Made by a program: the position numbers and the translations under genes
Shown here: in pieces, positions 1 to 64,000 of the stretch
How the letters are laid out: each line of letters begins with the position of its first letter
How positions within the stretch are numbered: the first letter of the stretch is position 1
Assembly: GCA_041748075.1 (NCBI GenBank)
Contig: JBGTDX010000118.1
Location: 66,730-130,729, forward strand
DNA length: 64,000 bases
Source: Thermoanaerobaculia bacterium
GTDB lineage: Bacteria > Acidobacteriota > Thermoanaerobaculia > Gp7-AA8
Direction: 5' to 3'
The notes under the pieces: model-generated
The model's input: only the letters and a program-made list of their open reading frames with translations
What the model was told of the DNA's origin: nothing
Databases searched by the model: none

Positions 1-356
1 GCACCTCGTAGCGGCACGTCGATACCTGCGGCGATGTCGTCGTTCCGCACGCCGTCGCCATCGGTGTCGTCATAGATCGTGTAGACCCACTTCCCGTCGG
101 CCATGGTGAACTTCACGCCCGTATTGACGTCGCGGGCGATGGCTCTCGAGCGGGCGAAGTGAAGCGAGGCCGAGGCCTCCTGCGCCGCGGCGCGAAGAAC
201 GATGCTGCTCCGGACTGTCGAGAGTGCCGGGATCGACACGGCCACGAACAGCCCCATGAGCGACAGGACCACGAGAAGCTCGATGAGTGAGAAGCCGCGG
301 AAGCGGCCTCCCTCGTCAGGTGGCTTGAACAGGGAGGTGATCAGCGGTTTGTGCAT
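1..356 (-). CDS. Type IV pilin-like pseudopilin (GspH/FimT-like). The N-terminus lies inside the window and the C-terminus runs off the 5' edge.
   Basis: Reverse-complement translation from ATG about 356 reads MHKPLITSLFKPPDEGGRFRGFSLIELLVVLSLMGLFVAVSIPALSTVRSS... This has a class III prepilin signal (G|FSLIELL followed by a hydrophobic helix). The frame stays open to position 1, which is why the ORF track (it needs a stop) does not list it. It is divergent from pilD. Confidence 0.6.
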   Translation of the reverse strand, partial: MHKPLITSLFKPPDEGGRFRGFSLIELLVVLSLMGLFVAVSIPALSTVRSSIVLRAAAQEASASLHFARSRAIARDVNTGVKFTMADGKWVYTIYDDTDGDGVRNDDIAAGIDVPLRG

Positions 357-506
357 GCCGGCACGCAGTTGCAGGCGGCCGGCCTGTGGGAACGATCTCG
401 AGAACTGCTGAAAACAGGGGTGTTTACCTCCGTCGTGATCGTATGGGGCGTGTCAAAAACTCTTGCAGTGCCGCACGCCCGGCAAACGAATCTGCGAAAC
501 CGTGGT

Positions 507-530
507 TCCCCTCTCCCCGCGGGGGAGGGG
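507..530. repeat. Short GC palindrome ccctctccccgcgggggagggg (family R3), in the pilD divergent promoter region.
   Basis: Perfect inverted repeat seen directly. Related copies occur at 43646-43675 and 43841-43872. Confidence 0.6.
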
Positions 531-564
531 AAGAACCGAGCCCACGTCGTACAATCCCTGACGA

Positions 565-1368
565 ATGTCCGCACTGTTCGCCCTCTACGCCTTCGCCCTG
601 GGCGCAATCATCGGCAGCTTCCTCAACGTCGTCATCCACCGCTACCCACGCGAAGAGTCGATCGTCTTTCCGCCGAGCCGCTGCGGGTACTGTCAGGCGC
701 GCATCAAACCGTACGACAACATTCCCATCCTCAGCTATCTGATCCTCCTGGGCCGCTGCAGAAGTTGCGGCGTCGCGTTCGGCTCGAGATACGTGATGAT
801 CGAGCTGGCAAACGCGCTCTTCTACCTCGCGATCTTTTTTCACACCGGGGTTAGCCTCGCCTTCATCCCGCTCGCGGCCATCGTCTCGATGACGATCGTG
901 CTCATCTACATCGATCTCGACATCCAGATCCTCCCCGACGTCATCGATCTTCCTGGAATTCTGATCGGTCTTCTGATTGGATGGATGGGGCTCGGAACGC
1001 TCTATCCACAGCTCATCCTGGCAGTCGATCTGCTCGACTCGATCTTCGGCGCAGCATTCGGCGCCTCACTCCTCCTGGCGATCGGAATGGTGTACAAGCT
1101 TCTCCGGAAGATCGAGGGCATGGGACTCGGCGACGTGAAGATGCTCGCGATGATCGGGGCGGTCACCGGCTGGAGGGCCATCTTCCCGCTGCTGTTTCTC
1201 GCCTCGGTCGGAGGCGCGATCATCGGGTTGATCGTCGCGGCCCGGCAGCGCCACGAGAATCTTCAGTTCCCCATCCCGTTCGGGGTTTTTCTCGGTCTGG
1301 CCACGTTGGCCGTGATCTTCTTTGGAAATACACTCTTCACATGGTACGGATCACTTCTCGGCGGATGA
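565..1368 (+). CDS. pilD: Prepilin peptidase (A24 family, PilD/GspO).
   Basis: 267 aa: MSALFALYAFALGAIIGSFLNVVIHRYPREESIVFPPSRCGYCQARIKPYDNIPILSYL... with the Cys-rich zinc motif (CxxC...CxxC) and multiple TM helices typical of PilD. Confidence 0.9.
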   Translation: MSALFALYAFALGAIIGSFLNVVIHRYPREESIVFPPSRCGYCQARIKPYDNIPILSYLILLGRCRSCGVAFGSRYVMIELANALFYLAIFFHTGVSLAFIPLAAIVSMTIVLIYIDLDIQILPDVIDLPGILIGLLIGWMGLGTLYPQLILAVDLLDSIFGAAFGASLLLAIGMVYKLLRKIEGMGLGDVKMLAMIGAVTGWRAIFPLLFLASVGGAIIGLIVAARQRHENLQFPIPFGVFLGLATLAVIFFGNTLFTWYGSLLGG

Positions 1369-3044
1369 CCCCCGTAGGGTTCCGGCGGGACATCAAGTTC
1401 TTTCTCGCCTGCCTGGTGGGATTTCTCGTTTTCATCATTCTCACGCTGCTGGTCCTTCTTCAGTCCGTGACCGAGCGCGCAACCGAGCGGACTCTCGAGC
1501 AATGGCGGTTCGCGAGCGACGTTGCAGCCGCAGCCCTGAACCGCCTGCCGGAGAACGCGAATCGTTCCGAGATCGAGTCCCAGCTCATCTTCCTTCGCGG
1601 GCAGTACGACATCGCGACGATCACGCTCTTGATTCCCGGTGAGACTCAGCTCGTTTCCGGATATCCCGTCTCCGATCCGGGGTTTTCGGACATTCAGCGA
1701 ATGACCCGGCATGGCGAGGCGACGCTCAGCTTCGATCCCGGCGAGGTCATCGCCGCTCGCAGGACGTTTCTCTACACCGCCGGTATCTCCATCGCAGCAA
1801 CGATCCTCGGGACGATCCTTCTCTCGCTATACCTGCCCAGGATCGTCCGGCCGATTGAAAAAATGCTGGATGACGCGAGCGTACTCGGGGAGCGGGCGTC
1901 CGGTGTCGACGAAGCAAACTATCTGATCGACACCTTCCGCAAATCGATTCAGACGTTGAAGGATCAGGAGCACGAGCTCAAGCGACTCCACGAGCTGGAG
2001 AAGATCCGCGCGGACGATCTGCAGAGGATCACCGCGACGCTGACCCGAAGCCTGACCTCGGGGTTCATCGCAATCGACCAGCATGGGCGCGTCGTCGACA
2101 TGAACTCCGCGGCCCGCGACATCCTTCGACTGAATGAGATGCGCGATCCCGCAGGGCTCACCGTTCGCGACGCACTCGGCGAGTCCTCCTTCTCGAGGGA
2201 ACTGCAGAGCGCACTGGACGACGGCGTTCCCGTGTCACGTCAGGAAGTGACTCAGGAGGCGGGCGGCGAGACCGTCACCATCGGCCTGACTACAGTGCCC
2301 CTGACGAACGAGGAGTCGGAACTCCTCGGCGTGATCGCGCTGTTTGCAGACCTTACGCCGGTCCGCCAACTCGAGGCGCGTGTCCGCGAGATGCAGACAC
2401 TCGCAGACCTCGGTGAGATCTCCGCCGGCATCGCTCACGAGTTCCGTAACTCCCTCTCGACGATCCTCGGCTATCTCAAACTCGCCGGGCGCGAGCAATT
2501 ACCGGACGAAACGCAGAAGCGGCTCCGCCACGCGGAGGAAGAAGCGGAGCTCCTGTCCGAAGCGGTCGAAGGGCTTCTGAGCTTCGCCCGTCCGATGCAA
2601 ATGGAGTTTCGCGAAACGGATCTGGCAACGCTCGTGCGCGGCATTCTCGAGCGGTTCGAAGACCAGCACGACGGCATGGACATCGTCGCGCAACTCGAGG
2701 ATTCGAGCTTCGATGCGGATCCCATCCTGCTCTCGCGCGCCGTGGAGAACGTGATCCGCAACGCCATCGATGCGGTCCGTCAGAAAGGCGGCGGCAGGAT
2801 CACGATCACCCTCCGTTCTGATCCCGGGCCGGTGCTGACCATCGCCGATACCGGCGTCGGGTTCGAGCCCGAGGCCGCGACGCGTCTGATGCTGCCTTTC
2901 CAGTCCGACAAACCGGACGGCATGGGGCTGGGCCTCCCGCTGGCGCGGAAGATCGTGATGCTGCATGGTGGAAGTCTGCAGCTGACAGGGAAGCCTGGTG
3001 AGGGAGCGACGGTCGTGATCGAGTTTCCGGCAGGCTTCATTTAG
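1365..3044 (+). CDS. Sensor histidine kinase with two TM helices around a periplasmic segment, then PAS, HisKA and HATPase domains.
   Basis: ORF 981..3044 trimmed to the ATG at 1365, which overlaps the pilD stop as ATGA. H-box: EISAGIAHEFRNSLSTILGY. G-boxes: DTGVGF and GMGLGL. No response regulator is adjacent. Confidence 0.8.
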   Translation: MTPVGFRRDIKFFLACLVGFLVFIILTLLVLLQSVTERATERTLEQWRFASDVAAAALNRLPENANRSEIESQLIFLRGQYDIATITLLIPGETQLVSGYPVSDPGFSDIQRMTRHGEATLSFDPGEVIAARRTFLYTAGISIAATILGTILLSLYLPRIVRPIEKMLDDASVLGERASGVDEANYLIDTFRKSIQTLKDQEHELKRLHELEKIRADDLQRITATLTRSLTSGFIAIDQHGRVVDMNSAARDILRLNEMRDPAGLTVRDALGESSFSRELQSALDDGVPVSRQEVTQEAGGETVTIGLTTVPLTNEESELLGVIALFADLTPVRQLEARVREMQTLADLGEISAGIAHEFRNSLSTILGYLKLAGREQLPDETQKRLRHAEEEAELLSEAVEGLLSFARPMQMEFRETDLATLVRGILERFEDQHDGMDIVAQLEDSSFDADPILLSRAVENVIRNAIDAVRQKGGGRITITLRSDPGPVLTIADTGVGFEPEAATRLMLPFQSDKPDGMGLGLPLARKIVMLHGGSLQLTGKPGEGATVVIEFPAGFI

Positions 3045-3225
3045 GTCAAAACTCCCGCCGTCATCCCGAGCAACCTAACGGCGCGGGGCGCCGGTGAAGG
3101 GGTGATGAACCGCGCACCGGAGGTGCGCTGAGAGGGTAGCCGGTGGCAAGCGAAGCGCAGCCACCGGACAGTGAGTCCCTCTTGTACACGCACCCCGGGT
3201 AGGGGTGCCAGATCCGACCTTGTTC

Positions 3226-3256
3226 TGCCGCCCCGCCGGGGCGGAGAGCTTTTGCG
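3226..3256 (+). terminator. Candidate intrinsic terminator after the kinase gene.
   Basis: GC hairpin ccgccccgccggggcgg followed by agagcttttgcgc, a weak T-tract. Confidence 0.3.
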
Positions 3257-3457
3257 CACCGGTACCGGAGGTTCATTAGAAGGTACCACCGCCCAGAACC
3301 CTGGAACGTCGCTCCGGCCGCACATGTGTTACTTTTTCTCCCATAAACGCCATCACGACTCGACGTCGTCGCTTGCAACATGAGTTCAAACATTGACAAC
3401 AATACACTTATCTTCCACAAACTCCATGGCATCCCGACTGCAATAGAGCAGCCCCAC

Positions 3458-3991
3458 ATGAATCGTCTAATCAGGTTTCACCGCCGGGATGCCCGCGGCT
3501 TCTCCCTCCCGGAGTTGCTCGTAGTGATTGCGATCATGGGACTGATCGTCATGGTGTCCGTTCCGAATTTCATCGCCTACTTCCAGTCGAACAAGGTCAA
3601 GACGTCGTTGCGGGTATTCAACACCGACGTCCGGGCTGCGCGGCAGCGAGCGGTAACGCGGAACAGCTTCACCAGAGTCACTTTCAGAACCGGCGTGGGA
3701 GCCAATCAGTATCGAGTGTTCGAGTCGCTCGATCGCGGAGCCACATGGGCAGTTGCGCCTTACATCTCGAGGGAGCTCGAAGAGCCGGTCTACTTCGAGA
3801 GCACCGGCTTCGGCGACACGGCGCCGGCCACTCCCGACACCGCCCCCGACATCGTCTTCCGCAACGATGGCGCCGTCCAGGATCATCCCGGTGGAACAGA
3901 CGATTACGTAGTCATCCGGACGACGCACACCATTCCGAGAAACGAATTCACGATACGAATCAGTGCGGCCGGCGCCGTGAGAACTGATTAG
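3458..3991 (+). CDS. Minor pseudopilin (GspH/FimT-like).
   Basis: Prepilin signal RDARG|FSLPELLVVIAIMGLIVMVSVP. ORF track frame 3380..3991. ATG 3458 gives a 14-aa leader; the in-frame ATG 3380 would give a 40-aa leader. Confidence 0.7.
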   Translation: MNRLIRFHRRDARGFSLPELLVVIAIMGLIVMVSVPNFIAYFQSNKVKTSLRVFNTDVRAARQRAVTRNSFTRVTFRTGVGANQYRVFESLDRGATWAVAPYISRELEEPVYFESTGFGDTAPATPDTAPDIVFRNDGAVQDHPGGTDDYVVIRTTHTIPRNEFTIRISAAGAVRTD

Positions 3992-4005
3992 CCGAGGAGA
4001 TCTGT

Positions 4006-4548
4006 ATGCGCTGCATAGTTGCCAGCTCACGCGGGAGTCACAGCGAACGGGGATTCAATCTCGTCGAAGTCATCATTGCCATGGCTCTGCTGGGAACCGT
4101 CCTTCTGGGAATCCTCTCGCTGTTCTTCTTCGGTCGCAACAACGTCTACAGCGGCAAACAGATGACGCATGCAGTCTCGGTCGCTACACATGTCCTCGAA
4201 GATCTTTCAGGGCTGACGTACACCCAGATCGAAGCGGCGATGGATTTCGAGATCGGAACCGACACACTTGCGAGTCATACGGTAAACGGCGTGACGTATG
4301 CCAGCGCACTGAGAAGAACCACAGACGCTCTCGGTGAAGACGCCGATCCTCCGAACTTCCTCGACAAGTGGAAGGCCGAGCTCGATACAAAAGTGTCCGA
4401 GGGTGCTGTGGACCTGATCTTCACGCCCGATCTCAGCGACCGGGTCCTGCGCATCGACGTGATCGTCACCTGGAAGGAACCGGGAAGGATCAGTGTCGGT
4501 GGGAACAAGCGTCAGATCATCATGGAAACGGCCAAGATCCGCCACTGA
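4006..4548 (+). CDS. Minor pseudopilin (PilV/GspI-like).
   Basis: MRCIVASSRGSHSERG|FNLVEVIIAMALLGTVLLG is a prepilin N-terminal motif. A GAGGAGA Shine-Dalgarno sits 6 nt upstream. Confidence 0.7.
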   Translation: MRCIVASSRGSHSERGFNLVEVIIAMALLGTVLLGILSLFFFGRNNVYSGKQMTHAVSVATHVLEDLSGLTYTQIEAAMDFEIGTDTLASHTVNGVTYASALRRTTDALGEDADPPNFLDKWKAELDTKVSEGAVDLIFTPDLSDRVLRIDVIVTWKEPGRISVGGNKRQIIMETAKIRH

Positions 4549-4564
4549 CCAGGGAGACATTCAG

Positions 4565-7500
4565 ATGCAGCGAACAGCACGTCGTTCCGAGCGGGGATTC
4601 AGCCTCGTCGAAGTCATCGTGGCCACCGCGATTTTCGTGGTCGTCCTCGTCGCAGCGCTGATGCTCTACGACCGGAGCACGAACACGTTCAGGCGAGGGA
4701 TCGAGGCTGCCGACACCCAGCAGAACACCCGAGTGTCGTTCGACAAGCTGCTCACCGATCTCCGCATGGCGGGATTCGATTACGATCGTGATGGGTTCCC
4801 GAGTGCCGCAGCAGGCACCGTCTGGACCGCCAGCCGCGTTTACGCGGTCGGGGACATCGTCGTACCCGTAGTCGTAAACGGCTTCAATTACCGCGCGACC
4901 ATAGGCGGAACCAGTGGCGGTTCGGAGCCGACCTGGCCGACCACCATCGGAGACCTTCGCGTGGATGGCGGGGTTACCTGGGAAACCATTGCCGGCACGA
5001 GCCAGGCGCAGCAGCCCGATGAACAGATCGAATACGTCGGTCCCTCGGCCATCACCATCCGCGCGAACTTCGACTACAACATCACTCCCAACCAGGGACG
5101 CGAACCGGCACTGGAATCCGCATCCTTTCCCGTCGTAACGACCGGAAACCACGAGATCGTCACCTACGCCCTCCGCTCAGCTGACGCCTCCAAGAACATA
5201 CAATCGGTTCAGTTCTTCGCCGACGTAAACGCTTCGGGTGCTCCGAGTCGTACCGCTTATCCCGGCGGAAGTTCCGAGCGGCAGATTACGATTCCAAACG
5301 TCGACCTCACGAACGCCAACCCACCGTATACACTCCACCGTTTCACACTCGCGGAGGACGGTTCGGTGGTCTCGAGCCCTGTAGCCGAAAATATCCGCAG
5401 CCTCAATTTCTTTTACTTTCAGGACACACAGGGGCTGACTCCTCTGGAAGACCTGTCGACCACCCCGGTGGCTTTCCCGCAGGGGAGCGCCACGCTCGGC
5501 GGAAGCGGGCAGTACAATCCTGCAAGCCCGGCGACGCTGATTCCGTGGCGGACGATGCGCTCGCGAGTCCGCTCGGTTCGGGTCGAGCTTGTGGGTATGT
5601 CGAGCCAGCCCGACCCGGCTTATACCGATACAGATCCCATCGTCGCGACGCGCAACTTCAGAAAATATCGCCTCGAAACTCTCATCGTCCCGCGCAACAT
5701 CGGAAAACGTGGCCTGCGCGAGTTCGACACGATGCCTCCAGGCGCGCCCGTACTCCAGTCGGCGTGCTTCGGACACTGCAGCATCGCGAAGCTCACCTGG
5801 CAGGCTCCGTCCACGGGAGGCGCGGTCGAACAGTACGCCATTCTTTACGACACCGACCTGGTCGGAGGTTTCGCGAGCAGTTTCATCGTCAGCGCGACCA
5901 CCTTTGCGTACGTAGTGCTGCCCGACCCCGCTGCCACGTACTACTTCGCCGTCCAGGCGCTCAACGGCTACGGCGCGTCGCCGGAGTCAAACGTACTCAG
6001 CGGCATACCGCTCAACCGGACCAAGCCAGACGCAATCGATGACATCACGGTGAACACCACAGCGAGCGGCATCCAGCTCAGTTGGCAGAAGCCTGTTACC
6101 AATGACGTCGGCGGGCTGACCTGCGTGCCGAGCGGCAGCCCTTCGGAAGAAATCCCAGCCCAGGAGAATATCCGTTACCGAATCTACCGCTCGATAGGAG
6201 ATGACATGTTCACGGCAGATTCGACCACCAGGATCTGGGACGAGAACTCCACCGGCGGCAACCTGGCCTACAACCCCGGAAGCGGAACGGTCACCTTCAC
6301 CGACAGCACGGCCGCCAACTGCGTGGACTACTACTATCGGATCGAAGCCCTCGATCGATGTGGCGACGACAGCAGCCTCAATGCCTCCGGATTCACCGGC
6401 GTGTCGGACATCTTCCCAGCTGCAGGATCTCCGGGAACATTTGCCCGCAACAACCCGAGCACTCCGCCGCAGCCCATGGCGCCTTCAACGCTCCAGGTAC
6501 TTTTGCCAGCGTCTAACTGTGATGCATTCAACTGCGAAATCTATCTCGAGTGGCCACGGGTGACCCTGGACATTTCCTCGAATCCTGTGGCGGTCGACGA
6601 GTACATCATCAGGCGTCGGAGACTGCTGGCGGGCGTTTATGTCGTGGAGCCGCCCGATGATGTTCCCTCGAGCGGCCACTCGGCGACGTCAGGCCCGACC
6701 ATAAGCGTCAGGCAGGATGTTCCCGCACCGGTTGCGGGAGTGTTCGACATGTACGAATACACCGTCTTCGCAACGAACTGCTCCACCTGGAGCGATCCCT
6801 CGCTCACGGTCAGGTTCCCCTGCGCCTGGTCCGGCGGATCGCCGGTGATCACCAACCAGCCGGTAGTCGGGGTATCCGGCGCCCTGGAAGGTAATGGGGA
6901 TGCCGGCTCGCCGTTCCTGGTGTTCGGCTCGCCCTCGTTCAGCATCAGCGGCATAACAAGCACGGTTAACGTGACAGCATTCGTCTATCTGGGGGGAACC
7001 CAGATTGAAGGGCCTCTCACGAGAACCGGCCCCGGCGCGCTGCCGATCTCCACCGATCCCATTGACGATGGGACGATCTACAGCCTGTCCCTGCAGTTCG
7101 TCGATTCCGGCGGTTGCTCGGTCAACCAGACGATCTATTTCGTCGGAAGCAGCAGCAACTGCTGCCTTGCAATTGAAAGCATCACGGGAGCTGTCGCATC
7201 CAGTGCCGAAGTCACAGTCACGTTCAGAAATCAGTGCTCTGCGAACGTGGCGATGAATGCGAGTGGGGCCGTTCGCATGCAGTGGACCGATGACCGATTC
7301 CCCAATCCATCTGTCCGGCTCGGCGGCATCACCTATCCCCGCGAAGGGGGCGGAACCATTGCCGGCACCGTCGCGACGAATACGGAGGGAAGCGTCGTTT
7401 CCCATAGCGCTCCGGGAGGAGCTGACGTGACCATCGAGGCGGGAACAACGTACGAGATCAAATTCTCGTTCACTAGAGACCTGAACGTCTCGACCTCTCC

Positions 7501-7588
7501 CATTCTGGATCTCTGCATCTCGTACGGTTCTTCTCCCATTACAGTGTGCAACATCATCAACGACGGCTTCGGGACTACGTGTCCGTAA
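4565..7588 (+). CDS. Giant minor pilin/pseudopilin (about 1007 aa; PilW/GspJ position) with fibronectin-III-like domains. Putative tip adhesin.
   Basis: ORF 4493..7588 trimmed to ATG 4565: MQRTARRSERG|FSLVEVIVATAIFVVVLVAALML. Internal W...Y...YY.A.N..G.S blocks (e.g. LTWQAPSTGGAVEQYAILYD...YYFAVQALNGYGAS and LSWQKPVTND...YYYRIEALDRCGD) look like FN3 domains. Confidence 0.7.
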   Translation: MQRTARRSERGFSLVEVIVATAIFVVVLVAALMLYDRSTNTFRRGIEAADTQQNTRVSFDKLLTDLRMAGFDYDRDGFPSAAAGTVWTASRVYAVGDIVVPVVVNGFNYRATIGGTSGGSEPTWPTTIGDLRVDGGVTWETIAGTSQAQQPDEQIEYVGPSAITIRANFDYNITPNQGREPALESASFPVVTTGNHEIVTYALRSADASKNIQSVQFFADVNASGAPSRTAYPGGSSERQITIPNVDLTNANPPYTLHRFTLAEDGSVVSSPVAENIRSLNFFYFQDTQGLTPLEDLSTTPVAFPQGSATLGGSGQYNPASPATLIPWRTMRSRVRSVRVELVGMSSQPDPAYTDTDPIVATRNFRKYRLETLIVPRNIGKRGLREFDTMPPGAPVLQSACFGHCSIAKLTWQAPSTGGAVEQYAILYDTDLVGGFASSFIVSATTFAYVVLPDPAATYYFAVQALNGYGASPESNVLSGIPLNRTKPDAIDDITVNTTASGIQLSWQKPVTNDVGGLTCVPSGSPSEEIPAQENIRYRIYRSIGDDMFTADSTTRIWDENSTGGNLAYNPGSGTVTFTDSTAANCVDYYYRIEALDRCGDDSSLNASGFTGVSDIFPAAGSPGTFARNNPSTPPQPMAPSTLQVLLPASNCDAFNCEIYLEWPRVTLDISSNPVAVDEYIIRRRRLLAGVYVVEPPDDVPSSGHSATSGPTISVRQDVPAPVAGVFDMYEYTVFATNCSTWSDPSLTVRFPCAWSGGSPVITNQPVVGVSGALEGNGDAGSPFLVFGSPSFSISGITSTVNVTAFVYLGGTQIEGPLTRTGPGALPISTDPIDDGTIYSLSLQFVDSGGCSVNQTIYFVGSSSNCCLAIESITGAVASSAEVTVTFRNQCSANVAMNASGAVRMQWTDDRFPNPSVRLGGITYPREGGGTIAGTVATNTEGSVVSHSAPGGADVTIEAGTTYEIKFSFTRDLNVSTSPILDLCISYGSSPITVCNIINDGFGTTCP

Positions 7589-7599
7589 GGAATGAAATC

Positions 7600-9801
7600 A
7601 TGATCGAAAGGCCAACACGCACTTCCGAAGAACGCGGCTCTGCGCTTCTGGTGAGCCTCATGGTGATGGTCGGTCTGTCTCTTCTGGGACTCGGCTTCGT
7701 CACCGCTTCCGAGACCGAGAGCGCCATCTCGGCGAACCAGCGAAACTATACCCAGGCCCTCTCGATCGCGGAAACCGGCGTGAAGGCCGCGGTCGAATGG
7801 TTTCAGAACCCGGAATCGATGGCTGACATCGGTCTGCTCCCTGTCAATCACGTCAACCTCAAGACCACCAGAATTCTGGGAGGAACTGGCATCGGATATT
7901 ACAAGGGAAGCGGGGGCGATCTTTTCGACCGTCCGTTCAAACCTGCTCCGGTCGACCGCCTCTACGGTGACGTCGACCATGCGGACGTGAAGATCGACCG
8001 CAATAGCGTGCAGGGACGCGCGTTTCTCGACGCGTTCAACACCGCCATTCTCGGGAACACTCAGAACGGCGAAGTCACTGAGATCCTCGTTTACGCGCCG
8101 CCGATCGTTGGGGGTACGCTCAATGGTGACGGCTTCTGGGAGGGAGGAACGCGCTACGGCCTGGCGACCATCCGCGCGACTTCGACCATTTTCCGCGACC
8201 GCGTCGCGCGGACGGGCATCATCGCGGAGCGCTCCGTGACGGTCGTCGTCACCGAATGGCCGTTCCCCGGACCTCAGGGCCCCGTGCAGTCGAATGCCAG
8301 TATCTCCACGGCGGGCAACTTCGGCGTCCACTGGGGAAAGATGACTTCCTCCGAGTCGATGAATATCTTCAACTCGTGGGCAGCCCTCCCCTGGTTCAAC
8401 GCCTACGACCGGATCACGATCGACCGCGGCTACCCGACCCAGAACAAGTGCGGTCCTTTCGATGATCAGCCGTGCGAAGCGCAGTATCTGCCGCTCGCGA
8501 GCGGCACGGATCTCCCCACCGACCACGACTGGCTCGCTGAGATGGTCGGACGCACGGTCGTCGATCCATGGTGGGAAGCGCGTTCGCGCATGAACATCAC
8601 CAACATGGGGGGCGACACCACGCCAATCCCGTACGCCAAAATCGACCACCTCGTCAACGACGTAGTGAGCACTCCCCGGGCCGGCTACTCCGGCTGGGGA
8701 CAGTTCCAGGACCGCAACGACTACCCCAACCACAAGGAAGTCATCTTCCCCCGCATCGACTACGACTTCTGGAAGGAGATCGCCATCCAGGGCAGCTCCA
8801 GCGGCCAGGAAGGTATCTATTATCTCCGCCCGACCGGCGGGATCAACTACACGGACGGATCCACGACCAAGAACTTCGGCGAATGGGTCAACGTGAACCG
8901 CGACGGCAACCCCGGCTTCTACTTCTTCGACACGATGAACGGTCTCAATCCGCAGGGTCCGGGAGCGCCCGGAACTCTTGCGCCCGCAATCCTTCTGAAC
9001 TCCGGCGTCGATGGACCAGGCTTCCGGATGGAAGGGTTCATTTATCTCAATGTCGCGAGCTATCAAAGTACGGGCCTTTCCCCACCGACACAGTGGGTTC
9101 CGTTTCCAGGAGAGCCGTACCGGGACGTCGGCTATCAGCGCATCAATCCAGGCACCGGTGAACCGATCGCCGGCCAGGCGAACTTCGACGCCAACAACGG
9201 GCAGTGGGACTACCAGGATGTCAACGACAATGGACGCTTCGACGTGTTCGTAAATAATCTCGTCGCGAAAACGAGACCTTCGGGAGGAGGTTCATTCTTT
9301 CCCTACCTTCCGGTGGCCCACTACGTGGGATGCAACCCGGGAGTGAACTGCTCGGAGCCGCATGAGCCATACCTGAACATCATTTATCCCACGACCGCCA
9401 AAACGGGTGGGATGGGAGGAAGCCCGACCCCCGTGGTCGTTGGCTGGCAGCCGCAGGGCGCTCAAACGCGGAGGGCGAAGGCCCGGCCGGGCGGGGTGAC
9501 ACCGGCCTGCCCGTCCGACAACACCTTCAACGCAAACTGCACATCCAATGGCTATGACCGTGACGGCGGCTACACGAACGACCTGCAACTGCTCCTCAAC
9601 GGCGTGCTCTATGTCGAGGGCGACTTCCTCGGTACGGCCGGTAACGGCGAGTACTTCGGTTCCGTCCTCGTCGAGGGCGACTTCAGCTCGACCGGCACCT
9701 CGGAGGTGTGGTTCGACGAGCGGCTGATCAAAGGCGACTGGCCGCCTCCGGAGTTCAACTTTCCGCGCGTCTACATCAGCGCAATGAAGACCGACGAATA
9801 A
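7600..9801 (+). CDS. PilX-N-domain pseudopilin (PilX/GspK-like), 733 aa.
   Basis: ORF 7546..9801 trimmed to ATG 7600. The N-terminus ERGSALLVSLMVMVGLSLLGLGFVTASETESAISANQRNYTQALSIAETG matches the PilX N-terminal domain pattern, followed by a large Gly/Asn/Asp-rich C-terminal region. Confidence 0.7.
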   Translation: MIERPTRTSEERGSALLVSLMVMVGLSLLGLGFVTASETESAISANQRNYTQALSIAETGVKAAVEWFQNPESMADIGLLPVNHVNLKTTRILGGTGIGYYKGSGGDLFDRPFKPAPVDRLYGDVDHADVKIDRNSVQGRAFLDAFNTAILGNTQNGEVTEILVYAPPIVGGTLNGDGFWEGGTRYGLATIRATSTIFRDRVARTGIIAERSVTVVVTEWPFPGPQGPVQSNASISTAGNFGVHWGKMTSSESMNIFNSWAALPWFNAYDRITIDRGYPTQNKCGPFDDQPCEAQYLPLASGTDLPTDHDWLAEMVGRTVVDPWWEARSRMNITNMGGDTTPIPYAKIDHLVNDVVSTPRAGYSGWGQFQDRNDYPNHKEVIFPRIDYDFWKEIAIQGSSSGQEGIYYLRPTGGINYTDGSTTKNFGEWVNVNRDGNPGFYFFDTMNGLNPQGPGAPGTLAPAILLNSGVDGPGFRMEGFIYLNVASYQSTGLSPPTQWVPFPGEPYRDVGYQRINPGTGEPIAGQANFDANNGQWDYQDVNDNGRFDVFVNNLVAKTRPSGGGSFFPYLPVAHYVGCNPGVNCSEPHEPYLNIIYPTTAKTGGMGGSPTPVVVGWQPQGAQTRRAKARPGGVTPACPSDNTFNANCTSNGYDRDGGYTNDLQLLLNGVLYVEGDFLGTAGNGEYFGSVLVEGDFSSTGTSEVWFDERLIKGDWPPPEFNFPRVYISAMKTDE

Positions 9802-9811
9802 ACTTACATGT

Positions 9812-9850
9812 GGCAGGGGACTCCGCTCCCCTGCCTGTTCCGTTCATTCC
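9812..9850 (+). terminator. Intrinsic terminator after the PilX-like gene.
   Basis: Stem ggcagggga / tcccctgcc with loop ctccgc, followed by the T-rich ttccgttcattcctttg. Confidence 0.45.
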
Positions 9851-9887
9851 TTTGTATGAACGAAGCTGGAGCGATGACGATCGTCTC

Positions 9888-9955
9888 GCTGACTCCAGGT
9901 GTGGTACCTCTTCAACTATTCGGTATAGGCAAACCTGGGAGCAATGGCGTCAATT
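9888..9955 (+). repeat. Structured about 70-nt repeat, family R2 copy a (ctccaggtg.ggtacctc..actattcggtat.ggca..cctgggag).
   Basis: Clearly related to the copies at 10111-10180 and 11941-12012 and to a fragment at 11464-11492. Confidence 0.7.
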
Positions 9956-9968
9956 TGACGCACGAGGT

Positions 9969-10052
9969 GTCATCCTGAGCGAAGCGAAGGATCCCCCCAA
10001 GCCTTGCGATACTGCCAGTTGTAAGGGGATCCTTCGCTTCGCTCAGGATGAC
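9969..10052. repeat. Palindromic repeat element, family R1 copy a (gtcatcctgagcgaagcgaaggatcc ... ggatccttcgcttcgctcaggatgac).
   Basis: About 26-bp perfect arms around a about 32-nt loop. It makes spurious VILSEAKDP-type ORFs on both strands (ORF track 9708..10229 and 9970..10341). Confidence 0.8.
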
Positions 10053-10110
10053 ACTTGCTCCCTTGGCACCGCGCGAGTCTACGATGCGTGGAGCGCGCAC
10101 GATCCTCTCG

Positions 10111-10180
10111 CCGACTCCAGGTCCCGCACCTCGTCACGATCCGGCATAGGCAGGGCCTGGGAAGGCCCTGCCACATGGGG
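10111..10180 (+). repeat. Family R2 copy b, containing the inner hairpin ggcagggcc-tgggaa-ggccctgcc.
   Basis: Alignment by eye with copies a and c. Confidence 0.7.
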
Positions 10181-10238
10181 GCTTCGGCCGCTGCCGATTT
10201 TCCTCGGATTTTCGAAGATTCCGAGGTAGCCTCGGTGC

Positions 10239-10793
10239 GTGACTGAGAAGACGAAAAGCGGCGCGCTGTACGAGGATGTGATCGCTGCGCCGGAGATGAA
10301 AATCGCCGAGCTCGTCGGCGGCGATCTTTACCTTTCTCCACGGCCGGCGATGCGGCATTCGAAGGCTGCGTCGATGCTCGGTGCGGACCTCAGCGATGCG
10401 TTCCATCGGGGCCGAACCGGTCCCGGAGGCTGGTGGATCCTCGACGAGCCCGAGCTTCATTTCGGCAGCGACGTCCTCGTTCCCGACATCGCGGGATGGA
10501 GGCGCGAGCGTCTGCCCGAGATTCCTGATGCCGGATGGATGGAGCTCGCACCCGACTGGTTGTGCGAGGTGCTGTCGCCTTCGACGGAACGCTTCGACCG
10601 TCGTCTCAAGCTTCCGCTTTATGCAGCGGCCGGCGTGGAACATCTCTGGCTGCTCGATCCCGGCATTCGGACTCTCGAGGTCTACGGCCGGATGGGGGCA
10701 TCGTGGGTGCTGCTCGAATCGCATCGCGGCGACGCGACGGTGCATGCTCCTCCGTTCGAAGCCGTCGGTATCGAGCTCGCGCCGGTCTGGTAG
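10239..10793 (+). CDS. Uma2-family endonuclease (DUF820; putative restriction-endonuclease-like).
   Basis: GTG start. YEDVIAAPEMKIAELVGGDLYLSPRP ... DVLVPDIAGW ... PDWLCEVLSPST ... GVEHLWLLDP matches Uma2 hallmark blocks. Confidence 0.8.
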   Translation: MTEKTKSGALYEDVIAAPEMKIAELVGGDLYLSPRPAMRHSKAASMLGADLSDAFHRGRTGPGGWWILDEPELHFGSDVLVPDIAGWRRERLPEIPDAGWMELAPDWLCEVLSPSTERFDRRLKLPLYAAAGVEHLWLLDPGIRTLEVYGRMGASWVLLESHRGDATVHAPPFEAVGIELAPVW

Positions 10794-10841
10794 GCCATAC
10801 CATATTGCATAGGTCTCAAACAGCCCGCTCAGGGGATTCTC

Positions 10842-11198
10842 TCAGCGCGGATTGGTGAGCGTTCCCAGTCGTGTGAGCACCTCGGCGATGACGGTCTCGG
10901 GAAGGGTGCAGATGAGCCGGGCTTTCCGCGCACGCCAGTCGAGACTCTTCAGCTGATCGCTGAGAATCGCTCCCTCGATCGGAAGCGCCGCCGCGGGTAA
11001 CAACACTTCAAAGGGGTAGCCTTTGATCGCCGAGGTGATCGGACAGAACAGCGCCAGTCCGACCCTTCCGTTGTAGGCGACCGGAGAGATGACAACTGCA
11101 GGTCGCCGGCCTGCCTGCTCGTGCCCAGCCTGCGGATCGAACAGGAGCCACACGACATCGCCACGTCCGGGAACGTAGCTACCAGACTTCTTTGCCAA
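10842..11198 (-). CDS. Type II toxin, MazF/PemK family endoribonuclease.
   Basis: SYVPGRGDVVWLLFDPQAGHEQAGRRPAVVISPVAYNGRVGLALFCPITSAIKGYPFEVLL. TTG start at 11198 overlaps the end of the antitoxin gene. ORF track frame 10842..11360. Confidence 0.7.
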   Translation of the reverse strand: MAKKSGSYVPGRGDVVWLLFDPQAGHEQAGRRPAVVISPVAYNGRVGLALFCPITSAIKGYPFEVLLPAAALPIEGAILSDQLKSLDWRARKARLICTLPETVIAEVLTRLGTLTNPR

Positions 11199-11418
11199 CC
11201 GGTTTTCCTGTTGCGATCTCTGTGTGAAGGTTTTCGTCGGAGATTCTTGCGAGCAACTCTTCGAGCGTGACCGGCTCCGGCAAGGGAACCACGACGAGCT
11301 CGCCGTCCCGAACACGCACTTCGACCGATGAGTCTTCGACAAGCTGGACTTCCTCGGCAAATGGTTTCGGAATACGGAGGGCCAGGCTGTTTCCCCACTT
11401 CTGGATTCGAGTTCTCAT
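11179..11418 (-). CDS. Type II antitoxin, MazE / AbrB-SpoVT family.
   Basis: MRTRIQKWGNSLALRIPKPFAEEV... is a swapped-hairpin AbrB-type DNA-binding fold signature (KWGNSLALRIP). Confidence 0.65.
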   Translation of the reverse strand: MRTRIQKWGNSLALRIPKPFAEEVQLVEDSSVEVRVRDGELVVVPLPEPVTLEELLARISDENLHTEIATGKPVGKEVW

Positions 11419-11430
11419 GGTAATCGGTAT

Positions 11431-11649
11431 CTACAAAGAGTATACCATCAATCGTAGTCTTCGCGATGGCTCCAGGTAAGGTACGAGGGTGAGCCGTCCG
11501 CGCTCGACCAGCTTTGCGACTTCCCAGCACGAGATCGCACTTACCGCGAAGCCGTCTTCTGGTAATTCGAGGCTCGCTGCCAACTGTGCGGAAATCTGCC
11601 GATCACCATGACACCACCAGACCCAGATGTGGGTGTCGAGCAGGATCAC
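11431..11649 (-). pseudogene. PIN-domain (VapC-like) toxin, 3'-truncated to 72 aa; likely disrupted.
   Basis: MILLDTHIWVWW...AVSAISCWEVAKLVERGRLTL is the N-terminal half of a PIN domain. The frame diverges exactly where a partial R2 repeat copy (11464-11492, ggctccaggtaaggtacg) lies and stops at 72 aa, against about 130 aa expected. Confidence 0.5.
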
Positions 11650-11855
11650 TTTTCAGTGTCCCACTCCGACTCGCTCACCGCGGGGAGGAATGGATCGATC
11701 AGGCGCACGGGCAGACCCCGAAGGGGCATCGTTGGCCGGGGAGCCTCGACAAGCTTCACCGTGACGTCGACCTGCTGGCCCTGCTTCACCGGCAGACCAT
11801 CGATCACGATCCGGCCATCCTTCAGAACGAGAACCCGCAGTTTCTTTGTCTTCAT
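11646..11855 (-). CDS. Putative antitoxin (VapB-like small DNA-binding protein) paired with the PIN gene.
   Basis: 69 aa: MKTKKLRVLVLKDGRIVIDGLPVKQGQQVDVTV. A 4-bp ATGA overlap with the downstream PIN ORF is typical of type II toxin-antitoxin coupling. Confidence 0.45.
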   Translation of the reverse strand: MKTKKLRVLVLKDGRIVIDGLPVKQGQQVDVTVKLVEAPRPTMPLRGLPVRLIDPFLPAVSESEWDTEK

Positions 11856-11940
11856 CGCGTGCTCCAGTTCAAGAGAGTACCTCGGAGGCTCGGTCGAGAC
11901 AACAGCAGTGATCTGGTTCCGTGCGGTTTCGGTTCTCCAA

Positions 11941-12012
11941 ATGGCTCCAGGTGAGGTACCTCTTTACTATTCGGTATTGGCAGGACCTCGGAGGGCCCTG
12001 CCAGATGTTGGC
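11941..12012 (+). repeat. Family R2 copy c.
   Basis: ggctccaggtgaggtacctctttactattcggtattggcaggacctcggagggccctgccagatg. Confidence 0.7.
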
Positions 12013-12162
12013 CATCCGGAAATCCGCTCGGCGGGCGCTCCGTTGTAGAATAGGCAGTGCCGTTACGCCTCCCCGCTTCGCTCTGCATGTATCAGCGAAT
12101 CCATCATTTAGAAACGTTTCCTGCATTCGCGCGTCGAAAAGGCGTGACAGATTGGAAAACTG

Positions 12163-13371
12163 ATGCCTAGCTTCGTGTTCAGGGTTGGCACGCCCGACGG
12201 CCAGATCATCGAGCGCCAGGTCGACGCGATCGACCTCCCCAGCGCGAAGGAGGAGATCCAGCGGGCCGGCCTCCATGTCTTTCACGTCAAGCAGCAGGGC
12301 CTGTCATTCTCGCTGAACCCGTTCCGCTCACGAAAGATCGTCTCGACCGAGGGCTTCCTGCTCTTCAATCAGGAGCTGCTGGCTCTGGTCAGGGCAGGCC
12401 TGCCGGTGATCCAGTCATTCGACATCATGCTCGAGCGGCAGAGGAATCCTCGGTTCAGGCAGGTCCTCACGGAGATCCGCGACAAGGTCAAGTCGGGCGT
12501 TGCGATCTCGGACGCTTTCGCCGCATACGGCCGGGCATTCCCTCCGATCTATTCGACCTCGATCCGCGCGGGCGAGCGTGCAGGCGACCTCGAGGGGGTT
12601 CTCCGCCGCTTTCTCCGCTACCAGAAGATCATCGTCAACCTCCGAAAGAAAGTCACCTCGGCGCTGATCTACCCGGCGGTCCTGGTGACTCTTTCCGTCG
12701 TGATGGTCTTCATCATGCTCACGTACGTCATCCCGAAGTTCGCGGAGTTCTACGAAGGCTTCGGGGCCGATCTCCCGTGGGCGACCCAGCTGACTATCAC
12801 CATTTCGACGATCCTCAGGGAAAACATCCTCATCGTTTTCGGATCCCTGGCCGCTGTCATATTCCTGGTGCGGCGGTGGAGCCTCAGCGTCACCGGGGGG
12901 ATCACGTACGACCGGCTCAAGCTGAAGATTCCGCTCGTAGGCGGCATTCTTCACCGCTTCGCGCTTCTCCAGTTCACCCAGTCGCTGGGCACGCTTCTGG
13001 CGGGGGGAACGCCCATGGTTCCGTCGATCGAGATCGCCGCCCTGTCGATCACGAACCGTCACGTTTCGGCCCGCGTCGCCGCCATCGCAAAGAACGTCAT
13101 GGAGGGTGAAACGCTGTGGAGGTCGCTCGAGCAGACCGGGGTCATCAGCGACATGGCGGTCGAAATGATCAAGGTCGGCGAGTCGAGCGGCGCCCTCAAT
13201 GAAATGCTGGCCAACGTGAGCGAGTTCTACGATGAGGAAATCGAATCGCGGTTGAACCGGATGATCACGATGATCGAGCCGATCATTCTTGTCGGGCTCG
13301 GCATCGTCATTGCCGGGCTCCTCTATGCCTTCTACCTGCCGCTCTTCCAGTTGACGAACGTACAGAATTGA
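12163..13371 (+). CDS. pilC: Type IV pilus / T2SS inner-membrane platform protein (PilC/GspF).
   Basis: 402 aa with T2SSF-family repeats and three TM segments. Confidence 0.9.
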   Translation: MPSFVFRVGTPDGQIIERQVDAIDLPSAKEEIQRAGLHVFHVKQQGLSFSLNPFRSRKIVSTEGFLLFNQELLALVRAGLPVIQSFDIMLERQRNPRFRQVLTEIRDKVKSGVAISDAFAAYGRAFPPIYSTSIRAGERAGDLEGVLRRFLRYQKIIVNLRKKVTSALIYPAVLVTLSVVMVFIMLTYVIPKFAEFYEGFGADLPWATQLTITISTILRENILIVFGSLAAVIFLVRRWSLSVTGGITYDRLKLKIPLVGGILHRFALLQFTQSLGTLLAGGTPMVPSIEIAALSITNRHVSARVAAIAKNVMEGETLWRSLEQTGVISDMAVEMIKVGESSGALNEMLANVSEFYDEEIESRLNRMITMIEPIILVGLGIVIAGLLYAFYLPLFQLTNVQN

Positions 13372-13378
13372 TCAATCC

Positions 13379-14992
<1,614 letters not shown>

Positions 14993-14994
14993 CT

Positions 14995-15894
14995 ATGGCC
15001 AGATCATTTCCACCAGACGTCATCATCTGCGATCAGGATTCGCTCATGTTCGCCCGTTTCGACGGCGGCAAGTCGATGCCCCGGATCGTGACGGCGAAGA
15101 CGTACGCGCTCGATGACGATGTGTTTGCACCGGGGATCGTGACGCCCGCTCTCGCGCGGCCGGAACAGCTCACCGCGGTTCTCGGGCGCATGAAAAAGGA
15201 GCAGGGACGGCTCGATCGCGTTTCGCTGCTGCTGCCCGATTCCTGGTTCCGCATCAACCTGATTGACATTCCGACGCTGCCGGAGAAAAAGGCGGAGGCG
15301 GATGAAGTCGTGCGCTGGTCTCTGAAGAAATCCACGCCGATCCGGCCTGAAGAGTTCCGCCTGGCCTATCAGACCGTGGACAAGACGAGCTCCGGATCAC
15401 GGGTGCTCGTGGTCGCCGCTCTCGAGAAGACGCTCGCCGGAATCGAAAAGGCATTCGCCGAGACACAGCTCACTCCGGTGCTCATCGAGCCGGTCGGGAT
15501 GAACATCTGGAACAGCATCGCAGTACGAGAGCAGCCGGCCAACGATGACAGAATCTTCTTCTATGTCCGGAATCGGGAATTCACCACCGCGGTCTTCAGG
15601 AATGGCACGCCGCTGTTCTTCCGTTCGCGAGTGATGAGCGACGACCGGACGCTCCTTCAGGAGATCCGGCTTTCAGCGTCGTATTTCAAATCGAATCTCG
15701 AGATCACGCACGTGGAAAAATGCTACGTGGCGGGCCAGCAGTTCAACGATCAGGTATCGTCCACGATCTCCGAGGAGCTCGGCGCGACGACCTCCAGAGT
15801 CACGCTCGACAGCTACGTCGAATCATCTCCCTCGGTTGATACGCGCGCGATCGAGGCCGAGCTCACAGCCTGCGCAGGAGTGTTCACCGCTTGA
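14995..15894 (+). CDS. PilM/GspL-like cytoplasmic assembly protein (actin-like fold).
   Basis: ORF 14764..15894 trimmed to ATG 14995, 3 nt after the pilB stop. Position and size (299 aa) are consistent with PilM. Similarity is modest. Confidence 0.6.
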   Translation: MARSFPPDVIICDQDSLMFARFDGGKSMPRIVTAKTYALDDDVFAPGIVTPALARPEQLTAVLGRMKKEQGRLDRVSLLLPDSWFRINLIDIPTLPEKKAEADEVVRWSLKKSTPIRPEEFRLAYQTVDKTSSGSRVLVVAALEKTLAGIEKAFAETQLTPVLIEPVGMNIWNSIAVREQPANDDRIFFYVRNREFTTAVFRNGTPLFFRSRVMSDDRTLLQEIRLSASYFKSNLEITHVEKCYVAGQQFNDQVSSTISEELGATTSRVTLDSYVESSPSVDTRAIEAELTACAGVFTA

Positions 15895-16469
15895 AGACGC
15901 TTCACCTGAATCTCGCTTCGCGCCCGTATCGCGATTACACGCCTGTCTATGCCGTGGCGATCGTGCTCGCTCTCGTGACGGGCTTTCTCATGATCAACAA
16001 CATCCAGACCGCGTACCGTTACTTCGTCAACACCGAGGAAACGCGCGGAGAGATCGCCCGGGTCGAGGCCGAGACTGCTGCCGAAACCCGCGCGGCGGAA
16101 ACGCTGGAGCGATCCGCAGAGGGGATCAATGTACGGGCGCTCGCGATGGAGACGGCGTACATCAACGCGCAGATCGCCGAGCGCGCGTTCTCCTGGAGCA
16201 ATCTTCTCGACAACATGGAAAGGGTACTTCCCCGCAACGTCCGGCTGATGACGCTCAATCCCGACATTCAACCCGACGGAGATGTGAGACTCACCATCAC
16301 CGCCAGAGCCAAGGGGAGCGACGGCATGGTCACCATGCTGCGGAATATGCTCGGCGATCCTCACTTCGCCGATCCGTTCCCGGGAACCGACTCTCAGAAT
16401 GATGACGGCTCCTACAGCTTCAGTCTTTCGACGACCTATCGTCCGGATCCGCGGGGGCTGACGCGATGA
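15891..16469 (+). CDS. PilN-like (bitopic, N-terminal LNLASRP motif then a TM helix).
   Basis: MKTLHLNLASRPYRDYTPVYAVAIVLALVTGFLMINN. TTG start overlaps the upstream stop. Confidence 0.7.
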   Translation: MKTLHLNLASRPYRDYTPVYAVAIVLALVTGFLMINNIQTAYRYFVNTEETRGEIARVEAETAAETRAAETLERSAEGINVRALAMETAYINAQIAERAFSWSNLLDNMERVLPRNVRLMTLNPDIQPDGDVRLTITARAKGSDGMVTMLRNMLGDPHFADPFPGTDSQNDDGSYSFSLSTTYRPDPRGLTR

Positions 16470-17056
16470 TCTGGCGCGAGAAAAGGAGCCTGCTGATTGT
16501 TCTGGGCGTGCTGCTTGCGATCAATGTGGCATTCTTCCTGACATACAGGGTTCGATACCAGCAGAGGATCCAGGCGCTCGACGTGACGCTCGATCAGGCG
16601 AACGCGGCCCTGGAAGCCGCCCGCAGCCGGAAGGCGGCCGCAGAGCAGACTCTCACGGGTTACAAGTCGACGACCGCCGACATTCAGAGGATCTACAACG
16701 AAGTCTGGTCCACGCCGCAACGGCGGCTCACGTCCATGATCCTGGAGATTCGCGACCTGGAAAATCGCAGCAGAATGGTGCCGCGCTCCACGAGCTTCAC
16801 GCAGCAGGTCGAGAAGAAAGAATTCGGAACGCGGGCCATGACGATGAACTTCATGGTCCGGGGCACCTATGCACAGGTGCGCCAGTTCATCAACCTGCTC
16901 GAGTTGTCCCAGAACTTTGTGGTGATCGATCAGATCATGCTGGCAGACCCGACCGATGAAACCCAGCTCCTGAATCTGAACATTCAGATCAAGACACTCT
17001 TCCACGAGCCACTCGATCCGTCAGAGCAGTCGGCGCGGCGCGGAGGAACCTCCTGA
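16466..17056 (+). CDS. PilO-like protein (TM helix plus coiled coil).
   Basis: MIWREKRSLLIVLGVLLAINVAFFL followed by a coiled-coil region. 4-bp overlap with PilN. Confidence 0.65.
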   Translation: MIWREKRSLLIVLGVLLAINVAFFLTYRVRYQQRIQALDVTLDQANAALEAARSRKAAAEQTLTGYKSTTADIQRIYNEVWSTPQRRLTSMILEIRDLENRSRMVPRSTSFTQQVEKKEFGTRAMTMNFMVRGTYAQVRQFINLLELSQNFVVIDQIMLADPTDETQLLNLNIQIKTLFHEPLDPSEQSARRGGTS

Positions 17057-17736
17057 TGGACTGGTCGAACTGGAAGACCTGGCTCCTGCTCAGCGGCGTT
17101 GTGCTCGCCCTGTTCGCGATCTATGTCTTCGCGTCTCCCGACGCTCCCCTGCAGTTGCAGAATGAGCCCGAGGCCGTGCGTCCCGTTGCCGCGTCGCGGC
17201 AGGTCGCGGGCGGGGCAACGCGCTCGATTGCGCCTCCGGGCGTGGAACCGGTGCGCATCGATCTGCTCGAGCCGGCCAGCGGAAGCTTCAGCAGCGACCG
17301 CAACCTGTTCCGTTATGTAGAACCGCCTCCGCCTCCTCCCGCTCCAACACCCAGACCTCCCGCTCCCCCGCCGGATCGCGACAAGGACGGCATTCCAGAC
17401 TTCCAGGACAATTGTCCCGATGTATACAACCCGGACCAGGCGGACATCGATCGCAATGGCGTAGGTGATGCATGTCAGGAGGGGCCTATCGTTCCTCCAC
17501 CGCCGCCGCCGCCGCAACCGCCGGCGTTCAACTACACTTACATGGGAAGCTTCGGGACGCCCGCGCGGCCCATCGCGGCATTCTCGCGCGACGGACAGAT
17601 CGTCAACGTGAGGGTGGGCGAGACCTTCGGCGGACAATTCATCCTCCGGAACATAGGGATCGAGTCGGTGGACATCGGGTTCGTCGGATTTCCGCCGGAT
17701 GCGCGAAAGAGAGTCGCCGTCGGAACGCCTCCGTGA
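17056..17736 (+). CDS. PilP/GspC-like protein carrying a thrombospondin type-3 (Ca-binding) repeat and polyproline tracts.
   Basis: N-terminal TM helix. PPPPPPAPTPRPPAPPP, then DKDGIPDFQDNCPDVYNPDQADIDRNGVGDAC (a TSP3 / OmpA-N-like DxDxDGxxDxxD motif), then PPPPPPPQPP and a C-terminal beta-rich domain. Confidence 0.55.
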   Translation: MDWSNWKTWLLLSGVVLALFAIYVFASPDAPLQLQNEPEAVRPVAASRQVAGGATRSIAPPGVEPVRIDLLEPASGSFSSDRNLFRYVEPPPPPPAPTPRPPAPPPDRDKDGIPDFQDNCPDVYNPDQADIDRNGVGDACQEGPIVPPPPPPPQPPAFNYTYMGSFGTPARPIAAFSRDGQIVNVRVGETFGGQFILRNIGIESVDIGFVGFPPDARKRVAVGTPP

Positions 17737-17804
17737 CGTTTCGTCACGCTTGAGCGTCTGAGCTGTTATAGCCGAGCCACATGATCGATCGAGAGAAAAC
17801 ATTC

Positions 17805-20252
17805 ATGAACCGAAACAGACTGAAAGTCGCAACGACGCTACTTCTGCTGCTGCCTCTGCTTTCGTGTACGAGCTTCCGCTCGTATCAGAGCGCGAAAGAC
17901 TTCGAAGAGCAGGGCAAGTGGGACGAGGCGATCGTCGAATACCAGAAGGCACTCGAGGTCGATCCCAACAACGTCCGCTACAAAATGGCGCTCGACAGGA
18001 GCAAGCTGGAAGCTTCGCGCGCACACTTCGAGAAGGGCAAATCGCTCCGCGCGGCTGCAATCGAAGCGCGAAACCGGGGAGAGGCTGCGCGAGCGCTGCA
18101 GCTCAACGAGCTCGCGCTGGTCGAGTTCGAGCTCGTCGTCAGACTGGATTCCACAAACCAGTTTGCCGCGGTCGAGTATGCGAAAGTCGTCTCCGCGATT
18201 CAGGAAGCAACGGCCGCAGCAAACGGTCCGACCTTCGAAGAGCGCAAGCGCGCGGTCGTCACCAAGGCGCAGCCGCCACAACTCAACCCAACCTCGCTCG
18301 AGCCGATCTCACTGTCGTTCCCCCGCCCCACTCCAATCAAGGACATCTACCGTTCCCTCGGCAATGCGTTCGGCATCAACATCATCTTCGATCAGGGGGT
18401 CAAGGATGAAGAGCGCATCTCGATCGAGCTGCGGGACGTCACCGCGCAGCAGGCGCTCGAGCGCGTCATGCAGGCCGGCAATCAGTTCTACAAGGTCCTC
18501 GACGAGAAGACGCTCATCGTCATCCCCGACACACCACAGACCCGGCGTGACTACGAAGATCTCGTCATCCGTACGTTCTACCTTTCCAACGGAGATGCCG
18601 AGCAGGTGACCAACGTCGTCAGGACGATGATCGAAGCACGGAACGTATTTCCGCTCAAAGCGCTCAACGCGATCACGATCCGCGACACCGCGGACAAAGT
18701 GCGGATCGCAGAGAAGATCATCGAAGCAAACGACAAGGCGCGTGCAGAAGTCGTCGTGCAGGTCGAGCTTCTGCAGGTCGACGCCCGCAAGCTGCGCGAC
18801 ATCGGCCTCAAACTCGGCGCCTACAGCACGAGTGGCGCGTTGACCGACGCGGCCGGCGGCACGATCGGAAGCCTCCCGTACGGGGAGCTGGGCAACATCG
18901 CGCTGAACGATTTCAACTTCACGATTCCCACGCTCAGCTATACGCTCCTGAAGAACAACACCGACGCGCGGCTTCTCGCACGGCCGCAGCTGCGGATCTC
19001 CGAGGGTGAGGACGCAACGCTGCACATCGGCCAGAAACAGCCCATTCCCGTCTCGACGCTCTTCACGAACGTCGGCGTCGGCGGCGGATTCAACCAGGGT
19101 CCCATCACCTCGTTCCAGTACCAGGACGTAGGAATCAAGATCGCGATCACGCCGCGCGTCCATCACAACCGCGAAGTCTCGTTGAAGCTCACCGTCGAGG
19201 TGTCGAACATCGCGGGATTCGTTCCAGGCGGCGGAGAAAACTCTCCCGATCAGCCGATCATCGGAACCCGCACCATCCAGTCGACCATCCGACTCAAGGA
19301 CGGTGAGACGAACCTTCTCGCAGGCCTGATCCGGGAAGACGACTCGATCACCAAAGACGACATCCCCTTCCTGTCTGACCTTCCGGTCATCGGACGGCTG
19401 TTCAGCAGGGAACAGAACAACGTAGCGACCACGGACGTGGTCCTCACCATGACCCCGCACATCATCCGCATCCCCGACATCACGGACGAGGATCTCGCGC
19501 CGATGTGGGTCGGAACGACGAACAATCTGACCTTCCGCGGGGTTTCGCCGCGGCTCGAGTCAAACGTTCAGGCGGATCCGTTCAACAACGTGCCCCGCAC
19601 GACCACCGCGACACAGGAGAACCCGCCGCCGTCGCAGGAGTTCTTCGCCCCGGGCCAGGTGCCGGCGACGCAGCCTCCGCCCTCATCACCCGTTCCACCC
19701 GCATCCGGACCGAGCGACGTCTTCCGCCAGCAGCCGCAGCCACCGCCTCCCGGAGGCGGAGCCAATGAGCCGCAGAATCCAGGTGTTCAACCGCCGCCGC
19801 CGGGAGCGTCGTCGATGAACCAAGAAGACTACCGGCTCAAATTCGCCCCGCGAATCGCTCCGCAGCCGTCGAGAATCGCGCTCGGTCCCGGCGAAGAAAA
19901 GGTCTGGTCGATCGTTGCGATGGATGTAGCGGAGCTTGCGATCCCGCAGATGGTGCTGCACTACGACCCGCTCGCGATGGACATCGCTGGCTTTTCGCTG
20001 GGCACGGCACTCGAGATCAACCCTGAAGTTCCGCCGGTCGTATCGATCGACCGGGCGAATGGAACGATTCGCATCAGCTCGTCCGACGGCAGCATGCTCC
20101 AGTTCCGCTCCGGCGGTGAGGTCGTCGCCTTCCGGGTGCGGGGCGGCGTAACAGGCGACACGATGCTCGTGATCGAACCGCTCGCGTTCTCGCAACGCAA
20201 CGGCGAGCGCGTCGACGTTGCCGTCGCCGGCGGCTCGGCCCGGGTGGAGTAA
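17805..20252 (+). CDS. Secretin (PilQ/GspD family) lipoprotein with an N-terminal TPR-like segment and a about 260-aa C-terminal extension.
   Basis: Lipobox LLLLLPLLSC. Secretin core LLARPQLRISEGEDATLHIGQKQPIP...IIGTRTIQSTIRLKDGETNLLAGLI...DIPFLSDLPVIGRLFS...VVLTMTPHIIR. The Pro-rich linker and extra beta domain that follow are detailed in the secretin finding. Confidence 0.85.
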   Translation: MNRNRLKVATTLLLLLPLLSCTSFRSYQSAKDFEEQGKWDEAIVEYQKALEVDPNNVRYKMALDRSKLEASRAHFEKGKSLRAAAIEARNRGEAARALQLNELALVEFELVVRLDSTNQFAAVEYAKVVSAIQEATAAANGPTFEERKRAVVTKAQPPQLNPTSLEPISLSFPRPTPIKDIYRSLGNAFGINIIFDQGVKDEERISIELRDVTAQQALERVMQAGNQFYKVLDEKTLIVIPDTPQTRRDYEDLVIRTFYLSNGDAEQVTNVVRTMIEARNVFPLKALNAITIRDTADKVRIAEKIIEANDKARAEVVVQVELLQVDARKLRDIGLKLGAYSTSGALTDAAGGTIGSLPYGELGNIALNDFNFTIPTLSYTLLKNNTDARLLARPQLRISEGEDATLHIGQKQPIPVSTLFTNVGVGGGFNQGPITSFQYQDVGIKIAITPRVHHNREVSLKLTVEVSNIAGFVPGGGENSPDQPIIGTRTIQSTIRLKDGETNLLAGLIREDDSITKDDIPFLSDLPVIGRLFSREQNNVATTDVVLTMTPHIIRIPDITDEDLAPMWVGTTNNLTFRGVSPRLESNVQADPFNNVPRTTTATQENPPPSQEFFAPGQVPATQPPPSSPVPPASGPSDVFRQQPQPPPPGGGANEPQNPGVQPPPPGASSMNQEDYRLKFAPRIAPQPSRIALGPGEEKVWSIVAMDVAELAIPQMVLHYDPLAMDIAGFSLGTALEINPEVPPVVSIDRANGTIRISSSDGSMLQFRSGGEVVAFRVRGGVTGDTMLVIEPLAFSQRNGERVDVAVAGGSARVE

Positions 20253-20263
20253 CCAGCCAGCTC

Positions 20264-20737
20264 ATGTTCCGAAAGGTTAACGGAGAAAACGGATTCACAG
20301 TCGCCGAGCTCATTACGGTCGTGGCAATCATCGGCCTGCTCGCGGGGATGGCGATTCCGGTCGCAAAGTTCGGATTCCAGAGGCAGAAGGAGATCGAGCT
20401 CCGGAACAGACTTCGCAAGATCACCGATGCGATCGACCGCTACCACGACCTGCGGGTCAAGGGACTGATCAAAGAGCAGGTAACCCTCGGACAGGGCGAG
20501 TATCCGAAAGATCTTCAGCAGCTTGTCGAAGGCGTCGAGTTGATGGACGGAAAGAAAGTAAAGTTCCTGCGCGAGCGCGATCTGATCGACCCGATGACCG
20601 GCAGAAAAGAATGGTTCACCAGATCGAATACCGACGACTTCGATTCCATGAGCTCCGACAACAACAACGTCTTCGAAGTGCGATCGACCTCGACGAAACT
20701 CTCGCTGGACGGCAAGACGCGGTACAACGAATGGTGA
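20264..20737 (+). CDS. GspG/PulG-like type IV pilin (pilin 1).
   Basis: MFRKVNGENG|FTVAELITVVAIIGLLAGMAIPV is a canonical 10-aa leader plus N-methyl-Phe helix. Confidence 0.75.
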   Translation: MFRKVNGENGFTVAELITVVAIIGLLAGMAIPVAKFGFQRQKEIELRNRLRKITDAIDRYHDLRVKGLIKEQVTLGQGEYPKDLQQLVEGVELMDGKKVKFLRERDLIDPMTGRKEWFTRSNTDDFDSMSSDNNNVFEVRSTSTKLSLDGKTRYNEW

Positions 20738-20742
20738 AACTG

Positions 20743-21324
20743 ATGCCTGAAACTCGACGTGACGGTTGTGGGTTGTGGGTTGTGGGTTGTGGGACCGCCC
20801 GGACCCCACACAAACCCCAACTCACAACTCACAACTCACAACTCACAACCGGCCGGGCGGCGGCACCCACAACCCACAACCCACAACCCACAACCGGTCG
20901 GGCGGCCGGCTTCACCCTCATCGAGCTTCTCGTGGTCGTCACCATCGTCGGACTGCTCGCGGGCATCGCCGTCGTCAACGTCCTCGGGGCGCAGCGGAAG
21001 GCGGCGGAGAACGTGCTGAAAGCGGATCTCGCCCTGATGCGTCAGGGCATCGACAACTTCTACGCCGACAAACAGCGGTATCCCTCATCGCTCGAAGAGC
21101 TCGTCGAGGCGAAGTACATGCGCAGGATCCCCGTCGATCCGATCACGAAATCGGCCGACACATGGATCCCTGTCACCGAGGAAGTCGAGTTCGATGGAGG
21201 CGGCTTCGGGGGCAGTTTCGGCAGTGATTTCGATTATGACGCGCCCACGGGCCCCGGCATCGCCGACGTGAAGAGCGGCGCCGAGGGAGAAACCCTCGAT
21301 GGCGTGCCGTACGGGGAACTGTAA
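20743..21324 (+). CDS. GspG-like pseudopilin (pilin 2) with an unusually long, repeat-encoded leader. Start uncertain (ATG 20731 or 20743, or TTG/GTG 20770/20779).
   Basis: ORF track frame 20611..21324. Mature start ...TTGRAAG|FTLIELLVVVTIVGLLAGIAV at nt about 20908. There is no start codon between the repeat hairpin and the cleavage site, so the leader (about 40-56 aa) reads ...TTHNSQLTT...PTTHNPQPTT through the heptamer arrays. Confidence 0.55.
   Translation: MPETRRDGCGLWVVGCGTARTPHKPQLTTHNSQLTTGRAAAPTTHNPQPTTGRAAGFTLIELLVVVTIVGLLAGIAVVNVLGAQRKAAENVLKADLALMRQGIDNFYADKQRYPSSLEELVEAKYMRRIPVDPITKSADTWIPVTEEVEFDGGGFGGSFGSDFDYDAPTGPGIADVKSGAEGETLDGVPYGEL
20765..20894. repeat. Inverted arrays of heptanucleotide tandem repeats: (GTTGTGG)x4 ... 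(AACTCAC)x4 ... (CCCACAA)x4, forming an imperfect about 40-bp stem hairpin.
   Basis: Arrays seen at 20765-20792, 20819-20846 and 20866-20893. The flanking gaccgcccggacc / ggccgggcggc are also complementary. The whole structure is in-frame inside the leader of pilin 2. Confidence 0.9.
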
Positions 21325-21332
21325 GGTTTAGA

Positions 21333-21477
21333 GAACGGAATGTTGAATGTTGAATGTTGAATGTTGAATGAGCCCGCTTTCAAAGATTCTCGCGTGTGAC
21401 GAATGTTATGGATGCCCGCAGAAAAAACCTGCGCGGACCCATTCAACATTCAACATTCAACATTCAACATTCCGTTC
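21333..21477. repeat. Perfect 38-bp inverted repeat built from (ATGTTGA)x4+ATG and (TCAACAT)x4, separated by a 69-nt loop.
   Basis: gaacggaATGTTGAATGTTGAATGTTGAATGTTGAATG (21333-21370) is exactly complementary to CATTCAACATTCAACATTCAACATTCAACATtccgttc (21440-21477). The only usable start codon of pilin 3 (21368) is the last ATG of the left arm. Confidence 0.95.
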
Positions 21478-22099
21478 TAAAAATGTAAGAAATCAACAAG
21501 GCTTTACCTTAGCCTCCCTCCTCGTCATCCTGACCGTGATGTCGGTCATCCTCGCCTTCTCCGTCCCGCGCATGTGGTCCGACGTCATGCGAAGGGAGCG
21601 GGAGCAGCAGGCGGTCTGGGCGATGAAGCAGTACGCGCGCGCGATCACCGAGTATCAGAAAAAGCGCCGCGAGCTGCCGACGAAACTCGAGCAGCTCGAA
21701 GAGCAGACCGAGCCGCGAGTCATCCGCTCGCTCTATCCCAATCCATTCAGCGGAGAGCTCGACTGGGTTCCCGTGCCGCCGAGCACCGCCGTCCAGGTGC
21801 CCGGCCAGCCCGGCGCCCCTGGTGCGGGTCTTCCGACGCCGACGCCCGGATTGTTCCCTTCACCGTCGCCATCCCAGCCCGGGCTCAACCCGGGTACCGG
21901 ACTTCAGGGCGAATACTCCGGACCGATCGGCGGGGTCCGCCTCCCGCTGACGGGGCCGAGCATGATCGTTCTCAATGGTCAGGACCGGTACGAGAACTGG
22001 GTCTACACGATCACGGAGCTGGCGCAGGAGCAGAGTGGCGGTCCCGTCCAGGATCCGACGCGGGCGGCTCCGATTACACCGGGAAAGCCTAACCCATAA
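21368..22099 (+). CDS. GspG-like pseudopilin (pilin 3) with a Pro/Gly-rich C-terminal region. Its start codon lies inside the hairpin arm.
   Basis: MSPLSKILACDECYGCPQKKPARTHSTFNIQHSTFRSKNVRNQQG|FTLASLLVILTVMSVILAFSVP. The 45-aa leader is translated through the hairpin loop and right arm. Confidence 0.55.
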   Translation: MSPLSKILACDECYGCPQKKPARTHSTFNIQHSTFRSKNVRNQQGFTLASLLVILTVMSVILAFSVPRMWSDVMRREREQQAVWAMKQYARAITEYQKKRRELPTKLEQLEEQTEPRVIRSLYPNPFSGELDWVPVPPSTAVQVPGQPGAPGAGLPTPTPGLFPSPSPSQPGLNPGTGLQGEYSGPIGGVRLPLTGPSMIVLNGQDRYENWVYTITELAQEQSGGPVQDPTRAAPITPGKPNP

Positions 22100-22108
22100 A
22101 GCCCTCGT

Positions 22109-22192
22109 GTCATCCTGAGCGCAGCGAAGGATCCCCTGAGGACTTGCGGTAGCGCCTCGAGGCGGGGGATCCTTCGCTTCGCTCAGGTTGAC
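22109..22192. repeat. Family R1 palindromic element copy b (gtcatcctgagcgcagcgaaggatcccc ... ggggatccttcgcttcgctcaggttgac). Probable terminator after the pilin cluster.
   Basis: Seen directly, with about 27-bp arms. Confidence 0.8.
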
Positions 22193-22304
22193 ATCTTTGT
22201 CAGTTTGAGCTCCGAGTCCTAAAAACCGCTCCGGGACTCTCTCAAATGCACTAGTTCTGGAATGAATGGGTCGGCCAGAATTTCGCTCCTTCGAACTCCG
22301 TTGG

Positions 22305-23600
22305 ATGGTCTGCATGAGAAAGAACGAGAGCGAGATCGCCCGGCACGTGCTCCCCTCAGGGCTGACCGTGCTGGTCGAAACGCTGCCGCACGTTCGCTCC
22401 GTTGCGCTCGGGTATTACCTCCGGACCGGTTCCGCTGTCGAAACTGAAGATCGGTCCGGCGCATCGCACTTTCTCGAGCACCTGGTCTTCAAGGCAACCA
22501 ACCGCAGGAACACCACGCAGATCGCACAGGTGATCGACCTGCTGGGCGGCGAAGTGGACGCCTTCACGGGCAAGGAGTACACATCGTTCTACGCCCATGT
22601 TCTCGATGAACAGGTGGACATGGCACTCGATCTTCTGACGGACCTGGTGGCCGATCCGCTGCTCACCCAGGAAGACCTCGAGTCCGAACGGGGTGTCGTA
22701 CTCGAAGAGATCCGGATGGTCGAGGACACGCCCGACGATCTGGTACACGAGATGTTCGTGACGACTTTCTGGCCCGGTCATCCCCTCGGACGACCCATCC
22801 TCGGGACGGAAGAGACGGTGAACAACCTCCAGCGCGAGCAGATCTTCGAGCACTATAGGGAGACGTTCCACCCGTCGAACATGATCTTCTGCGCGTCCGG
22901 CAACGTGCGCCCTTCGCAACTGCTCCCCTATCTCGAAAAGGCGTTTCCGGCCTCGGGAAGCGGACCGGTGCGTCTCGACTGGCCTCCGCCGATGCCTCAC
23001 CAGCACGTGCAGCTTCGTGAGAAGCGGGAGCTCGAGCAGGTACACCTCTGCCTGGGGAGCAAAGGCTTCCCCCAGCAGGGACTCGAGCGCTACTCCGCCG
23101 CGCTGCTCAACACGATTCTCGGCGGTGGGATGTCATCGCGGCTGTTCCAGAGAGTGCGGGAGAAAGAGGGACTCGTCTACACGGTCACCTCGTACCATAC
23201 CGGCTATCTCCACGGAGGCTACGAGGCGGTCTACGCTGCGTGCAACCCGAAGAACCTTCGGCGCGTGCTCGATCTGACGCTCGAGGAGATGCGCAAGATC
23301 AAGGTGGAAGGTGCAACTGCCGAGGAGTTGTCGGCTGCGAAGCGGCACCTGAAGGGATCGATTCTGCTGTCACTCGAATCGACCATCAGCCGGATGTCGG
23401 GAATCGCGCGGCAGGAGTATTACTTCGGCCGCCAGTTCTCACCCGACGACATCATTGCGCACATCGACGCCGTGACGCTGGACAACATACAGTCCGTCGC
23501 GCAGGCGATCGTCGATCCGGATTCGCTGTCGCTGACGCTGCTGGGAAATCTGCGCAAGCCGGGTATTTCCACCGAGGCGCTCAAGCAGGCCGTGGCTTAG
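22305..23600 (+). CDS. M16-family zinc peptidase (pitrilysin/insulinase-like).
   Basis: Inverted zinc motif HFLEHLVFKAT (HxxEH), followed by a downstream Glu-rich region. Confidence 0.8.
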   Translation: MVCMRKNESEIARHVLPSGLTVLVETLPHVRSVALGYYLRTGSAVETEDRSGASHFLEHLVFKATNRRNTTQIAQVIDLLGGEVDAFTGKEYTSFYAHVLDEQVDMALDLLTDLVADPLLTQEDLESERGVVLEEIRMVEDTPDDLVHEMFVTTFWPGHPLGRPILGTEETVNNLQREQIFEHYRETFHPSNMIFCASGNVRPSQLLPYLEKAFPASGSGPVRLDWPPPMPHQHVQLREKRELEQVHLCLGSKGFPQQGLERYSAALLNTILGGGMSSRLFQRVREKEGLVYTVTSYHTGYLHGGYEAVYAACNPKNLRRVLDLTLEEMRKIKVEGATAEELSAAKRHLKGSILLSLESTISRMSGIARQEYYFGRQFSPDDIIAHIDAVTLDNIQSVAQAIVDPDSLSLTLLGNLRKPGISTEALKQAVA

Positions 23601-23706
23601 AGGCACTGACGCTTCAGTGTCTTAACAGCGTTTCTCCACCATGATACGCGCCGTCATTGTCGAGCTCGGAATGACGCTCCAATTCTAACTGCGCTCTCGC
23701 AGCCCC

Positions 23707-24963
23707 TCAGGGCGTGTCGACGAACTCCACGGTCACTCCCTTGTCGACGATGCGGGCAAGGTCGCGCGCTTCCCAGTTCGGAAGTCTCACGCATCCGGCC
23801 GACGACGCGTAGCCGATCGATTCGGGATCGGACGTGCCGTGGATTCCGAAATGCGGCTTGCTCAGAGCCATCCAGACGATGCCGACCGGAGAGTTTGGAC
23901 CCGGCTTCAGATGCGCCTCGGCCTCGCTGTCATCGACGTGCGCGAATAGCTTCGGCTGGTAGTGAAAATGGGGATCGTGCGCGATCGCAGTGATGTTCAA
24001 CGTCTCGTTCGGTGACGGATCGTATTCGGATCCTACGGTGGTCGGCGAGTGACGGATCATGTTGCCCGAGGCGTCCATCGCGTGAAGGTAGTTGCCCTTG
24101 ACCGAGACGACGATCTTCGCGACGCTCTTCGTCGCGTTCTCGGGTCGCGGCGGGTTGACGTTGGGCACGAGGATCTGGGCCCCCGCCTGGAGCGTGTCGA
24201 TATCGACTCCGGGATTCAGCCGCACCAGCATGGCCGGGGACACGTGAAAGCGCTCGCCGAGTTTCTCGGTGAGCGTCTCGTAACAGAGGCAATCGAGCTT
24301 CTCCTTCTCGTAGACATCTTCCGGTATCTTTGTGAACGGGCCCGAGACGTCATCTGCGGTCAGGGTGTGCTGGACGAGCGCCGGACCGTTGGCGCGGCCA
24401 GCAAGAAGGCGGAAGGTCTGCTCGTCTATGGTTCCGGTCGGTGGAATGCCCTCTTCACGCTGAAACCAGTGAACCGCGATTTCCGAGTTCTTTCCCCATC
24501 GCCCATCGATGCTTCCGGGAGAGAAATTCGCCCGATCGAGGAGTACCTGAGCCCGGAGGACGGACGGGCCGCGGACATCTCCGGTGATCGGGACCGTCAC
24601 GGGCAGTGACTCGATAGCGGCAAAATCGACTCCGTCAAAGCTCTCTGTGACGCCAGCAGCCGGGCGAAACTGAATATTCTGCGCCGCGGGCGTAGAGGGT
24701 GCCGGTTGCTGGGCACGAACGGCCTGTTCGGCGCGGAACGACTGCAGATCCCGCCACTGTGCATCGAAGCGTTCCCGTTCCATCTGCTCCTGATTCGGAG
24801 GAGCGCCGACCGGCGCCGAAGTCTCGAATCGTTCCCGGACCGCCTGTCCGGTGCTCTGGGCCGCCTCGTTGACCCTGCTCATGGTATCGCTGGTGGTCGA
24901 CTCTCTGCTGCAGCCGAGTGTCACAACGAGCAACGCCGGCATGATCAGTTTTCTGTAGTTCAT
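23707..24963 (-). CDS. L,D-transpeptidase (YkuD) lipoprotein with a peptidoglycan-binding domain.
   Basis: Lipobox MNYRKLIMPALLVVTLGCS. PG-binding-like DGRWGKNSEIAVHWFQREEGIPPTG. Catalytic HG(T)...SAGCVRLPN. Shine-Dalgarno GAGGTGA upstream of ATG 24963. Confidence 0.8.
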   Translation of the reverse strand: MNYRKLIMPALLVVTLGCSRESTTSDTMSRVNEAAQSTGQAVRERFETSAPVGAPPNQEQMERERFDAQWRDLQSFRAEQAVRAQQPAPSTPAAQNIQFRPAAGVTESFDGVDFAAIESLPVTVPITGDVRGPSVLRAQVLLDRANFSPGSIDGRWGKNSEIAVHWFQREEGIPPTGTIDEQTFRLLAGRANGPALVQHTLTADDVSGPFTKIPEDVYEKEKLDCLCYETLTEKLGERFHVSPAMLVRLNPGVDIDTLQAGAQILVPNVNPPRPENATKSVAKIVVSVKGNYLHAMDASGNMIRHSPTTVGSEYDPSPNETLNITAIAHDPHFHYQPKLFAHVDDSEAEAHLKPGPNSPVGIVWMALSKPHFGIHGTSDPESIGYASSAGCVRLPNWEARDLARIVDKGVTVEFVDTP

Positions 24964-25167
24964 GGTGGTGTTCCCTTTCACCTCGTGTACAAAGCAAGGA
25001 TGCTGCCCACGGATGAGGTTCCCGGTTCTGGGTCTGGGTTCCGGCAGTTCCGGGAGAGTCGAATCGTTTCGGCCACGTGACATCAGTTCGATGATGAGTG
25101 CATCATTGAAATCGCAAATCAAAGAAGGACGTCTTCCCAAGCCAGAACCCGGAACCCAGAACCCAAA

Positions 25168-26898
25168 ATGATCAGTTACCTGAAAGTCAGAAACCTCGCC
25201 ATCGTGGAGGAGTTCGCGATCGAGCCGGGAAGTGCGCTGAATGTCCTGACCGGCGAGACGGGAGCGGGCAAGTCTCTGCTGATCGATTCCCTGGAGTTTC
25301 TCAGCGGCGCCCGCGGATCTTCGGACTCGATCCGTTCCGGGGCTGAAAAGATGAGCGCCGAGGCCATCTTTCACCTTCCCGGTGAGACGGGGCAGCTGAT
25401 GGCCGTCCGCGGAATCGAGATGGACGAATCGGGAGAACTGATCGTTCGCCGCGAGATCTCCACGAATGGGAGAGGTCGCGTTCTGCTCAACGGATCCCCG
25501 GTTGCCGTTCGGGACCTGGTCGGTGCAATGGAATCAATCATCGAAATCCATGGTCAGAACGAATCCCACCAGCGGATTGCCGGACAGTCGTTTCGTGAGC
25601 TACTGGATCAGTACGGAGGCCATCGGGACCAGATCGATCGAACGGCATCGGCCTATCGAAGCTGGGGCGAGGCGCAGGCGCAGCTCGGAGAGTTGCGCGG
25701 GGCTGTCCGCGATCGGGAGCTCCGTCTCGACCTTCTGAAGTACCAGATTGACGAGATCGGCAAAGCGCGACTCGATCCCGCGGAGGAAGAAGAATTGCGG
25801 ACCGAGCGGACGCTGCTCACGCATTCCGGTGAGATCCTCACGGCGACCGCGGGCTCGTTCATGCTCCTGGATGAGGACGACAGCTCGGCGCTCGCTCAAA
25901 TAGGTCGCGCGCGCAGCCTGCTCCATCCGCTTTCGAGCCGGATCGAGAGTGTTGCCGGCATGGCCGAAGAGCTCGAAGAAATCCGCATTCGCCTGCAGGA
26001 ACTGTCCCGGTCACTCTCGGCTATGGGAGACTCGGTCCGCCACGATCCGCGGCGGCTCGATGAGATCGAAGACCGCCTCGCCCTGATCGAGCGGCTGAAA
26101 AAGAAATACGGCGGATCGATCGAGGAGGTTCTCAGGCACTTTCAGAAGAGCAGCGAGGAGCTCGAGCAACTGAACGATCATGAAATGGCGCTTGCGAAAC
26201 TCCAGACCGCGGAGTCGAAGGCCTTCGATTCATATGCCGATGCGGCCGGAAACCTCTCGGAGCGGCGGCGTACGGCTTCCGCGGAATTCCAGGCCGCGAT
26301 CCAGGCGGAGCTCGACGACCTCGCAATGGAACGAACGACCGTCCGGCTCGAGCTCACGACACTGGCAGCACGCGATTCGAGACTCATGCTCGACGGAAGA
26401 GAAACCGCGTTCGGCCCGGAGGGATATGACCGCATCGAAATTCTCATCGCTCCGAACCGCGGTGAAGAGCCCAGACCGATGCAGAAAATCGCATCCGGCG
26501 GCGAGCTCTCCCGCATCCAGCTCGCCATCGCCGCGGCGCTCTTCAAACACTCGCCGCACAGCGCCGCGGCAACTCTGGTTTTCGATGAGATCGATGCCGG
26601 AATCGGTGGCGCCGTCGCCGAAGTCGTGGGGCGGAAACTTCGCGAGCTGGCGGCTGCGAACCAGGTGATCTGTGTAACTCATCTTCCCCAGATTGCCGGC
26701 TTCGGTTCGACGCACTTCAGAGTCTGGAAGGAAGATTCCGCCGGACACACCAGAGCGCGCATCGCGAGGCTCGATTCCGCGGAAGAGCGGGTCGATGAGA
26801 TCGCCCGGATGCTCGGCGGCACGTCGGTCACCGAATCCGCGAAAGCTCATGCCCGCGAGCTGCTCGAACGCGGCCAGGCCGCGTCCCAGCCGGCGTAG
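25168..26898 (+). CDS. recN: DNA repair protein RecN.
   Basis: MISYLKVRNLAIVEEFAIEPGSALNVLTGETGAGKSLLIDSL..., coiled-coil middle, C-terminal ...LVFDEIDAGIGG (SMC-like). Confidence 0.9.
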   Translation: MISYLKVRNLAIVEEFAIEPGSALNVLTGETGAGKSLLIDSLEFLSGARGSSDSIRSGAEKMSAEAIFHLPGETGQLMAVRGIEMDESGELIVRREISTNGRGRVLLNGSPVAVRDLVGAMESIIEIHGQNESHQRIAGQSFRELLDQYGGHRDQIDRTASAYRSWGEAQAQLGELRGAVRDRELRLDLLKYQIDEIGKARLDPAEEEELRTERTLLTHSGEILTATAGSFMLLDEDDSSALAQIGRARSLLHPLSSRIESVAGMAEELEEIRIRLQELSRSLSAMGDSVRHDPRRLDEIEDRLALIERLKKKYGGSIEEVLRHFQKSSEELEQLNDHEMALAKLQTAESKAFDSYADAAGNLSERRRTASAEFQAAIQAELDDLAMERTTVRLELTTLAARDSRLMLDGRETAFGPEGYDRIEILIAPNRGEEPRPMQKIASGGELSRIQLAIAAALFKHSPHSAAATLVFDEIDAGIGGAVAEVVGRKLRELAAANQVICVTHLPQIAGFGSTHFRVWKEDSAGHTRARIARLDSAEERVDEIARMLGGTSVTESAKAHARELLERGQAASQPA

Positions 26899-26931
26899 CG
26901 TCGTCGGCCTGTGCGGTATCCTTTCCATCCG

Positions 26932-27966
26932 ATGTCCTCCGACGATCGCCACTCCCGCCACCGTCTGTTCACCCCGATCGGGGAGCAGGGACAGGAATCG
27001 CTGGAGATCGCGCGAATCGCAGTGGTCGGCTGCGGCGCGCTCGGAAGCCGGATTGCCGAGCTTCTCGCTCGCGCCGGCGTCGGGCGGCGGGAAAACGGCC
27101 TGTTGCGAATCATCGACCGGGACTATGTCGACCTGTCGAACCTTCAGCGGCAGGCGCTGTTCGATGAAGAGGATGCGAAACGCTCCCGGCCGAAAGCTCC
27201 GGCCGCGAAGCGCCACATCGCGCGGATCGACTCGACCCTCCACTGCGAAGCCGTCGTGCGGGATCTCAACCCCTCGAACGCGCTCTCGCTGCTCGAAGGA
27301 GTCGATCTCATCATGGATGGGACCGACAACTTCCGCACCCGCTTCCTCATCAACGACGCCGCGATCCGGCTCGATATCCCATGGATCTATGGTGCTGCCG
27401 TCGGCAGCCGGGGGATGACGGCCACCATCGTTCCGGGTACCACGCCGTGCCTCCGCTGCTTCATGGAATTCCTCCCTCCGCTTGGAAGCAATGAAAGTTG
27501 CGACGTCGCTGGAATCATCACACCCCTTCCCTCGGTGGTCGCCGGCCTGCAGGTGGCGGGTGCATTGAAATGGATCGTCGCGCGGGAGATCGACCGCGGC
27601 GTGGCCGCCTTCGACGTATGGAAGGGCGGGACGAGCGGCGAGCGGCGATGCGCCGGAACCACTCCCGTCAAAGGTTGCCTGTCCTGCGATCTTCGCGAGT
27701 TGCCTTCTCTCGATGCCGACTCAGAGGAGCTGGTGACGCTCTGCGGCAGAAACTCGGTGCAGATTTCGAGAAGTGTCGTCACCGACCTCGAGGGCGTCGC
27801 GAAGCGTCTCGCCACACGATTCGATCTGCAGACCCACGACGAGTCGCTGACGATCGCAACACCGGAAGGCAAGCTGACTTTGTTCGATGATGGCCGAGTG
27901 ATCGTTGAAGGAACGACCGATGTGCTCGAGGCGAAAACCCTCCTCTCGCGCTACCTCGGAGACTGA
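26932..27966 (+). CDS. ThiF/MoeB-family E1-like adenylyltransferase.
   Basis: Nucleotide-binding IAVVGCGALGSRIAELLARAGVG, DRDYVDLSNLQRQ, and the CxxC of the ThiF family (TPCLRC). Confidence 0.75.
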   Translation: MSSDDRHSRHRLFTPIGEQGQESLEIARIAVVGCGALGSRIAELLARAGVGRRENGLLRIIDRDYVDLSNLQRQALFDEEDAKRSRPKAPAAKRHIARIDSTLHCEAVVRDLNPSNALSLLEGVDLIMDGTDNFRTRFLINDAAIRLDIPWIYGAAVGSRGMTATIVPGTTPCLRCFMEFLPPLGSNESCDVAGIITPLPSVVAGLQVAGALKWIVAREIDRGVAAFDVWKGGTSGERRCAGTTPVKGCLSCDLRELPSLDADSEELVTLCGRNSVQISRSVVTDLEGVAKRLATRFDLQTHDESLTIATPEGKLTLFDDGRVIVEGTTDVLEAKTLLSRYLGD

Positions 27967-27968
27967 AG

Positions 27969-28607
27969 ATGGCCGAGCCGGTCACATATGTTGCGCGCGA
28001 TGGGGATGTATCGCAGGAAGTGATCGGGAAGCTGGCCGAGTCGATCGGCGCGGGCGGTGTCGTGATTCTTCCCACGGATACGATCTACGGTCTGCATTGT
28101 GACGCGATGAACGAGCGGGCGGTGAGCTCCATCTTTCAACTCAAGCTGCGCGAAAAGAAAAAACCGCTCATCGTGCTGGCGTCGAGCATCGGCCAGCTGA
28201 CCGACCTGGGCGTCGAACTGAACGAGGACGTGGAGTCGTGGCTCGCCTCGATCTGGCCGGCTCCCCTGACGGCAATTCTTCCACTGCGCAAGCCCATCCC
28301 TGCAAGTGCAGGAACCGGGACGATCGCTGCACGAATCCCTTCCATACCATGGCTGCAGGACCTGGCCGGGAGGGTGGGGCCGCTCGCATCTACGAGCGTG
28401 AATGTCAGTGGGAGACCGGCAATTTATAACACGGAATCCGTCGAAGCACACATCAGAAAATCAGTTGCTGCCGTACTCGATTCCGGGCCATTGAGCGGTG
28501 AACCATCAACGGTTGTGGACTTTACGTCCGGTGAGCCCCGCATGGTGCGCGAAGGGAAATTTCGCTTTACACAGGAACTGTGGAAAACGTCGCGGAAATC
28601 ACTGTGA
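27969..28607 (+). CDS. tsaC: L-threonylcarbamoyladenylate synthase (TsaC/YrdC family).
   Basis: VVILPTDTIYGLHCDAMNERAVSSIFQLKLREKKKPLIVL... is the YrdC-domain signature. Confidence 0.8.
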   Translation: MAEPVTYVARDGDVSQEVIGKLAESIGAGGVVILPTDTIYGLHCDAMNERAVSSIFQLKLREKKKPLIVLASSIGQLTDLGVELNEDVESWLASIWPAPLTAILPLRKPIPASAGTGTIAARIPSIPWLQDLAGRVGPLASTSVNVSGRPAIYNTESVEAHIRKSVAAVLDSGPLSGEPSTVVDFTSGEPRMVREGKFRFTQELWKTSRKSL

Positions 28608-28794
28608 AAAACTCCAGAAACGACGCACACACCAACGAGAGAGCAAAATGCACAACTCGATGGGCGAAGCGATCAACCACCGCAATATCAATGAGTTAAA
28701 CACTTCACACGGAGTTTGCACGACTGAGGTATCACACTCCGGCAGGCTCGACCGTTTCCGCGGCTCCGGACGGCGGAAAGAGGATTGACTTTCG

Positions 28795-30174
28795 TCAAAA
28801 ACGCCAGTAAAGCAGGACGAGCGTTGCAAGCCCCAGGAAGGCGAAAAAGCCGGCCACATCCGTCACCGCAGTAACGAAGATGGAGGAAGACACAGCCGGA
28901 TCGAACCCGAAGCGCTTGAGAATGAGCGGCGTGAATCCGCCAGCGACACCGGCAACGATCATCGTGAAGGTCATCGCCACGAACAGGATCAGCGCCAGTT
29001 TGAAGTCGCCGGTCCACAATCCAACGATGGTCGCCGTGAGCACGCCCATCCCCAGCCCATTGGCAAGCCCGACGAGCAGTTCCTTGAAGATGGGTCTGCC
29101 CCGGGTTCCCCATTCCACTTCACCAAAGGCGAGCGCCCTGACGAATACCGTGAGCGTCTGGGTTCCGGCATTTCCGGCGATCCCGACGACCACCGGCATG
29201 AACGCCGCCAGGACGGCCCAGCGTTCGATGGTGCCTTCGAAGTAGCGAATGACGCTCGCTGCGACGAATGCCGTTGCAAGATTGACGATGAGCCAGGGAA
29301 ACCGCGCCTTGAAGGTCTTCCCCATCGGCGTGGAAAGCCTCTCGGAAACGTCGACGCCCGCGAGATGGAGCAGGTCCTCTTCCGCCTCTTCCTGGATGAC
29401 ATCGATGACATCATCGACCGTGACTACGCCGACCAGCCGGTTCTGCATGTCGACTACGGGTACGGAGAGAAGGTCGTACTTCGCCACGACCTGCGCCACT
29501 TCTTCCTGCGAGGAATCGACGCTCGTTCGAACGACATGCTGCACCATGATCAAGCTGAGTTTCGCGTCCGGTTCTGCGAGTATCAGATGGCGGAGTGACA
29601 GAACCCCGAGCAGACGGCCTTCGGTGTCGACCGTGTAAACGTAGAAGAACGAATCCTTGCGTGGGTATTGCCGGATCGCTGTGATGGCATTGGCGACGGT
29701 GAGATTTTCGTCGAGGGCAAGAAACTCCGTTGTCATCAGCGAGCCGGCCGTCTCTTTCTCCTGAACCAGAAGAGACTCCAGTTTCGCGCCGCGGGAGGGG
29801 TCGAGCCGCGCGAGAATTCCTGCACGCCGTTCGTCATCGAGCAGATCGAGCAGATCTGCCGCGTCGTCGGGTGCCGAGGAGTTGCAGATGGACGCGACCG
29901 TCGCATCGTCGAGATCCTTGAGGGTATCGATCACCTGATCGCGCTCGAGCTCCAGAATCACACGGGCCGCTTTGCCCGCCTCGATGAGCAGTGCGAAAAT
30001 CTTCCGCCGGTCTTCGAGCAGCAGCAGCGGAATGACCGGCGCGATGTCCGCCGAGAGCGTTTTGTCGATGATCTTCCGCAGCTGCGACAGCGCGTTATGG
30101 CGCAGGAGCTTGGTCATCACCTGCTGGTAGGAGCGGGCCGCGGTGGAAGCCGAATTCAATGCGGGACGGGTCAT
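28795..30174 (-). CDS. mgtE: Magnesium transporter MgtE.
   Basis: N-terminal domain, tandem CBS domains, C-terminal five-TM domain with GNAGTQT. Confidence 0.9.
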   Translation of the reverse strand: MTRPALNSASTAARSYQQVMTKLLRHNALSQLRKIIDKTLSADIAPVIPLLLLEDRRKIFALLIEAGKAARVILELERDQVIDTLKDLDDATVASICNSSAPDDAADLLDLLDDERRAGILARLDPSRGAKLESLLVQEKETAGSLMTTEFLALDENLTVANAITAIRQYPRKDSFFYVYTVDTEGRLLGVLSLRHLILAEPDAKLSLIMVQHVVRTSVDSSQEEVAQVVAKYDLLSVPVVDMQNRLVGVVTVDDVIDVIQEEAEEDLLHLAGVDVSERLSTPMGKTFKARFPWLIVNLATAFVAASVIRYFEGTIERWAVLAAFMPVVVGIAGNAGTQTLTVFVRALAFGEVEWGTRGRPIFKELLVGLANGLGMGVLTATIVGLWTGDFKLALILFVAMTFTMIVAGVAGGFTPLILKRFGFDPAVSSSIFVTAVTDVAGFFAFLGLATLVLLYWRF

Positions 30175-30288
30175 GAGTCCTCGAACCTAAACAAAACGCA
30201 CCTCGTTAGCAAGAGTTATGACCGCCGGAGGGCCGAATCGCCACTCCCGCACTCGTCCAGCTCCGCCACTCCTGATAGAATCCGCGCC

Positions 30289-31026
30289 ATGACTACTACC
30301 ACTCAACCCGAGGCCAGAACGGACAGCGCCGGGCAGCCGGCTCTGGCCCGCCAGTTCGTCAATTTCATGTTCTTCAAAGTCGACCGGTCGATCCGGCGCG
30401 AATCGCCCGAATTGCGGGCGGAGGCGAAGGCCCGTGTCTCTGAAATCGTAGAAACGTACTCGAAGCAGATGATCCTGCTTCCCTACTCGACGATCGGGCT
30501 CAAGGCGAAGACCGATTTCATGCTCTGGCGCATCGGTTACGAGATCGAGCCCTTCCAGTCGATGGCTGCCGATCTGTTCCGCTCGCCGATCGGCCCGTGG
30601 CTCGACGTGCCGGAATCGTTCCTGGCGATGACCAAGCACTCGCAGTACGTCGAAGAGCACGTACACGAGGGGCAGGAAGGACGACGCCTGAAAATCGTGC
30701 CCGGAAAGCGCGAGCTGCTGTTCGTCTATCCGTTCGTGAAGACCCGCGACTGGTACCTGCTTCCGATGAGCGACCGTCAGAAAGTCATGAACGAGCACAT
30801 CGCCATCGGTCACAAGTATCCGAACGTGAAGATCAACACGACCTATTCGTTCGGACTCGATGATCAGGATTTCGTCGTCGCCTTCGAGGCGGACAAAGCG
30901 GAGGACTTTCTCGATCTCGTGCAGGAACTGCGGGAGACCGAATCGTCGAAGTACACGGTACGGGATACGCCGATGTACACCTGCCGCCGCAGCAGTATCG
31001 GCGACGTGCTCGATGCCCTGATCTGA
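30289..31026 (+). CDS. Chlorite dismutase family protein (HemQ-like coproheme decarboxylase).
   Basis: 245 aa from ATG 30289 (ORF track frame 29668..31026 is a 5' extension): FVNFMFFKVDRSIRRESPELRAEA...VYPFVKTRDWYLLPMSDRQKVMNEHIAIGHKYP is a Cld/HemQ fold signature. Confidence 0.8.
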   Translation: MTTTTQPEARTDSAGQPALARQFVNFMFFKVDRSIRRESPELRAEAKARVSEIVETYSKQMILLPYSTIGLKAKTDFMLWRIGYEIEPFQSMAADLFRSPIGPWLDVPESFLAMTKHSQYVEEHVHEGQEGRRLKIVPGKRELLFVYPFVKTRDWYLLPMSDRQKVMNEHIAIGHKYPNVKINTTYSFGLDDQDFVVAFEADKAEDFLDLVQELRETESSKYTVRDTPMYTCRRSSIGDVLDALI

Positions 31027-31124
31027 ATCGGGATTACCCGCATCGCCGCCTCCACCCTTCACTGACGCAATGAAACGACTGGATGCGGGCGCGACGCCCG
31101 CCCTCCAGCCGCCCGGAAACACGA

Positions 31125-31520
31125 ATGGACAACCTCGAGCTGATTGAAGAAGCGACCGTCGCCCGAGAACGTGCCATCGCACCGTTCTCGAAGTTCATGG
31201 TGGGAGCGGCTCTGCTCACCGAGGACGGCGCCGTCTTTCATGGATGCAACGTAGAGAACTGCACGTTCGGCCTGACAGTCTGCGCCGAAAGGGTCGCGCT
31301 CCTGTCTGCTCTTGCTGCTGGCGAGCGCAGCTTCACCGCAATCGCCGTCGTCACCGCCAGCGAGCCTCCCGCCACACCGTGCGGACCATGCAGACAGCTC
31401 CTGTGGGAGTTCTGCGGCGACATCGACGTGATCCTCGCCTCAACCAATGACACCTCGCGCACGATGAAACTCTCAGCGCTGTTTCCTGAGCCGTTCGAGC
31501 TCAAACCGGAGGACCGATGA
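31125..31520 (+). CDS. cdd: Cytidine deaminase.
   Basis: CAERVALLSALAAGE...PCGPCRQLL is the zinc-binding HAE/PCxxC motif (as CAE...PCGPC). Confidence 0.8.
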   Translation: MDNLELIEEATVARERAIAPFSKFMVGAALLTEDGAVFHGCNVENCTFGLTVCAERVALLSALAAGERSFTAIAVVTASEPPATPCGPCRQLLWEFCGDIDVILASTNDTSRTMKLSALFPEPFELKPEDR

Positions 31521-32926
31521 AGCTTCGCTCGATATGGGTGGCCTGCGCTCTGGTCGCCCTCTCCTGCACCACCTCTGTCCCCCTCGCGGAACCGACCGCC
31601 GATCTGATTCTCACCGGCGGCACCGTCGTCACGATGGCCGGCTCGAACATAGAGAACGGCGCCGTTGCAATCCGGGATGGAGTGCTGGTGGCCGTCGGGC
31701 CGGCAGACGCGATTGCCGCAAGCTACACGTCTGCCGAAGTCGTCGATGCGCGTGGGATGGCCATCCTTCCGGGCCTGATCAACGCGCACACTCATGCGCC
31801 GATGGTGCTGTTTCGCGGCATCGCCGACGACCGCGACCTGATGGACTGGCTGCAGAACTTCATCTTTCCCGCGGAGGCGAAGAATGTCGACGCGGAGTTC
31901 GTACGCTGGGGCACGCGTCTCGCCGCCGCGGAAATGATCCGTTCCGGGACGACGACTTTCGCCGACATGTATTACTTCGAAGCAGACATTGCGCGCGAGG
32001 TCCGCAGCGCAGGCCTGCGCGCAATCCTCGGAGAAACCATGATCGACTTCCCCGCCCCGGACAACAAGACGTGGGAGGAAGCGGTCGCGTATGTTCGCGC
32101 CTACGCCGCGGAATTCAAAGATGACCCGCTCATCACGCCGGCACTGGCGCCGCATGCGCCCTTCACGGTCTCACGGGAACATCTCCAGCAGGTCCGCGCT
32201 CTGGCGAACGAGCTGGGCGTCCCGATTCTGATTCATGTGTCGGAAACCACTGATGAGCTCCGGCAGGTAGCCGAACGATCCGGTGGGATGACGCCGGGCA
32301 ACTACCTCCGCTCCATCGGCTTCCTGGGGCCCGACGTCGTCGCCGCTCACGGCGTCTGGCTCACATCGGAGGAAATCAGCATGTTTGCAGAGGCCGGCGT
32401 CGGAGTCGTTCACAATCCGGAGAGCAACATGATGCTCGCATCGGGTGTGGCGCCCGTCGTCGAAATGCGCAACGCCGGTGTCGATGTGGGACTCGGCACC
32501 GACGGCCCGGCGGGCTCGAACAACAACCTCGACATGTTCGAGGAAATGGCAAGCGCAGCCAGGCTCCAGAAGATAACGAGAAGGGATCCGAAGGCGCTCG
32601 GAGCCCGCGACGTGCTCGAGATGGCCACCATCGGCGGGGCGCGCGCGCTGGGGCTCTCCGACAAAATCGGATCGCTCGAGGCCGGCAAGCGTGCCGATGT
32701 CATTCTGGTCGACCTGCGGACGCCAAAGACTCAGCCGGTCTATTCAGTCGAATCCGCCATCGTCTACTCGGCCAGCGGCGCGGATGTCGTGATGACTATC
32801 GTCGACGGCAGAGTGCTCATGCGCGATCGCAAGGTCCTGACGGTCGATATCCCCGCGGTCCTGGAAAAGGCGCGGGAGTATCGGGATCGGATTGCGGCGA
32901 GTGTGGCGGGTGGAGGGGCGCAGTAG
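31517..32926 (+). CDS. Amidohydrolase-superfamily deaminase (MtaD/SAH-deaminase-like) lipoprotein.
   Basis: Signal plus LSC lipobox. Metal-binding GLINAHTHAPM. 4-bp overlap with cdd. Confidence 0.75.
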   Translation: MKLRSIWVACALVALSCTTSVPLAEPTADLILTGGTVVTMAGSNIENGAVAIRDGVLVAVGPADAIAASYTSAEVVDARGMAILPGLINAHTHAPMVLFRGIADDRDLMDWLQNFIFPAEAKNVDAEFVRWGTRLAAAEMIRSGTTTFADMYYFEADIAREVRSAGLRAILGETMIDFPAPDNKTWEEAVAYVRAYAAEFKDDPLITPALAPHAPFTVSREHLQQVRALANELGVPILIHVSETTDELRQVAERSGGMTPGNYLRSIGFLGPDVVAAHGVWLTSEEISMFAEAGVGVVHNPESNMMLASGVAPVVEMRNAGVDVGLGTDGPAGSNNNLDMFEEMASAARLQKITRRDPKALGARDVLEMATIGGARALGLSDKIGSLEAGKRADVILVDLRTPKTQPVYSVESAIVYSASGADVVMTIVDGRVLMRDRKVLTVDIPAVLEKAREYRDRIAASVAGGGAQ

Positions 32927-33026
32927 ATAGAACGATCGCTGGCGTCGCCTTTGCCCGTTGCCGAGCCGGAAAGATCCTAACCGCACGATACTTACTACGA
33001 ACTCCGTTTCGAAAGGTCCAGGACGA

Positions 33027-34838
33027 ATGAAGATTCTTTCCCTTGTCGCCCTCGCGCTGCTCGCCGGGTGCGCCAGCCCGGTGACACCGGCTCCCGCTCT
33101 CGTACCAATCGAGGGAGCTGCACCCGCGAAAGTCGTATTGATCTCCTTCGACGGAGTCGGCGCCGACGCGCTCCGGAGTCACATCGCGGCCGGGCATCTC
33201 ACTTCAGGCGGATACGAAGCGATGGCGAGCGGCGGGACTACTGCTCGCCTGATTACGGTCGAGCCTTCGCTCACCGCGCCGACGCATGTCTCGATCGTCA
33301 CCGGAGCTCCGCCGCAGGTCACGGGAATCGTCTCGAACACGTACCACCTTCCGGGCACTCCGATCGGAAGTTCGGCCAGCGGCTTCGTGGGTGACATTTC
33401 CGCGGAAACACTCTGGCAGGCGGCACGACGTCAGGGCAGGAAAGTAGGAATCGTAACCTGGCCGAGTGCGGATGCGCGCACACCGGAACGCAGCGGCGAC
33501 TGGGGCCTGATCTGGACCGATCCGATCGCGCGCTCACGGATTACGACACTCAGCAGGTCGGACTTCCAGGGAGAGTGGCTCCCTCCCGGCTGGAGGGGGC
33601 AACCCGATCCGGAATCGTTCAGTCCCGTACTGACCGCACGCGTTCCATGGACGATGGCTCACAACGGAGCAACGATCACGCGCGAGCTCGTTCTCGTTGC
33701 CCGCGACACCACAGACGACGGGGTGGTGAACTACGACCGCATCATGGTGCGGGAAGACAAGACGCCGCTTCCGGCGGATGGCGACTGGTTCGCAGTCTCG
33801 ACGGACGTTCAGCGGGACGGAACGACCTATCGATACGGATCATGGTCACGCGTTCTGCGCTTTGATCCATCTCTGAACGAGACCGTGATCTATTGGGGAC
33901 CGGTTGCTCGGGTGGAGGGGTATCCGGAAAGCTACCGTCGCATGATCGAGACGGAGGTCGGATTCTGGCCTTCGGATCCGGACGGATGGGCCGTGGGAGA
34001 GTGGCTGGCCGGGCGCGGAGGAATACCGCCGGAGATCTGGGCCGAACAGATGCTTCGATTCTCGAACTTTCTCACGCGGGCCACCGAGCTTTCGATCTCC
34101 AGAATGCCGTTCGATCTGCTTCTCGCCTACAACCCGACGGTAGACGAGACCGAGCACCAATTCCTTCTCGTGAACGATGCACAGTTGTACTCCACAGCGG
34201 AGAATCGCGAAAGGGCGGCGAGAGTCCGGCAACTCTCTTTTGCGAACTTCGACCGCACGCTCGCACGGCTGCGCGCGGCAACTGACCCATCGACGACCGC
34301 GCTGGTCGTGGTGAGCGATCACGGCCTCTCGCCGCTCGACTCACGGCTGACGTTGAACAAGGTGCTCGTCGCGGAGGGATTCGCGACGCAGACGGGCGAT
34401 TCGCTCGACCCGTCGAGTCGATGGGCGGCGTTCACATCGGGACACATGGCGCACCTCTACCGGTTCGGCGCGGCCGACGAGCAGGAGACAACCCGGCTCG
34501 TGAGCGTTCTGACGGCGCTGCGCGCACCCGACGGAGATCCGGTCTTCGATCGCGTCGATCGTAAGACGGCGCAGCATCATCCCAACAGCGGCGACATCAT
34601 GGCGTTCACCAATCCCCGATTCACGCTGAGCTCTTCTCTGCGCGGCGAGATTTTCGAGAAGACCAATTACTTCGGCCAGCATGGAGGTCTCAACCGGCAT
34701 CCCCAGTTTCATGCGATCTTCGCGGCAGCCGGGGCAGGAGTTGCACCCGGGCTCGAGGCGCCACAGATTCACCAGACCGACGTCGCGCGATTCGTGAGCC
34801 TGCTGCTCGGAATATCGCCGCCAGCCCAGGCGCAATGA
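33027..34838 (+). CDS. Alkaline-phosphatase-superfamily nucleotide pyrophosphatase/phosphodiesterase lipoprotein.
   Basis: Lipobox LLAGCAS. VVLISFDGVGADAL...TAPTHVSIVTGAPPQVTGIVSN is an NPP/AP core motif with nucleophile Thr. Confidence 0.65.
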   Translation: MKILSLVALALLAGCASPVTPAPALVPIEGAAPAKVVLISFDGVGADALRSHIAAGHLTSGGYEAMASGGTTARLITVEPSLTAPTHVSIVTGAPPQVTGIVSNTYHLPGTPIGSSASGFVGDISAETLWQAARRQGRKVGIVTWPSADARTPERSGDWGLIWTDPIARSRITTLSRSDFQGEWLPPGWRGQPDPESFSPVLTARVPWTMAHNGATITRELVLVARDTTDDGVVNYDRIMVREDKTPLPADGDWFAVSTDVQRDGTTYRYGSWSRVLRFDPSLNETVIYWGPVARVEGYPESYRRMIETEVGFWPSDPDGWAVGEWLAGRGGIPPEIWAEQMLRFSNFLTRATELSISRMPFDLLLAYNPTVDETEHQFLLVNDAQLYSTAENRERAARVRQLSFANFDRTLARLRAATDPSTTALVVVSDHGLSPLDSRLTLNKVLVAEGFATQTGDSLDPSSRWAAFTSGHMAHLYRFGAADEQETTRLVSVLTALRAPDGDPVFDRVDRKTAQHHPNSGDIMAFTNPRFTLSSSLRGEIFEKTNYFGQHGGLNRHPQFHAIFAAAGAGVAPGLEAPQIHQTDVARFVSLLLGISPPAQAQ

Positions 34839-34907
34839 CAGATGACACGGTTTGATGCGACAAGCATCGTCCTGTCATTGTCGAGCCTGATGGCGCCGGC
34901 TCCCGTC

Positions 34908-35165
34908 TCAATCGAGAATCTGCGGAAACTCCCAACGGGCCTCGCGCAACTCCTCCGCGATGATCTCGTCATTCTCGAGTCCCGCAAGCTCCGGCGCTTC
35001 CCAGTTGCTCATCCACATCGGGTTCACGTATGGCAACACCGCAATCCCCGTGACGCGAATGGCGAGACCCCGCTTGTCGAACCGCTCGTTGAGATGGGCG
35101 ATGACGTCAGCGGCCGTCGGAATGCCCTGGAGGTCATCGCTCACCGGAACCTCCTCCGACTTCAT
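34908..35165 (-). CDS. Hypothetical small protein (85 aa), translationally coupled to the sigma-54 activator.
   Basis: ATGA overlap with the upstream regulator stop. No recognisable motif. Confidence 0.3.
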   Translation of the reverse strand: MKSEEVPVSDDLQGIPTAADVIAHLNERFDKRGLAIRVTGIAVLPYVNPMWMSNWEAPELAGLENDEIIAEELREARWEFPQILD

Positions 35166-36556
35166 CGTTCATGAGTCTGATCATCTCTGATATCGAGCTC
35201 TTTGAGTTTGCTCAGCAGCGTCCTGTACCCGATGCCGAGCTTTTCCGCCGCTTCCGCCCTGCTCGTGCTGCTCTCCAGGGCCAACGCGATACTGGCCCTT
35301 TCCACCAGCGACACCGCGCGAGAGGTCGCGTCGGCGAGAGTACCGGACAGATCCACGACGCTCCCGATCCCCGCTCCTGAAGCGCCTCCGCTCGATTGTA
35401 TGATGAGATCGCGCGGTTCGATCAGGTTCCGTTCGCAGAGGATCACAGCGCGTTCGATACAGTTTTCCAGTTCACGCACATTCCCGGGCCAGTCGTAGTC
35501 GCGAAGAAGCTGCGCAGCCTCCGAAGTGATTCCGACGCCGGGCTTTCCGATCTCCGCTCCGATCTTCGCCAGAAAATGGCGGATCAGCGCGTCAATGTCG
35601 CCCCGGCGCTCTCGAAGCGGCGGCACGACAACCGGAAACACATTGATTCGAAAGAACAGATCCTCACGAAACGTCCCCTCGCGAACCGCTTTGTCCAGGT
35701 CGCGGTTCGTCGCGCAGATGATGCGTACATTCGCGGTGAGTGTCGTCACGCCGCCGATCCGTTCGAACTTCCGCTCCTGCAGAACGCGCAGAATCTTGGA
35801 CTGCGTTCCGACGCCCATTTCTGCGATCTCGTCGAGAAAGATCGTACCGGAATCCGCGAGATCGAACTTCCCCATCTGCCTCGACGCTGCCCCCGTGTAC
35901 GCTCCCTTCTCGTGGCCGAACAGTTCATTCTCGATGAGCGTATCGGGGATCGCAGCGCAATTGAGTGCAATGAAGGGGCGTTCCCGGCGCGGTGAGAGTT
36001 GATGCACCGCGCGCGCAAAGAGCTCCTTGCCCGTTCCGGACTCACCCAGAAGAAGCACGGTGGAATCGGTAGCGGCAACCTTCTCGATCTGCGCGGTGAG
36101 TGCTTTCATCGGCGGGGATTCGCCGATGATTGCTGGAAAGCCATGTCGCTTCTGATATTCCTCCCGCAGGAGCAGGTTCTCGAAACGCAGGCGGCGGTGA
36201 TCGATCGCCCGCCGGATCAGGAGGATCAGATGGTCCAGATCGATCGGCTTCTGAATGAAGTCCCAGGCTCCGAGCTTCATCGCCGTCACGGCATTCTCGA
36301 CGGTTCCAAACGCCGTCATGACGATTACAGGACAATCGGGGTCCAGTTCCCTGGCTTCGCTCAGGATCTCGATCCCGTCTTCGCCAGGCAGTCGCAAGTC
36401 GGTCAGAATGGCTGTATAGCGCCGGCCATCGCGAAGCCGGCGGATCGCCTCCGAGCCGGAAGTCACCCAGTCGACTTCGAATGATTCGGACGAGAGCGCA
36501 TCCTCGAGCATCCGGCCGAGGGAGTCTTTGTCTTCTGCAAGCAGGATGGTGGTCAT
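35162..36556 (-). CDS. Sigma-54-dependent transcriptional activator (NtrC/Fis family: receiver, AAA+, HTH).
   Basis: REC with Asp (AILTDLRLPG). AAA+ Walker A GESGTGKE and the GAFTGA-type loop (GAYTGA). ESGTIFLDEI. C-terminal HTH. Confidence 0.9.
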   Translation of the reverse strand: MTTILLAEDKDSLGRMLEDALSSESFEVDWVTSGSEAIRRLRDGRRYTAILTDLRLPGEDGIEILSEARELDPDCPVIVMTAFGTVENAVTAMKLGAWDFIQKPIDLDHLILLIRRAIDHRRLRFENLLLREEYQKRHGFPAIIGESPPMKALTAQIEKVAATDSTVLLLGESGTGKELFARAVHQLSPRRERPFIALNCAAIPDTLIENELFGHEKGAYTGAASRQMGKFDLADSGTIFLDEIAEMGVGTQSKILRVLQERKFERIGGVTTLTANVRIICATNRDLDKAVREGTFREDLFFRINVFPVVVPPLRERRGDIDALIRHFLAKIGAEIGKPGVGITSEAAQLLRDYDWPGNVRELENCIERAVILCERNLIEPRDLIIQSSGGASGAGIGSVVDLSGTLADATSRAVSLVERASIALALESSTSRAEAAEKLGIGYRTLLSKLKELDIRDDQTHER

Positions 36557-36569
36557 CGATTCCACCGCA

Positions 36570-37163
36570 TCAGCACTCTCTCACAGCGCGCACGATCGGC
36601 TCGAGGGGGCGATCGAGGAGAAACATCGTGATCGCTGCAACTCCCTCGAGTCCCGAACCGCAAAGATGCTGCAGATTCTCGAGAGAGATCCCGCCGAGTG
36701 CGAACGTCGGCCCGCCGGCGGCAGCCATGCGCATCTCGTCCATCGTCACCGCGGGCTCTCCCGGCTTGGACCTGACCTGGAATACGGGTCCGAGCAGAAC
36801 GTAGTCCGCCCCCTCACTTTGTGCGCTGGACGCGTCCAGGAGCGAGTGACAGGAGCGGCCGACAATGAGCGCCGGATCCACCGCGCGTGCGGCTTCGACA
36901 GGCATGCCGCGGGACGTGAGGTGCACGCCGTCGGCTCGTGCAGCGGAGGCGATGTCGGGCCGGCCATTGACGAGGAACCGTGGACCGTCAATGGGAATGA
37001 TCGCGCGGCAGCGTTCGGCGGCCCGCATGAGCGCCGCTCCCTCGAGCTTTCTGGCGCGGAGCTGAATGAAGTCGACCCCCGAGTCGCTCAGCTCGGACAG
37101 ACGACGGAAGAACTCATCCTCGCCGGCTACCGAATCGAAGTCGGCGATGGCATAACTCTTCAT
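36570..37163 (-). CDS. Thiamine-phosphate synthase family (ThiE/TenI-like) protein.
   Basis: FIQLRARKL...FLVNGRPDIASAARADGVHL...GADYVLLGPVF blocks. Confidence 0.6.
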   Translation of the reverse strand: MKSYAIADFDSVAGEDEFFRRLSELSDSGVDFIQLRARKLEGAALMRAAERCRAIIPIDGPRFLVNGRPDIASAARADGVHLTSRGMPVEAARAVDPALIVGRSCHSLLDASSAQSEGADYVLLGPVFQVRSKPGEPAVTMDEMRMAAAGGPTFALGGISLENLQHLCGSGLEGVAAITMFLLDRPLEPIVRAVREC

Positions 37164-37420
37164 TGTCCGCGGCTCGAGAACTGATCACGCCTTGCCTGGA
37201 GCATGTCCAGAAGGTCGCGAATTCCAATGAGCAGATGAAGAAAACCGAATCCGGATACGAGTCCACGGAAGTATGGATTGGTCGCGATCGCCGTGATGGA
37301 GGGAGCGTAGGTCAGGAGCGGATTTCCCAGCCAGAAGCGGGTCCATGGCGCGAGAATGAAAAAGAAACCGGCTTCCAGACAGTAGAGGATGAAAAAGACC
37401 CGCAGCGCCATTGGCTCCAT
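37160..37420 (-). CDS. Small hypothetical membrane protein.
   Basis: MEPMALRVFFILYCLEAGFFFILAPW..., two predicted TM helices. 4-bp overlap with the downstream gene. Confidence 0.35.
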   Translation of the reverse strand: MEPMALRVFFILYCLEAGFFFILAPWTRFWLGNPLLTYAPSITAIATNPYFRGLVSGFGFLHLLIGIRDLLDMLQARRDQFSSRGQ

Positions 37421-37518
37421 TGTAGGAGCGGCAGCAGGCAGGGCGCAATGCGAATGGCTGCCGGAAGGCAAGAAACCGAGGATTGCGGGCGGCGAAGACC
37501 CGCAATCCTCTCAACCCA

Positions 37519-39735
37519 TCAGTCCTTCTTGATCCGGCTTCGCGACGGACTCTCCGAAGGGGCCGGCTTCGAGGACTCTTTCGCAGGCCGCTCGACCCGC
37601 GCCGGAGCAGAACTCTCTTTCGGCGCTGGACGCTGGACACGCGAAGGCGCCGGCCTTTCGGCCGGCTTGCTCTCGGTGCGTGGCGATACGGTTCTCGGCG
37701 GGGACCCGCTTTCCCGGACGCGCGGTGTCACGCGCACTCCACCGATGCCGTCAATGACCTGACGGGGTACGGCACGGGGAGGCGGCGTGGCTCGCTGCAC
37801 CGGTTCGCGACTCTGCGTCTCGGAGGTGCTGGCGGTCTCACCACTGTTGCCAGATCTCTGGTTCGAGGATTGCCGCCAGTTTTCCCGCCTGAGGGACGAA
37901 GCGCTGGAGTCCGACCGCGGCGTCACTGTCGGACGCACGACAGCGGGACGCTCGACCGAACGCGGCTCCACCGTGGGACGCTCGACTTCAGGGCGACGCC
38001 ACTCCGTGTCGCGTGCCGGTGCTTTCCGTTCAGGAGTTGCCTTCTGCTCCGGCGCCTGAACAGGCTTGCGCTCGACCGCATCCCGACGAATGGTTCCAAT
38101 CCCGGAGTTCGGCGCAGGCGCCGGCTTCGCTTCGGACTCAGTCGTGCGCGGCGTGGCACCCCGCCAGACAGTTCCCCTGGAGGGTTGCGTCGACTCAGTC
38201 CGCGTCCTCTCGGGTGCAACCTGCTCTCCGCCACGACGCAGCCGTCCTGCCGCAGTGTCCGCAGGCGAAGCTGTCGAAGGTGCGAGAACCGAACGATCCA
38301 CTGTCGCTCCGCCAGAAGAGGGCAACAGAGCCGAGCGACCTGAGTCTGCGGTCTGCCCCCGCGTCAGGCGTTCTTTGATAGTGGTCGAAAGCTCAGGGTC
38401 ACGACGGAAAAAAGGAGTTAAATCCGCCGTGGACCCCGAACCCTCGTTGCCGGTACCACTTCCGATCCCGCGGCGTGCGATTCTCGACACCGCGGAAGCC
38501 GGATCTTTGATTTCATCGCGCGTGAGACGGATTCCGCCCGTCACCAGCGAACCGTCGCCCCTCGTGAGGCGGCCACGGATCGCATCAGTAGTCAGTGCGG
38601 CACGGTCGATCCTCCTCGAGACGAGGCCGTCCGGTGTCACGAACGTCCAGGGAGCCAGGTCGGTATCCCAGAGTCGCACGCGACCGTGGAAACCGAATCC
38701 CACCTGGAAGCTGGAGAACCGGTGCCTGTTGTAGCCCCACGCGTAGTAAGGCGGATAGCAGTCATACCATCCGGAGGGAACCCAGCCGATGTAGCTCGGC
38801 CCGTACGCCCAATAGACCCAGGCATGCGAGTAGCCTCCGCCGGGAAGCCACACCCATCCGTAATGCGGCATGTAGGACCAGCGTCCGTAGTGGTAGGGCA
38901 CCCAGCCCCAGGGCTCACTGGAGACCCACACGAGACCGCCATAGCGGCTGTGCACCCAGCGTCCGTAGTGGTAGGGGCGCCAGCCGATCGAAACATGGGG
39001 GCGCCAGACATGGGTTCTGTACGTATCGACGTAAATCCACGTTCCATGAGTGTTCAAAGAACGATCAGCGTACGCGAGACGCCGGTCGAGATACCGGCTC
39101 GAGGACGACCGGTATCCTTCGGCACGATCGAGATACCAGCGTTCGAAATCGTTGATGCCGCTGTATGCGAGCGAGACCGTCTCGATGTCCCGGTCGTCGA
39201 TGGTCGCCTGCTGGCCTCGACGCAGCCGCCGGTCTCCGAAAGGCGTCCTGACCTCGAGTGTCCCTTCATAAACAGAAACGATGTCGCGACCTCGACCGTC
39301 CGAATCGACTCCATAAATCGCATCCTCGGAGCTCACGTAACTCGCATTGACGGTGTCGAGCCGCAATGGAGTACTGTCTTCCGAAAGGCGGTGAACAATC
39401 AGCAGGCCGGCCTGCAACTCGACGATGGTCTGATCGTCCTCACCCTCATAACTGTCGAGAATCGAGAGGAAACGGATCGTCGTGCTGCGGTCGAGCGCCA
39501 GGATGTTCCCGTCGGCAAGCATGATCTCAGACCGGCCGCGCCGGTCCGTTTCGATGACGTCGCCGGGGAAGACCGGAATGTTGATCGCGGCCTCGACCCC
39601 TTCGTCATCCCCCGCCTGACGGATCAGTGTTCCGCCCTCGTCGAAGGTGAAATAGGACTGATGCTTCGAGTCCGCCCATAGTGGGAGGGCGAGAGCGAAA
39701 ACCAGTGCCGGAACCAGAAATCTGAGTTTTCTCAT
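37519..39735 (-). CDS. Secreted FecR-domain protein with a Trp/Tyr/Gly-rich repeat region and a long Pro/Arg/Ser/Glu-rich disordered tail.
   Basis: Signal peptide MRKLRFLVPALVFALALPLWA. FecR-like ILALDRSTTIRF...VYEGTLEV. Repeats YHYGRWVHSRYGG..WGWVPYHYGRWSYMPHYGWVWLPGGGY. About 300 aa of low complexity. AGGAG Shine-Dalgarno before ATG 39735. Confidence 0.6.
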   Translation of the reverse strand: MRKLRFLVPALVFALALPLWADSKHQSYFTFDEGGTLIRQAGDDEGVEAAINIPVFPGDVIETDRRGRSEIMLADGNILALDRSTTIRFLSILDSYEGEDDQTIVELQAGLLIVHRLSEDSTPLRLDTVNASYVSSEDAIYGVDSDGRGRDIVSVYEGTLEVRTPFGDRRLRRGQQATIDDRDIETVSLAYSGINDFERWYLDRAEGYRSSSSRYLDRRLAYADRSLNTHGTWIYVDTYRTHVWRPHVSIGWRPYHYGRWVHSRYGGLVWVSSEPWGWVPYHYGRWSYMPHYGWVWLPGGGYSHAWVYWAYGPSYIGWVPSGWYDCYPPYYAWGYNRHRFSSFQVGFGFHGRVRLWDTDLAPWTFVTPDGLVSRRIDRAALTTDAIRGRLTRGDGSLVTGGIRLTRDEIKDPASAVSRIARRGIGSGTGNEGSGSTADLTPFFRRDPELSTTIKERLTRGQTADSGRSALLPSSGGATVDRSVLAPSTASPADTAAGRLRRGGEQVAPERTRTESTQPSRGTVWRGATPRTTESEAKPAPAPNSGIGTIRRDAVERKPVQAPEQKATPERKAPARDTEWRRPEVERPTVEPRSVERPAVVRPTVTPRSDSSASSLRRENWRQSSNQRSGNSGETASTSETQSREPVQRATPPPRAVPRQVIDGIGGVRVTPRVRESGSPPRTVSPRTESKPAERPAPSRVQRPAPKESSAPARVERPAKESSKPAPSESPSRSRIKKD

Positions 39736-39956
39736 CGTACTTCTCCTAATCCGCCCAGTCGGAAATGCGGGTGACATGCCACGAGACCTAAAACCACTAA
39801 GGCTTTAATATCAGTAGGATACGCCCTGAAGAGCCCGCCTCGAGCATCCGGGAATTCCTCTACAGAGGACACTGCGTCACCCGCAGGTGTCAGGGAGCTT
39901 TAGTTATTAGACTATAACGGGTTGCGGGGAGGAATCATTTCTTGCCGCCTGGGTGA

Positions 39957-40026
39957 AGAATTCAGAATTCAGAATGAAGAAAGAAGACTGGCCCTGGTCC
40001 TTTCTGCATTCTGAATTCTAAATTCT
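39957..40026. terminator. Long imperfect AT-rich palindrome (gaattcagaattcagaatg...cattctgaattctaaattc); probable terminator downstream of aroK.
   Basis: About 70-nt near-palindrome seen directly. Confidence 0.5.
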
Positions 40027-40035
40027 CAATTCTCC

Positions 40036-40551
40036 TCAACTCCGTCGCATCCGTTCGCGCGGCAACTCGAGAACAATCCGTTCCACAATCTCGGCGGTCG
40101 ACTGCTCTTCACGAATCTCCACGGTCACGTCGGCAAGCCGGTAGTATTTGAGCCGGTGCATGAAAAGCCCATGCGCGGCGCTCTCGTCGTGAAACATCGG
40201 CCGTTCCGCCGATTTGTCCTGAATCCTGCTGACGAGCAACGGAAACGGCGCTGAAAGGTAGACGGAGAAACCCTCGGACTTGATGAGCTGAATGTTGTCC
40301 TCGAAGGTAAAGGTACCGCCCCCCGTGGCGATGACACCGCTTTCGACGTACTTCGTGGTGCGAAGAAGATCGCGCTCGCGCTTGCGGAACCATGGCTCGC
40401 CCTGGGCGGCGAAGATCTCCTTGACGGACATCTTCTCGGCCGACTCGACCAGGTCGTCGAGATCGAAGAACGGAGTTTCGAGCCGTCGTGCGAGCTCCCG
40501 TCCCGTCGTCGTCTTTCCAGCGCCCATGAAGCCGATGAGGAAAATCTTCAT
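40036..40551 (-). CDS. aroK: Shikimate kinase.
   Basis: [24 protein letters not shown] (Walker A) ... GGG. Confidence 0.85.
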   Translation of the reverse strand: MKIFLIGFMGAGKTTTGRELARRLETPFFDLDDLVESAEKMSVKEIFAAQGEPWFRKRERDLLRTTKYVESGVIATGGGTFTFEDNIQLIKSEGFSVYLSAPFPLLVSRIQDKSAERPMFHDESAAHGLFMHRLKYYRLADVTVEIREEQSTAEIVERIVLELPRERMRRS

Positions 40552-41174
40552 CGGGAGAGTCCTGCGGCGAGCATCAGGGCGGAAGCGTTCCCGACGATGT
40601 CGTCCGAGGCGTAGAGAGCCGAGATGACGGCAGCGGAGTCGGCTCCCGCATCGAGCACCGATTCGATGTTCGACGCGTCGATGCCGCCGATGGCGATGAT
40701 CGGTTTGTCCGTCCCGGCACGGATCCGGGACAGGACAGCGGTGCCGAGCGCCTCGCGGACATTCTTCGTAGGCGAGCGGAAGATCGGGCCGATGGCGACG
40801 TAGTCGATCTCGTCGCGCCGGGCGGCATCGATGGCTTCGCTGACGTCATGCGTCGAGTAGCCGATCAGGAGTTGTCTCTCGCCGGCGACCAGCCGGGCGC
40901 TTCGGGGGTCGAGGTCCGTCTCCCCCAGATGCACGCCGTCCGCAGCACACGCCAGCGCGAGATCGACTCGATCATTTACGAAGAGTCTCGTGCCTTCCGG
41001 GATCATGGTTCTGGCGCGCACCAGATCGATGTAGAGCCGGTCGTCATGCGAGGTCTTGTCTCGAATCTGAATCCAGCGTACTCCTGCCGCCACGAGCTGC
41101 GCCACATCCTCACACGGTGAGGTCGGTCGCGTGAGTGCGTACAGCGGAGGAACGTCACACCGGTGGAGCTTCAC
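40548..41174 (-). CDS. thiE: Thiamine-phosphate synthase.
   Basis: LYALT...WIQIRDK...[25 protein letters not shown]...IGYSTH...[13 protein letters not shown]. Confidence 0.8.
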
Positions 41175-42511
41175 GACTTTCGGAAGAACTCTTCCATGAA
41201 GCGAGTCGAATAGACGCCGCTCTGGAACCGCGGATCATCGAGAATCGCGCGATGGAGCGGAATGGAGGTCTTGATGCCTTCAATGGTGAACAGATCGAGA
41301 GCGCGTCTGCCCCTGGCGATTGCCTCCTCCCTGTCGGCTCCCTGCGTGATCAGCTTTGCGATCAGGGAGTCGTAGTGCGGCGGAACCACGTAGTCGCGGT
41401 AGGCGGCGGAGTCGACACGCACTCCGGGCCCGCCGGGAGGATGAAAGGTGGTGATGCGGCCCGGATGAGGTGCGAAAGTCACTGGATCCTCGGCATTGAT
41501 CCTGAACTCGATCGCGTGGCCCCGCAGCGGAATCGGGCCCTCGGGGAACGACAGGGGCAGGCCTGCGGCGACACGGATCTGTTCTTTGACCAGGTCGTAG
41601 CCGGTCACCTGCTCGGTCACCGGATGCTCGACCTGGATGCGCGTGTTCATTTCCATGAAGTAGAAATCACGGCCATCGAGCAGAAACTCGATCGTGCCCG
41701 CGTTGTCGTAGTTCACGGCCTTTGCGACCTTGACTGCGGCGGCACCCATAGCCTCGCGCAGTTCGTCGTCCAGAGCCGGCGAGGGAGATTCTTCGATGAG
41801 TTTCTGATGCCGGCGCTGCACCGAGCATTCGCGCTCGCCGAGGTGCATCACCCGCCCATGCTTGTCTCCAAAGACCTGGAACTCGACGTGCCGTGGCTGC
41901 TCGAGATACTTCTCGAGGTAGACGTCGGCGACACCGAAGGCGCGCTCGGCTTCGCTTCTTGCGGTCTGCCAGGCGCTCTCGAGTTCTTTGTCGTCCCAGC
42001 AGATCCGCATCCCGCGGCCTCCGCCCCCGGCGGATGCTTTGAGAATGATGGGGTAGCCGATGTCCGCCGCCACTGCCGAAGCTTGTGCAATTGAGTCAAC
42101 GGGGCCGTCGCTGCCGGGAACGATCGGAACTCCAGAAGCCTTCACCGTTTCGCGCGCCTTTGATTTGTCCCCCATCAGCCGGATCGTTTCCGACGCGGGA
42201 CCGATGAACGCGAGCCGGCACTCGTGCAGAACATCGGCGAAGTGATCGTTCTCAGCGAGAAAACCGTAGCCGGGGTGAATCGCATCGGCTCCCGTGATCT
42301 CGGCCGCGGCGATAATGCTCGAGATGCTGAGGTAGCTCTGGCGGGATGTGGGAGGGCCTATGCAGACATCATCGTCGGCGTAGCGGACATGAAGAGCATC
42401 CCTGTCGGCCTCCGAGTGCACGGCGACCGTCTTGATGCCGAGCTCCTTGCAGGCCAGAATGATGCGGAGCGCGATCTCGCCTCGATTGGCGATCAGAATC
42501 TTTTTGAACAT
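41171..42511 (-). CDS. accC: Acetyl-CoA carboxylase biotin carboxylase subunit.
   Basis: [21 protein letters not shown]-type N-terminus and ATP-grasp motifs. Confidence 0.95.
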
Positions 42512-42667
42512 AGTTTGCTTGCGGCGCGGCGTTCGAGAATCCCTGACGACAGCCGCTGTGTCGTTCAGGGCGAAGCGGGCGAAGTATCAACCTGTCATTG
42601 GTCGCGTCATTTCTAAGCTCAGGATGACACACAATTGCAGGCAACTCACAACCCGCGCACTCTGAGC

Positions 42668-43144
42668 TTACGGCTGAATCGCGAAGAGCTTTTCTCCGTA
42701 CTCCACGGGCTGGCCGTTCTGCGGATAGATCTTCGCGACCACGCCTGCACGGTCGGATTCGATTTCATTCATCAGCTTCATCGCTTCGACGATACAGAGA
42801 ACGCTTCCCTTTTCCACGCGATCGCCCGGACTGATGAAGGGATCCGATTCCGGATTCGGTGTGCGATAGAAAGTGCCAACGATCGGGGATGTGATGATGT
42901 GCCACGAAGGATCCACCGGTTCCTCACCGGTCTCAGGAGCCGGGGCCTGTGGAGCACGCTCCTGCTGGATCGTCGACGTGGAGTACGCCTGCGCCGGGCC
43001 TGGGGGCTGTGCCGCCAGAACCGCCATCGACGGGCTCTTTTTTCCCTTGATGCGGATCCGCATACCAGCGCGCTCGACCTCGAGAGAGGAGATGCCGCTG
43101 GACGAGACCTTATCGATCAACTCGAGAATTTCTTTAAGCGTCAA
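42668..43144 (-). CDS. accB: Biotin carboxyl carrier protein.
   Basis: Pro/Ala linker and biotinylation motif EAMKLMNEIE. Confidence 0.9.
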   Translation of the reverse strand: MTLKEILELIDKVSSSGISSLEVERAGMRIRIKGKKSPSMAVLAAQPPGPAQAYSTSTIQQERAPQAPAPETGEEPVDPSWHIITSPIVGTFYRTPNPESDPFISPGDRVEKGSVLCIVEAMKLMNEIESDRAGVVAKIYPQNGQPVEYGEKLFAIQP

Positions 43145-43162
43145 CGACCATCACCTTTCACC

Positions 43163-43516
43163 TCAGGCAAGTTCGGCGCCGAGGGCCTGTTTTGCTTTGG
43201 ACAGCTCGAACCGGGCTCGACCGTAGTTTCCGCCCGGAGTCAGAACCATCAGGATAAAGTAATCGGGGCTGACTGCGGAAAGAAACGTCGTGTATTTCTC
43301 GGTCACCAGGGCGAACTGGGTGACTTCACCCGTGTCGAGCTCGGTGCTGGACAGGCGGATCGTCCGGATGAACGCGCCGAACTCGGCACTCATCGAATCG
43401 ACGGGAATCTCTCCGTCCGAGAGGGTGTGCACGGGGATTCCATCGACTCCGACCAGACTGACTGCGCGGGTTCCTTCGACCCGGGCCCGCAGTCCGGCGA
43501 GCACTGCTTCAATCAT
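43163..43516 (-). CDS. Roadblock/LC7-domain protein (MglB-like).
   Basis: 117 aa: AVSLVGVDGIPV...FALVTEKYTTFLSAVSPDYFILMVL is the roadblock fold pattern. Confidence 0.6.
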   Translation of the reverse strand: MIEAVLAGLRARVEGTRAVSLVGVDGIPVHTLSDGEIPVDSMSAEFGAFIRTIRLSSTELDTGEVTQFALVTEKYTTFLSAVSPDYFILMVLTPGGNYGRARFELSKAKQALGAELA

Positions 43517-44351
43517 TCCGCCTCTGGTTGCGCTGGATCAAAGTAAGCCACCGGTGAAGTTTCTCGATGGTCTTCTGCCTCTGCTCGTCGTGGTCCGGCA
43601 CGATCGAGAGCGCCGGCCCCGCCTCGACAGGATTCGACGCTTCTTCCCCTCTCCCCGCGGGAGAGGGGTCAGGGGTTAGGGAACCTTGTTGAGGTGAACG
43701 TTCCGTTAGACCTTCGACTTCCCCGATGGCCTCGAGCTCCTCCGGATCCCACGTCACTTCGCCCTGACGACCCTCGGACTCGATTTGAGTTGCTGACTCA
43801 CTCTCGGGACCGTTGAACGGATCAAAGACGGGAGCCATCACCCCTGACCCCTCTCCCGCGGGGAGAGGGGAAAAGGCAACATCCCGGAACTCCGGAATCT
43901 CCTCGGTGACCTGAATCGGGCGGGAGTACTTTTCCGGATTGAGCTGTCGCTCGAGGGTTTCGATGCTCGCCTGGACTTCCAGATCGGACGGGATGAATGC
44001 ATGGACGAGCTTGAACTTCTTAATGGCTTCCACCTTCTCGCCGAGCGCGAGATACGATTCGGCCGCCAGCCGGGCAGCCACGACATTCTCCGGATCGATC
44101 TGGAGTGCGCGCGAGAGTGCTTCGACCGCCTCGCCATGGCGCTCCTGCTGGGAGAGCAGTCTGCCGAGACTCACCCAGGCGGACAGATAGGCGGGATGCC
44201 GTTCGATTCCCTCCCGCAGTACCCGCTCGGCCTCCTCGACCTGTCCCGCCTTCCGCAGCTCCTCCGCCAGGGGAAAGAACATCCTGGATCCGGGATCGGA
44301 CGCGAGCCGAGCCTTCAGCTCGTCGATCTTCGGGCTTTCAGGACCAGTCAT
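43509..44351 (-). CDS. TPR-repeat protein with an acidic C-terminal region containing two in-frame copies of the R3 palindrome.
   Basis: TPR-like ...AERVLREGIERHPAYLSAWVSLGRLL...ALQIDPENVVA.... The C-terminus carries SPLPAGEGSG and PSPAGRGEE, encoded by the palindromes. Confidence 0.65.
   Translation of the reverse strand: MTGPESPKIDELKARLASDPGSRMFFPLAEELRKAGQVEEAERVLREGIERHPAYLSAWVSLGRLLSQQERHGEAVEALSRALQIDPENVVAARLAAESYLALGEKVEAIKKFKLVHAFIPSDLEVQASIETLERQLNPEKYSRPIQVTEEIPEFRDVAFSPLPAGEGSGVMAPVFDPFNGPESESATQIESEGRQGEVTWDPEELEAIGEVEGLTERSPQQGSLTPDPSPAGRGEEASNPVEAGPALSIVPDHDEQRQKTIEKLHRWLTLIQRNQRRND
43646..43675. repeat. R3 palindromic element copy b (cccctctccccgcgggagaggggtcaggggt), inside the TPR CDS.
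   Basis: Seen directly. Confidence 0.6.
43841..43872. repeat. R3 element copy c (acccctgacccctctcccgcggggagagggg), inverted relative to copy b, inside the TPR CDS.
   Basis: Reverse complement matches copy b including the flanking gaggggtcaggggt. Confidence 0.6.
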
Positions 44352-44528
44352 CAGCGGATTTCCCGCCGGTCAGGCCGGCTGACGATTGTCGAGCTCATGT
44401 TCTCTCCGCAGGGAAGCGCATTTTCTTAGACACGACCGGGTCGAATCGCGCAACCCATGACGTCCTCGATTACGGCAGATGACCGCCCTGGCGGGCGGTC
44501 ATCGGATATTGCGTGTGGTTCAGATTCA

Positions 44529-46526
44529 TCAATTTCCTGGCGGCGGAGCGGCTGTCGCCGTTCCGGTGAGCGGCACTGTAATGTTGCCTCCGTTGGTAAC
44601 AATCGAAACAGACCCCTGGAAGCTTCCCGCTGCGGCCGGCGTGAACGTCACATTGAACTCCGCCGAGCCGCAGGGCGCGAGGGATGTGCTCGAAGGCACC
44701 GAGTTCGAGAACGGCGGATTCGGCGTCGCCGGTCCCACACTCGTGACCGTCAGCGTACCGCCACCGGTGTTCACCAGCGTGACCGTCCGCGAGGAGGAGG
44801 TACCGACGACAGCGGTGAATGTCAGTGAACTCGGATCGACGAACAGCTCCGGCGTCGGCGCCGGATTGATCGTGAGCGCTCTGGCCAGAGAGTCGTCACA
44901 CTTGGTCACGAAGTCCTCGAATGCAACATCGTAGAAAGTTGTGGCAGGACGGCTGCCGCCCGCCGGGCAATCCACTTCATCGAGGTCGAGCGTGGCAGGA
45001 ACCACGAATGTATAAACAGCGGTCTGCGTGGCCCGGTCGTATGAAATTCTCGTCGATGGCACGGTCACGCCGGCGCCCGTCTCTCCGCTTCCTCGGATGC
45101 GGAAGCGACCGTTGCCGCTGGTCCCGCTCACGGTCGCCGTCACTTGCTGCCCGGGCGTCACGACCGAGGGAGAAACGCTGAGAAGCTGAAGCCTCGGAAC
45201 GATGAATGTGAAGATTCCCTCGAACTCTGCGCTCGCTCCATCTTCGATATTCGTCACCGAGATCGGTCCGTCAGGATTGGTATCGCAGTTTTCAATAATC
45301 GGCGCATTCGTTTCGGCGATGATCTGCGTACCTGACACGGAAATCACGTTCGCACCCACGCCACCGATGGTCACCGCCACCGGCTCATCGAATCCCCAGC
45401 CGTCGATCCGCACTCTGGTGCCGCCAAGCGCGCTACCCGTTGTCGGTCCGACCGCCGTGATCTGCATTCCCGGTCCATAACGGTACGCCAGAGGGCGAAC
45501 CGCATCGGTGCCGGATGCCTGGTTCAGTACGCGCAGGGTCACCTGCTGGTCCCTGAGTGCCGCGCCCAGACCCAGCGCGGGAGGAGTCAGAGCGATGATT
45601 CTGTCGAACGTGACCTGGAGGATCTCGAGCTCCACCTGATTGATCAGAGAACCGCCGGCACTGCCACCCGTGCCGAAGAATGCCCGCACGGGTGCCTGGA
45701 AGCCTTCACCGAAAATCGTAATGCGGGTGTTCCCCTCGTTCGGTCCCGATGAAGGCGCGACGTCGCGGATGACCGGGGTGAGGATTGGCACCTCGTACCG
45801 GAACGGTTCGGGCGAGGTAGCCCGCTGCTCGGCCGGCGTCTCCGATTCGCTGATGACGAGAATCGTCACTTCACGGAACTGCTCTGTCGGCCCCAGGGCG
45901 ATCTGCGGGACGAGCACGCGGATCTCGGTCGGGGTGGACGAAAGGATGACCGCGGGGATGTCGCCGAAGAATACACGCAGGGGCGGCTGGAAGTTCGTGC
46001 CGCGGATAGTGACCGTCTGGCCACCCTGAGGCGTAGCCGAACCGGGAGTCACGGAGGTGATGGTGGTGATGACCGGCGGCGGAACTGGTGGAATGACCGG
46101 CTCGGCGAGCCACTGGATCGTCGTGGTCTGGGATACGTTATTCACCCGTGCGGTTACCGTAGCGGTTCCTGGCACAGCCGAGGTGAGCGTTGCGGTCGCA
46201 ACGCCATTGGTCGTCGTGCGGATGGTCGTTGCCGTGGCCGTGTCGAGAAACGTACCGAGGTTCGTGGAGAACTCGACGGCGGTCCCGTTCGGAACCGCGG
46301 TGCCGCCCTGGGAGACCGTGGCAGTGATCGTGGAAGTCGACCGGATGACAGGCGTGGGGTTCGACACCGCGAGGACAATCGAGGCGCCCGTCGGCGGCGG
46401 AGTTCCGCTGCCGCCACCTCCCCCTGGAGGAGCAGTTGGAGGAGGCGCGGTTGGCGATTCGCCGCTGCAGCCGCCCAATAGAGCCATCATCGCAACCAGA
46501 GCGATTCCGACTACTCGATGATTCAT
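44529..46526 (-). CDS. Lipoprotein with tandem Ig-like (BIG/IPT-TIG) beta-sandwich domains.
   Basis: Lipobox ALLGGCS, Pro/Gly linker, repeated ...TATV/ATVT... Ig-like segments (TIRGTNFQPPLRVFFG is IPT-like). Confidence 0.6.
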   Translation of the reverse strand: MNHRVVGIALVAMMALLGGCSGESPTAPPPTAPPGGGGGSGTPPPTGASIVLAVSNPTPVIRSTSTITATVSQGGTAVPNGTAVEFSTNLGTFLDTATATTIRTTTNGVATATLTSAVPGTATVTARVNNVSQTTTIQWLAEPVIPPVPPPVITTITSVTPGSATPQGGQTVTIRGTNFQPPLRVFFGDIPAVILSSTPTEIRVLVPQIALGPTEQFREVTILVISESETPAEQRATSPEPFRYEVPILTPVIRDVAPSSGPNEGNTRITIFGEGFQAPVRAFFGTGGSAGGSLINQVELEILQVTFDRIIALTPPALGLGAALRDQQVTLRVLNQASGTDAVRPLAYRYGPGMQITAVGPTTGSALGGTRVRIDGWGFDEPVAVTIGGVGANVISVSGTQIIAETNAPIIENCDTNPDGPISVTNIEDGASAEFEGIFTFIVPRLQLLSVSPSVVTPGQQVTATVSGTSGNGRFRIRGSGETGAGVTVPSTRISYDRATQTAVYTFVVPATLDLDEVDCPAGGSRPATTFYDVAFEDFVTKCDDSLARALTINPAPTPELFVDPSSLTFTAVVGTSSSRTVTLVNTGGGTLTVTSVGPATPNPPFSNSVPSSTSLAPCGSAEFNVTFTPAAAGSFQGSVSIVTNGGNITVPLTGTATAAPPPGN

Positions 46527-46608
46527 CGTTCTCATGTGCATCCCCCACCGACTCACGTTCCCGAACCTCACCATGTGCTCTTCCGAAAAATCCCGCTATT
46601 CAATCGAC

Positions 46609-47160
46609 TCAAGTGCAGCCCGCGCAGAAAATGAAGGGCGCCAGCGCGCGCGCCGAAACCCTCTCTCCGCTGATGGTTTCGCCGAAAATATCGATGATCA
46701 CGTCCATCTTCACGAAGCGATTCCCCGTTTCGGGATCGCGCCCGCCGTTCTGAGGCAGAAGCGCCGCGTAAGGCGCCTGCGTGAGCGACCCGATGTCGAA
46801 CACGGTGAACGTGTTGAACGTGGTCGGAGCCCCGCCTACCGGCACGGTTCCCGAGATCGAACGGACAAACGTCGCCGGAACCAGCGTCCCTCCGTCGGTA
46901 CGTCGGTAGCTGACCTGATAACGAATCAACTGCACGTCCAGAAACCGCGGATCAGAGTCCACACGCTTGGCGATCGCCCGCAGCAGAATGGTACCCAGCT
47001 GCGTGGTGGGAAGATTCAGGACATCGATCGTATCGATGTCCTGTTCGATGGTCGCAAGCAACTCGACCGGCGCCGTTTCCCTGTTGATCTCGCTGCATCC
47101 GGCAAGCGAGCCGGCCAGCAGCGCGATGACGATCACAGCCGCGACTGATTTCGTTCTCAT
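46609..47160 (-). CDS. Hypothetical lipoprotein.
   Basis: MRTKSVAAVIVIALLAGSLAGCS lipobox. No other motif recognised. Confidence 0.45.
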   Translation of the reverse strand: MRTKSVAAVIVIALLAGSLAGCSEINRETAPVELLATIEQDIDTIDVLNLPTTQLGTILLRAIAKRVDSDPRFLDVQLIRYQVSYRRTDGGTLVPATFVRSISGTVPVGGAPTTFNTFTVFDIGSLTQAPYAALLPQNGGRDPETGNRFVKMDVIIDIFGETISGERVSARALAPFIFCAGCT

Positions 47161-47216
47161 AATGTTTCCTTCACCCCTGATGCTGTTTCCCCTGTTCATG
47201 CGAAGGTCTCCGTCAC

Positions 47217-49859
47217 CTACGTACCGCGGACGATGCGGGGTGTGATGAAAATCAACAGCTCGTCGTGGCGCCGCCCAATTTCTCTGTTTTTGAAAAGATG
47301 TCCCAGGACAGGAATCTGATGAATGATCGGGACACGGTTTTCGGAGTCGTTATCCGTCGACTGATAGATGCCGCCGATGACGGCTGTTCCGCCGTCGCGG
47401 ACCATCAGCCGCGTCTGAGCTCTCCGGGTGATGAGCGGCACATTCTCGCCGCCCGTGATCCCGAGCGCTGTGGCCGGCTCTACCTTCTGTACCTCGATGA
47501 TCATGATCACGGTGTTCTCCGCTGTGATCTGCGGCGTGACGCTCAGCCGGAGCGTCGCGTCAACGAAGGCTACGGTCGTCGTGAAGTTCACCCGTGTCTG
47601 GAAGGGAATCTGAATACCGCTCTGAATCTCGGCCTGGGCGTTGTCCTGCGTCGCGATCCGCGGCGCGGAGATCACGCGCGCCAGACCCTCGTTCTCCGCC
47701 GCTGCAAGCAACAGATCGAGATCAAACGTTCCGAGAACATTCGAAAGACTGATGTCGAACACCGTACGTCCGATCGCGAGATCGAACACAGAGCCCGGTC
47801 CTCCCACGCCTGTGTTGATCCGGTTCGGCCACTGGAGTCCGGTCCCGGTTCCCAGTGCCGGGTCCAGATCCGCGTTGAATCCGAGCGAGAAGCCGAACTG
47901 CCTGGAGAACGTCTTGGTCGTCTCCACGATGCGCGCTTCGATGATCACCTGTGGCGTCGGGATGTCGACCGTATCGACCATGTTGAGCATCAGCCGCAAC
48001 GCTTCCGGGATATCGGTGATGATGATCTGATTGGTGCGCGCGTCGACGATGATCTTTCCGCGAGGCGAGGCAAGCTGCGTGAGCAGCGTAGATATCTCTC
48101 CTGCTTTCGCGTACGAAAGCCGGCGCGCCACCGAGGTGGTCGGTACGTTGAGCCGCTTCTCTTCTTCACGGCGGCGTGTCGCCGCCTGCTCGGTGGCCAG
48201 GCGGTCGACCGTACCGATCCGCATGACGTTGCCTTCGAGATCGTAGGCCAGGCCGTTCTGCTTGAGGATCAGCTCGAGCGCCTGGTCCCACGGCACATCG
48301 GTGAACTCCACGCTGACCGTCCCGGTAACCTGCGGGTCGATCGCGATGTTCAGTCCCGTGAGCTGCGCGAAGGTGCGCAGGACGTCCTTGATGTCCGCAT
48401 CCTTGAGGGTCAGGCTCAGTGGCTCACCCGTGTAGACCCGCTCCTCGGTGCTGAGAGTCCGGCTCGTGCCCGGAGCGATGCCACCGCTCAGGTCGATCAT
48501 CGGCCCGACTCTCGTGATGGGAGGTTCGATGAATACGTCTTCCACGGGCGACACGCGCGCGGTCGACTCCGGCAGCGTTGCCGTGGCCGTCGACCGTGGC
48601 CCTGACTGCGGCGCCGGGCTGTTCACTACGTGCGTGGTCACTGGTCGAAACTCCGGTTCCACCCGGGCCGGGGGCGGCGGAACCACGAAGGCCACGGATG
48701 GCGCCTCTTCTTCGAAAATGTTCCGCTCGTCCTGCGTTGAAGCCATCTTTACGACAGGCTCGGCCACGACCGGCTCGACCTCCGCAGGGAGCGACCGTGC
48801 AGGTGCTGGCGGCGGCGCTTCAGACGCAACCCGTGTCGGCTCGCGCACGGGAACGGGGAGAGCCGGTGGAGGCATCTCCTCGGCTTGGGCCGTCATACTC
48901 GGGGGAGCGGGGTCCGAATAGGCCTCACGGGCGACCGGCTCGCTCGACTGCGCGAGTGCCGCTGGCGGGACAGACCTCGCCCGGCCAAACGTAACGCGAA
49001 GAGATCGTCCGTCTCTGACAATGTCGTACTCGATCAATTCATCGAGGTCCACAACGATTCGAGTGATGGCTTCCGGGGTCAGCTGGAACTGCGAGACTCG
49101 GATCTGCCGAACGCTCGCGGCGGCAACCTGGAAATTTTTTTGGCGGACGTGATTCGTGACCCCCTTGAGATCGACGACCAGACGGAGAGGGTTCGCCAGA
49201 CGGAAAGTCGTGTATTCCACTCGGCCGTCCGTCTCGAGCACGACCTCGCTTCCGGACGAACTTACATTCCGCAGTCTTCTGGCCGGAGGGTAATCCGATC
49301 GGAAATCACTCGAGGCCGGCGCTGCTGTCGCGACCACAGGTGTCTCACGAATGTCGGATACAGAAACGACATCCTCCGGCGGAGGGAGCACTTCCGGAGC
49401 GTCGAAATCTTCGACGCTCGCCATGAGGGGTTCCGAGAAATCGATCACCACCCTGCCGTCGACCGTCGAGGCCGTGGCGGACATGGGCGACGTGAAACGA
49501 ACCGTAACGCGAGTGAGCGGCCGGCCGAGCTCTATGGCCTCGTCCGCCGCGACGGATGCGACGTAAGACGGCAGATTCGTGGGCAGAACCAAACCGTAAG
49601 CCTTGGTCGTCCGCGGAAGGTCCAGCACGAAAACATCGGGCTGCGGACTGTACGAGGTGTACGTGGGCGCTCCCGTAGTTTGCAGGACCAGCCGCGGTGC
49701 AGGGAGTGCCTCGGCGCGGAGAGCATCGAGCGTCGCCCGCCCCCCGTTTTCCGCACTCGGAACCGCGGATCCGGCCTGCACCTCCGACGGATTTCCCGAC
49801 GCGCAGGCAACTGCCAGGACCAGCACGCTTCCCATGACGAGCAGACGCAGCGTTTTCAT
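47217..49859 (-). CDS. pilQ: Type IV pilus secretin PilQ (AMIN domains plus secretin).
   Basis: Signal MKTLRLLVMGSVLVLAVACAS. N-terminal AMIN-like repeats. Secretin core ...VETTKTFSRQFGF...NEGLARVISAPRIATQDNAQAEIQSGIQIPF...IPVLGHLF...LLIFITPRIV. Confidence 0.85.
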   Translation of the reverse strand: MKTLRLLVMGSVLVLAVACASGNPSEVQAGSAVPSAENGGRATLDALRAEALPAPRLVLQTTGAPTYTSYSPQPDVFVLDLPRTTKAYGLVLPTNLPSYVASVAADEAIELGRPLTRVTVRFTSPMSATASTVDGRVVIDFSEPLMASVEDFDAPEVLPPPEDVVSVSDIRETPVVATAAPASSDFRSDYPPARRLRNVSSSGSEVVLETDGRVEYTTFRLANPLRLVVDLKGVTNHVRQKNFQVAAASVRQIRVSQFQLTPEAITRIVVDLDELIEYDIVRDGRSLRVTFGRARSVPPAALAQSSEPVAREAYSDPAPPSMTAQAEEMPPPALPVPVREPTRVASEAPPPAPARSLPAEVEPVVAEPVVKMASTQDERNIFEEEAPSVAFVVPPPPARVEPEFRPVTTHVVNSPAPQSGPRSTATATLPESTARVSPVEDVFIEPPITRVGPMIDLSGGIAPGTSRTLSTEERVYTGEPLSLTLKDADIKDVLRTFAQLTGLNIAIDPQVTGTVSVEFTDVPWDQALELILKQNGLAYDLEGNVMRIGTVDRLATEQAATRRREEEKRLNVPTTSVARRLSYAKAGEISTLLTQLASPRGKIIVDARTNQIIITDIPEALRLMLNMVDTVDIPTPQVIIEARIVETTKTFSRQFGFSLGFNADLDPALGTGTGLQWPNRINTGVGGPGSVFDLAIGRTVFDISLSNVLGTFDLDLLLAAAENEGLARVISAPRIATQDNAQAEIQSGIQIPFQTRVNFTTTVAFVDATLRLSVTPQITAENTVIMIIEVQKVEPATALGITGGENVPLITRRAQTRLMVRDGGTAVIGGIYQSTDNDSENRVPIIHQIPVLGHLFKNREIGRRHDELLIFITPRIVRGT

Positions 49860-49954
49860 CATGCCTCCCACCATCCCATCACCATCACAACCCTCCACGT
49901 CACCCGTGGGCAGTATTCAAGCGATACTCGAGCGCCTGAGCGCACCTGTCCGGT

Positions 49955-50473
49955 TTAACGTCTGTTTGCCTCCGACTGCGGCGTGATGTCCTTGACGACC
50001 TCACGGAATCTTTCAATCCGCGTGGGGTCATTCACTTCCTGCCGGAACACGACCGAAAGCGGCGTGATCCGGATGACTTCACCGTCAAATACCTTGTCAC
50101 CAACCTTGATCAGGTATCCGTTGTTGTCCGGACCGTTGACCATCGCCACGAACCCTTCCCGCGTCCGGACAACCCCCGTAAGATCGAGCTCTTCGATGAG
50201 AAATCCAGCGGCTCCGGGAGGCGCATTCTCGCGGCTCATCTGTGGCGCGGGACCGACGAGCGATCGGAACGGATCCCTCCGTCCCTGCTGATCGTAGCGA
50301 TAGCTGTCTGCTGCGTCCGGATCTTCGAGGATCTCCTGAAGATCCTGCTGAAGCGTCTCATCGGGCGACTGACCCCGAGCAGGGGCGGGTGGCTGCTGCG
50401 CCACCGCGATCAGAGCGGTTGCCGCAATCAGAACCAGCACGAACAGAAGCTTCTTCTTGATCATCCCCATCAC
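49955..50473 (-). CDS. PilP (pilus assembly lipoprotein-like).
   Basis: Signal. YRYDQQGRRDPFRSL...GYLIKVGDKVFDGEVIRITPLSVVF is the PilP beta-domain pattern. Confidence 0.6.
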   Translation of the reverse strand: MMGMIKKKLLFVLVLIAATALIAVAQQPPAPARGQSPDETLQQDLQEILEDPDAADSYRYDQQGRRDPFRSLVGPAPQMSRENAPPGAAGFLIEELDLTGVVRTREGFVAMVNGPDNNGYLIKVGDKVFDGEVIRITPLSVVFRQEVNDPTRIERFREVVKDITPQSEANRR

Positions 50474-51091
50474 CTACTGAGCCCCGCCCGGCGTTCCGTC
50501 CGCCGTGTCCGGTTCGTTCTTCGGTTCAATATAGACGAATGTCTTCGCCACGAATTCACTCGTCACCGTACGTTCGGATTGTACTCCGAGTGCGTTGATC
50601 GAAAACTGCTCGACGTTCATGATGCGGGAGAAACTGCTCAGCCGATTGAACAGGATCGCAAGATTGTGGTAGCCGCCCTCGACCGCAATACTGATCGGCC
50701 ATTCGGAGTAGACCTCGCTTTCCTCGGAAGGAACGAGCGGCGGGAATGCGATCCGGCGGAGAGTGAAGTCTCCCTGATCGACCAGAGCCTTGATCTTCTT
50801 GATGATCTCTTCGGTGTTTCTGCTCGAGGGAAGAATGCGACGGAGCTTGTCCAGCTCGAGCTCGAGCCGTTTGACCTCCTCGCGGAACTGCGGAAGCTTC
50901 TTTTCGGCCGAGCGGCCCGCCTGGATCTTCTTGGCGAGCTCATCGAGCTCCGCGTCGACGGTCACGATCTCTGCATTGAGTGGCTTGATGAGAAAATAAT
51001 GCACGCCGAAGACGATCAGCGCCGCGAGGGCGAGTCCGATGAGCAGCCCGTAGTACCAGGGCTTTCCTTCCATTCCGAGCTCGAGGGCCAT
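50474..51091 (-). CDS. PilO.
   Basis: TM WYYGLLIGLALAALIVFGVHYFLI plus coiled coil. Sits between pilN and pilP. Confidence 0.65.
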   Translation of the reverse strand: MALELGMEGKPWYYGLLIGLALAALIVFGVHYFLIKPLNAEIVTVDAELDELAKKIQAGRSAEKKLPQFREEVKRLELELDKLRRILPSSRNTEEIIKKIKALVDQGDFTLRRIAFPPLVPSEESEVYSEWPISIAVEGGYHNLAILFNRLSSFSRIMNVEQFSINALGVQSERTVTSEFVAKTFVYIEPKNEPDTADGTPGGAQ

Positions 51092-51101
51092 CGGCTTTCC
51101 C

Positions 51102-51782
51102 CTATGTCCCCGCACCCGGAAGGGGCGCAGTAGCCGGTTGCGTGGATTCAACGGGAGTCACGGCGGGCTCACCCACGAGCTCAGTCGGCGCATAGGTGAA
51201 ATTGAACGTCATGCCCCAGCTATACACCGTCGTATTCCCCTCCTGGCCCGTGGTCACGGCGTCCACCACCGGCTCTTCGAAAGTGGGATCCGTCTTGATG
51301 TTCTCGACGTAATTTGCGATAGCGGTCGGATTGAGAGCCTTGCCCTGCATGGTCACCTGATTGCCAGAGAAGGTCATCGAAGTCAGCCAGACGAGGTCCG
51401 GAAGGAGCTGGCTGATCTTGTCCATGATCCGAACAGGGCCTTTCTGCCTCTGTTTGAGGTCGTTGATCAGATTGATTCTCTTTTCGAGGGAGTCCTTGCG
51501 TCTCTGGAACTGCTCGACCTCGGCGATGATCGATTCGAGCTGCTGGGCTTCCTGCCTGCGCTCAACCGCTTCGTCCTGCTTCGAGCCCAGCTCCCGGCTC
51601 TTGAGCAACCACCACCCGCCCGCCAGCAGAAGCCCTGCGACGATGAGCCCCACGATCAGCACGTTATTGATCTCCCGCGGCGCGGACATCGATGCGGAAC
51701 TGGCCATCGACGAACCGGACCGCGAGGGTCCCGTGTCGCGGGCTCCGGCGCGAGCCTCCCGGATCAGGTTGATCTTGATCAC
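51102..51782 (-). CDS. PilN.
   Basis: GTG start giving VIKINLIREA..., overlapping the pilM stop as GTGA. TM NVLIVGLIVAGLLLAGGWWLL. Confidence 0.7.
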   Translation of the reverse strand: MIKINLIREARAGARDTGPSRSGSSMASSASMSAPREINNVLIVGLIVAGLLLAGGWWLLKSRELGSKQDEAVERRQEAQQLESIIAEVEQFQRRKDSLEKRINLINDLKQRQKGPVRIMDKISQLLPDLVWLTSMTFSGNQVTMQGKALNPTAIANYVENIKTDPTFEEPVVDAVTTGQEGNTTVYSWGMTFNFTYAPTELVGEPAVTPVESTQPATAPLPGAGT

Positions 51783-52834
51783 GAGTCCCCCAGCTTTCTG
51801 ATGGCGAGTCCTACCGCCACGGCCATACTCGGCCCGACCTCGGAGATCCACTCGGGATTGAAGTCGCTCTCATTGATCGCGATATTGCGGAAAGGATTCA
51901 TAATCTCCACGGGGATGCCAAACTTTTCCCGCAGGATGGCATCGAGATTCAGCACTCCCGATCCGCCTCCCGCGATGACCACGTGCTCGACCCGTTCGGC
52001 TCCCGAAGTCGCCGCGAAGAAGTCGAGCGTCTTCCGCAACTCGGATGCGAAGTCCTCGGAAACCGAGTTCAGAATCGGGATCACCTGCTGAATGTTTCGA
52101 TCGGCGACCGACTCGCCCCGCTTGAGGCCTTCGGCCTGAGCAAACGAGAGGTTCAACTCGCGCTGAATGGCGTCCGTGTACTGGTTGCCGCCAAACGTGA
52201 TGTCCCGCCAGAAGAGCGATTCGCCACCCTGCATGACCGTGACGTTGGTCACCGAAGCCCCGATGTTCACAAGAGCCGTGACCTCACGGCCCACGATCGG
52301 ATAGTTCAGCTCATAGGCGTTCTGAAGGGCGAAGGCGTCCACATCCACGATCACCGACGACTTGCCGGTCTGGCTGATCACCGAGGTGTAATCGTTGATC
52401 TTTTCCTTCTTGACGGCCACCAGGATGACGTCGACGCTGTCGCCTCCCGAGCTCGGAAGCGGGACGTAGTCGAGGTTGACGTCATTGATATCGAAGGGGA
52501 TGTACTGCTCGGCTTCCCACTGGATCGACTCGGCGAGCTCCTCGCTGGACATGGAGGGCAGGGCGATTTTCTTGATGATGACCGAATGGCCGGACAGGGA
52601 AGTGGCAAAGCTGGAATTCTTCACTCCCTGGGCGGCGTTGAGGCGTTGGATGGTATCGACGACGAGCGAGGAATCCATGATGGATCCGTCGACGATGGCT
52701 TCCGGTGAGAGCGACTCGATGCCTATCTTGAGCAGCTGATAGGAACCAGCCTTCTTCTCCTTCAACTCCACGAGCTTCACCGCGGAGGATCCGATATCAA
52801 GACCAACTACATTTTTGCTCTTTGAGAAGAACAC
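51779..52834 (-). CDS. pilM: PilM (actin-like ATPase-fold pilus assembly protein).
   Basis: MFFSKSKNVVGLDIGSSAVKLVEL...; 351 aa. Confidence 0.9.
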   Translation of the reverse strand: MFFSKSKNVVGLDIGSSAVKLVELKEKKAGSYQLLKIGIESLSPEAIVDGSIMDSSLVVDTIQRLNAAQGVKNSSFATSLSGHSVIIKKIALPSMSSEELAESIQWEAEQYIPFDINDVNLDYVPLPSSGGDSVDVILVAVKKEKINDYTSVISQTGKSSVIVDVDAFALQNAYELNYPIVGREVTALVNIGASVTNVTVMQGGESLFWRDITFGGNQYTDAIQRELNLSFAQAEGLKRGESVADRNIQQVIPILNSVSEDFASELRKTLDFFAATSGAERVEHVVIAGGGSGVLNLDAILREKFGIPVEIMNPFRNIAINESDFNPEWISEVGPSMAVAVGLAIRKLGDS

Positions 52835-53147
52835 CGCTCACCCCATCCATCTCACTCACTTCTCGTCGGGCACTGATTCAGAGCATGAATTTTGAAAGTT
52901 GGAGCGAAATTACACGGTTTTAATAGTCATGTCAACTCTACAAGATTTAGAGACGCAAATAGATGCGGCGACAGGACCGGGGTGGTCCAACCCGCTTTTC
53001 TCACATCATTTGTCGCGGGGAGGACGAGTCATCGCCGGCACGCTGTCAGGGTGCAAGGCGCCTCGCAACGAACCAGATAGGGCCGGTATCGTCTTCGCGG
53101 CAGAAACGGTGTGAGAAATGGGAGTTGAGGGCCAGTTTGAAAAAGCA

Positions 53148-53176
53148 TTGCGCGGAATCGGGACGGCACGTACAAT
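53148..53176 (+). promoter_or_regulatory. Candidate sigma-70 promoter for rpmB (-35 TTGCGC, 17-nt spacer, -10 TACAAT).
   Basis: Spacing counted directly. The downstream GAGGAG Shine-Dalgarno lies 7 nt before ATG 53208. Confidence 0.35.
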
Positions 53177-53207
53177 TCCTCGCTTTTGAATTTCGAGGAG
53201 TCAATCC

Positions 53208-53402
53208 ATGGCAAAGATGTGTGAAGTCTGCGGCAAAGCGCCGGTTTTCGGCAACCGGGTGAGTCATGCCCACAATGTGTCGAGCCGCCGGTGGCTGCCG
53301 AACCTGCAGAGGGTTCGCGTCCTGGTCGGCGGAGCCGTCCGCAGGATGAACGTCTGCACCCGCTGCATCCGCTCGGGCTCGATCCAGAAAGCCGCCCGGT
53401 AG
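53208..53402 (+). CDS. rpmB: 50S ribosomal protein L28.
   Basis: [38 protein letters not shown]... Confidence 0.9.
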
Positions 53403-53426
53403 TCTCGCCTGCAGCCTCAACCAATC

Positions 53427-53456
53427 AGCCCCGTCACCGGGGCTTTTTGCTTTTTT
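53427..53456 (+). terminator. Rho-independent terminator after rpmB.
   Basis: Stem agccccg/cggggct followed by tttttgctttttt. Confidence 0.7.
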
Positions 53457-53538
53457 GGGGGTGAGGGACGTCCCTCGACGCCGTCGCCGTCGCCGTGGCC
53501 GTGGCCGAGACCATGGCGCCGGAGGGCGCAGAAAGACG

Positions 53539-53555
53539 CTAGTGTCCTGTAACGG
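53539..53555. repeat. Half-copy (ctagtgtcctgtaacgg) of the 54-bp palindrome arm found at 61845.
   Basis: 17/17 identity to the palindrome arm, followed by ggcgacggaaacggaaacgg. Confidence 0.6.
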
Positions 53556-53606
53556 CGACGGAAACGGAAACGGTAATCAGGGTGCGCAGGAGCTGGAGGC
53601 GGGCGC

Positions 53607-55778
53607 TTATGCCGTTGCGTGGCGGATGTTGTACTTCCGCTCGACCTGGAGCACTCCATCGATCGCGCTGATGGACTTGATCACCTTTTCGAGGTGTTTG
53701 AGGTCGGCGATTTCGACGTTCAGCTCGATGGTGCCTCGCCCGTCAGCCGTCCGGGACTCGAGGTTCCGGATGTTTGTCTTGAGGTTGGCGATGGAGGATA
53801 CGACACGGGCCAGAATCCCCTGGCGGTCTTCCATGACGATCTCGAGATCGATGTTGAATCGCGAGCCCCGCTCATCGGCCCAGGAAACCTCGATCTCACG
53901 ATCCGGATTGAAAATCAGGTTCTTCACATTCGGACAGCTCGCGCTGTGCACCGCGATCCCTTTTCCGCGGGTGACGTAGCCGACGATCTCTTCTCCGGGC
54001 ACAGGGTTGCAGCAGCCGGCCAGGTACGTCATCAGGTCGTCGTAGCCCTTGACTTTGATGGTCTGGGCTCCGGTGAAGGGAAAGATTCTGCGCACGGCCT
54101 GCTGGAACACGCCGGCGGGCTCCGGTTCCTTTTTCCCTTTGCCTCCCTCGGGGACAAACCTCTCCACGACGGCCTTCGCGGCGATCTTTCCGTATCCGAC
54201 GTCGGCAAAGAGCTCCTCGAGCCTGGCCAGCCCGTATTCGGCGAGCACGCCATCGAGAGCGTTCTCGGCGATGAGCTTCTTGAACTGAACGCGGAGGCGT
54301 TTCGCTTCTTTTTCGATCAGCTTCCGTCCCAGCTCAGTCGATCGGTTCTTCTGCTCGGTGTTGAGCCAGTGACGGATCTTGTGGCGAGCCCTCGAGGTGA
54401 CGACCAGATTGATCCAGTCGCGATTGGGCGTTTGATTCGGCGTCGTGAGTATCTCGACGATGTCACCGTTCTTCAGAGTCGTCCGGAGGGGCATGAGCTT
54501 CCCGTTGATCCGAGCTCCGACACACCGATGTCCCACGTCCGTGTGGATCCCGTAAGCGAAATCCAGCGGGGTGGCTCCACGCGGAAACGCGAACACGTCG
54601 CCCTTCGGCGTGAAGGTGTAGACCTCGTCGGGGTAGAGGTCGATCTTCAGCGAATTCATGAACACCCGTGGGTCCTTGATGTCGTGCTGCCATTCGACCA
54701 CCTGTCGCAACCAGAGGAAGTTCTCGTCATCGGTTGACGGTCCCCCACCTTCTTTATATTTCCAGTGGGCGGCGATCCCCTGTTCGGCAACCAGATCCAT
54801 CTCCCGGGTCCGGATCTGCACCTCGAAGGGCTGGCCCTTCTCAGCCACGACGGTGGTGTGGAGGGACTGGTAGAAGTTCGGCTTCGGCATCGCAACGTAA
54901 TCTTTGATGCGGCCGGGCACGGGTCTCCAGGTCTGGTGGATGATGCCGAGCGCCGCGTAACAATCCTTGACTGTCGCGGTCGTGATGCGGAAGGCGAGAT
55001 AGTCGTAGAGCTGGCCGATGTCGATTCCCTGTTTACGCAGTTTCTGGTGGATCGAGTACATCGATTTTACGCGGCCGCCGACTTCGCATTCGATGAGGTT
55101 CTCGCTCATCTTCGCGCTGAGGGTCTCCCGGATTCTGTCGACGATCTCACCCGACACCGCCAACTTTCCTTCGACCGCGCGCGAGAGCTCTTCGTACTCC
55201 CGCTGGTGGAGATTTCGGAACGAGAGGTCCTCGAGCTCATTCTTGATCCGCCCCATGCCGAGGCGGTTCGCGATAGGCGCATAGATCTCGAGTGTTTCCT
55301 TGGCAATGGTCAGACGGCGATCGTCCGGCATGTGCTCGAGGGTTCGCATGTTGTGCAGCCGGTCCGCGAGCTTGACGAGAACGACGCGGAGGTCCGAGAC
55401 CATCGCGAGAATCATCTTGCGGAACGTTTCGGCCTGTTGCTGTTCTTTCGAGACGTAGGCGTAGCGTGAGATCTTCGTCACGCCGTCAACGAGCTCGGCA
55501 ACATCGTCGCCGAAGAGCTCCTGCAGTTTCTCCTTGGTCGTGAGGGTGTCCTCGAGAACGTCGTGCAGGAGCCCGACTGCGATCGAGGTTTCGTCGAGCC
55601 TCATGTCCGCCAGGATGTAGGCGACATTGAGTGGATGAACCAGGTACGGCTCGCCCGAGCGGCGGACCTGTCCCTTGTGCTCGAGGGCCGAGAAGATGTA
55701 GGCCTTCTGGAGCAGTTCCTCATCGAATCCCGGTTTGTAGGACTCGACCTTGTCGAGGATCTGTTCGAAACGGATCAT
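53607..55778 (-). CDS. Bifunctional (p)ppGpp synthetase/hydrolase (RelA/SpoT, Rel).
   Basis: HD domain (HPLNVAYILADMRLD...HDVLEDT), synthetase domain, TGS and ACT regions. 723 aa. Confidence 0.9.
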   Translation of the reverse strand: MIRFEQILDKVESYKPGFDEELLQKAYIFSALEHKGQVRRSGEPYLVHPLNVAYILADMRLDETSIAVGLLHDVLEDTLTTKEKLQELFGDDVAELVDGVTKISRYAYVSKEQQQAETFRKMILAMVSDLRVVLVKLADRLHNMRTLEHMPDDRRLTIAKETLEIYAPIANRLGMGRIKNELEDLSFRNLHQREYEELSRAVEGKLAVSGEIVDRIRETLSAKMSENLIECEVGGRVKSMYSIHQKLRKQGIDIGQLYDYLAFRITTATVKDCYAALGIIHQTWRPVPGRIKDYVAMPKPNFYQSLHTTVVAEKGQPFEVQIRTREMDLVAEQGIAAHWKYKEGGGPSTDDENFLWLRQVVEWQHDIKDPRVFMNSLKIDLYPDEVYTFTPKGDVFAFPRGATPLDFAYGIHTDVGHRCVGARINGKLMPLRTTLKNGDIVEILTTPNQTPNRDWINLVVTSRARHKIRHWLNTEQKNRSTELGRKLIEKEAKRLRVQFKKLIAENALDGVLAEYGLARLEELFADVGYGKIAAKAVVERFVPEGGKGKKEPEPAGVFQQAVRRIFPFTGAQTIKVKGYDDLMTYLAGCCNPVPGEEIVGYVTRGKGIAVHSASCPNVKNLIFNPDREIEVSWADERGSRFNIDLEIVMEDRQGILARVVSSIANLKTNIRNLESRTADGRGTIELNVEIADLKHLEKVIKSISAIDGVLQVERKYNIRHATA

Positions 55779-55865
55779 TTGCGCTATCTCAACTGCGAGC
55801 GAGTATAACGCTCAAACCCCGAGGTCCATTCTGGACGGGAGGAAGGGCGTCGCATCTCGCTCCCC

Positions 55866-56636
55866 TTACGCGCTCGGAACGATCCAGCTGCGGCCATCCG
55901 CCGACTCGATGGCCTCGCCGCGAAAGCCGAAGTACTCGAGCATCACTTCGGGCCGCATCACGTCTCCGGGTGTTCCCTCCATCGCGAGCCTCCCCCTGCT
56001 CATGACCAGCATCCGGTCGGAACACGCCGCGCTCCAGTTCATATCGTGCGAGATGAAAACAACGGTGCATCCTTTCGAGTCGACGATCGATCGGAGCAGT
56101 TGCGAGAAGCGCTGCACGTGCTCGAGGTCGAGCGCTGCGAGCGGTTCATCGAGCAGAATCAGGCGCGGTTGGCCCGCGAGCACGCGGGCGAGAAACACCC
56201 GTTTCCTCTCGCCCCCGCTCATCTCCTCCAGGAGCCTGCCGGCGAGATGCGTGGCGTCGCAGTCGGCGAGTGCCTGCTCGGCGAGCTCGTAGTCTTCCCT
56301 CGATTCCCATTGGAACCGGCCGAGAAATGGTGCGCGCCCGGAAAGGACCACATCGATCGCCCGCATCGGCAGCAGCCACTCCGGTTCCTGAGGGAGATAC
56401 CCGGTCTGTCGGGCGAACTCGCGGCGATCCCACTCCCCGATCGGCTGGTCCAGAAAGCGGACTTCCCCCTGCTGCGGCGAGAGCACGCGCGCCATCAGTT
56501 TCATCAGCGTCGACTTGCCTGAACCGTTCGGCCCGGTCAGCGAGATCAGCTCTCCTTCGCCGAAACGGGTCGTCACCGAGTCGAGGCCGCCTACGCCCCT
56601 CGCATACGAAAATCCGACAGCTCGGAGGTCCATCAT
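55866..56636 (-). CDS. ABC transporter ATP-binding protein (FecE/BtuD-type importer).
   Basis: Walker A GPNGSGKST, signature LSGGERKRV, Walker B LILLDEP. Confidence 0.85.
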   Translation of the reverse strand: MMDLRAVGFSYARGVGGLDSVTTRFGEGELISLTGPNGSGKSTLMKLMARVLSPQQGEVRFLDQPIGEWDRREFARQTGYLPQEPEWLLPMRAIDVVLSGRAPFLGRFQWESREDYELAEQALADCDATHLAGRLLEEMSGGERKRVFLARVLAGQPRLILLDEPLAALDLEHVQRFSQLLRSIVDSKGCTVVFISHDMNWSAACSDRMLVMSRGRLAMEGTPGDVMRPEVMLEYFGFRGEAIESADGRSWIVPSA

Positions 56637-57634
56637 CGAGAGAGTCTCCGCAGCAGCACGAAAAAGAAGGGTACGCCGAGTAGCGCCGTGAGTGCCCCGA
56701 TGGGGAGCTCACCCGGCGCCATGATCGAGCGCGAGAGCGCATCGGCGAGCACGAGCAGCGTGCCACCACCCAGCGCCGCCAGCGGGAGCAGCACCCGGTA
56801 ATCGTGCTTCCAGATCATGCGGATCGCATGCGGCACGAGCAGCCCGACGAAACCGATGATGCCGCTCACGGATACCGCGGCTCCCGTCGCCAGGGACGAC
56901 ACGAGAAACACCATCAGGATCACAGGGGTCGTGTTGACTCCGCGCGATCGCGCATCGTCCTCGCCGAACGCCATGAGTCGCAACTCGCCGCTGAGGGCAA
57001 CCAGGGCGACCAGGCTGAATGCGAGCACCGCGGACAACATCGCCACATCACTCCACGAGGCGCTGAAGAACGTCCCCATCATCCACCGCAACGCCGCCGA
57101 CAGATCACTTCCCGCCGTCAGCGAGAGGGCCAGCAGTATCAGCGCCGAAAAAAATGCATTCAACACGAGACCCGCCAGCAACAGCCTCGATGGATCGAGC
57201 GTCAACTCTCTTCGGGCAAGCATCAGTACTGCGACCATCGCAACGCAGGCGCCGCCGAATGCCACCACCGGGATCACGCCAGGATACCGGGCGAGTCCCA
57301 GCGCCGTGGCCACGGCGGCGCCGCACGCCGCGCCTCCGGATACTCCGAGAATGAACGGGTCTGCCAGCGGATTCCGCAGTAGCGTCTGAAATGTCAAACC
57401 CGTCACCGCCAATATGGCTCCCACCAGCGCCGCGAGAAGCACGCGGGGCAGACGGATCGTGAGAAAGATCGTCTCCGCAATCGGATCTCTCGCGATGAGC
57501 GCGGCGAGAGATACCCGGGCCGCACCCAATTGCGTGGCGAGCGCAATGGCAAGGACCAGCGCCAATCCCAGGATCAGCACACCGTTCCAAAGCGCGCGCC
57601 TGGCGCCCGTATCGCTCAACGCATACGTTCCCAT
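56633..57634 (-). CDS. FecCD-family ABC importer permease (iron-siderophore / cobalamin type).
   Basis: About 10 TM helices. FecCD-type GVSGGAACGAA and IGFVGLLVPH blocks. Confidence 0.85.
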   Translation of the reverse strand: MGTYALSDTGARRALWNGVLILGLALVLAIALATQLGAARVSLAALIARDPIAETIFLTIRLPRVLLAALVGAILAVTGLTFQTLLRNPLADPFILGVSGGAACGAAVATALGLARYPGVIPVVAFGGACVAMVAVLMLARRELTLDPSRLLLAGLVLNAFFSALILLALSLTAGSDLSAALRWMMGTFFSASWSDVAMLSAVLAFSLVALVALSGELRLMAFGEDDARSRGVNTTPVILMVFLVSSLATGAAVSVSGIIGFVGLLVPHAIRMIWKHDYRVLLPLAALGGGTLLVLADALSRSIMAPGELPIGALTALLGVPFFFVLLRRLSR

Positions 57635-58473
57635 TCGTCGACGATCCTGTTGATAGCCGCAGCCGCTTCCGGCAGCCGGGGGCCCGGTCGCATGAACAGA
57701 TCCTCGTCCACTGAATGCGCCGTGACGGGTCTCCCCTCGCGGCGGGCGTTCAGCAGCGTCACGAGAGCGTCGGGAGGCGCAGCCCTGCCCGGATAAAAAA
57801 TCATATCCGGGGGATTCGCAACGACGGCCTCCCTCGAATAAAGCGAGCGCTGGTTGCCCGCGGCGGCCACATTCACAACCCCCGTGAGCGCGAGCAGATC
57901 CCCGAGATGCGTTTCAGGCACAGCGACGTACAGCGGATCGGGGAAGATGACGAAAAGGACGCGCGGTTTGCTGCCGCGCGTGCGTCGCTCCGCCTCCATT
58001 CTGCGCTCGAACTCCACACGAACATCGTTTGCACGCGGCGATCCGAGGATCTCGCCGATTCGCGAGATTGCGGGCGCGACCTCGTGCAGGCGGTCGGTAC
58101 GGACCGCATAGAGAGCGATGTCCATGGACTCGAGAGCCACAGCGAGCTGTGGATGCATCGCGCTGGTCGACGCGAGCACCAGGTCCGGATCGAGTTGCGC
58201 GATCCGCTCCCTGCTCGGCTCCATGCCTCCTACTTTCGGCAGTGCGGCAGCCTGGGGCGGAAAGTCCGAATAGTCATCGGTGCCGGCGAGCAGAGCCCCC
58301 GACCCGATCGCGTGCACGATCTCGGTTAGCGCGGGCGCAAGTGTAATCACCCGCGAGACCTGCTGAGGAAGAGCGACGCGCCGGCCCAGGTCGTCGACCG
58401 TCTCGCCGCTCCGGCGCTCGGTGCAGGAGGCGAGGAGCACCAGAAAAGGCGCGGCGATGCGTAGGAGTCGCAC
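57616..58473 (-). CDS. ABC importer periplasmic substrate-binding lipoprotein (BtuF/FhuD-like).
   Basis: GTG start. Lipobox LVLLASCT. RVITLAPALTEIV...DPDLVLAST pattern of class III substrate-binding proteins. Confidence 0.75.
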   Translation of the reverse strand: MRLLRIAAPFLVLLASCTERRSGETVDDLGRRVALPQQVSRVITLAPALTEIVHAIGSGALLAGTDDYSDFPPQAAALPKVGGMEPSRERIAQLDPDLVLASTSAMHPQLAVALESMDIALYAVRTDRLHEVAPAISRIGEILGSPRANDVRVEFERRMEAERRTRGSKPRVLFVIFPDPLYVAVPETHLGDLLALTGVVNVAAAGNQRSLYSREAVVANPPDMIFYPGRAAPPDALVTLLNARREGRPVTAHSVDEDLFMRPGPRLPEAAAAINRIVDEWERMR

Positions 58474-58481
58474 GATTGTTC

Positions 58482-58725
58482 CTAGTGTCCCGAGCTACCT
58501 AACCGGCGCTGGGCGCCGGTGAAGGGGTGATGAACCACCGTGTCATGCTGAGCGAGGTCACGTCATCCTGAGCGAAGCGAAGGATGACACATCGGTAGGT
58601 TTCCGCGACAGGGTTCCTTACAAGCGGCTGAATGACAATCCCGTCATTGCGGGCGAGCGATGAACCAGGCGTCATCCTGAGAGACTGTGAATTAATTGGA
58701 CAGAAGTGTCATCCCGATCCTCTGG
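58482..58725. repeat. Cluster of degenerate R1-family palindromic units (gtcatgctgagcgaggtcacgtcatcctgagcgaagcgaaggatgac ...; gtcatcctgagag...gtgtcatcccg) plus a conserved about 50-nt element shared with 3062-3112.
   Basis: Seen directly. Lies in the 5' region of the ABC substrate-binding gene. Confidence 0.6.
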
Positions 58726-58755
58726 AAAGCAATCGGAAACCGCAGGATCGCGACT

Positions 58756-58986
58756 TCAGCCCTGTTCACCAGTTTCGTCGTCGAGATCGTTCGGAATGCC
58801 GAGACGGTTGCACGCAGCCTCGTACATCTGCCTGGAGGCATTGATCGCATTCTGCAGATCGGCAATTCTGTCTTTCACCTTCGAGAGCTCTTCCTCTATC
58901 TGGACCTGAAGATCACCAATCTCCTGTTTGGTCACCTGGAGCGTCGTCTCGTAGAACTTTCGTTGCTGGTCGGTCAGCACCGCCAT
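58756..58986 (-). CDS. Hypothetical small coiled-coil protein (76 aa).
   Basis: ORF only; heptad-like LQVTKQEIGDLQVQIEEELSKVKDRIADLQNAI. Confidence 0.3.
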   Translation of the reverse strand: MAVLTDQQRKFYETTLQVTKQEIGDLQVQIEEELSKVKDRIADLQNAINASRQMYEAACNRLGIPNDLDDETGEQG

Positions 58987-59035
58987 GAAGTGAAACCTCC
59001 GATCGACAGCAGGTCCAGCCTGCTCTCTCGCGTGA

Positions 59036-61762
59036 TTATAGCTTGAACGGCACGGTGACGTTCTTATAGGCTTTCACGCGAACTCCGTTCACGGTGGCAG
59101 GCTTGAACGTGGATCGCCGGACGGCGTCGAGCGCCGCCTCGTTGATACCGACGTTCTGTGCAACACCACGGAGAACCCGCACATCGAGAACTTTGCCATC
59201 TTCGGAGACGAGCGCAGAGACGATCACGACACCCTCGACCTTGTGCATTTTGGCCATCGGCGGGTATGGCGGTCTGTACTGCTTGATGACAGCTGCCTGT
59301 ACCAGGCCGGGCGTGCTCGCATCGACCAGGTCTCCCTGCCGGACCGGAACGGGGGCGGCAACCGGCGTCGCCTGCGCGACCGCGGGAGTCTGCACCGGCG
59401 TCGGCACCGGAGTCGAGACCGGCACCACTGGAGGAGGCGCAGGCGTCGCTTCGATGACCGGGGTTGCAACAGGAACCGCGGTCTGAGTGAGCTCAGGCGC
59501 CTGCACGGCCGAGGCGGCCGTCGGAACTGCCGCCGGCTGTTTCTGCGGACGACTGGCGGCCAACTGCAGTGCACGCTGATTCTCGAGGCGCAGCCCCTCG
59601 GCTTCGAGTCTTCGCTGGACTTCCTGATCGACGCGTGCCTGATCGCTTCCGTCGATGACAGTCGGGTCGACTGTTTCGCTCACGGGGAGTGCTTCACCCC
59701 CTGAAACGAGCGGCGCCTGATTCGCGGGAACCGGCACCGTCCGCTGCACCGGCGCCGCAGTCGAGGCCATCAGCGCCGGGGTCTGGTCATTGCTCCGTCC
59801 ATTCCAGACGATGTACGAAGCCGTGGCCGCGGTGGTAATCAGCAGAAGAATTCCAGCGGCTATCGGGACGATTCCGAACCTTCTTTTCTTTGCGGGCTCC
59901 GAAGCGGTGAACATCACCGGTGTCGCTATTGCCGGCTGGGGCTGGGGCTCGGGCTCGGGTTCAGCAGTGATTGCGGGCTCGGCCACAAGCTCGGACGGCA
60001 TTTCAATGTCCGCGGTTTCCTGAATCGATTCGACCGGGGTCAGGCCCGCATCACCGGCTTCAGACAATGGATCCGGCTCGTCTGCAACAGCAGGGTCGGC
60101 CACGCTCACCGAATCGGGGGTGTAGAGATGATGCATGTAGATCGCGACATCGGCGTTCGTCGGCGTCGGCCAGAAGTTGTAGACGATCGCATCGAGATCC
60201 TTCACGAGCTCGCCGGCGGTCTGGTACCGGGAAGACGGCTCTCCCTGGAGCGCCTTCATGACGATCGCATCGATTTCGGGGGTGACATCTTCATTGAGCG
60301 TCGAAGGGGCCACGACGCGAGCCTGACGCACCTGCTCGAGGACCGACAGCTCGTTCTCGCCGACGAAGAGCTTGCGGCCCGTGAGAAGCTCGAACAACAC
60401 CGTGCCGAGAGCAAAGATGTCGGATCGCCGATCGATCCGGCGTCCCCACGCCTGTTCGGGCGACATGTACTGCAGCTTGCCTTTGAGCGCACCGGAAAGC
60501 GTGTGAGAGGCCTTCGACGCCGCCTTCGCAATACCGAAGTCGCAGAGTTTGATGTCCCCTTCGTAGGAGATCAGGACATTCTGAGGGGAGACGTCGCGAT
60601 GGACCAGCTCCATCTCCTTCTCATCGAAGTCGCGTTTGCGATGCGCATAGTCGAGTGCTGCCGCCGTTTTCGAAGCGATGAAGAGCGCCAGTTCCACCGG
60701 AAGTCTCTGGTCGCGCTCCTCGGCGGTATTCATGATCGACTTCAGGTCATGACCGTCGATGTACTCCATCGCAATGTAGTAAGACTTGGCGATCCGGCCC
60801 AGATCGTAAATGTGAATGATGTTGCTGTGATTGAGCTGTGCCGCGAGCTTGGCTTCGTCCACGAACATCTCGACGAAGTCGGAGTTGTCGGACAGGTGCG
60901 GAAGAATCTTCTTGATAGCGACGATCTTCTGGAAGCCCTCGACTCCGCGCATCCGCGCCTTCCAGACTTCGGCCATACCGCCACTCGCGATCTTTTCGAG
61001 GAGCACGTACTGGCCGAAGCGGATTCCGTCGGAGGTGTCATCATCGTGGCGTTCCTCAGCGGAACCATCTTCGGGCAACGCAGCTGTATGAAAAGCGGAT
61101 GCATCCTCTGCGCGCCGCTTCTCCAGCCCAGAGAGTGTGTCCTCGAGCAGCTTGTCGAGGTCGACCAGCTGCGAGCCGGGCTTCGTCTCGACCGGTTCGT
61201 CCGTGGCCGGTTTGCGCGTGAGAGGAATCCGGACGCCCGCAAGGGTGTCTGCAACCATCTTGTCCACGTCCTCGAACGTGCTTCGAGATTTTTTCTTTGC
61301 GGCGCTCACAGCCTGCTGCCCGGCAGCGACCTTCAACTGGCGATCGAGCTCTTCTCCGATGTCGGCCGAAGTCCATCCGCTGCCGCCGCGGTCGAGACCG
61401 AGCATCTCCTGTACTTTTCCGAAGAATTCAGTTTCCGAATAAGGCTTGGGCAGCAGATCCGACGCTCCCAGCCGCACGGCGTCCGCCTTGGGCGTCTTGC
61501 CGTTGTAGCCGGAGATGGTGACGAGGATCGGCGTCGCGGCGGCCGCGGGTCGGTTTCGGATCTGGCGAATGAGATCGCCTGTGCTTATTCTCGGAAGGAT
61601 GGACGACAGAACGATGAGGCGGGGAGATGCCGTGTCGAGAGCCTTGAGTGCTTCCTCGCCATCGCGGGCGAAGATGGGGGTGACGGGGTGGGACGAAACA
61701 GCCTGTCTGATCCGGTCGATGTAACGCGGTTCATACTCTACGACCAGAATCTGTTCAGCCAT
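59036..61762 (-). CDS. Multidomain fusion: N-terminal receiver (REC) domain, Hanks-type Ser/Thr protein kinase, TM helix, Pro/Ala-rich linker, and TonB C-terminal domain.
   Basis: Kinase: GQYVLLEKIASGGMAEVWKA (Gly loop), VAIKK, HRDVSPQNVLI, DFGIAKA, SPEQAWG. TM FGIVPIAAGILLLITTAATASYIVW. Linker PAPPPVVPVSTPVPTPVQTPAV. TonB_C-like ...QYRPPYPPMAKMHKVEGVVIVSALVSEDGKVLDVRVLRG...AALDAVRRSTFKPATVNG. REC details are in the fusion-protein finding. Confidence 0.8.
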   Translation of the reverse strand: MAEQILVVEYEPRYIDRIRQAVSSHPVTPIFARDGEEALKALDTASPRLIVLSSILPRISTGDLIRQIRNRPAAAATPILVTISGYNGKTPKADAVRLGASDLLPKPYSETEFFGKVQEMLGLDRGGSGWTSADIGEELDRQLKVAAGQQAVSAAKKKSRSTFEDVDKMVADTLAGVRIPLTRKPATDEPVETKPGSQLVDLDKLLEDTLSGLEKRRAEDASAFHTAALPEDGSAEERHDDDTSDGIRFGQYVLLEKIASGGMAEVWKARMRGVEGFQKIVAIKKILPHLSDNSDFVEMFVDEAKLAAQLNHSNIIHIYDLGRIAKSYYIAMEYIDGHDLKSIMNTAEERDQRLPVELALFIASKTAAALDYAHRKRDFDEKEMELVHRDVSPQNVLISYEGDIKLCDFGIAKAASKASHTLSGALKGKLQYMSPEQAWGRRIDRRSDIFALGTVLFELLTGRKLFVGENELSVLEQVRQARVVAPSTLNEDVTPEIDAIVMKALQGEPSSRYQTAGELVKDLDAIVYNFWPTPTNADVAIYMHHLYTPDSVSVADPAVADEPDPLSEAGDAGLTPVESIQETADIEMPSELVAEPAITAEPEPEPQPQPAIATPVMFTASEPAKKRRFGIVPIAAGILLLITTAATASYIVWNGRSNDQTPALMASTAAPVQRTVPVPANQAPLVSGGEALPVSETVDPTVIDGSDQARVDQEVQRRLEAEGLRLENQRALQLAASRPQKQPAAVPTAASAVQAPELTQTAVPVATPVIEATPAPPPVVPVSTPVPTPVQTPAVAQATPVAAPVPVRQGDLVDASTPGLVQAAVIKQYRPPYPPMAKMHKVEGVVIVSALVSEDGKVLDVRVLRGVAQNVGINEAALDAVRRSTFKPATVNGVRVKAYKNVTVPFKL

Positions 61763-61844
61763 TGCTCTCGCCTCCCCTCCTCTCCTTGGATCTACTGATG
61801 ATTGTCACATAAAACAGCAGTCAGGGGCCAGTGGTGTTCGAGGG

Positions 61845-61898
61845 CTAGTGTCCTGTAACGGTGAAATCGCTAGCGATTTCACCGTTACAGGACACTAG
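61845..61898. repeat. Perfect 54-bp palindrome CTAGTGTCCTGTAACGGTGAAATCGCT|AGCGATTTCACCGTTACAGGACACTAG, between the divergent kinase-fusion and rho genes.
   Basis: 27+27 nt exact inverted repeat read directly. The 9-mer CTAGTGTCC recurs at 53539 and 58482. Confidence 0.95.
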
Positions 61899-61959
61899 TC
61901 GCGGGGGCGGGCAAAAAGTATACAGGCAGCCCGCAGGTCCATGAGCCGGACTCAGGCGA

Positions 61960-62225
61960 AAGCCTCTCGTGCCTGGCCCTGACTCCTCCCTGCTCGTCTC
62001 TGGTTCACACCCCTTGCGTTTTCGCTCTATCTACGGTCTACTGTCGTCCGTCGACTTTGCCCTTGCGTTCCGTCCCGCGAGTTCCGCTAGACTGAGGTGG
62101 CACTTTCGTGCGACGAGTTTGTTAAGGCTTCCTTGCCAGGCGTCGAGACAGCAGGCTCCGCCGCGATGTCGTCAGGAACTCCCGCAGTCAGGAGAAATCG
62201 AGCATAACGATGAATTTTACATTGC
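61960..62225 (+). promoter_or_regulatory. Long C-rich, G-poor 5' leader of rho (candidate rut-like autoregulatory leader).
   Basis: ctcctccctgctcgtctctggttcacaccccttgcgttttcgctctatctacggtctactgtcgtccgtcgactttgcccttgcgttccgtcccgc is strongly C>G. Rho genes commonly have attenuating leaders. Confidence 0.35.
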
Positions 62226-63590
62226 ATGACACCACCAGAAAATCGACCACCGCGTAGGCGTCGCAGGCGCAGGCGTCGCGCCCCGGGTAATTCCGCCGGC
62301 GCGCCGGGTTCCGGCAACGCCGCCACGACAGCCTCTCCTCAGGAAGACCAGGCTTCCCGGCCTCAACCGGAAGGTCGTGCGCGAGGGAACGCTCCCAGGA
62401 AAAAACGTTCGCGGAGTCGCGGGGGCCGTTCCCGCGAGAGCGAATCGATGCAGGACAGCTCCAGTCAGCCCGACAGCGGTCCGACCGGGGAGCTCGTTCC
62501 GGCCAGCGGCGTTCTTCACATCAAACCCAACGGAAACGGCGTGCTCGTCAACGCGGGGAACAATTACGTCATTCAGCCGGGCGACCCGCTGGTGCCGAGG
62601 GGTACAATCGAGAAACTGCACCTTCAGCCGGGCCTGCAGCTCACGGGCACGGCAAGACGGACGCACAACGGTCTCGAACTGATCGGGCTGGAACAGATCG
62701 AAGGGATGGCGGTCGACGACTTCCGCGAATCGCGCCATCCGTTCTCCGAGCTGATCTCGATCGATCCGAACGAGATGTTCAAGCTCGAGACCGAACCGGA
62801 TCGCCTGACCACACGGGTGCTCGATCTGTTTGCGCCGCTCGGCAAAGGGCAGCGCTGCCTCATCGTCGCACCGCCAAAGACGGGAAAGACGACCCTGCTG
62901 AAGGACATCGCGCACGGGATCAACGTCAATCACCCTGACGTGATCCTCATGGTGCTCCTCGTGGACGAGAGACCGGAAGAGGTCACCGACTTCCGGCGCT
63001 CGGTAGCTCAGGGCGAAGTGATCGCGTCGAGCTCCGACGAGACCGCAGAGAACCACATCATGATCGCTGAGGTCGTACTCGAGCGGGCGCGACGGCTGGT
63101 CGAGATGAAGAAGGATGTCGTCATTCTCTGTGACTCGATCACCCGAATGTCCCGGGCGTACAATAATGAGCAGCGCGGGAGCGGGAAGATCCTCTCCGGC
63201 GGCATCGACGCCCGAACCATGGAAAAGCCACGGCGATTCTTCGGCGCGGCCCGGAACGCCGAAGACTGGGGCTCCCTGACGATCGTTGCCACCGCGCTGG
63301 TCGACACGGGATCCCGAATGGACGAGGTCATCTTCCAGGAGTTCAAGGGAACGGGAAACACCGAGATCGTACTGGACCGCGGGCTGTTCGAAAGGCGTAT
63401 ATTTCCGGCGATGAACATCGCGCAGACCGGCACCCGGAAAGAGGAGAAGCTGCTCGATCCGGAAGTGTTACCGAAAGTTCACACACTGAGGCGGGCGCTG
63501 GCGGGAACGGATGCCACGACAGCGATGAAAATGCTGCTCGAGAAGCTCCAGAAGTTCAAGTCGAATGAAGCGTTTCTGAAGAGCTTCTGA
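62226..63590 (+). CDS. rho: Transcription termination factor Rho with an Arg-rich low-complexity N-terminal extension.
   Basis: CSD-like VLHIKPNGNGVLV...YVIQPGDPLV; Q/R loops; Walker A APPKTGKTTLL. N-terminal PRRRRRRRRRAPG... Alternative start at ATG 62448. Confidence 0.9.
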   Translation: MTPPENRPPRRRRRRRRRAPGNSAGAPGSGNAATTASPQEDQASRPQPEGRARGNAPRKKRSRSRGGRSRESESMQDSSSQPDSGPTGELVPASGVLHIKPNGNGVLVNAGNNYVIQPGDPLVPRGTIEKLHLQPGLQLTGTARRTHNGLELIGLEQIEGMAVDDFRESRHPFSELISIDPNEMFKLETEPDRLTTRVLDLFAPLGKGQRCLIVAPPKTGKTTLLKDIAHGINVNHPDVILMVLLVDERPEEVTDFRRSVAQGEVIASSSDETAENHIMIAEVVLERARRLVEMKKDVVILCDSITRMSRAYNNEQRGSGKILSGGIDARTMEKPRRFFGAARNAEDWGSLTIVATALVDTGSRMDEVIFQEFKGTGNTEIVLDRGLFERRIFPAMNIAQTGTRKEEKLLDPEVLPKVHTLRRALAGTDATTAMKMLLEKLQKFKSNEAFLKSF

Positions 63591-63793
63591 GGTGCGGGGC
63601 CAAGGCGGAAAATCTCTTCGTTTCGCGAGGATTCCGCGATACCCTGTGTGGACTTTACATCCTCTTTACACCGGTCCGAATCGAATTCAATGACGCTCAG
63701 GTAAGTTGATGCCGCCTAGCTATTTTCAGCGCACGACGCGATGCGCGAAGTCCATCAGAACTTAACGTTGTCAGTCATCAAATTAGGGGGATT

Positions 63794-64000
63794 CATGTTT
63801 GCTCGTATACGAACCATCGCATTAATCACGATGTGCAGCGCATTGCTCGCCTTGGGCGCGTTTGCCCAGACGTCATCGACGACGGGCGAAATCAACGGAA
63901 GCGTCACCGATAGCGGGGGCTCCGCGCTGCCAGGTGTGACGGTAACGGCGAGGAATGTCGCGACTGGGTTGACCCGCACGACATATACCGAAAGCGGTGG
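63794..64000 (+). CDS. TonB-dependent receptor-like outer-membrane protein, N-terminus only (signal peptide plus carboxypeptidase-regulatory-like domain); 3'-partial at the window edge.
   Basis: MFARIRTIALITMCSALLALGAFAQTSSTTGEINGSVTDSGGSALPGVTVTARNVATGLTRTTYTESGG. GGGGGA Shine-Dalgarno. No stop before the window end, so it is absent from the ORF track. Confidence 0.55.

Follow-up and report, generated by a model that had tools for sequence, protein, structure and literature searches.

The window, that is the whole 64,000-nucleotide stretch of DNA that was analysed, contains a perfect palindrome among genes whose identity (relA, an ABC transporter, a kinase fusion and rho) matches their description in the first-pass annotation:

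53607-55778, minus strand, relA/spoT
55866-56636, minus strand, ABC ATPase
56633-57634, minus strand, FecCD permease
57616-58473, minus strand, periplasmic binding protein
about 58756-58986, minus strand, conserved 76-aa ORF
59036-61762, minus strand, receiver-Ser/Thr kinase-TonB_C fusion
62226-63590, plus strand, rho

The kinase fusion has a 97% identical homologue on L039, a 9.6-kb contig of the Thermoanaerobaculia MAG GCA_035512555.1, whose DNA is 98.1-99.0% identical to the window over 9.6 kb with the same gene order from rho to relA; further relatives are L040 and L041, in which the kinase is 75-77% identical, and L042, in which it is 55% identical. All relatives examined have the 76-aa ORF, for which there is no Pfam hit, in the same place between the binding-protein gene and the kinase fusion (L039 4162-4392, L040 3377-3607 and L042 4347-4577).

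The palindrome is located within the 463-bp spacer between the kinase and rho, upstream of both genes, at a distance of 83 nt from the kinase ATG and 328 nt from the rho ATG. It had been described as lying between divergent promoters, of which the position in the spacer is borne out and the promoter part is only plausible. Alignment of five spacers identified two conserved blocks, one of ~190 nt beside rho, which includes a -10-like hexamer TATACT (TAGACT in the window, at 62088-62093), and one of ~60 nt beside the kinase ATG, which includes TGTGACAAT, an extended -10-like motif with a GACAAT hexamer at window positions 61801-61806 (minus strand). The palindrome falls between these blocks in the non-conserved middle of the spacer, and the same spacer in L040 and L041 holds other, unrelated hairpin repeats. 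The palindrome is therefore probably untranscribed and probably neutral. The rho-side block (window ~62040-62225) is of separate interest, as it is kept even where the kinase is only 55% identical, which suggests a possible structured rho leader or autoregulatory region; the TAGACT of the window contrasts here with TATACT in all four relatives (L039-L042).

The two arms of the palindrome, 61845-61871 (CTAGTGTCCTGTAACGGTGAAATCGCT) and 61872-61898, are exact reverse complements, 27 of 27 positions, with a spacer of 0 nt. The features of the palindrome, and of the two partial copies of it found elsewhere in the window, are as follows:

61845-61898, no strand, perfect 54-bp palindrome, C-TA + 48-bp core + TA-G, with 27/27 complementary arms and a stable fold; these positions are also those of the whole TIR-only element including its CTAG flanks
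61846-61847, no strand, putative left copy of a TA target-site duplication, from the L039 empty site and 50-bp indel
61848-61871, plus strand, left TIR, 24 bp, GTGTCCTGTAACGGTGAAATCGCT, with a tip match to IS630-family elements and MITEs
61872-61895, minus strand, right TIR, 24 bp, exact reverse complement of the left TIR
61896-61897, no strand, putative right copy of the TA target-site duplication, from the L039 empty site
53539-53555, plus strand, solo 17-nt TIR tip CTAGTGTCCTGTAACGG, an exact match, at the convergent 3' ends of rpmB (L28) and relA
58482-58490, plus strand, 9-nt TIR tip remnant CTAGTGTCC, 9 nt upstream of the GTG start of the binding-protein gene

By our arithmetic, ~64000 x 4^-27 = 4e-12 perfect palindromes with 27-nt arms are expected per window. 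As single-stranded DNA the 54-nt palindrome folds with -31.3 kcal/mol (z = -11.4 against shuffles). The 17-mer CTAGTGTCCTGTAACGG has three exact matches in the 64-kb window where 0.04 are expected, and three or more were seen in 0 of 100 shuffles. For the 9-mer CTAGTGTCC there are four window matches against 0.13 expected, although the one additional match is not significant on its own and takes its weight from the orthologous site in the sister genome. The palindrome and its copies at 53539 and 58482 are all exact in the window, as had been reported, and together they are far beyond chance. A 48-bp core made of 24-bp perfect TIRs, with TA flanks, leaves no room for an ORF.

The identity of the 17-mer was examined by an exact scan of one genome per species (185,579 genomes, 596 Gb), which returned 36 loci, mostly in Acidobacteriota (Vicinamibacterales, Thermoanaerobaculia and others) and Gemmatimonadota, the remainder being in some Proteobacteria and one Kiritimatiellota. 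By our arithmetic ~70 loci are expected for a random 17-mer in 596 Gb; the raw count, which shows no enrichment, was therefore dropped and only the content of the hits was used as evidence, as several of the 36 may be chance matches. In the Acidobacteriota MAG CAWFVE01, five loci are identical inward of the 17-mer and unrelated outward of it. The element in L024 runs from 3922 to 5116 (1195 bp), has CTAGTGTCCTGTAAC at both ends in inverted orientation and codes for a 374-aa ORF that scores 274 bits against NCBIfam NF033545 'IS630 family transposase' (cut-off 100) and also carries Pfam DDE_3 and HTH domains. Using tblastn, this protein was found complete and 100% identical at four CAWFVE01 loci and partial in L010, where it is cut by the locus edge, so that the 1195-bp element is present in the MAG at least four times in full and once cut short. 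Proteins 40-74% identical to the 374-aa transposase adjoin the 17-mer in seven further loci (tblastn). Because it bounds multi-copy 1195-bp elements that code for an IS630 transposase, the 17-mer can be assigned as the TIR tip of a widespread IS630-family insertion sequence.

TIRs in the IS630 family are the sites of transposase binding and cleavage, and IS630 and ISY100 form the bacterial branch of Tc1/mariner. The TIR tip of the palindrome shares 15-17 identical nt with the ends of 1.1-1.2-kb elements coding for NF033545 proteins; specifically, the initial 14 nt of the left TIR plus the preceding CTA make up the 17-mer tip of IS630-family elements and MITEs elsewhere. Further inward, arm positions 18-27 (TGAAATCGCT) resemble an (A/T)TTCG / TCG(A/C)TAG stretch found in 12 of 31 distinct related ends, an example at the same position being GGAATTCGATAG in Thermoanaerobaculia L021. 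In full-length elements the two ends agree over only ~15 nt. The window element differs from IS630 in being 48 bp long and in having no transposase gene, and no IS630 transposase was detected by tblastn within the 64-kb window. Among plasmid hits the best are unnamed 'IS630 family transposase' entries with ~64% identity to the L024 protein, and in the IS630 of Bradyrhizobium pBb1S5a, the only plasmid element whose ends were read, the TIRs differ after CTAGTGT; the TIR subgroup thus appears to match no named IS identified among the plasmid-borne transposase matches examined. A 21-mer, TGTCCTGTAACGGTGAAATCG, gave 0 matches in viral contigs in the parent search.

It was also observed that the IS630 transposase frame crosses the right TIR (...T V T G H) and stops at the TAG of the flanking CTAG (L024 3992-5116; also L005, L028, L032, L003 and L014). 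Given that the frame ends in the flanking CTAG, the stop codon consists of the duplicated TA and the next target base, and a TA followed by A or G at the target would be needed for termination of the transposase.

Comparison of the window with L039 identified an empty site. L039 reads GCGACTAACCC where the window reads GCGA[54 bp]CCC, and the wider spacers are ...CCCCGCGACTAACCCTCGAAC... in L039 and ...CCCCGCGA[CTAG...54 bp...CTAG]CCCTCGAAC... in the window. The indel is exactly 50 bp, equal to the 48-bp core (GTGTCC...GGACAC) plus one TA, a difference that would be the signature of an IS630/Tc1-mariner insertion into TA. The palindrome is flanked by TA inside CTAG, which is said to have been described by Tenzen et al. 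in 1990 as the classic target of IS630. The TA is taken as the duplicated target because of the biochemistry of IS630/Tc1-mariner elements: ISY100, whose IRs are 24 bp long, as are the arms of the palindrome core, duplicates TA and transposes by cut-and-paste (PMC2170065). One flanking base differs, in that the right-hand TA is followed by G in the window but by A in L039 (GCGAC-TA-ACCC); one substitution is needed under any parsing, and the substitution rate between the two genomes is about 1-2% per site. Given the CTAG at both ends of the palindrome, it might be asked whether this is an IS5-type MITE that duplicated a 4-bp CTAG target, since 'CTAG or YTAA' is the target of the IS5-derived MITEPsy1, which duplicates 4 nt on insertion (PMC3189936), and L039 has CTAA at the empty site. 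Sequence alone cannot separate a 2-bp from a 4-bp duplication at 61845-61898. However, every full-length element examined with these tips codes for an IS630-family transposase and not for an IS5 one, and a 4-nt duplication needs two substitutions relative to the empty site where TA needs one, so that an IS5 origin is hardly credible.

No TIR-like sequence is present in L040, L041 or L042. The alignment of these three is poor at the exact insertion point and does not polarise insertion against excision or the G/A change; insertion in the lineage of the window, after its split from L039, would be the parsimonious reading. The empty site also bears on an earlier suggestion that the palindrome is an operator for a dimeric regulator, possibly metal-responsive; such a host regulator might act on the divergent kinase and rho promoters and on the ABC transporter. 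Perfect dyad symmetry between divergent genes and a related 9-mer just upstream of the binding-protein gene are both what such an operator would offer. Nevertheless, this is highly improbable for two reasons: first, the motif is absent from the closest relative, L039, which is 98-99% identical and has identical gene order, and it is missing from the syntenic site in L040-L042 as well. Second, in other phyla the sequence is found beside IS630 transposase genes or MITEs and not beside orthologous host genes; a search for the motif elsewhere places the 17-mer at transposon ends and not upstream of a recurring host gene. A length of 54 bp is, furthermore, far above that of a typical operator. In such cases a single empty-site comparison settles whether an operator or a transposon is at hand.

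An RNA hairpin had been put forward as well. If functional it might be an sRNA, a processing site or a terminator, and a very stable stem would indeed form. The palindrome also has a sub-threshold Rfam match, of 36.6 bits against a gathering score of 70, which reflects shape only. No Rfam family reaches threshold, however, and the sub-threshold hits are to eukaryotic miRNA hairpins; neither arm is followed by a T-run that could provide a U-tract, and the terminator scan does not call the palindrome. Given in addition that the hairpin is not conserved in L039 and lies upstream of both conserved promoter-proximal blocks, a role as RNA is very unlikely.

The two partial copies were then considered for their relationship to the palindrome. 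At the position of 58482, both genomes have GGAACAATCGTG ahead of the binding-protein gene start, and in L039 CTAGTGCCCTGTAACGGTGG lies directly against it. This orthologous site matches the full 17-mer at 16 of 17 positions, and since it does so, the 9-mer of the window is regarded as a true TIR relative, the orthologous, truncated tip of an older TIR. The interior of this older element has been replaced in the window by other repeats (58491-58622), so that the two genomes have different interiors behind the same TIR tip. The copy at 53539 consists of the 17-nt tip and nothing more, and it lies between rpmB (L28) and relA, whose 3' ends converge there. No partner TIR lies within 300 nt downstream of it, a scan of the window for tips with up to 3 mismatches found no partner, and 106 of 500 shuffles did as well as the best local match to its own arm. 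Inside relA there is a match to the palindrome arm that 4 of 500 shuffles equalled; allowing for multiple testing, it was treated as chance. Beyond nt 17, comparison with left and right IS ends gave scores equalled by 64 to 814 of 1000 shuffles, and an assignment of the copy as a left (transposase-upstream) end through GAAAC repeats was withdrawn, the alignment being no better than shuffles. The contigs of the sister MAG break at this point, L039 ending 6 codons before the relA stop and L043 starting inside rpmB, and it is possible that a repeat lies within the gap. It is proposed that the 53539 and 58482 copies are the decayed tips of other, independent insertions into CTAG sites.

This proposal concerns a rare target. 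CTAG occurs 11 times in the window, against 226 expected from base composition (a depletion of ~20-fold) or 43 from a Markov estimate, and 5 of the 11 belong to IS630-type TIR sequences. With CTAG so depleted, the few remaining sites would be hit repeatedly, and scarcity together with local hopping may suffice to account for three TIR relics in a stretch of 8.4 kb. The same clustering, in which all three TIR-derived sequences fall within 8.4 kb while the other 55 kb has none, raises the possibility that the ~8.3-kb relA-ABC-kinase segment, which had been suggested to be delimited by these copies, is mobilised as a composite or foldback transposon with the copies as its ends. The comparison of gene order speaks against this: the genes are housekeeping genes, and L042, with 55% kinase identity and no TIR-like sequence, keeps the gene order across and beyond the segment (rho / kinase / 76-aa ORF / binding protein / permease / ATPase / relA / L28 / pilM-N-O-P / secretin), as does L039 without the palindrome, such that the segment is neither absent nor relocated in these relatives. 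In addition, the 53539 and 61845 sequences are not the outward-facing ends of one unit, the palindrome being itself two-ended. A mobile 8.3-kb segment is accordingly extremely unlikely, and CTAG scarcity with local hopping would better explain the clustering.

Several other repeats were noticed in the same genomes. Intergenic hairpins with arms of short tandem repeats (GGTTGTG x4, GAATGTT x4-5, AGAATTC, GCCGTS hexamers) and loops of 16-76 nt form a family that we do not recognise:

window 20763-20896, tandem-arm hairpin
window 21327-21483, tandem-arm hairpin
window 39957-40026, tandem-arm hairpin
window 53478-53575, tandem-arm hairpin
L041 about 2680-2790, tandem-arm hairpin
L039 7274-7368, tandem-arm hairpin

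The GAATGTT type is shared by the window and L041, but in L041 it lies elsewhere, in the rho-kinase spacer. In L039 a 95-nt hexamer-armed hairpin lies between the ABC ATPase gene and relA and is absent from the window (55852/55853); its presence in one of two 99% identical genomes indicates that tandem-arm hairpins are gained and lost quickly. A second family, of ~90-nt hairpins with arms GTGTCATCCTGAGCGAAGCGAAGGATCCCC and its reverse complement, occurs at window positions 9965-10054 and 22107-22196, as a half copy at 58562-58585 beside the 58482 TIR remnant and as a full copy in the rho-kinase spacer of L040. A ~50-nt repeat, TCCCGAGCWACCTAAC(C)GGCGCKGGGCGCCGGTGAAGGGGTGATGAACC, is present at 3055-3111 and 58488-58536; the copy at 58488 directly adjoins the 9-nt TIR tip, where it seems to have taken the place of the older element's interior. 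The start of this repeat resembles the left end of the Bradyrhizobium IS630 (CTAATGTCCCGAGTCAC), so that the repeat may represent one end of a further IS630-type MITE family.

A search for an inverted tip inward of each 17-mer (up to 3 mismatches in 14 nt) identified a series of elements that share these ends and differ in length:

1195-1197 bp, three distinct elements: L003, L014 and the CAWFVE01 element, complete in L024, L028 and L032
1104 bp, L011
315 bp, L012
278 bp, L021, Thermoanaerobaculia
177 bp, L036, Vicinamibacterales
165 bp, L004, Vicinamibacterales
70 bp, L009 = L038
54 bp, the window palindrome
51 bp, L037
38 bp, L030

Candidates of 503 bp (L016) and 131 bp (L006) were given no weight, as their partner tips have 2-3 mismatches and their ends are not CTAG. 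The derivatives of 38-315 bp in other genomes are all non-coding, and those of 165-315 bp are MITEs with near-perfect TIRs of 33-45 nt and clean, CTAG-bounded tips. In L037, an independent 51-bp element consists of two abutted TIRs alone, with 5 transition mismatches between its arms, and it establishes that TIR-only elements occur in nature and need not be perfect palindromes. Apart from the window, only L037 (51 bp) and L038 (70 bp) matched a search for paired 14-nt tips with a 16-46-nt gap across 241 million metagenome records. A second copy of the 54-bp element was found neither in these 241 million records nor in the 185,579 species-representative genomes, where paired 17-mers occur at 0 loci. 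In a related observation, L019 carries at 614-646 a solo 33-nt TIR with CTAG on both sides (CTAGTGTCCTGTAACGGAAGTCTTGATCGCTAG) between convergent genes, its outer TAG being the stop codon of one flanking gene; the TIR of this subgroup often appears to have its own internal CTAG, like the centre of the window palindrome.

The window palindrome shares with MITEs a size within, though at the lower limit of, the 50-800 bp range of prokaryotic examples (PMC11602168), and it is non-coding, has TIRs longer than the usual minimum of 10-15 bp, has a probable target-site duplication and is absent from the 98-99% identical L039. It departs from them in copy number, as the window holds one complete copy and two unrelated tip remnants. 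Since the multi-copy property is lacking as far as it can be tested, the safest name is a TIR-only IS630-family relic.

The perfection of the palindrome invites a technical explanation, in which a longer MITE is truly present and its interior was collapsed by the assembler or by a foldback chimeric read. The source appears to be a MAG contig, and arms that are identical at 27/27 positions with no spacer stand out against the 1-5 arm mismatches of its real relatives. However, the structure lies well inside a long contig, the TIR tips and the 50-bp indel relative to L039 both coincide exactly with where it ends, and the imperfect 51-bp TIR-only element of L037 exists independently. De Bruijn graphs with odd k, moreover, have no palindromic k-mers with which to create such a junction. 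An artefact of this kind is thus improbable and, if real, it would leave a MITE insertion as the explanation, with the class of element unchanged.

Known systems offer several parallels. The RUP of Streptococcus pneumoniae, 107 bp long and thought to be mobilised by IS630-Spn1, is likewise non-coding and intergenic, with TIRs that match an IS630-family element and insertion at TA, but has internal sequence and about 108 copies (PMC2229807), whereas the palindrome has no interior and one known copy. Laboratory mini-ISY100 transposons with 30 bp from each end are as efficient as the full element, the 24-bp IRs are suggested by the authors to be the minimum cis requirement, and the TIRs alone thus supply what is needed in cis, with insertion again duplicating TA (PMC2170065). 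Those constructs differ in having a long marker-gene spacer; in the palindrome the ends abut, which makes synapsis within one molecule doubtful. Stowaway MITEs of plants, which derive from Tc1/mariner, are also TIR-bearing deletion derivatives with a TA duplication and hairpin potential, and two of the sub-threshold Rfam hits of the palindrome are to plant-style MIR miRNA hairpin families, but Stowaway elements are eukaryotic, 70-500 bp long and of high copy number. Finally, the IR-IR junctions of IS30, IS911 and IS256 circles and dimers also bring two IS ends together. In these the tips abut, a few bp apart, and are highly reactive, whereas in the palindrome it is the inner ends that abut, as in a MITE; an IR-IR circle junction was rejected because the tips face outward. 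We know of no circle junctions for IS630/Tc1 elements.

Taken together, it is very probable that the palindrome is two IS630-type TIRs back to back, a non-autonomous IS630 relic inserted recently in a non-conserved spacer. The earlier suggestion of a foldback-type mobile element remnant was essentially right, given that the arms are IS630-family TIRs and that the site is empty in a 98-99% identical genome. Under this reading an IS630 (Tc1/mariner superfamily) element would have been reduced to its two 24-bp TIRs, with inner ends joined and tips outward, seated in the TA of a CTA(G/A) site in the kinase-rho spacer after the split from this relative. Two routes can be envisaged: either the insertion was of a longer MITE with long, near-perfect TIRs, whose interior was lost afterwards, or the 48-bp unit transposed in its minimal form. 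The centre of the palindrome holds TCGCTAGCGA, and the octamer CGCTAGCG in each TIR is its own reverse complement, which makes it a direct repeat when present in both TIRs of a MITE. Slipped-strand deletion or abortive gap repair, annealing at CGCTAGCG, could thereby have removed the interior and left a palindrome with zero spacer. In MITEs, unlike in full-length elements with their ~15 nt of agreement, both ends are long and nearly identical. By our reasoning a DNA of 48 bp cannot bend enough to bring its two ends into one transposase complex, and this stiffness, together with the lack of any other copy, argues against transposition in minimal form. Insertion of a MITE followed by collapse is therefore somewhat favoured as the more likely route; neither an autonomous element nor a longer MITE whose arms read ...GGTGAAATCGCTAGCG was found. 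In all likelihood the relic serves no host function.

It is conceivable, though unlikely, that the 48-bp unit is instead a still-active 'minimal transposon' that is excised and reinserted in vivo, perhaps through cruciform extrusion joining its tips. If so, the 38-, 51- and 54-bp examples in different phyla would be its products and not the outcome of repeated collapse in situ. A weaker variant of this idea is that insertion ~40 nt upstream of the conserved TGTGACAAT -10-like kinase motif altered the expression of the kinase or rho in the lineage of the window.

In summary, the relic of an IS630-type insertion leaves the current understanding of transposition unchanged. It belongs to an IS630 subgroup with the conserved tip CTAGTGTCCTGTAAC that occurs in Acidobacteriota, Gemmatimonadota and others, and whose derivatives can be as short as two abutted 24-bp ends, the theoretical minimum. 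Its value is for annotation: a striking perfect palindrome between regulatory genes is easily mistaken for an operator, and here it is transposon debris.
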